From the NCBI GenBank assembly GCA_964244895.1, contig CAXTKV010000102.1, positions 1 to 18,256 of the forward strand: 18,256 bases of DNA. The letters are read 5' to 3'. This document shows, piece after piece, positions 1 through 18,256 of this stretch. Within the stretch, counting starts at the first letter, position 1, and every line of letters begins with the position of its first letter. The notes under the pieces are model-generated. The model searched no databases. It was not told the origin of the DNA and saw only the letters and a list, made by a program, of their open reading frames with translations. The stretch is from an uncultured Deinococcales bacterium. Lineage in GTDB: Bacteria; Deinococcota; Deinococci; Deinococcales; JAAFIG01. A program made the position numbers and the translations under genes.

Positions 1-92
1 GCTCGTCCCCGCTTTTTGTTCCGCCCGAGATGGTTCGAGCCTTCCGGGAATACGGTCGCAAGTTCTCGAGGTCGAAGCTCGTAAAACGTGAC

Positions 93-138
93 AACACCGT
101 CCAGCACGGGGTTTAACAATGACGTGCTGGACGGTGTT
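93..138. repeat. REP-like intergenic inverted repeat (AACACCGTCCAGCACG / CGTGCTGGACGGTGTT)
   Basis: Perfect 16-bp inverted pair 93-108/123-138. The same CACCGTCCAG core recurs in other host intergenic regions. Confidence 0.7.
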
Positions 139-151
139 CTCGAGAATTCGA

Positions 152-793
152 TTACTTGGATTCTTCGATGTACTTCTTCAAACCCTCCAGCGCCTGCTTC
201 ATGGCTTTGGTCTGGTTGCGTTCCACGTAATTTTTCAACCACCCGAAGCGCGGCACGACCGTCCGCGAATACGAGACTTGCGTGCCACCCTTGAAGGATT
301 CAAACGCCCAGGTTTCCGCCATGCCCGCCAGCACGCCGAAGCTGCCGCGCACGGCCTGAAGCGCGAAACCGCGCGGTTGCTGAATCAGCATGAATTGCAA
401 CTGGAACAGGCCGCCCAGGCGCAGCGGCATGACCAGTTCTATGAGCGCACCCTCACTGGGTTTGGTCGGGATCGGTTGGTCCTTGCTGGCGCGCACGAAG
501 CGCACGCGGGGCGCGTTCTTGTCCCACTTCGGACGGTTTTCTGGGGCGATGGTCGCGAAGTACGCGCGTTCGGGGCGCACGCCGACGAAAATCTTGTCGG
601 TCAGTTGCAGGGGTTCAAAGGCGGCGGCGCGCTTGGCGAGTTTCTCCTGGCGCGCGGCCTCTTTCGGATCGGTCGGTTTGGGTGGCGGCGCGGGCATGGA
701 ACTCTTGGCGAGCTTGGCCGCGCGGCGCGCCTGAGATTGCTGCGCCTGCTGAAGTTGCTGAAATGGTGGTCGGTTCTTCGGAGCCCTGGACAT
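152..793 (-). CDS. SRPBCC/START-like (polyketide cyclase-type) domain protein with a low-complexity N-terminal extension
   Basis: 213-aa ORF with a GAGG RBS. The C-terminal half has the SRPBCC pattern (…ETWAFESFKGGTQVSYS… followed by the amphipathic helix MKQALEGLKKYIE). Confidence 0.65.
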   Translation of the reverse strand: MSRAPKNRPPFQQLQQAQQSQARRAAKLAKSSMPAPPPKPTDPKEAARQEKLAKRAAAFEPLQLTDKIFVGVRPERAYFATIAPENRPKWDKNAPRVRFVRASKDQPIPTKPSEGALIELVMPLRLGGLFQLQFMLIQQPRGFALQAVRGSFGVLAGMAETWAFESFKGGTQVSYSRTVVPRFGWLKNYVERNQTKAMKQALEGLKKYIEESK

Positions 794-954
794 GCGTGAC
801 CTCAGTGGGTTCCGACCTCATCTGAAGGCCGGATGGAAACGCTCCATGCTACCGCCTTCAAGCATTCCAGACCACCACGGACGAACACGACCGCAGTTTT
901 GATGCTCGAGTCTCGAGTGGAACCCTTCCCCTACCCGTAAGGAGAGGCAAAAAC

Positions 955-988
955 GAAAGGCTCGAGAATCCCGATTCTCGAGCCTTTC
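955..988. terminator. Hairpin, probable intrinsic terminator downstream of bioY
   Basis: GAAAGGCTCGAGAATC-CC-GATTCTCGAGCCTTTC perfect inverted repeat with A/T runs on both sides. Confidence 0.6.
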
Positions 989-997
989 CTAAAAAAC

Positions 998-1041
998 GCG
1001 TCCTGGACGGTGTGACTACTCGAAAGCACCGTCCAGGACGC
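998..1041. repeat. REP-like inverted repeat
   Basis: GCGTCCTGGACGGTG (998-1012) / CACCGTCCAGGACGC (1027-1041), same family as 93-138. Confidence 0.65.
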
Positions 1042-1053
1042 AGTTCCTCAGCT

Positions 1054-1623
1054 TCAGCGTTTACCGATGATGCGCCACGCGACGGGCAGCAGCAGCGCAG
1101 CCAGAACGGCCTTGACGGCATCCCAGGCGATGAACGGGTAGAGGCCGTAATCGAGGGTTTTCGCGCCAGCGAATTTCGAGAGCCACAGCAATCCCGGCAC
1201 GTACAGCACGACGCTCGCGATGACCATACCGCCGAACACCAGCAGCAACGAGCGCGACCAGCCGCGATCCGCCAGCCAGCCCAGCGCGAAGGCCGCCAGC
1301 ACGAATCCGACCAGAAAGCCGCCCGTTGGCCCAAAAAGCGCCGGGAAAAGCGTTTTGCCTTCGGCCAGCACGGGCAAGCCGATGGCGGCGTAGCCCAGGT
1401 AGGCGATCACGCTGGCGGTGCCCAATCGCGCCCCGAGCGCGAGCGCCGTCAGGAACACGGCCAGCGTCTGCCCGGTGATCGGTACGTAGGGCGGTACTGG
1501 GATGCTGACCTGAGCCAATACTGCGATGAAGGCGGCGAAGCCGAGAACGAGAATCGCGTCTCTGGTGATGGTCTTGCGCGGCAGGATCGTGTCCACAAGC
1601 GTTTGCGGTGCCGTCAGTGTCAT
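1054..1623 (-). CDS. bioY: Biotin transporter BioY
   Basis: 189-aa hydrophobic ORF with GGAGG RBS and BioY motifs VPITGQTLAV, LGARLG…Y…GLPV and GPTGGFLVGF. Confidence 0.93.
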   Translation of the reverse strand: MTLTAPQTLVDTILPRKTITRDAILVLGFAAFIAVLAQVSIPVPPYVPITGQTLAVFLTALALGARLGTASVIAYLGYAAIGLPVLAEGKTLFPALFGPTGGFLVGFVLAAFALGWLADRGWSRSLLLVFGGMVIASVVLYVPGLLWLSKFAGAKTLDYGLYPFIAWDAVKAVLAALLLPVAWRIIGKR

Positions 1624-1781
1624 GTTGACCTCCGAATCGGACTCTACCGTTTCAAGCGTGTTTGAACCAAGTCGAGAATCGAGAAAGGCCGTACTGAACG
1701 CTCTTTTCTGTGTAACGATAACTTGATGGCGAGCGTTTTCTCGAGCACACCGGGTTGACGCGCGCGGGTAAACTTCATGGC

Positions 1782-2825
1782 ATGAATCAGAACCCGAAGA
1801 TGCTCCAGGAGGTGCGGCAAGCGCCAGAAGTGGTGACGCGATTGCTGAAGAGCAACCGCGCTGCGGCGCAGAACATCGCCGCAGCGATCAAGGAGCGCGA
1901 TCCGAAATTTGCCATGACCATCGCGCGCGGCACCTCGGATCACGCCTCGAACTTCTTGAAGTATGCGCTCGAGACGCAACTGGGCTTGGTAACGGCCTCC
2001 GCGATTCCCAGCAGCGTCACGATTTACGGCGCGAAACCCAGGCTGGAAGGCGCGCTGGTGGTGGCCATCTCGCAATCCGGTCAATCGCCGGACGTGATCG
2101 GGATGCTCGAAGCGGCGCGGGATGCGGGCGCACTGACGGTCGCCATCGTCAACGCGCCGGACAGTCCGCTCGAGGCGACCGCCGAGTTCGCGCTGCCGAT
2201 GTGCGCCGGGCCGGAACTGGCGGTGGCGGCCACCAAAACCTTCGTGGCGTCCCTGGTCGCGCCGCTGCAGGTGATCGCGCAGATTCTGCCGGGGCGCGAA
2301 CTCGAGGACGCGCTGATCGGTCTGCCCGAGAAGCTGACGCGAGCCCTCGAGGTCGAGGCCGTCGCTCAGGATCGCGCCGAACGCTACCGCTACGCCGAAG
2401 CGGTCGTGACGCTGGCTCGCGGTGCGCACTTCCCGATGGCGCTCGAGATGGCCCTGAAATTGAAGGAGACCTGCCGCCTGCACGCCGAGGCCTTCAGCGC
2501 GGCGGAATTCGCGCACGGCCCGATCATCCTGGCGGGTGACGGCCTGCCGATCCTGGCGTTCCAATCGCGCGATGCGGCGGCAGCGGGCACGGTGCAGCTC
2601 TACAACGACCTGGTGGCGCGCGGCGCGGAACTCGTGCTGGTCGGTGATACCAGCGTGGATGTCAAGGCCAGCGTGCGCCTCGAGACGCCCGCCACGGGCC
2701 ACTTCCTGACCGATCCGGTGGCCGCGATCCTGGCGTCCTACTTGTTCGCGGGTCACATGAGCCTGGCTCGAGGGCTCGACCCTGACGCGCCCAGGTCGCT
2801 TTCCAAGGTCACGAAAACGCTGTAA
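1782..2825 (+). CDS. Tandem-SIS-domain sugar-phosphate isomerase/deaminase (GlmS C-terminal-like; glucosamine-6-phosphate deaminase type)
   Basis: Motifs ARGTSDHA, AISQSGQSPD, AGPELAVAATKTF, ALKLKE…AEFAHGP and PDAPRSLSKVTKT, with no glutaminase domain. ATG 1782 lies 7 nt after TAAACT. Confidence 0.88.
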   Translation: MNQNPKMLQEVRQAPEVVTRLLKSNRAAAQNIAAAIKERDPKFAMTIARGTSDHASNFLKYALETQLGLVTASAIPSSVTIYGAKPRLEGALVVAISQSGQSPDVIGMLEAARDAGALTVAIVNAPDSPLEATAEFALPMCAGPELAVAATKTFVASLVAPLQVIAQILPGRELEDALIGLPEKLTRALEVEAVAQDRAERYRYAEAVVTLARGAHFPMALEMALKLKETCRLHAEAFSAAEFAHGPIILAGDGLPILAFQSRDAAAAGTVQLYNDLVARGAELVLVGDTSVDVKASVRLETPATGHFLTDPVAAILASYLFAGHMSLARGLDPDAPRSLSKVTKTL

Positions 2826-3012
2826 ACGCGGGGACACCGTTCTCGCTCGTAAAACAGCACCTTCTTGATCCTGAGCATGCACCTTCCGGGCAGGATCGCT
2901 GTCGGGCTACTCGCGCTCCAGCACGCAGTTCCAAAAATGCGTGCTGGACGGTGCTTTCTCGAGCCCTCAGCCCGGTGGGTTCCGCCGGATTGAACCGGGC
3001 TATGATTCCGGC

Positions 3013-3441
3013 ATGGCCAGAGCCAGCACGTACCTGAACTTCGCGCGCGACACGGAACACGCCTTCGAGTTCTACCGCACGGTCTTCGGCGGGGAATTCA
3101 AGAACGGCATCAGGCGCTTCCGCGACATTCCCGCACCACCGGACGCGCCATCCGCTGCCGAAGCCGACCTCGACCTGGTGATGCACGTCGAGCTCGAGAT
3201 TCTGGGCGGGCACTCGCTGATGGGCACCGACGCGCCCGAATCGATGGGTTTCAACGTGCGTTTCGGCAACAACATGTCCATCAGCCTCGAGCCCGACAGC
3301 TTGATGGAAGCGCAGGCTTTATTCGATAATCTCTCCGCCGGAGGTCAGGTCGAAATGCCGCTCCAGCCGATGTTCTGGGGCGGTCATTTCGGGTCGTTGA
3401 CGGACAGATTCGGCGTGCAATGGATGCTGAACCTGCCCTGA
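3013..3441 (+). CDS. VOC/glyoxalase superfamily protein (PhnB/YjdN-like)
   Basis: STYLNF…AFEFY…VFGG, VMHVEL, MPLQPMFWGGHFGSLTDRFGVQWM. ATG 3013 lies 6 nt after TATGAT. Confidence 0.9.
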   Translation: MARASTYLNFARDTEHAFEFYRTVFGGEFKNGIRRFRDIPAPPDAPSAAEADLDLVMHVELEILGGHSLMGTDAPESMGFNVRFGNNMSISLEPDSLMEAQALFDNLSAGGQVEMPLQPMFWGGHFGSLTDRFGVQWMLNLP

Positions 3442-3468
3442 ATCGCGGTTCCAGACGGCGAGAAATGG

Positions 3469-3504
3469 AACTCGAGCCTCATCACCAAAGATGAGGCTCG
3501 AGTT
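3469..3504. terminator. Hairpin between convergent genes, probable bidirectional terminator
   Basis: Perfect 15-bp stem AACTCGAGCCTCATC / GATGAGGCTCGAGTT with a 6-nt loop. Confidence 0.65.
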
Positions 3505-3533
3505 GATATTTTCTGTCGAGGTTCCGTGAGCGC

Positions 3534-3752
3534 TCAGGCGGCCTTGTCGTAGCCCGTTCGCGCCTGAACCGACCTGCGCGGACTTCTGGAGTTTCGAGCG
3601 TTTCTCGAGGCGCGGTCGCGCATTTCGAACAACCGCAGCTCGAGCACTTCTTTCGGGTCCTCGCGCGGGTCGGGTTGCTCGCGCAAGCGAAGAATGGCCT
3701 GCTGAACGTTCTCGGGCAGCGTCTCGAATCGGGCGCGAATTTTTGAATCCAT
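3534..3752 (-). CDS. Small hypothetical protein (72 aa) directly downstream of ssb
   Basis: ATG at 3752 with a GAGG RBS overlapping the ssb stop; MDSKIRARFETLPENVQQAIL…; ends just before the terminator hairpin. Confidence 0.5.
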   Translation of the reverse strand: MDSKIRARFETLPENVQQAILRLREQPDPREDPKEVLELRLFEMRDRASRNARNSRSPRRSVQARTGYDKAA

Positions 3753-3760
3753 GTTCGACC

Positions 3761-4639
3761 TCAAAATGGCATGTCTTCGGAAGCGGGTTCGGCGTTGGCG
3801 ACGGGCTTGCGACCTTTGGCCTGCGGTGGCGCTTTGCGTTCGGGGGCGGCCTTGCTTCGCGCGCTGGACTGGGGCGCGTTCGACTGGGCCGCGTTTTGAG
3901 CGGCTGGCGCGGTCTTCGCGTCCCCTCGGGCCGTCCGAACCAGCGGCTCGAGTCGTTCGGCTTCGACCTTCAAGTTGGAACGTTTCGTGCCGTCCTTGTC
4001 CGTCCAGTTGTCCGTCGCCAATCGCCCAGTGACCAGCACGGGCGTGCCCTTGGTGAGCGTCCCGGCGGCCTCGGCCAGGTCGTTCCAGAGCGTCACGTCC
4101 ACGAAGTGCGCGCGCTCCTGCCACTGACCCTGCGCGTCCTTCCAGGATTCGGTCACGGCCAGGCTGGCGGTGGCGACGTTGAAACCGTTCGGCGTGCGGC
4201 GCGATTCCACGTCGCGCGTCAGGTTGCCCATGACGGTCACGTGGTTCATGGCGTCGACCAATCGGAATCCGCCGATGGCGTCCGTCACGATCGCGTCCGG
4301 CCCCGCGCCGGGACGCGCGGCCTCGAGCCGTTGCGCCTTGACTTCAACGCGGCTGCGGCGCTGACCGTTCTCGGTTTCCCAGGATCGGTATTCGAGGGAA
4401 CCCTCGACCAGCACGGGGTCGCTGGCGTGCAGGGATTCTGCGGCGATTTCGGCTTGTTTTCCCATCAGCGAACCGCGCTGATACCAGGGGATGTTGCGTT
4501 CCGCGCCGTCGTCACCGATGACGCGGCTGTCGCCCGCAACGGTGAAATTCAAAACGGCGACGCCGCTCGGCGTGTACCGTAACTCCGGGTCACGAGCGAG
4601 CGAACCGACGAGCAAAACGTGATTGATGCCTCGAGCCAT
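3761..4639 (-). CDS. ssb: Single-stranded DNA-binding protein, Deinococcus-Thermus double-OB-fold type
   Basis: Two tandem OB folds (MARGINHVLLVGSLARDPELRYTPSG… and MNHVTVMGNLTRDVESRRTPNG…), acidic tail EDMPF, AAGGAG RBS. Confidence 0.95.
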   Translation of the reverse strand: MARGINHVLLVGSLARDPELRYTPSGVAVLNFTVAGDSRVIGDDGAERNIPWYQRGSLMGKQAEIAAESLHASDPVLVEGSLEYRSWETENGQRRSRVEVKAQRLEAARPGAGPDAIVTDAIGGFRLVDAMNHVTVMGNLTRDVESRRTPNGFNVATASLAVTESWKDAQGQWQERAHFVDVTLWNDLAEAAGTLTKGTPVLVTGRLATDNWTDKDGTKRSNLKVEAERLEPLVRTARGDAKTAPAAQNAAQSNAPQSSARSKAAPERKAPPQAKGRKPVANAEPASEDMPF

Positions 4640-4715
4640 GATGGTCTCCTTGATTCAGTGCGAGAGCTTCGGGTCTACTTGCTGATGGGCGAAATGCACT
4701 CGAGCGTGCAAATAC

Positions 4716-4749
4716 AAATTAGCATGAGTATATTCTGTTGTCAACATAT
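4716..4749 (-). promoter_or_regulatory. ssb sigma-A promoter overlapped by an RDRM-like (DdrO) operator
   Basis: Minus strand TTGACA (4744-4739), 17 nt, TAATTT (4721-4716) with an extended-10 TG. The 17-bp TTCTGTTGTCAACATAT (4733-4749) fits the RDRM consensus, as I recall it, except at the last base. Confidence 0.65.
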
Positions 4750-4925
4750 AAAGCTCGCGTTTCAGTCCAGACCCGAAGCAATAGCTCCGAGACGTGAGAT
4801 TCAACGCCAAAATTCAGAAAAGCACGCCTCAGACGGCTTTATCGAGAAGCGCTAACACCGTCCAGAAGGCGAGAAACCCTTCCGCCTGAAGCTCGAGACG
4901 CCGCCCAGCGCGGCCCCATTCGCGC

Positions 4926-4954
4926 TTGACACACCCCGACGGGTTCGCTACACT
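4926..4954 (+). promoter_or_regulatory. sigma-70-type promoter of tRNA-Thr
   Basis: TTGACA (4926-4931), 17 nt, TACACT (4949-4954). Confidence 0.8.
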
Positions 4955-4979
4955 TTCACGGCTGTACAGCAGTCCCCGA

Positions 4980-5054
4980 GCCGGAGTAGCTCAGCGGTAG
5001 AGCAGCCGATTCGTAATCGGCAGGTCGTCGGTTCAAATCCGACCCCCGGCTCCA
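4980..5054 (+). tRNA. tRNA-Thr(CGT)
   Basis: Cloverleaf: D arm GCTC/GAGC, anticodon arm GCCGA-TTCGTAA-TCGGC, T arm GTCGG-TTCAAAT-CCGAC, encoded CCA. Confidence 0.96.
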
Positions 5055-5059
5055 GAAGA

Positions 5060-5086
5060 AAACCCCGTCATTGACGGGGTTTATTT
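5060..5086 (+). terminator. Intrinsic terminator after tRNA-Thr
   Basis: AAACCCCGTC-ATT-GACGGGGTTT followed by ATTT. Confidence 0.8.
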
Positions 5087-5188
5087 GATCTTCGTATTTA
5101 CTTCGGTTGTTCAAATCCCGACTTTGCGGTTGCCTTGCCGTGACCAGACATGACTTCTGAGCCGCAATCGCGTTGTAACCTTCGCAGC

Positions 5189-5464
5189 GTGTGGCAAGCT
5201 TTCGACGACGAGGGCCAGACCGCGTACCGGGCAATCTGCGATGGCTATCTGGTGTTCTTGACCGGCCACGGCGGGCTGTGGTTCGTGAACATCCTGATGC
5301 CCGAAGACGAGCGCGAGAAAACCTACATGGCTGGGCCGGGGTTCAAGCGGGGCGTGCCGCTGGCCGAAGCCCAACGCATCGCGCAGGAGATCACCCGTCA
5401 GGCGCGCGCCAAGCTCGAACGCAGGGCCAGACAACTCGAGCAGCGCGCACAGAAGCAGTCCTGA
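5189..5464 (+). CDS. Small hypothetical protein (~91 aa)
   Basis: ORF 5150-5464 has host-like codon usage from GTG 5189 onward, and that GTG lies 7 nt after TAACCT (leaderless-type start). Confidence 0.55.
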   Translation: MWQAFDDEGQTAYRAICDGYLVFLTGHGGLWFVNILMPEDEREKTYMAGPGFKRGVPLAEAQRIAQEITRQARAKLERRARQLEQRAQKQS

Positions 5465-5468
5465 CGCT

Positions 5469-5523
5469 CGAGAATACCGTCCCGGACAGCGTTTCTTAAA
5501 CGCCGTGCTGGACGGTGTTCTCG
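5469..5523. repeat. REP-like inverted repeat
   Basis: CGAGAATACCGTCC… / …CGTGCTGGACGGTGTTCTCG between convergent genes. Confidence 0.6.
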
Positions 5524-5613
5524 CCGTCGTCCTCGCCTACCAAAGGTAGGGGAAGTGGTTCGAGGTCGCCCAGTGCTGGCGACCTCGAGCCGGAGGGGTC
5601 GCGCACTGACCCC

Positions 5614-6519
5614 TCAGCTTCGCGGCACGATCACCTCGATCGCACCCGGCAGGACGTGCGCCTCGAGTGCGCGCGTGGCGGGCATCAGTTCGCCATCGGC
5701 GTGCGCGGCGGTCGGTGCGGCCCATTCAATCCGCACGGTTCGCCCGGAGAACACCTGAACTTCCGGGTGCGTGACGTGCGTGCCGCGCGCCAGCCGGGGC
5801 AGGATGCCGAGCGCCCCCAACCTGGAAAAGCGTTTGCCGATCACCACCTCGAGCTTCGCGTCGTCGGCTCGCGCGCCGGGTGCGATCCGCAAGCCGCCGC
5901 CGTAGCACGGCAGGTTCATGGCGGCCACCAGCAGGCTTTGACCGTCGTAAACGATGGCGCCGTCCACGGTCACGCGCACGGATTTCAGGTCGAGCCGCGC
6001 CAGTTCCGCCAGAATCGCGACCAGGTAACGCGCCGGGCCGGGCAACCAGCGCGGCGTGCCCCCCAGGGCGCTGGCGACCTGCGCGTCGAAGCCGCTGCCG
6101 ACGCCGTTCAAAAAGGGTGCGCCGTTCAGCACGCCCGCGTCCAAATTGCGCGTTTGCCCATCCAGCACCGCTCTCAGGCTGCCCTCCAGATCGAGCGGCC
6201 TGAGCCCGATCTCTCGGGCGAAATCGTTGCCCGTACCGAACGGCAGCACGCCCAACGCGCGTTCACTACGCTGGGTGCCGTTCAGCAGCGCCCCGACGAT
6301 CTCGTGCAGGGTTCCGTCCCCGCCCACCGCGATGACCGGCTCGAGCTTCGGGAGTTGCGCAGCGATCCGGTGGGCCGCACCGTGCGCATCCGTCAGGTGC
6401 GTTCTGAACGGCACGCCTCTGGAATTCAGGGCGGATTCGATGGCGGGCAGAGCCGCCCGAGCGCGCCCACCGCCCGCCACGGGATTGACGATCAGGTGCA
6501 GCTCATCCGGCGAATTCAC
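5614..6519 (-). CDS. Diacylglycerol kinase family lipid kinase (YegS/Rv2252-like)
   Basis: Motifs IVNPVAGGG, VGGDGTLHE, LPFGTGNDFAR, FLNGVGSGFDA, YGGGLRIAP and HADGE. Confidence 0.92.
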   Translation of the reverse strand: MNSPDELHLIVNPVAGGGRARAALPAIESALNSRGVPFRTHLTDAHGAAHRIAAQLPKLEPVIAVGGDGTLHEIVGALLNGTQRSERALGVLPFGTGNDFAREIGLRPLDLEGSLRAVLDGQTRNLDAGVLNGAPFLNGVGSGFDAQVASALGGTPRWLPGPARYLVAILAELARLDLKSVRVTVDGAIVYDGQSLLVAAMNLPCYGGGLRIAPGARADDAKLEVVIGKRFSRLGALGILPRLARGTHVTHPEVQVFSGRTVRIEWAAPTAAHADGELMPATRALEAHVLPGAIEVIVPRS

Positions 6520-6750
6520 ACCTCGAGTCTAAGGCAGAAGAGCTGCGTTCAGAACGCCTTGGAACCCACCGATGACCAAAACGGCACCGTCTAGCATGGA
6601 TTTGCGGTCTTCGATGATCTTCAAACGGCCTCCCCCAGCGCCCTTTCTTCCATCGAGTGAAATCTGACCAGGCCGCCTAGAAGTCGTGCAGGACAATTAC
6701 TTTCGTTGAAAAGAGTTCCGAAAGAATGGAAATTCTAAAATGATCGAGCC

Positions 6751-9516
6751 ATGGTGATTCTTTTCCCGATGCTCGCTTTGCTGATGACTGCATTGCTGGT
6801 CACGACGCACGCGAGGCGCGCCTGGTGGGGAACCACGCCGTTCATCATGCTGCTCGTCTCGAGCCTGGTGGGGAGCAGCGTGTCCTTGATGTTTCTCGAC
6901 TACCGGACTCTGGCGGTGGATTTGCTATTGAGCGTTCAGGCAGGGTTGCTGATCGTTCTGGTTCTCGAGGGGCAGGTTCGTTGGCGCTCGAACGTGGTGG
7001 GGTTATCGCTGGTCGCGGGCGGCGGAATCTTGCTCAAGCTGATTTTGCTGATCGGTCTACGTGATCCCGCCAAAGTGTCCTTCCTGAAATCGGTCATTCT
7101 CGAGCAGGCCGCGTACACGGCGACATTCCTGGCGAGCGTCTGGCTGGCCGCGACCATCTACCACCGTTTAAAGACTTGGGAGCGCAGTCGAGCGGTGTTC
7201 CTCGCGTTCGTGATCGGCACGGTCGCGCAGCAGGTCGCGATCAACCTGGTTTTCCCATTTCAAGAGTCTTTGGCGCAGGGGCTGGTGTTTCACAGCGCGC
7301 TGACCGTCCTGACGGGCGCGATGATCGCGGTCTACACCAACACCAGTTCAAGCCGCCGGTCGCCGGAACACGAGGCCTACACGGCGCTGCTGCGAACCGT
7401 CGAGGCGCTGGCCGGACAATCTACCGAGGAACTCTGGCCGAAACTGCTCGAATCCGCCGTCAACGTCGTTCCGGGCGCGCAGGCGGGCAGCTTGTGGGTG
7501 CGGCACGGCGCGGTTTTCAGGATGGTCGCGCAGCGCGGGTTTTCGGACGGGCTGATCGGCACCGAAATTCTCGAGCAAGGCTTCCTGGTCTGGTACGGCG
7601 ATCACGAAGGCTGGGAAAGGCTCTTGCCGCGCATCAAATTCGGCAGCACCTTTCGCAACCGGGTCTAGTTCTTGCGCAACACCTTTGAGACGAATCTGGG
7701 CACGCTGGACATGGTTTCGCGCACCGATCAGATCCGAGCCAACCTGTGCCTGCCGATCATCGTCGGCAGCGAACTGCTGGCGTACTTCAACCTGGACGCC
7801 TTCGATTCCGAACGCGCCTTCGATGAACGAAGCGTCGAAGTGGCGCGAGATTACGTGCTCCAGGCGACCGCGCTGTTGGCCTCGAGCCTGGAACGCGCCG
7901 CGCTCGAGGCCCGATTGCAGGAATTCGAGACGCTCGAATCGATCACGGCGGCCCTCCAGACCGCCCAGACGAGCGCCGACATCGCGCGGCGGGTCGCGTT
8001 GGAGATGGTCAGCTTGCTCGATTCGCAGCACGGTTGCGTCCTATTGGCCGACAACAACGGCGATTTCCTGGTACCGCTCGCCGGGACGGGCGTGTTTGAA
8101 AAACCGGGTGATTTTCGCGTACCGCGCGGCCAGGGCGTGACCTGGGCCGCCATCCGCGCCCGTGAGGTCATCCGCATCAACGACGTGCGAGAGGAACCCC
8201 GTCTGTTCAACCCGGACGGTATTCCACTGACGATGCGTTCACACATGACCGTGCCGTTGTTCGATTCCTCCGGCGAACCGCTGGGGGCGCTGGTGCTGGC
8301 CAGAGCGGAAATCAAGCCGTACACCGAAACCGACCGTCGCGCCGCTCAGGTGATCGCCAGCGTGTCCGCCAGTGCCCTCGAACGCGTGCGCGCCACCGAA
8401 AGGCTCGAGGTCAAACTGCGCGAGACGCAATCGTTGTTGTCCATGGCGCAACTCCTGGAAGGCAACGAACCGGAATCGTTGGATCTGGCGCTCGAGATGG
8501 TTCGCCAGCTTTCCGAGGCCGACGTGGTCGTGTTCAGCACCCTCGAGGATGGGTTGTACCGCCCCAAGGTAACCGCCGGAAACGTGCCTTCGAGCCTTTC
8601 CATGCTGATGTCGCAGGGGATTGATGGCACCATCGAAGCCTTGTCTGGGATGGTCGTCGGACGCGGCATCGAGATCATCGACGAACCGGGCCACCCGATC
8701 CTGGGCGCCTACGGAGCCATCGGCATACGAAGCGTCTACCTGATCGGCGTGCAGACCGAAGGTGGAATCGGCGGACTGGCCTTGTTCCGCCACACCCGCT
8801 CCGACGGCTGGACGCAACCGCAACACCGACTGATCGACGCGACCACCCGAATGCTCGGCGCGCTGGTCGCGCGGCTGGATCGGCTGGCGCACTTCGAGGC
8901 TTCCTACGAGGGCGCATTGCGCGCCATCGGCGTGGCGCTCGAGGCCAGGGACCGCGAGACTGCCGGGCATACCGACCGCGTCACCAACATGGCCGAACGC
9001 ATCGGCACGGAATTGGGGCTTTCGGATCTCGAGCTGCGCGAATTGCGTTGGGGCGCGTACCTGCACGACATCGGCAAGCTGGCGATTCCAGATGCGATCC
9101 TGTTCAAACCCGGCAAGCTCGATCCCGTAGAACGCAACGTCATCGAGACGCACGCGACCATCGGGCACCAACTCGCACTGAACCTGCCCTTCCTGCCGGA
9201 CGCCTCGCGCAGCGTGGTGCGCCACCACCACGAACGCTGGGACGGTCAAGGTTACCCCGACAGGCTTCGCGGCGAAACGATTCCATTGGCAGCCAGAATC
9301 TTCGCGGTCTGCGACGTGTTCGACGCGTTGATCAGCGAACGTCCCTACAAGAAAGCCATGTCTTTTACCGATGCGCTCGATGTCTTGCGAGAGGGCGTAT
9401 CGCGCGGCCAGTTCGATCCTCAAGTGATGACTGCCTTCGAGATCGTGGCCAGCCGCGAATGGGGTTTGCGACCGCCGGGTACGGCGCACAGACCCCAAGC
9501 TGTCCCGACCGATTGA
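6751..9516 (+). pseudogene. Membrane-anchored multi-GAF HD-GYP c-di-GMP phosphodiesterase, interrupted by one in-frame TAG at 7666-7668
   Basis: ORFs 6751-7668 and 7672-9516 are in the same frame and the stop splits the first GAF domain. The C-terminus has RDRETAGHTDRV, LHDIGK, HHHERWDGQGYP and DVFDAL…RPYK. The stop could be a sequencing error. Confidence 0.75.
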
Positions 9517-9590
9517 GTCGTTTACAACGACATTCCGGCGATTGCGTTCCCGTCATGAATTCGTGACGCGATGTTCGGTACAACAGCGCG

Positions 9591-9888
9591 GTGAATGTCC
9601 GTTCCCCAATCTTAGAGCGCATCGTTACGGGCGCGTTGCTGACCGTGGCGGGCGGCGTCGGCCTGTGGGCGCTCAGGCCCGCACCCGCGCCCGTCGCGCC
9701 TCGCATTGAACAACCGCGCATCGTCGTGGCCATCAGCGGTCAGGTGGCGCACCCCGGCGTCTACGAGTTGCCGTTCGGATCGCGCGTGTTTGCGGCGATC
9801 AAGGCGGCGGGCGGTTTCAGCGATCGCGCCGACACCGACCTGGTTAACCCCGCCAAACACCTCGAGGACGGCGATCAGGTGCGCGTAC
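9591..9888 (+). pseudogene. comEA: 5' fragment of competence DNA receptor ComEA (N-terminal TM + SLBB domain), truncated by transposon insertion
   Basis: VVAISGQVAHPGVYELPFGSRVFAAIKAAGGFSDRADTDLVNPAKHLEDGDQVRV is the ComEA SLBB signature. The frame stops at an abrupt AT-rich junction where 'VP…' and the HhH domain should follow. Confidence 0.88.
9801..9835 (+). other. PAM (AAG) + protospacer for CRISPR spacer 3 (homing target)
   Basis: 9804-9835 GCGGCGGGCGGTTTCAGCGATCGCGCCGACAC vs spacer GCGGCAGGCGGCTTTAGCCCTCGGGCCGACAC = 26/32; AAG at 9801-9803. Confidence 0.9.
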
Positions 9889-10078
9889 TGTGAGGTATAA
9901 AACAAACGCAGAGTAGTTAAGATGTATATTCCAGTGAGTTTACAGTAAATCGCGTTTGCGTAAGTGGCGGATTCTCATCGCCGCGTCGCGGCCCATCTTA
10001 CTGCATCTTCGCTCCATTTTCACGCTTTTTCCAATCGTGGCTCATCAGCTCGCTGAGGCTCGAGGAGGAACCGTGGAA

Positions 10079-10785
10079 ATGACTGTCTCATACCGTTTCG
10101 CGACTGGCGAACCTTTGCTAGAGATGCCCATCTCTGAGCTCAAACAGGTCAAGCTCGCGAATCTGAATCCCATGCGTCGCGCGTGGACGACTCGTTACCA
10201 GGGACACACGCCTGGATTTTTTTCTGCCGCTCCTCAGGTCAACTCGTTTACTACGAGAGTTATCTCGAGCGTCGAGTATTGCTTGTCGAGGACTACCAGA
10301 CAAGGGCGAACTGGGTGATCGACCAACCGTTCCGTCTGCACTTCGAGGGTGGCACCCACGTTCCCGATTTTCTGATGGTCACGGTCGATGGACCCAAAGT
10401 GATCGATGTCCGAAGCCGTGCCTATTTGAATACCACACGCTTCATGGCTGATCGAATCGCGATGGCGGAGGCGATGAACCGAATCGGTTGGTCGTACGAG
10501 GTGCGGTCCGAACCCGATCCTCAGATGTTCGCCAATTTGAATTGGCTGAGCGGTTTCCGGCGACGCCCTCCGGACGTTGAACTGTTCGCTCCTCGAGTGA
10601 TCGACTGCTTGTCGAGTGGTCCGTTGAGTTTCGCACAACTGTTCCATCGGCTCGGAAACGAACTCTTTTCGAAACCCGTCGTCTTTCACCTCCTTTGGCA
10701 CCGGATTCTCGAGGTCGACGTCTACGCACCACTGACAGGCGAAACCCGCGTTGACCTGAGCAAGGTGAAAAGAGTTGAAGCGTGA
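10079..10785 (+). CDS. tnsA: TnsA-like transposase endonuclease subunit, split by a -1 frameshift at T7 (10217-10223)
   Basis: GAGGAGG RBS at 10062-10068. The first frame reads …NPMRRAWTTRYQGHTPGFF and the -1 frame continues FCRSSGQLVYYESYLERRVLL…QPFRLHF…HVPDFL…VIDVR…NLNWLSGFRR…VFHLLWHRIL, a TnsA-like PD-(D/E)xK pattern. Confidence 0.82.
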
Positions 10786-12890
10786 TGTGGAAGATCCAAC
10801 TGAAGGTCGGTGCCCGGTTTTTTGCCGATGGTCGAAAGCACACCGTCACCGCCATCCGCGACGGTTTGCTCCAGACCCGCGACAATCAGGGTGCAATCAC
10901 GCTGATCAATGTCACCGATTTTTTGAGCTTCCCGGATTTCAGGTCGCTGGACAAGGACTCGCCGACGGCATCGTGGCCCTTCACGATGGTCAGTGACGAG
11001 GCGCTCAAAAAGGCTCGAATCCTCGAACGGCACCTTCGAGAAGTCATCACCGGTTCTCCGAGTCCTTACGGCGATCCAGAGCCACTCCCTCCGAAGGACG
11101 CGTACGATCCTCAAACGACGACACTCACTCTTCGCGTGTCGCTTAAAGCGGCTGAACTCGGGCAGAGCGACTCCGCCATCTGGAAGTACAAGCGCCAATA
11201 CGAATCGCACGGTGTAATGGGTCTCGTCGATCAGCGCGAGGTTCGGTACGTCAAGGCATTCGAGCGGATCGATCCACGGATCAAGGACGCCACTGCCAAG
11301 GTGCTCGAAACCGCGAAATCTGAGTCGAAATTGACGAAGTTGATCTTGCGCGAGCGCATCAAACGACAGCTCAGCAAAGATCACCAGGAGAAGATCAAAC
11401 TCCCATCAGTGGCAACACTGAATCGGTACATCGACGCGATCGGCACACCGCTCGGTGTGTTCCAAACCGCCCAGCGACGCAAGTCTGAGCGCAACCGTCC
11501 GGAGCGACCGTTTGGGCGCTTTGAGGCCGATTGGCCGGGCCAGATCGTCATATACGACTCGACGCAGTTGAACCTGTTTGGTCTCGACCCGATCACGCTG
11601 AAATGGGTTCAAATTCAGCTCACCATCGCCCAAGATCTTTACAGCCGCTCCATCGTGGCGTGGCGGTTCACGCCGACCGTACCGAGCGTGGATGCGGCAC
11701 TCCTGCTGTTCGATGTCCTCAGCCCGAAGCGCGCGAAGCGCTCTTGGCACGAGTCGACTCGAGGTTTCTATTTCGGCGTCCCGGACGAGGTCGTGCTGGC
11801 CCTTCCGGACGATGAAGAAAAAGAAACCAGCGAGGAGAAGACAACCGACGATACAGCGCGCATCCCGATGGTTCATCCGGAAACGGTGTTAATAGATCAC
11901 GGGCGCATCTTCGTTAGCGAGGCGTTCAGGCAGGCGTGTCTGCGGTTGGGGATCAGTCTCCAATATGCACGCCGCCGCGCCCCGACGGACAAAGCGATCA
12001 TCGAGACCACGTTCGACTTTGTCAAGGAACACTTCTGCGCGCGCCTGCCCGGTTTCACAGGGGCCAACATCGCGGCTCGAGGCGTCAACGTTGAGAACAG
12101 AGCCGTTTATTTCATCGATGAGATCGAGGAACTGTTCGCGGAGTGGGTGGCGACTGAGTGGCAACAACGTGTTCACGAGGGGTTGTTCCTGCCGGGATCG
12201 CCCAAGCTCGATCTCAGCCCGAACGATGTTTACCGCGAAGGAATCGCGCGCGCGGGGTTCGTATACGTCGTGCCGGATGCCACTTTGTACTACGAGTTGC
12301 TTCCGAGCGAGTGGCGTGTTGTGGGGGACAACGGGGTGTCGGTCAATGGACTGTTTTACGATCACGTGCGGTTGAACGACTACCGTGGTGTGCCTTCGGA
12401 GTACGGTGGAAAAAACTGCGGGAAATATCCGGTGAAATACGATCAGCGCAATCTCGGCGAGATCTTCTTCTTTGACTATCGCGCTACACCGCCTCAATGG
12501 ATCGCGTTGCGCTGGCGGGGAGCGCGGTCTCAACCCATGCCGTTCAACGATCACGCCTTGGCCTTCGCGAAAAACTTGTGCATTGAGCGCCAACTCGACC
12601 CTCGACAACCTGCCGTGCTCGAGGGAGCGCTTCGGTTCCTGTTGGATCGTTGGGATCAGCAGCAGTTTGGGACAGAGAAAGAGAGGAGAGCGATGGTCAA
12701 ACGCGCTGCGAATTTGGCCGCCAATCTTCGTGATCGAACCCGTATGTCAGCAGAACTCCTCCCTCCCGACGAGCCAATCAACTTGGGATTGATCGCTGGC
12801 GAGTTGAACCCTGAAGAAATCCTGGCGTACATAGAAGCCGCGCGAAGTCAGCCGATGGGGGATGAACATGCCAGCATGTTTGATTTCTGA
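10785..12890 (+). CDS. tnsB: TnsB / Mu-type DDE transposase
   Basis: ~701 aa with N-terminal HTH-like segments, candidate DDE triad IYDST…LIDHG…KAIIET and a Mu-transposase-like C-terminal region. The start overlaps the tnsA stop (TGATG). Confidence 0.9.
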   Translation: MWKIQLKVGARFFADGRKHTVTAIRDGLLQTRDNQGAITLINVTDFLSFPDFRSLDKDSPTASWPFTMVSDEALKKARILERHLREVITGSPSPYGDPEPLPPKDAYDPQTTTLTLRVSLKAAELGQSDSAIWKYKRQYESHGVMGLVDQREVRYVKAFERIDPRIKDATAKVLETAKSESKLTKLILRERIKRQLSKDHQEKIKLPSVATLNRYIDAIGTPLGVFQTAQRRKSERNRPERPFGRFEADWPGQIVIYDSTQLNLFGLDPITLKWVQIQLTIAQDLYSRSIVAWRFTPTVPSVDAALLLFDVLSPKRAKRSWHESTRGFYFGVPDEVVLALPDDEEKETSEEKTTDDTARIPMVHPETVLIDHGRIFVSEAFRQACLRLGISLQYARRRAPTDKAIIETTFDFVKEHFCARLPGFTGANIAARGVNVENRAVYFIDEIEELFAEWVATEWQQRVHEGLFLPGSPKLDLSPNDVYREGIARAGFVYVVPDATLYYELLPSEWRVVGDNGVSVNGLFYDHVRLNDYRGVPSEYGGKNCGKYPVKYDQRNLGEIFFFDYRATPPQWIALRWRGARSQPMPFNDHALAFAKNLCIERQLDPRQPAVLEGALRFLLDRWDQQQFGTEKERRAMVKRAANLAANLRDRTRMSAELLPPDEPINLGLIAGELNPEEILAYIEAARSQPMGDEHASMFDF

Positions 12891-14103
12891 CGCTCAGGAT
12901 GACTCGTCCATCGAAGTCCTCAAGCTCGGAACCGCGCTCCCAGTGAAGCAAATCCACGACCGGAGAACGTGGGACGAACACGTGCGCTTCGAGATGATCG
13001 CGAAATCGCCCAGGGTGACCCTTGAGGAGTACAACGCCATGAGCGCACTGCAACAGCGTGAGTCCGATGCCCTGCGCCGACAGTACACAGGGAAACTCGC
13101 CCCCGTTTTCAGCGGTCGGTACAGTCGCGTGTACGACGAGATGTTTCGTATTGCGACCAGCAACATCGATCTCAGCAGTGGCGTTCGAATCGGAGCGGTT
13201 CTCACTGGTCCGCCAACGGTCGGGAAAACGACAACGATCGTTTGGTTTGGGCGTCGGTACGAGCGTCGCAGGCGCGCGATCCATCGTGCACAGTTCGGTA
13301 CGGACGAGTTTGTGCAGGGAGATCCGGAGTGGCTATTTACCCCGGTGATTTACGTTTCCCTCGATGGGACGCGAACCTTCAAAGCCCTGCTGCTAAACAT
13401 CGCCGCCTTCCTCAATATTCCGAAATACGACAAACTGGACGAACTCGGTTTGAAGTCGCAGATCGCCACGTACGCCAACAACTGCGGGGTCAGCCTGATC
13501 CTGATCGACGATATTCATTACCTCCGCACGCAGTTCGTCGGGGCGGAGCCATTAATCAACGACCTCAAGAAATGGATGGGCACGATACCCGCCACCTTCA
13601 TCTTTGCGGGTAACGATTGCGAGCAAATCGGATTCTTTCGCGAGTGGGCGAAAAGCAAGCCCAGTACGGCCTCGCAAACGAATCACCGGTTTGGAAAGAT
13701 CGAGTTACAGCCCTTTGCGATTGACCACTCCCAATCACGGGAACTCAACACGAAGGAACTCGGTGACGTCCTCCAAACGTACGATGACCTCTGCGTGCTG
13801 CTCAATCACCAGTCCGGCGATCTCGCCAAGCTGCTGATGTACATTATTGATCGCACGTCAGGCTACATGGGAGCCATCGTAACCTTGATCAAACACGGTG
13901 CAACTTTGGCGATCGCCAACCGAACAGAGCGATACTCGGAAGCGTTGCTCAATCAGATCTCGCTCGATAATGCTTCTGAGACGGCGCGACCGGACCGAAA
14001 AGCGGTGTCCGTCAACAAGACCAAGCAATCGAGGACTCCAAAGGATCGGAAGCGCAAAACGGCTCAAACCACTTCGCAGGATGGTGAGCCTCCTGCCCGC
14101 TGA
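12862..14103 (+). CDS. tnsC: TnsC/TniB AAA+ ATPase
   Basis: Walker A GPPTVGKT, Walker B LILIDDIH; lies between tnsB and tniQ and overlaps both. Confidence 0.88.
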   Translation: MNMPACLISDAQDDSSIEVLKLGTALPVKQIHDRRTWDEHVRFEMIAKSPRVTLEEYNAMSALQQRESDALRRQYTGKLAPVFSGRYSRVYDEMFRIATSNIDLSSGVRIGAVLTGPPTVGKTTTIVWFGRRYERRRRAIHRAQFGTDEFVQGDPEWLFTPVIYVSLDGTRTFKALLLNIAAFLNIPKYDKLDELGLKSQIATYANNCGVSLILIDDIHYLRTQFVGAEPLINDLKKWMGTIPATFIFAGNDCEQIGFFREWAKSKPSTASQTNHRFGKIELQPFAIDHSQSRELNTKELGDVLQTYDDLCVLLNHQSGDLAKLLMYIIDRTSGYMGAIVTLIKHGATLAIANRTERYSEALLNQISLDNASETARPDRKAVSVNKTKQSRTPKDRKRKTAQTTSQDGEPPAR

Positions 14104-15232
14104 TTCCTCCTACCGCCTTCCCCTGCGGGTAATCGTGCCCGTTGGTGTGCCCTTGTCTGTCGTGCTCGAGCAAACGGCGGGCGCCTTGGAACTGAGCGTT
14201 TCCGAATTGTTGGGTTGGATCGGCGTCCCACGAATACCCGATCCACCGAGCAGAATTGACGACCCGCCGTGGCTCAATCCAGCTCAACTCGCCAGGTTGG
14301 CGCAGATCACGGGCGTTCCTGAAAAGAGCATCACGAACGCGAACCTCTCCTTTTTTGATGCTGCGCTCGCGTCATCCAAGCGGCAAAGGGCAACAGTTTC
14401 TGCATCCCGTCGAACGCACGCCGCCATCATCGGTGCGCTGCGGGTGAGACACTCGACGCGTCTTTGCCCTCGGTGCCTCGCCGAGGGGCGTCAGAAGAGG
14501 TTGGCGTGGCGAACGGGCTGGCTGTTCGCTTGCACTCGGCATCGGGTGCTTCTCGTTGCGACCTGCCCGCGCTGCGGCCTTCCTTTCGATGCTCATTGTC
14601 GTCAATCACGGGTTCCAGATCTCAGACGTTGCGACAACCACCCGGCCAAGGGGGAGAAGTGCGAACAACTCCTGTCTGATATTCCGACGGTCAACATTGA
14701 TGGTTTTCCCGAACTGATTCGATCGCAAGGACGTCTCGAGGCGGCGTTGACGGGACGAACGCTACGGTTTGTCGGTCAGCGCACCACACCGGTCGAGTAC
14801 CTCTACGGCCTTAAAGAACTGGTTGATGTTCTCGAGGCCGTTGCGGTCGTTGGTGAGCTCGGCGAGCTTCCGCCCGAGGTATTGAACCGTTTCGAGGCTC
14901 AGGTTCGCTCTCGCGCAGTCCAGTGGCAGCGACGCAACGAACACACGCCCGATGGCCTATCACCCGCGCCCTTTTCGAGTGAAAGCGACATCGAACTGCT
15001 CTCGGCCGTGGTTTCAACAGCGCTCGAGATCGCTGACTCGAAAAGCTTGCAAGCGGCGGAAGATCGAATGATGTATTTGATCGAATCGTGCTGTGCGGTT
15101 GCCGCAGACGAACCGCGACGAATTCTGAACGCTATTACACGCCATGTACAGCGGCAGCGGCGACCACGGCTGTACGTGGCCTTTCGCGAGTTGTACGACC
15201 GGGTGCGTCATCGGTACAAACTCTACGAGTAG
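14081..15232 (+). CDS. tniQ: TniQ family target-selector protein (~383 aa)
   Basis: N-terminal LPLRV.. motif and TniQ zinc-binding pattern CPRC…W…WLFACTRH…CPRC…C…C. Start chosen at ATG 14081. Confidence 0.88.
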   Translation: MVSLLPADSSYRLPLRVIVPVGVPLSVVLEQTAGALELSVSELLGWIGVPRIPDPPSRIDDPPWLNPAQLARLAQITGVPEKSITNANLSFFDAALASSKRQRATVSASRRTHAAIIGALRVRHSTRLCPRCLAEGRQKRLAWRTGWLFACTRHRVLLVATCPRCGLPFDAHCRQSRVPDLRRCDNHPAKGEKCEQLLSDIPTVNIDGFPELIRSQGRLEAALTGRTLRFVGQRTTPVEYLYGLKELVDVLEAVAVVGELGELPPEVLNRFEAQVRSRAVQWQRRNEHTPDGLSPAPFSSESDIELLSAVVSTALEIADSKSLQAAEDRMMYLIESCCAVAADEPRRILNAITRHVQRQRRPRLYVAFRELYDRVRHRYKLYE

Positions 15233-15255
15233 ATGTCGGCGCTCCGGAGGTCAGC

Positions 15256-15840
15256 ATGCATGAGGTCAAGATTGTTCTCGACCGTCGCTCACGATTCGTT
15301 CGACGTTGCCTTGATCAACCGCACGTGTTCCATAAAGTCCTGGCAGGCATGAATCCTGAAAAAACCAGAATTCTCTGGAGGTTGGCGAAAGGCAACCTGA
15401 TCGTCCGATCTGTACGACCGCTTGATTGGAAAGATCTCGATGCTCGTGACCCCAGTTTCGGTCAGCGGAACCACGTGGCATTTGATCCCAACAAACCCGA
15501 GGGTACCGCATACTTTTGCAACGTGTTCGCCTACGCTCGTAAAAGGCCAGTGGTCGGACCGTGGCAACCCAAAAGCCCCGACGAGTACCTCGAGTGGTTC
15601 GAGTTGCAGGGAAACAGATATGGGTTCGACGTGCTCGAGAGCGCCATCATCCGCCAGGAGCCCTACCACGTTGAGACGAGTTCCATGCCGCTGACCGTGC
15701 TGCCAGTGGAGTTGATGGGAGCGATCCGCATCACGGACAGCGAGAAATTCCGCGCAGCCCTCGAAGAAGGGATAGGACGTTTGCGCGCGTTCGGATGTGG
15801 GCTGATGTTATTGCGACCAATCCAAGGTCTGCCATCGTGA
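15256..15840 (+). CDS. cas6e: Type I-E crRNA endoribonuclease Cas6e (Cse3/CasE)
   Basis: GGAGG RBS, N-terminal PHVFHKVL and ILWRL, G-rich loop GIGRLRAFGCGLM; 194 aa. Confidence 0.88.
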   Translation: MHEVKIVLDRRSRFVRRCLDQPHVFHKVLAGMNPEKTRILWRLAKGNLIVRSVRPLDWKDLDARDPSFGQRNHVAFDPNKPEGTAYFCNVFAYARKRPVVGPWQPKSPDEYLEWFELQGNRYGFDVLESAIIRQEPYHVETSSMPLTVLPVELMGAIRITDSEKFRAALEEGIGRLRAFGCGLMLLRPIQGLPS

Positions 15841-15886
15841 TCAGACATACGCCTGTAATTGGAGCTGAAACGTCGTCTTGATCAAG

Positions 15887-16098
15887 GTTTTTCCCACGCC
15901 TGTGGGGATCTGCCGGATCGAACTTTCGCCCTTTACGAATGACCTGAGTTTTTCCCACGCCTGTGGGGATCTGCCGGGTTCGCGCACCTATCAGGTCGTC
16001 GCTGAGGGGTTTTTCCCACGCCTGTGGGGATCTGCCAGCGGCAGGCGGCTTTAGCCCTCGGGCCGACACATTTTTCCCACACCTGTGGGGCTCTATTG
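15887..16098 (+). CRISPR. Type I-E mini-array: 4 repeats (29 nt, GTTTTTCCCACGCCTGTGGGGATCTGCCG) and 3 spacers (32 nt)
   Basis: Repeats start at 15887, 15948, 16009 and 16070 (61-nt period) with a CCCAC/GTGGG hairpin. Spacers are 15916-15947, 15977-16008 and 16038-16069. The last repeat is degenerate. Confidence 0.95.
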
Positions 16099-16209
16099 AG
16101 GTTTGAAGGTAGCAAACAAATCTGCGTCCCTATTTCCTCAATCATCGGGAGTGACTTTCGCCAACCTGAAAGAGGCTTGGAAATTGACCCGACGGAGGTG
16201 CTCGCACAC

Positions 16210-17382
16210 ATGAATCTCTTGAGCGATGCGTGGATTCCGACCAGTGCTGGCACGGCCAGGGTCACGGAACTTCTCGAGGCACCACGAAACCGCAACATCG
16301 TGCTATGCGGAATGCAGTACATTGCCGTTCTTCGTCTCTTGTTGGCCATTTGCTACGACGGTGGAGAAACCAGTCGGGGTCTCCTCAAAAATCGAGCTGT
16401 TCAAAAACGCACGCTTCGCCAACTGGAACCCTGTAGCTCGGCTTTCGATCTTTATCAAGGCTGCTGGACGTGCGCGGATTTGACTGGCAGTCCTGGCTCT
16501 CTCGCTCGCCTCGCGATGGGCGTACCGGCACGCAACAATCGGGTATTTCACGTCCATGCACGAGACGATCAACCCACCCCCCGATCCGAAGCAGCGGTTG
16601 CCTGCGATCTGCTGACATTCCAGCTCAGTGCACTGGACTTTGGGAACAGCGCCACCGGCCCGCGCCATCACAGTCCGTGCGCGACGGCGGCCCTCGGAAT
16701 CGCCATCGGAGGCGATCTGCTCGAGACCTTGGCCTTGAACCTGGTGCCGGATTCCGTGCCCCAAAAACCCAAGTGGAAGCGACAGCCGAATGTTCAGGTC
16801 GATTTTGTCAACCAAAACCATGCTCTCCCGTCGAGTCTGGCGGAGCGTTACACCTGGGTGGCGCAAGCGGTGCGGTTCGGAGACGGCGGTGTGGTGACCG
16901 CTCGCGGGTTCAAGCTTGACGCGACGGGCGATCCGATGACGGCCACCGTCGCCGTCAAAGAGGGGCGTGAGTTCGCCTCGAAGGCCATCCGATCCAGCGC
17001 GTGGTTGACGGGTTGCACATTACTCGGTCTGAATGCGCGGCCCGCCGCAACGTTGGAACACGCCCGGCGGCTCGGAATCGAGCACCGCGTTCGGGTGATC
17101 GCGCAGGTCAACGATCGGCGGTATCCTGCTGTGCTGGTCGAAACCATAGATCGGTCTTTCCCGAGCGCGTCGCTGGACACCTCGCTCGAACCGCAGGTCT
17201 GGAAGGTCCGCCGGGAGCTCGAACGCACCGTGGGTCAGGACGCATCATCGATCTTCTTGTCTTACCTCGACGATGTGGCGCACGAGGGATCCCAAGTTGA
17301 TCCCCGCGCGATTCTGAGGCGAACGCTCGAGGATCTCGGGGCACGAGCCCTGCTCCGCAAAGCCGAGGGGTGGCTCGCGTGA
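16210..17382 (+). CDS. cas8e: Type I-E large subunit Cas8e (Cse1/CasA), short (390 aa)
   Basis: GGAGGT RBS; Cse1-type start MNLLSDAWIP, AVLRLLLAI, GDLLETLALNL and RYTW. Confidence 0.82.
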   Translation: MNLLSDAWIPTSAGTARVTELLEAPRNRNIVLCGMQYIAVLRLLLAICYDGGETSRGLLKNRAVQKRTLRQLEPCSSAFDLYQGCWTCADLTGSPGSLARLAMGVPARNNRVFHVHARDDQPTPRSEAAVACDLLTFQLSALDFGNSATGPRHHSPCATAALGIAIGGDLLETLALNLVPDSVPQKPKWKRQPNVQVDFVNQNHALPSSLAERYTWVAQAVRFGDGGVVTARGFKLDATGDPMTATVAVKEGREFASKAIRSSAWLTGCTLLGLNARPAATLEHARRLGIEHRVRVIAQVNDRRYPAVLVETIDRSFPSASLDTSLEPQVWKVRRELERTVGQDASSIFLSYLDDVAHEGSQVDPRAILRRTLEDLGARALLRKAEGWLA

Positions 17383-17390
17383 GGTCAATT

Positions 17391-17816
17391 ATGGACTCGT
17401 ACATCACCTACTTGCAGTCACTGCGCCCAGACCAGTTGAAACAAATCAGGGCGGCCTGGCGCGTTGGTGCTCGTCGAATCGAGGAGGCGCACCCCGCCAT
17501 CGCTGGCTGGACGAGGCATCGACCGTTGCCGCACCTCATCGCGGCGGGTGTCTTTTCGAGCCATCCCCGAATCGGCATGACGCCCCTCGTGGTGGCGGTG
17601 CGGGATCGTGTTCGCGAAAAAGCGCTTCATCACGCGCTCGAGGGAAGCCTCGCTCACCTCGAGGACGTTCTCCGGGAGTGGGTCAGGTTTGTGCCCGACC
17701 AAACAGCGTTGGATTGCGATCGCTTATTTCGAGATCTCTGCGGTTGGGATCACCCAAAACGACCAGTTCAGGACCGCTGGCGGCGCGAATTCTATGGGAG
17801 GACGCATGAAAATTGA
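17391..17816 (+). CDS. cas11: Type I-E small subunit Cas11 (Cse2/CasB)
   Basis: C-terminus LDCDRLFRDLCGWDHPKRPVQDRWRREFY is the Cse2 signature; lies between cas8e and cas7. Confidence 0.85.
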   Translation: MDSYITYLQSLRPDQLKQIRAAWRVGARRIEEAHPAIAGWTRHRPLPHLIAAGVFSSHPRIGMTPLVVAVRDRVREKALHHALEGSLAHLEDVLREWVRFVPDQTALDCDRLFRDLCGWDHPKRPVQDRWRREFYGRTHEN

Positions 17817-18256
17817 GATTCATATCATCCACTCCGTACCGACCTCGAGACTCAACACGGATCGTAACGGGCGCCCCAAAACCATCATTTACGGCGGCTA
17901 CAAACGCGCGCGAATCTCGAGCCAGGCGCAGAAGCGGGCAGCTCGAATGTTCACGGACGAACACGGTTTGATCGACGCGTCGCAGCAGGCGTATAGATCT
18001 CGGTTGATCCCGCAGAAGGCCATCGAGGCGCTCCGAGACAACGACACCGACGAAACAACAGCCACCCTGTTGGTCACGAGGGCTTTCGCGGCGCTTGGGA
18101 TGAAACTCAACGACAACGGGCAGAACGAGTACATGCTGTTTCACAGTCACCGCGAACTCCATGGCTTCGTTGCAGCGATCCGCGAGCATCGAAAAATACT
18201 GCTCAAAACCCGCACCGAAGCGGGCGGCGATAAAAAAGTGCAGCAGCAGAAGTTTC
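17806..18256 (+). CDS. cas7: Type I-E backbone Cas7 (Cse4/CasC), 5' part, runs off window
   Basis: Not in the ORF track. Translated by hand from ATG 17806 (GGAGG RBS): MKIEIHIIHSVPTSRLNTDRNGRPKTIIYGGYKRARISSQAQKRAAR, open to the window end. Confidence 0.93.
   Translation, partial: MKIEIHIIHSVPTSRLNTDRNGRPKTIIYGGYKRARISSQAQKRAARMFTDEHGLIDASQQAYRSRLIPQKAIEALRDNDTDETTATLLVTRAFAALGMKLNDNGQNEYMLFHSHRELHGFVAAIREHRKILLKTRTEAGGDKKVQQQKF

Follow-up and report, generated by a model that had tools for sequence, protein, structure and literature searches.

A two-ended Tn7-like transposon with a Cas3-less type I-E Cascade and candidate homing spacers in an uncultured Deinococcota family

Background

CRISPR-associated transposons (CASTs) of type I-F3, including Tn6677/VchCAST, VpCAST and the I-F3b elements with atypical homing guides, encode TnsA, TnsB, TnsC and only one TniQ, ~390 aa long, alongside a Cascade lacking Cas3, Cas1 and Cas2 and a tiny array. 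These elements rely on guide RNA, not on TnsD, for homing (PMC11406308), place their insertion about 49 bp beyond the protospacer (PMC12774636) and have a self-targeting spacer at the leader-distal position, next to an altered repeat (10.1101/2021.08.16.456562). The locus described here shares this gene complement, the tiny array and the leader-distal homing spacer next to an altered repeat, but its effector is of type I-E, with a 29-nt repeat and an AAG PAM, rather than Cas8/5f-Cas7f-Cas6f. It further differs from I-F3 in that its array is located between cas6 and cas8, its transposase belongs to an actinobacterial-type TnsA-like group (NF033179) and its host is a member of an uncultured Deinococcota family.

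A preliminary description of this DNA gave type I-E linkage as reported mainly for telomere-associated elements of linear actinobacterial genomes. The published I-E CAST, I-E5, is a telomeric system from Streptomyces (10.1101/2024.11.13.623437, with its classification in PMC12669027). I-E5 is presented as a TnsBC element with TniQ absent and Cas3 intact, having one transposon end, which is telomeric, and no protospacer adjoining it. The linkage of a type I-E Cascade to TnsB/TnsC and the absence of Cas1-Cas2 are shared with the present element, which differs in having TnsA and TniQ, no Cas3, a protospacer at a fixed distance, and two ends with a target-site duplication (TSD) within a gene of the chromosome. 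Two further systems are outlined in 10.1101/2021.08.16.456562. The Rpn-associated I-E Cascade, a putative non-Tn7 CAST, likewise combines a Cas3-less I-E Cascade with a putative transposase, but incorporates an Rpn/PDDEXK protein and an HNH nuclease in place of TnsABC-TniQ. The type I-C CAST candidates similarly have TniQ directly after TnsABC and Cas genes downstream, but possess another Cascade subtype, and neither array nor homing spacer is reported for them there. A TniQ-bearing type I-E CAST appears to be absent from the literature searched, although a 2024 review does list type I-E among the captures. The present locus is very probably a two-ended Tn7-like transposon with a type I-E Cascade devoid of Cas3, Cas1 and Cas2, which likely picks its chromosomal site by means of Cascade and the last spacer.

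Element boundaries and host site

The window, i.e. the whole stretch of 18,256 nt that was analysed, derives from a fragmented metagenome assembly (G000; 328 contigs, 91 % complete), and all features of the window given below lie on the forward strand. The near transposon end is at position 9889, begins with TGT and represents a true element boundary inside the host gene comEA, which is split by the insertion. The 5' part of this gene (9591..9888), encoding a membrane anchor and an SLBB domain (PF10531), is found in the window, and the 3' part, encoding a helix-hairpin-helix (HHH_3 at C225:600-773), on contig C225. The right (tnsA-proximal) end, TGTGAGG..., occupies 9889..9960, with its inner limit approximate, while the far end, which begins TGTCAGG..., is located on C225 beyond the cas genes. 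The two ends are identical at 20/30 positions and are flanked by an identical 5-bp TSD, CGTAC (9884..9888, repeated at C225:173-177); two related TGT ends and a 5-bp duplication are likewise features of Tn7-like transposons. Removal of the element, giving the empty site, restores a single 299-aa ComEA ORF.

The gene order is tnsA-tnsB-tnsC-tniQ-cas6e-array-cas8e-cas11-cas7, followed by cas5e on the overlapping contig C235 (7.4 kb), into which the window continues via a 55-nt unique contig overlap; all of these are co-oriented. Cargo, which for the element as a whole includes a tyrosine recombinase, follows cas5e on C235, and a multi-copy repeat, probably an IS, lies ~120 bp inside the far end, with the interior between C235 and C225 unassembled. 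The contig extension advised in the preliminary description thus located cas5e, cargo and the far end. A transposon end between tniQ and cas6e, which that description considered damaging to its reading, was not what was found, the matching end lying instead on C225 past the cas genes. A scan for promoters and terminators gave counts at chance level.

The fragmentation of the assembly into 328 contigs, and the fact that the only public run found misses the element, could indicate that a broken I-E system was joined to a Tn7-like element by chimeric assembly or chance juxtaposition. This is scarcely credible, however, given that two separate contigs carry the same TSD and comEA halves that fit together in frame, and that five further genomes, from three other genera, repeat the gene order.

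Transposition genes

TnsB, TnsC and a TniQ/TnsD-family protein, which together characterise a Tn7-like operon, are encoded side by side. The DDE transposase TnsB (702 aa; 10782..12890) has weak matches to both Mu-transpos_C and rve, while the AAA+ ATPase TnsC (413 aa; 12862..14103) matches AAA_22 and TniB and contains Walker A (GPPTVGKT) and Walker B (LILIDD) motifs. The tniQ gene (14081..15232), the only TniQ/TnsD-family gene found in the element, encodes a protein of 383 aa with conserved Cys/His clusters (PF06527, E 3e-13). Similarity to solved CAST structures is weak for TnsB and TniQ (best E 1e-7 and 5e-6, respectively), and TnsC gave no meaningful match to solved structures. The six TnsBs of the cluster carriers fall on one branch among the 13 rows of a midpoint-rooted FastTree tree (support 99), which was restricted to hits of 660-799 aa.

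The actinobacterial-type TnsA-like gene (10079..10785; NF033179, 129 bits against a cut-off of 110) is split into two frames in the assembled sequence by a frameshift at a run of seven T residues (10217-10223). Intact tnsA ORFs of 233-259 aa are found in 4/4 relatives aligned, with the TnsA residues D-V-R in G000 and G014 versus N-V-K in the other three. The sole public DNA run found covers a small share of the stretch and essentially none of the element, so that the frameshift is an assembly-level call; no RNA dataset covering the stretch is listed. The frameshift, the comEA interruption and the targeting of comEA by spacer 3 are all missing from the preliminary description.

In Tn7-like transposons TnsA is the endonuclease for cut-and-paste movement, and with tnsA frameshifted the G000 copy may be immobile or able to move only replicatively, by way of cointegrates. 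It is quite conceivable, if not the favoured view, that the I-E CAST family is real and this copy arrived by RNA-guided homing, but has since decayed and become immobile, which would be compatible with the main reading, as it bears on present activity and not on origin. Along with the tnsA lesion, the probable IS near the far end and the failure to find a second copy of the element in the source genome are in line with decay. On the other hand, the nine remaining core genes have open frames of full length relative to their homologs, the ends and TSD are intact, the cargo includes the tyrosine recombinase, and the one-base slip in the T run may have arisen in assembly, or slippage may bypass it. 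Moreover, Tn7-like elements lacking TnsA are able to move replicatively, according to PMC11406308.

Type I-E Cascade genes

The start codon of cas6e lies 23 bp beyond the tniQ stop, and all genes previously named in this single co-oriented cluster, from the Tn7-like core onwards, are present. The complete type I-E effector set is encoded, comprising Cas6e (194 aa; 15256..15840; PF08798 and TIGR01907, both above cut-off), a short Cas8e (390 aa; 16210..17382; PF09481), Cas11 (Cse2; 141 aa; 17391..17816; PF09485, with a score exactly equal to the cut-off), Cas7e (371 aa in total; PF09344), the 5' part of whose gene is at 17806..18256 and continues on C235, and Cas5e (167 aa), encoded after cas7e on C235. 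Cas8e, Cas11 and Cas7e fall below the NCBIfam cut-offs and at or above the Pfam cut-offs. The AlphaFold model of Cas8e (pLDDT 88.9) has Thermus CasA/Cse1 as its best structural match, and Cas11 is fused to Cas8e in close homologs. Every Cas match in the element belongs to a type I-E family, and the I-F3 set of Cas8/5f fusion, Cas7f and Cas6f was not among them.

No cas3, cas1 or cas2 was found in the window, where the lack of cas3 before cas8e and of cas1/cas2 beside the array had already been remarked, or in C235, where a downstream cas3-cas1-cas2 module would have spoken for a defence system carried as cargo. A separate locus on C36, of type I-C, accounts for the only cas1 and the only above-cut-off cas3 of the genome. 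A search of the 91 % complete G000 found no Cas1/Cas2 of type I-E, and no above-cut-off cas3 occurs on any element contig, those of the relatives included. The Cas3 and Cas1-Cas2 of canonical I-E defence are thus not part of the element as found, and its Cascade lies inside the transposon ends without them, as in CASTs, with a small gap left by the unassembled interior and the completeness of the genome. In a quick, midpoint-rooted tree, from which three Cas8e fragments were left out, the Cas8e sequences of the element type group on a single branch, separate from the 24 further Cas8e of Deinococcota (SH-aLRT 100). A Cas8e search of the plasmid collection returned only canonical Thermus Cas8e.

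CRISPR array and candidate homing spacer

Type I-E arrays typically incorporate 29-nt stem-loop repeats and 32-nt spacers, with an AAG-type PAM. The minimal array of the element (15887..16098) conforms to this pattern, with four 29-nt stem-loop repeats at a 61-bp period, an AAG PAM at its target and three spacers, as first described, each of 32 nt. Repeat 3 has one change, while repeat 4 is degenerate (23/29) and still folds the stem.

Spacer 3 (16038..16069), the putative homing guide, matches a protospacer in comEA (9804..9835) at 26/32 positions, next to an AAG PAM (9801..9803). The six mismatches are at positions 15, 19 and 20 and, for the other three, at 6, 12 and 24, and the seed is perfect. 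The protospacer is separated by 48 bp from the duplication and by 53 bp (48 plus the TSD) from the element end, and it is the tnsA-proximal end that faces the target. The comEA site is the best non-self match of spacer 3 in the genome, with the next best at 24/32, and none of 20000 shuffled controls (0/20000) reached its score within the 200-bp flank. For spacers 1 and 2 no target was found, the best genome matches being 22 and 24 of 32, respectively. Their 18-nt matches to viral contigs extend only to 22/32 and 21/32, without an AAG PAM, and were attributed to chance.

Related clusters and their target genes

The cluster is present in 5/18 family relatives (G014, G002, G017, G001 and G012), which span three other genera and have the gene order in common, with the G012 copy split over two contigs. 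Among the cluster carriers Cas11 is separate, fused or missing. In 3/5 relatives the host gene next to the element contains a match to the last spacer, at a distance of 51-53 bp from the end. These targets are rtcB in G014 (29/32, PAM AAA, 53 bp; shuffles 0/20000), an NFACT gene in G001 (24/32, PAM AAG, 51 bp; shuffles 2/20000) and comM in G017 (20/27, PAM AAG, 53 bp; shuffles 1/20000). In G001 the seed of the match is interrupted by a mismatch at position 3, and the 51-bp distance is based on end homology, the far end not having been found. In G017 both ends were found, with TAT termini and a 5-bp TSD. Its last repeat has a period of 56 in place of 61, the guide is 5 nt shorter and the insertion is 5 bp closer to the PAM (PAM-to-end distance of 80 versus 85 bp). 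The last spacer of G012 matches a gene of G016 (27/32, PAM AGC), the matched part of which is unassembled in G012. In G002, which has the full cluster, neither an end nor a target was recognisable within 120 kb, and there was no spacer match above 21/32.

Several candidates were rejected. The first target candidate in G012 (C494) was judged a chance match, the far-end candidates in G014 comprised three exact pattern matches against two in the control, the most plausible being only 7/30 identical to the near end, and those in G001 numbered nine against ten in the control. Searches for related loci returned none with TnsB in genome contigs, or with Cas8e or its alignment in metagenome contigs. 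The Cas8e alignment search of genome contigs returned six loci, five of which are the known clusters. In G196, mobile-looking DNA carries an I-E locus that has neither cas3 nor tns genes.

The G196 locus indicates that such modules can have roles other than transposition, and two of the four targets are competence genes, which would suit a Cascade carried as cargo for silencing or competition, for instance by repressing comEA or rival elements, with TniQ alone homing and the self-matching spacers acquired after insertion. This explanation is very improbable, however, as four genomes have their protospacers at 51-53 bp from the end, in four unrelated genes and on the strand that faces the right end, and in G017 the distance varies with guide length. 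Spacer-target differences, furthermore, fall for the most part on every third base, the wobble position of codons, as would be expected of spacers taken from other alleles and not from the resident site, and I-E Cas1/Cas2 were not found in G000. A protein-only selector is likewise hard to sustain, because four different target genes share one geometry. The PAM-flanked homing spacer with its fixed spacing, repeated at different genes in the relatives, is direct genomic evidence for RNA-guided targeting, and RNA-guided transposition by the element is inferred. The independent co-option of I-E Cascade for this purpose, as first proposed, is supported by the same spacer, PAM and spacing.

Proposed mechanism and significance

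By analogy with the type I-F3 CASTs, Cas6e would cut the array into crRNAs, Cascade would open an R-loop at the PAM, and TniQ at the PAM-distal end would load TnsC, which in turn would recruit TnsB (with TnsA) for insertion ~48 bp beyond the R-loop end. Spacers 1 and 2 may be guides for hopping onto mobile DNA. Taken as a whole, the cluster probably represents a programmable and so far undescribed CAST subtype arising from an independent capture of I-E Cascade by an actinobacterial-type TnsABC-TniQ transposon. This subtype would be spread in one uncultured Deinococcota family, with guide-RNA homing to at least four host genes, Cas11 separate, fused or absent, and guide length setting the insertion distance.

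Type I-E is the best-studied Cascade, and no TniQ-coupled, Cas3-less I-E system is among the CAST lists examined. A natural TniQ-I-E interface would show how a transposon becomes adapted to a new effector, which is what efforts to engineer CASTs out of arbitrary CRISPR systems need to learn, and, if true, would offer an integration tool that is orthogonal, uses an AAG PAM and draws on a new lineage of transposase. The six genomes represent natural variants in Cas11 (separate, fused or missing), in the ends (TGT or TAT) and in the length of the homing guide, one of which is short.

Tn6022-like elements that target comM reportedly use a protein selector, TnsF, in the account of Faure et al. from 2023. 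Insertion into competence genes is shared by the present family (comM in G017, comEA in G000), in which, unlike in the Tn6022-like elements, the target is matched by a spacer. The comEA insertion would also disable host DNA uptake, and the occurrence of two of the four homing sites in competence genes suggests that the element blocks DNA uptake by its host.

Gene content and extent of the element

In the 5.12 Mb assembly of the uncultured Deinococcales bacterium (G000; 328 contigs, 91 % complete), in which the window makes up contig C102 in full, the GC content falls from 63 to 57.5 % at approximately position 9889 of the window, downstream of which profile searches identified co-oriented genes for TnsA-like (NF033179), TnsB, TnsC, TniQ, Cas6e, Cas8e, Cas11 and Cas7e proteins. 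A gap of 23 bp separates tniQ from cas6e, and a CRISPR array of four repeats and three spacers lies between cas6e and cas8e. The preliminary description of a Tn7-like core followed by cas6e, a three-spacer array, cas8e, cas11 and cas7 was accurate. The final 55 nt of the window are identical to the first 55 nt of contig C235, their single other occurrence in the genome, where the rest of cas7e (371 aa in full) is followed by cas5e (TIGR01868, above cut-off) and then cargo. Neither cas3, cas1 nor cas2 occurs on this continuation, and the only cas1 and only above-cut-off cas3 of the genome both belong to a complete type I-C system on C36, whose repeat differs from that of the element; four weaker cas3-profile matches all fall below the cut-off.

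The element measures at least 15.9 kb, with its interior interrupted in the assembly by a multi-copy repeat. The repeat is probably the end of an IS; it interrupts the contig ~120 bp inward of the far end (C225:1-55) and also occurs at the ends of C5, C115, C161, C187 (both ends), C215 and C297, of which C187 may be element cargo. The C235 cargo (L001:1583-7430) includes several proteins without Pfam or NCBIfam matches, an XRE-type HTH regulator and a tyrosine recombinase, which might resolve cointegrates, and related small ORFs appear to come after cas5 in three relatives (G001, G002 and G012).

Insertion in comEA and the putative homing guide

The tnsA-proximal (near) end starts with TGT at 9889, directly after CGTAC, within the gene for an SLBB-domain protein. 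Among the 112 occurrences of ACA+CGTAC in the genome, that on contig C225 is preceded by sequence identical to the near end at 20/30 positions and followed by an in-frame helix-hairpin-helix domain, and in silico excision of the element restores a 299-aa ComEA-type ORF. Because of this matching end and the restored ORF, the element can be assigned two ends and a 5-bp duplication, with the cas genes inside; a transposon end between tniQ and cas6e, the arrangement named as contrary to the original proposal, was not found, the far end lying on C225. The adjoining host DNA carries a REP-like family of short palindromic intergenic repeats (87-141, 990-1047, 2917-2961 and 5470-5523), a tRNA-Thr gene (4980-5054) that is not the attachment site, and an SSB-like gene with two repeated domains (3761-4639), a Deinococcota trait.

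Spacer 3, the last of the array, matches comEA at 9804-9835 in 26/32 positions with an AAG PAM, which is its best non-self match in the genome, and none of 20000 shuffled spacers attained its score within the 200-bp flank. The mismatches fall at positions 6, 12, 15, 19, 20 and 24, with a perfect seed; type I-E Cascade leaves each sixth position unpaired. When translated, the spacer gives a variant of the ComEA protein sequence (AAGGFSPRAD versus AAGGFSDRAD), and its flanking repeats are the altered ones of the array (28/29 and 23/29). The tnsA-proximal end faces the protospacer, the end of which lies 48 bp from the duplication and 53 bp from the element. Insertion 49 bp downstream of the protospacer is described for a type I-F3 CAST (PMC12774636), and it is the norm in I-F3 that the self-targeting spacer lies at the leader-distal position and has atypical repeats (10.1101/2021.08.16.456562).

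Distribution and homing geometry in the host family

Close TnsB, TniQ and Cas8e homologs occur in 6/19 host-family genomes, with conserved gene order, and none of the phylum's remaining 345 genomes has a close Cas8e (best E 6.5e-17, versus at most 5e-67 in carriers). In three relatives the final spacer has a match in the gene adjoining the near end: G014 (rtcB 3' end; 29/32, PAM AAA, 53 bp), G001 (NFACT-family gene; 24/32, AAG, 51 bp) and G017 (comM; 20/27, AAG, 53 bp). Both ends (TAT...) and a 5-bp duplication are present in G017, where comM is split in two between different contigs. In this genome the last repeat period is 56 rather than 61 and the PAM-to-insertion distance 80 rather than 85 bp, and since both are shorter by five, this single case suggests that insertion distance follows guide length. 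Far ends were sought but not found for G014 and G001, neither end nor target was recognised within 120 kb in G002, and in G012 the likely target region is unassembled, the best ortholog match carrying an AGC PAM. The homing geometry is thus present in four and the two-sided duplication in two of six carriers, which are kin and non-independent, with four differing target genes. No above-cut-off cas3 occurs on the element contigs of the five relatives. G012 additionally has a canonical type I-E system, including Cas3, on C292. Two spacers of its C513 array (L050) translate to one and the same peptide segment, and in relatives they correspond to the 5' end of a single conserved host gene (27/32 in G016).

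Cascade and transposition proteins

In a quick tree, sixteen CAST-type Cas8e sequences group on a single branch, apart from the 24 other Deinococcota Cas8e (SH-aLRT 100); the genomic context is known for only part of these sequences. The window Cas8e is 390 aa long, versus 486-561 aa for 23/24 comparison ORFs, and its predicted structure (pLDDT 88.9) best matches Thermus CasA (E 1e-18, TM 0.76); that the Cas3-docking surface has been lost is only a guess. Cas11 is separate in G000 and fused to Cas8e (556 aa) in G014 and some metagenomic homologs, and no cas11 ORF lies between cas8e and cas7 in four of the six genomes (G001, L033; G002, L029; G012, L050; G017, L031). On mobile-looking DNA in G196 (C8, ~58700-64100; L130), an array, a cas6e-like ORF, short cas8e (388 aa), cas11-like ORF, cas7, cas5 (173 aa) and small array were observed; tblastn detected no tns genes there, and no Cas3-sized ORF adjoins. 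The Cas8e of this locus sits on a long branch intermediate between the canonical and the CAST sequences, and the locus may be similar to the source from which the CAST Cascade was acquired.

The six element TnsBs fall within one branch of 13 sequences, where G000 and G014 separate from G001, G002, G012 and G017, a split coinciding with Cas11 presence versus absence. Those outer relatives that have names are mostly actinobacterial; a 40 % identical TnsB from a Noviherbaspirillum genome (P0036) stands in the sister group. A search with TniQ retrieved 12 cluster representatives among 1.84 billion, with E up to 1e-30, and the protein only weakly resembles solved CAST TniQs. Two more TniQ-like genes occur in G000 (C161:180-584 and C191:1489-1800), and C161 bears a repeat similar to that of the host's I-C system. 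The tnsA gene, a single ORF in four relatives, changes frame at a seven-T run (10217-10223); this may be a genuine mutation, an assembly error or a site of slippage. A small hairpin immediately upstream of this run (the two together at 10198-10223) might signal termination or slippage; such sites occur at chance level overall (10 found versus 9 expected).

Comparison with known CASTs and proposed mechanism

The element belongs to neither I-F3 nor I-E5, the telomeric Streptomyces system. A 2025 classification gives I-E5 as the I-E CAST, lacking TniQ and retaining active Cas3 (PMC12669027), and I-E5 is described as a telomeric TnsBC element that has a single end and lacks an adjoining protospacer (10.1101/2024.11.13.623437). 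Type I-E appears in the accessible text of Rybarski et al. only with Rpn-type proteins (10.1101/2021.08.16.456562), and is not mentioned in the main text of Faure 2023, Benler 2021 or the 2024 Annual Review. Counting against novelty, a 2024 review includes I-E among Tn7-like transposon captures, with reference to Faure 2019, Rybarski 2021 and Faure 2023 (PMC11656645); by I-E the review probably means the Streptomyces or Rpn cases. Full-text searches of non-subscription papers, patents and bioRxiv supplements excluded, returned no TniQ-bearing I-E CAST.

The anatomy of the element, its ends, the duplication and the guide-target geometry are directly evident, and a mechanism can be proposed by analogy with I-F3 CASTs, as described in PMC11656645 and PMC11406308. 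Cas6e would mature the crRNAs and Cascade would bind the PAM-flanked target, after which TniQ, through a putative contact with Cascade at the PAM-distal end, would load TnsC, and TnsB/TnsA would integrate the element. The search showed one TniQ and no TnsD, in which case the guide would direct homing. The element is regarded as a real, family-wide Tn7-like transposon, very likely working as an RNA-guided type I-E CAST.

Follow-up and report, generated by a model that had tools for sequence, protein, structure and literature searches.

In the type I-F3 CASTs (Petassi, Hsieh and Peters 2020), TnsABC and one TniQ are found together with a Cascade that lacks Cas3 and Cas1-2, and a short array ends with a spacer whose chromosomal match lies about 48 bp away from the end on the tnsA side. 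The homing guides of these elements carry mismatches, and every sixth position falls on wobble bases. The wobble register, its rationale in the flipping out of every sixth base by Cascade, and the 48-bp distance are all stated in that work (Petassi 2020, 10.1101/2020.07.02.184150). In the 2025 classification (PMC12669027), the Tn7-like CASTs are given as I-F3, I-B2, I-D, I-C and IV-A, while I-E5 is described as lacking TniQ and having Cas3.

Type I-E systems have been linked to transposons in several ways. The I-E5 telomeric CAST of Streptomyces (10.1101/2024.11.13.623437; PMC12669027) combines a type I-E Cascade with TnsB and TnsC and is without cas1-cas2; as described, it also lacks TniQ, its Cas3 is intact, a telomere accompanies its single end, and a protospacer at a fixed distance is not seen. 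In Rybarski 2021, the only candidates connected with I-E are non-Tn7 ones, a 2024 review (PMC11656645) names I-E among the captures by Tn7-like transposons without detail, an I-E CAST subtype is listed in PMC13598128, and I-E CASTs lacking transposition proteins are mentioned in PMC8464060. The term "I-E" occurs zero times in the main texts of PMC11406308 and PMC10293859. No description of a TniQ-containing type I-E CAST was found in the literature searched, which covered few subscription papers.

Tn7-like insertions that break a gene for natural transformation have also been described, namely in the I-B1 CASTs with a comM crRNA (PMC11406308), in Tn6022 with TnsF (Faure et al. 2023, PMC10293859) and in the AbaR islands (PMC11441513). 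Another such gene is comEA, which encodes the DNA receptor for transformation (PMC12378983); "comEA" has zero occurrences in the main text of Faure et al. (PMC10293859).

The window, i.e., the whole stretch of 18,256 nucleotides that was analyzed, is a contig (CAXTKV010000102.1) of an uncultured Deinococcales bacterium (assembly GCA_964244895.1). It is proposed, with a probability of about 0.8, that spacer 3 of its mini-array is the homing guide of a Tn7-like, Cas3-less type I-E CAST; the mismatches of this guide are, somewhat less certainly, divergence from a donor allele. Spacer 3 is likely to be a homing guide because its match in comEA lies 53 bases from a Tn7-like split of that gene. The locus shares with the I-F3 CASTs the features listed above, but differs from what is described for them in its type I-E effector (Cas8e, Cas11, Cas7e, Cas5e and Cas6e), 29-nt repeat and AAG PAM, in an array that lies within the operon between cas6e and cas8e, and in its Deinococcota host. 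In addition, each element of the family has its own home gene, and the window element and that of relative G002 split this gene instead of sparing it. A type I-F effector (Cas8f/Cas5f, Cas7f and Cas6f, with an I-F repeat) is absent, and all Cas genes match type I-E families. Unlike I-E5, the element has both TnsA and TniQ, two ends, a target-site duplication and a fixed distance between protospacer and end, and no cas3 is present beside the Cascade genes. Unlike the comM-targeting elements, it is inserted in comEA, and this target is reached by a type I-E guide.

Gene content of the element

All features of the element lie on the forward (+) strand, in the order tnsA-tnsB-tnsC-tniQ-cas6e-array-cas8e-cas11-cas7-cas5e. 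The transposition genes form one operon with TnsA, a DDE TnsB, an AAA+ TnsC and TniQ, as in Tn7-like elements, although tnsA is frameshifted in this copy. The tnsA gene (10079-10785) is spread over two frames, of which the 3' frame scores above the NF033179 cut-off. The frame breaks at a run of seven T (10217-10223), and this may be a mutation, a slippage site or an assembly error; tnsA is continuous in four relatives, and unlike tnsA, the other core genes of the element each align in one frame. Because tnsA is frameshifted, this copy may no longer excise cleanly. The transposase gene tnsB (10782-12890) encodes the residues D259, D372 and E408, which are invariant in six elements. It is followed by tnsC (12862-14103), whose ATPase has Walker A and B motifs, and by tniQ (14081-15232), which encodes a protein of about 383 aa with the PF06527 domain and cysteine clusters that are conserved in the alignment.

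The Cascade genes start with cas6e (15256-15840; PF08798, TIGR01907), in which His26 is invariant and the Gly-rich loop is conserved. Downstream of the array, a compact cas8e (16210-17382) encodes a protein of 390 aa that belongs to a separate clade. Its predicted model (pLDDT 88.7) matches the Thermus thermophilus CasA structure PDB 4f3e (E 8.5e-19, TM 0.75), from which it differs by being about 100 residues shorter. Next are cas11 (cse2; 17391-17816), with a PF09485 match at the cut-off, and the 5' part of cas7e (17806-18256), which runs on to contig C235 (55-nt overlap) with cas5e and cargo. No cas gene was seen in the 7.4 kb after cas5e. The Cascade genes are thus accompanied by a short array and by neither cas3 nor cas1-cas2 in the assembled element, as in CASTs, the interior of the element being partly unassembled. 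With Cas8e, Cas11, Cas7e, Cas5e and Cas6e, a 29-nt repeat with a 7-bp stem and an AAG-type PAM, the system has the features of a type I-E Cascade. Canonical type I-E Cascade, known from E. coli and Thermus thermophilus, also has a 7-bp repeat hairpin with a 4-nt loop (PMC11300857), but its Cas8e is about 470-540 aa in length, compared with about 390 aa and a clade of its own here. Also unlike the canonical system, no cas11 is present between cas8e and cas7 in four of the six elements of the family, and in one element it is fused.

The host DNA of the window contains palindromic intergenic repeats that form one family, at 90-141, 990-1047, 2917-2961 and 5470-5523.

Insertion site and element ends

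The element interrupts comEA. The 5' half of this gene (9591-9888, + strand) encodes a membrane anchor and an SLBB domain (PF10531), and the 3' half, with the helix-hairpin-helix domain (PF12836), is located on contig C225; together the halves align end to end with eight full-length orthologs. The last 5 bp of the 5' half, CGTAC (9884-9888, + strand), form the target-site duplication, which starts 48 bp past the protospacer and is repeated on C225 after an ACA end. [quoted passage not shown] It has two short motifs in common with the far end, and from their sequence these are likely to be TnsB sites. On C225, an insertion-sequence end that is common to several contigs is followed by the matching end closing with ACA, CGTAC and the remainder of comEA. 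The TGT...ACA ends and the 5-bp duplication are those of a Tn7-like element; the link between C225 and the window consists of the duplication and the two parts of comEA and does not rest on an overlap, and the interior between C235 and C225 is unassembled.

The terminal spacer and its match in comEA

The mini-array (15887-16098, + strand) consists of three 29-nt repeats, a degenerate fourth repeat and three 32-nt spacers, and its repeat forms a hairpin with a 7-bp stem and a 4-nt loop. Spacer 3 (16038-16069, + strand) is the last spacer and is flanked by the repeat at 16009-16037 and, at 16070-16098, by the degenerate terminal repeat. Within the window, the best match of this spacer other than itself is found at 9804-9835 (+ strand), inside the 5' half of comEA, with 26 of 32 positions identical. 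The PAM AAG (9801-9803, + strand) lies directly upstream and is the Lys codon preceding the AAGG motif. A self-targeting spacer with a PAM is thus present at a fixed distance from the element end, as is seen in CAST homing.

The mismatches are located exactly where the first-pass annotation had placed them, at spacer positions 6, 12, 15, 19, 20 and 24, with positions 1-5 and 7-11 being perfect. The two peptides it had given were also reproduced: the spacer reads AAGGFSPRAD and the target AAGGFSDRAD, with positions 19-20 giving P and D, respectively. Since spacer position 1 is codon position 1, the mismatches at 6, 12, 15 and 24 are third codon positions, and all four are synonymous, as had been noted.

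In the whole 5.1-Mb genome, 9804-9835 is the top non-self match of spacer 3, and the runner-up reaches 24/32 with the PAM TGA. When 5000 shuffled spacers were compared with the 300 bp preceding the element end, none reached 25 or more matches, the highest count being 24, and the binomial expectation is about 0.0025 per genome; the match between spacer 3 and comEA is not due to chance. For spacers 1 and 2, the genome offers no convincing target, the top matches being 22/32 and 24/32, without an AAG PAM. No match to spacers 1-3 was found in viral contigs (for spacer 3 with the 6n positions masked), and a plasmid search with the three spacers gave chance-level matches only, so that a better match in a mobile element, which the first-pass annotation had named as a possible objection, was not encountered in these sets. 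In a small share of a single DNA sequencing run, one contig spans 9671-9821 and is identical to the window, and none crosses the junction or the array.

Two further observations were made at this site. Spacer 3 can form a 6-bp hairpin at 16046-16065, which is followed by a T run of the terminal repeat and was flagged by a terminator scan; this terminator-like hairpin is not significant because 0.6 are expected in shuffles. The repeat preceding spacer 3 ends in A rather than G (16037); the relatives G002 and G004 have this A as well, whereas G010 and G013 do not.

Relatives and homing geometry

A profile search with Cas8e identified the same compact protein in five of the 18 other genomes of the family, with at least 461 bits, compared with at most 124 bits in the rest of the 363 genomes of the order. 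All five relatives have the order (tnsA-tnsB)-tnsC-tniQ-cas6e-array-cas8e-cas7-cas5e; in G011, tnsA-tnsB lies on a contig of its own. The six elements form one branch in the TnsB tree (support 100/100), and in the Cas8e tree their proteins form one long-branch clade along with further database proteins; at least 17 relatives of Cas8e are available as proteins only, with no genomic context. One Cas8e-like fragment (29% identity, on a 2.3-kb contig) was excluded from the element count. No Cascade operon was found by tblastn with the Cas proteins of the element in 14 related Tn7-like loci, some of which are cut by contig ends, and no further elements were found in metagenome contigs, viral contigs or genome contigs searched with TnsB alone.

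In four relatives, the last full spacer matches a target next to the element end, with AAA or AAG as the PAM. The targets are rtcB in G013 (29/32), rqcH in G010 (24/32), the antisense strand of comM in G002 (20/27) and tRNA-Glu in G004 (26/32), and the distances from the protospacer 3' end to the element end are 53, 51, 53 and 52 bp, respectively. The PAM-to-end distance is 80 bp with the 27-nt guide of G002, a single case, versus 83-85 bp for the others, which is what measuring the site from the guide's distal end would give. The insertion in G002 splits comM. The duplication was confirmed at both junctions for the window element and for G002, while no far end was found for G010 or G013, the candidates for the latter having been rejected since the end motif was missing. 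In G004, the tRNA-side end and the cas genes are on different contigs, and the same end recurs beside the cas genes. Two spacers of G011 have matches in relatives, at the beginning of one conserved gene, and G011's own copy of that gene region is absent from its assembly. The genes, both ends, the duplication, the target and its distance are established for the window element, and the geometry is repeated in four relatives.

Several side observations concern the family. On contigs G002:C55, G004:C12, G010:C404 and G011:C513, at most 10 bp separate cas8e and cas7 and no cas11 match is present, and G013 has a cas8e-cas11 fusion. In the three cas11-less relatives for which an end was found, the ends begin with TAT or TAG, not TGT. 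At G004:C12:104500-104540, two element ends stand back to back with four bases between them, and these bases are the ones preceding the end at tRNA-Glu on C11; a tandem insertion or a circle junction may be present here. Similar element ends, possibly remnants, are located 50-60 bp behind tRNA-Glu at G010:C38:3738 and G012:C26:35584, with no adjacent tns genes in the examined stretches. At locus L140 (G018:C278, 1277-4347), tnsA and the beginning of tnsB, both of the same kind, immediately follow another gene, which is presumably Ro60/TROVE-like, and no Cascade genes were found in this 57%-complete genome. The window's own genome has a second CAST-like arm, of type I-C, at L002 (G000:C161, 3-5620), with a tniQ broken by an insertion-sequence end, a cas5c-cas8c fusion, cas7c and a mini-array. 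A detached partial repeat at L002 has a 24-nt spacer that matches the 3' end of the adjacent ABC permease gene at 17/24 with the PAM TTC, 66 bp from an ACA end.

Mismatch pattern and codon register

For the five guides with targets, the pooled mismatches are found at 14 of 24 positions of the 6n class, 12 of 25 of the 6n+3 class and four of 106 elsewhere. Thus, 26 of the 30 mismatches are at 3n positions (26/49 versus 4/106 at other positions), where one of the 30, position 27 of the G002 guide, is possibly part of the repeat; pooled p-values overstate this pattern because the six elements are kin. Spacer 3 alone is marginal, with P = 0.06 for four of its six mismatches at 3n and P = 0.034 for three of six at 6n. 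The first-pass annotation had described the mismatches as falling at every sixth and at wobble positions. The wobble part, with a period of three, is borne out, whereas the 6n class is not enriched relative to 6n+3 (p = 0.57), and a period of six was rejected as a sufficient account of the mismatches.

It had further been suggested that the guide is phased so that unread positions coincide with wobble bases in a conserved SLBB motif, allowing homing across species. The register is real in all four coding targets, but it can arise by codon phase alone. In the long genes of the genome, AAG occurs in the favorable phase in 53% of cases on the sense and 71% on the antisense strand, and AAA in 46%; given this codon phase of AAG and AAA, a favorable register in four of four targets has a joint chance of about 0.09, and the register was rejected as too weak a proof of selection. 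Homing across species is plausible for close kin but not for the whole family, in which the comEA orthologs match at no more than 17 of 22 non-wobble positions and only one of 14 has the AAG PAM. All eight close ComEA orthologs keep the Lys that supplies the PAM, and for seven of the eight only two non-wobble mismatches would have to be tolerated, as many as in the host, so that close kin could be served by this guide. That every sixth base is flipped out by Cascade is established knowledge, and the three of six spacer 3 mismatches on such positions would cost nothing. The guide would work across close kin, and not across the family, because four mismatches are at third positions, two affect a variable residue and three are flipped out.

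Origin of the mismatches and alternative explanations

The mismatches of spacer 3 probably represent divergence from the allele of a donor, either a very close relative or an ancestor of the host. The idea that the spacer derives from a foreign comEA allele is supported family-wide, in that guides appear as snapshots of alleles, while the comEA donor itself was not found. A pattern search with the 6n positions masked and up to three mismatches in 364 Deinococcota genomes yielded nothing except spacer 3 itself and the comEA target of this spacer; the comEA of the host is the single match, and the donor search proposed by the first-pass annotation gave no better candidate. The comEA-region loci of 29 relatives match spacer 3 at no more than 22/32. 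For comEA itself, the allele origin is supported indirectly. At the Asp/Pro site, the eight close ComEA orthologs have Ala (five), Pro (two) or Val (one), and both Pro-bearing orthologs differ from spacer 3 at two other residues. The relatives provide clearer cases. The comM guide of G002 matches the comM of the window's genome, which belongs to another genus, at 22/27 and that of its own host at 20/27, and against the former all non-wobble positions match and the PAM is AAG. The two G011 guides are near-synonymous versions of one gene site: they have nine differences, encode the same peptide save for Ile/Val and include a complete serine-codon switch, and both states of the differences occur in natural alleles.

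A possible, though clearly less favored, explanation is that spacer 3 was once a perfect copy of the host comEA and that the guide later drifted at tolerated positions while the broken comEA decayed. It would fit the host allele being the only match in 364 genomes, as well as the Thr that spacer 3 encodes and that is found only in the host among nine close sequences. It would also fit Ala being the commonest residue at the D/P site (five of eight orthologs), as an Ala codon would be one change from the Asp codon of the host and one from the Pro codon of the spacer. Guide drift also occurs, because some mismatches in the relatives cannot or may not be alleles: the change at position 9 in G010 is a stop codon, those at position 12 in G013 (Met to Ile) and G002 (Lys to Asn) alter the amino acid, and the one at position 24 in G004 breaks a T-stem pair of tRNA-Glu. 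However, drift of a non-coding guide leaves unexplained why 6n+3 positions are mismatched so much more often (12/25) than non-third positions (4/106), and it does not account for the G011 serine-codon switch and Ile/Val pair with both states being natural, nor for the comM guide matching a foreign allele better than that of its own host. Selection is a different and improbable source of the mismatches: the last inference of the first-pass annotation was that they may limit self-cleavage, i.e., that they were selected so that a host type I-E Cascade-Cas3 spares the chromosome. All five guides with a found target do carry mismatches, in I-F3 a privatisation of such guides has been described (Petassi 2020), and one of the six carriers, G011, alone holds a second, canonical-like Cas6e and Cas8e. 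On the other hand, the only cas3 and cas1 matches of the window's genome are at one locus on contig C36, which appears type I-C-like from its gene order and 37-nt repeats, a reading based on the sequences rather than on an HMM scan. This genome, which is 91% complete, yielded no second Cas8e or Cas6e, and no second Cas6e turned up in five of the six carriers (assemblies 82-94% complete). Shielding from Cas3 is unsupported because the single cas3 detected in the host belongs to the type I-C-like locus and a second Cas8e or Cas6e was not detected in this incomplete assembly. In addition, escape from interference usually needs something other than a near-perfect seed, and the seed of spacer 3 is nearly perfect.

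With regard to targeting, Cascade could be cargo, with TniQ alone choosing the site and the spacer repressing comEA or guarding the site. Related Deinococcota Tn7-like elements indeed have long TniQ/TnsD proteins and no Cascade, but this arrangement is very unlikely here, given five unrelated targets that all lie 51-53 bp from the guide 3' end and the single 27-nt guide whose end is shifted with respect to the PAM, since a protein selector would not track the spacer. An origin of spacer 3 in a phage or plasmid, with a merely accidental resemblance to comEA, has a probability close to negligible; SLBB motifs are widespread, with non-ComEA SLBB proteins existing, but the spacer has no viral-contig match and only chance-level plasmid matches, shuffled spacers never reached 25/32 near the end, and the PAM and the distance agree with those of the relatives. 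A homing guide that carries the imprint of a donor allele is therefore the preferred reading of spacer 3.

Proposed mechanism

Based on the repeat fold and the conserved His, Cas6e would cleave the hairpin repeats to release the crRNA, with which Cascade would bind comEA at the AAG PAM. TniQ would then bridge Cascade and recruit TnsC, as suggested by I-F3 and by the conserved adjacency of tniQ and cas6e, and TnsAB would carry out the insertion about 48 bp downstream, again as in I-F3. We infer that the insertion is RNA-guided. Splitting comEA may also benefit the element, as judged from the comparison with the comM islands (PMC10293859; PMC11441513).

It is likely that the six elements represent an unclassified CAST subtype: a Tn7-like clade of uncultured Deinococcales in which a compact, Cas3-less type I-E Cascade would have been co-opted via TniQ, with four of six elements having no cas11 in the operon. 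In such a subtype, the home would be changed by swapping the terminal spacer (comEA, comM, rtcB, rqcH, tRNA-Glu and a sixth conserved gene), the site would be measured from the distal end of the guide, and competence genes would be knocked out in an RNA-guided manner.

Significance

The wobble register of guides is already known from the I-F3 CASTs, and the main interest of the locus goes beyond this register to a family of type I-E CASTs that contain TniQ and keep a fixed distance. Among type I effectors, the type I-E Cascade is the one studied best, and its coupling to Tn7 would therefore give a new scaffold for programmable integrases. This coupling would also add an independent case of TniQ docking on an effector. 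The different homes, the 27-nt guide and the two allelic guides make spacer acquisition, insertion distance and the need for Cas11 testable. Lastly, by disrupting comEA under RNA guidance, the element would provide another instance of mobile elements being in conflict with natural transformation.
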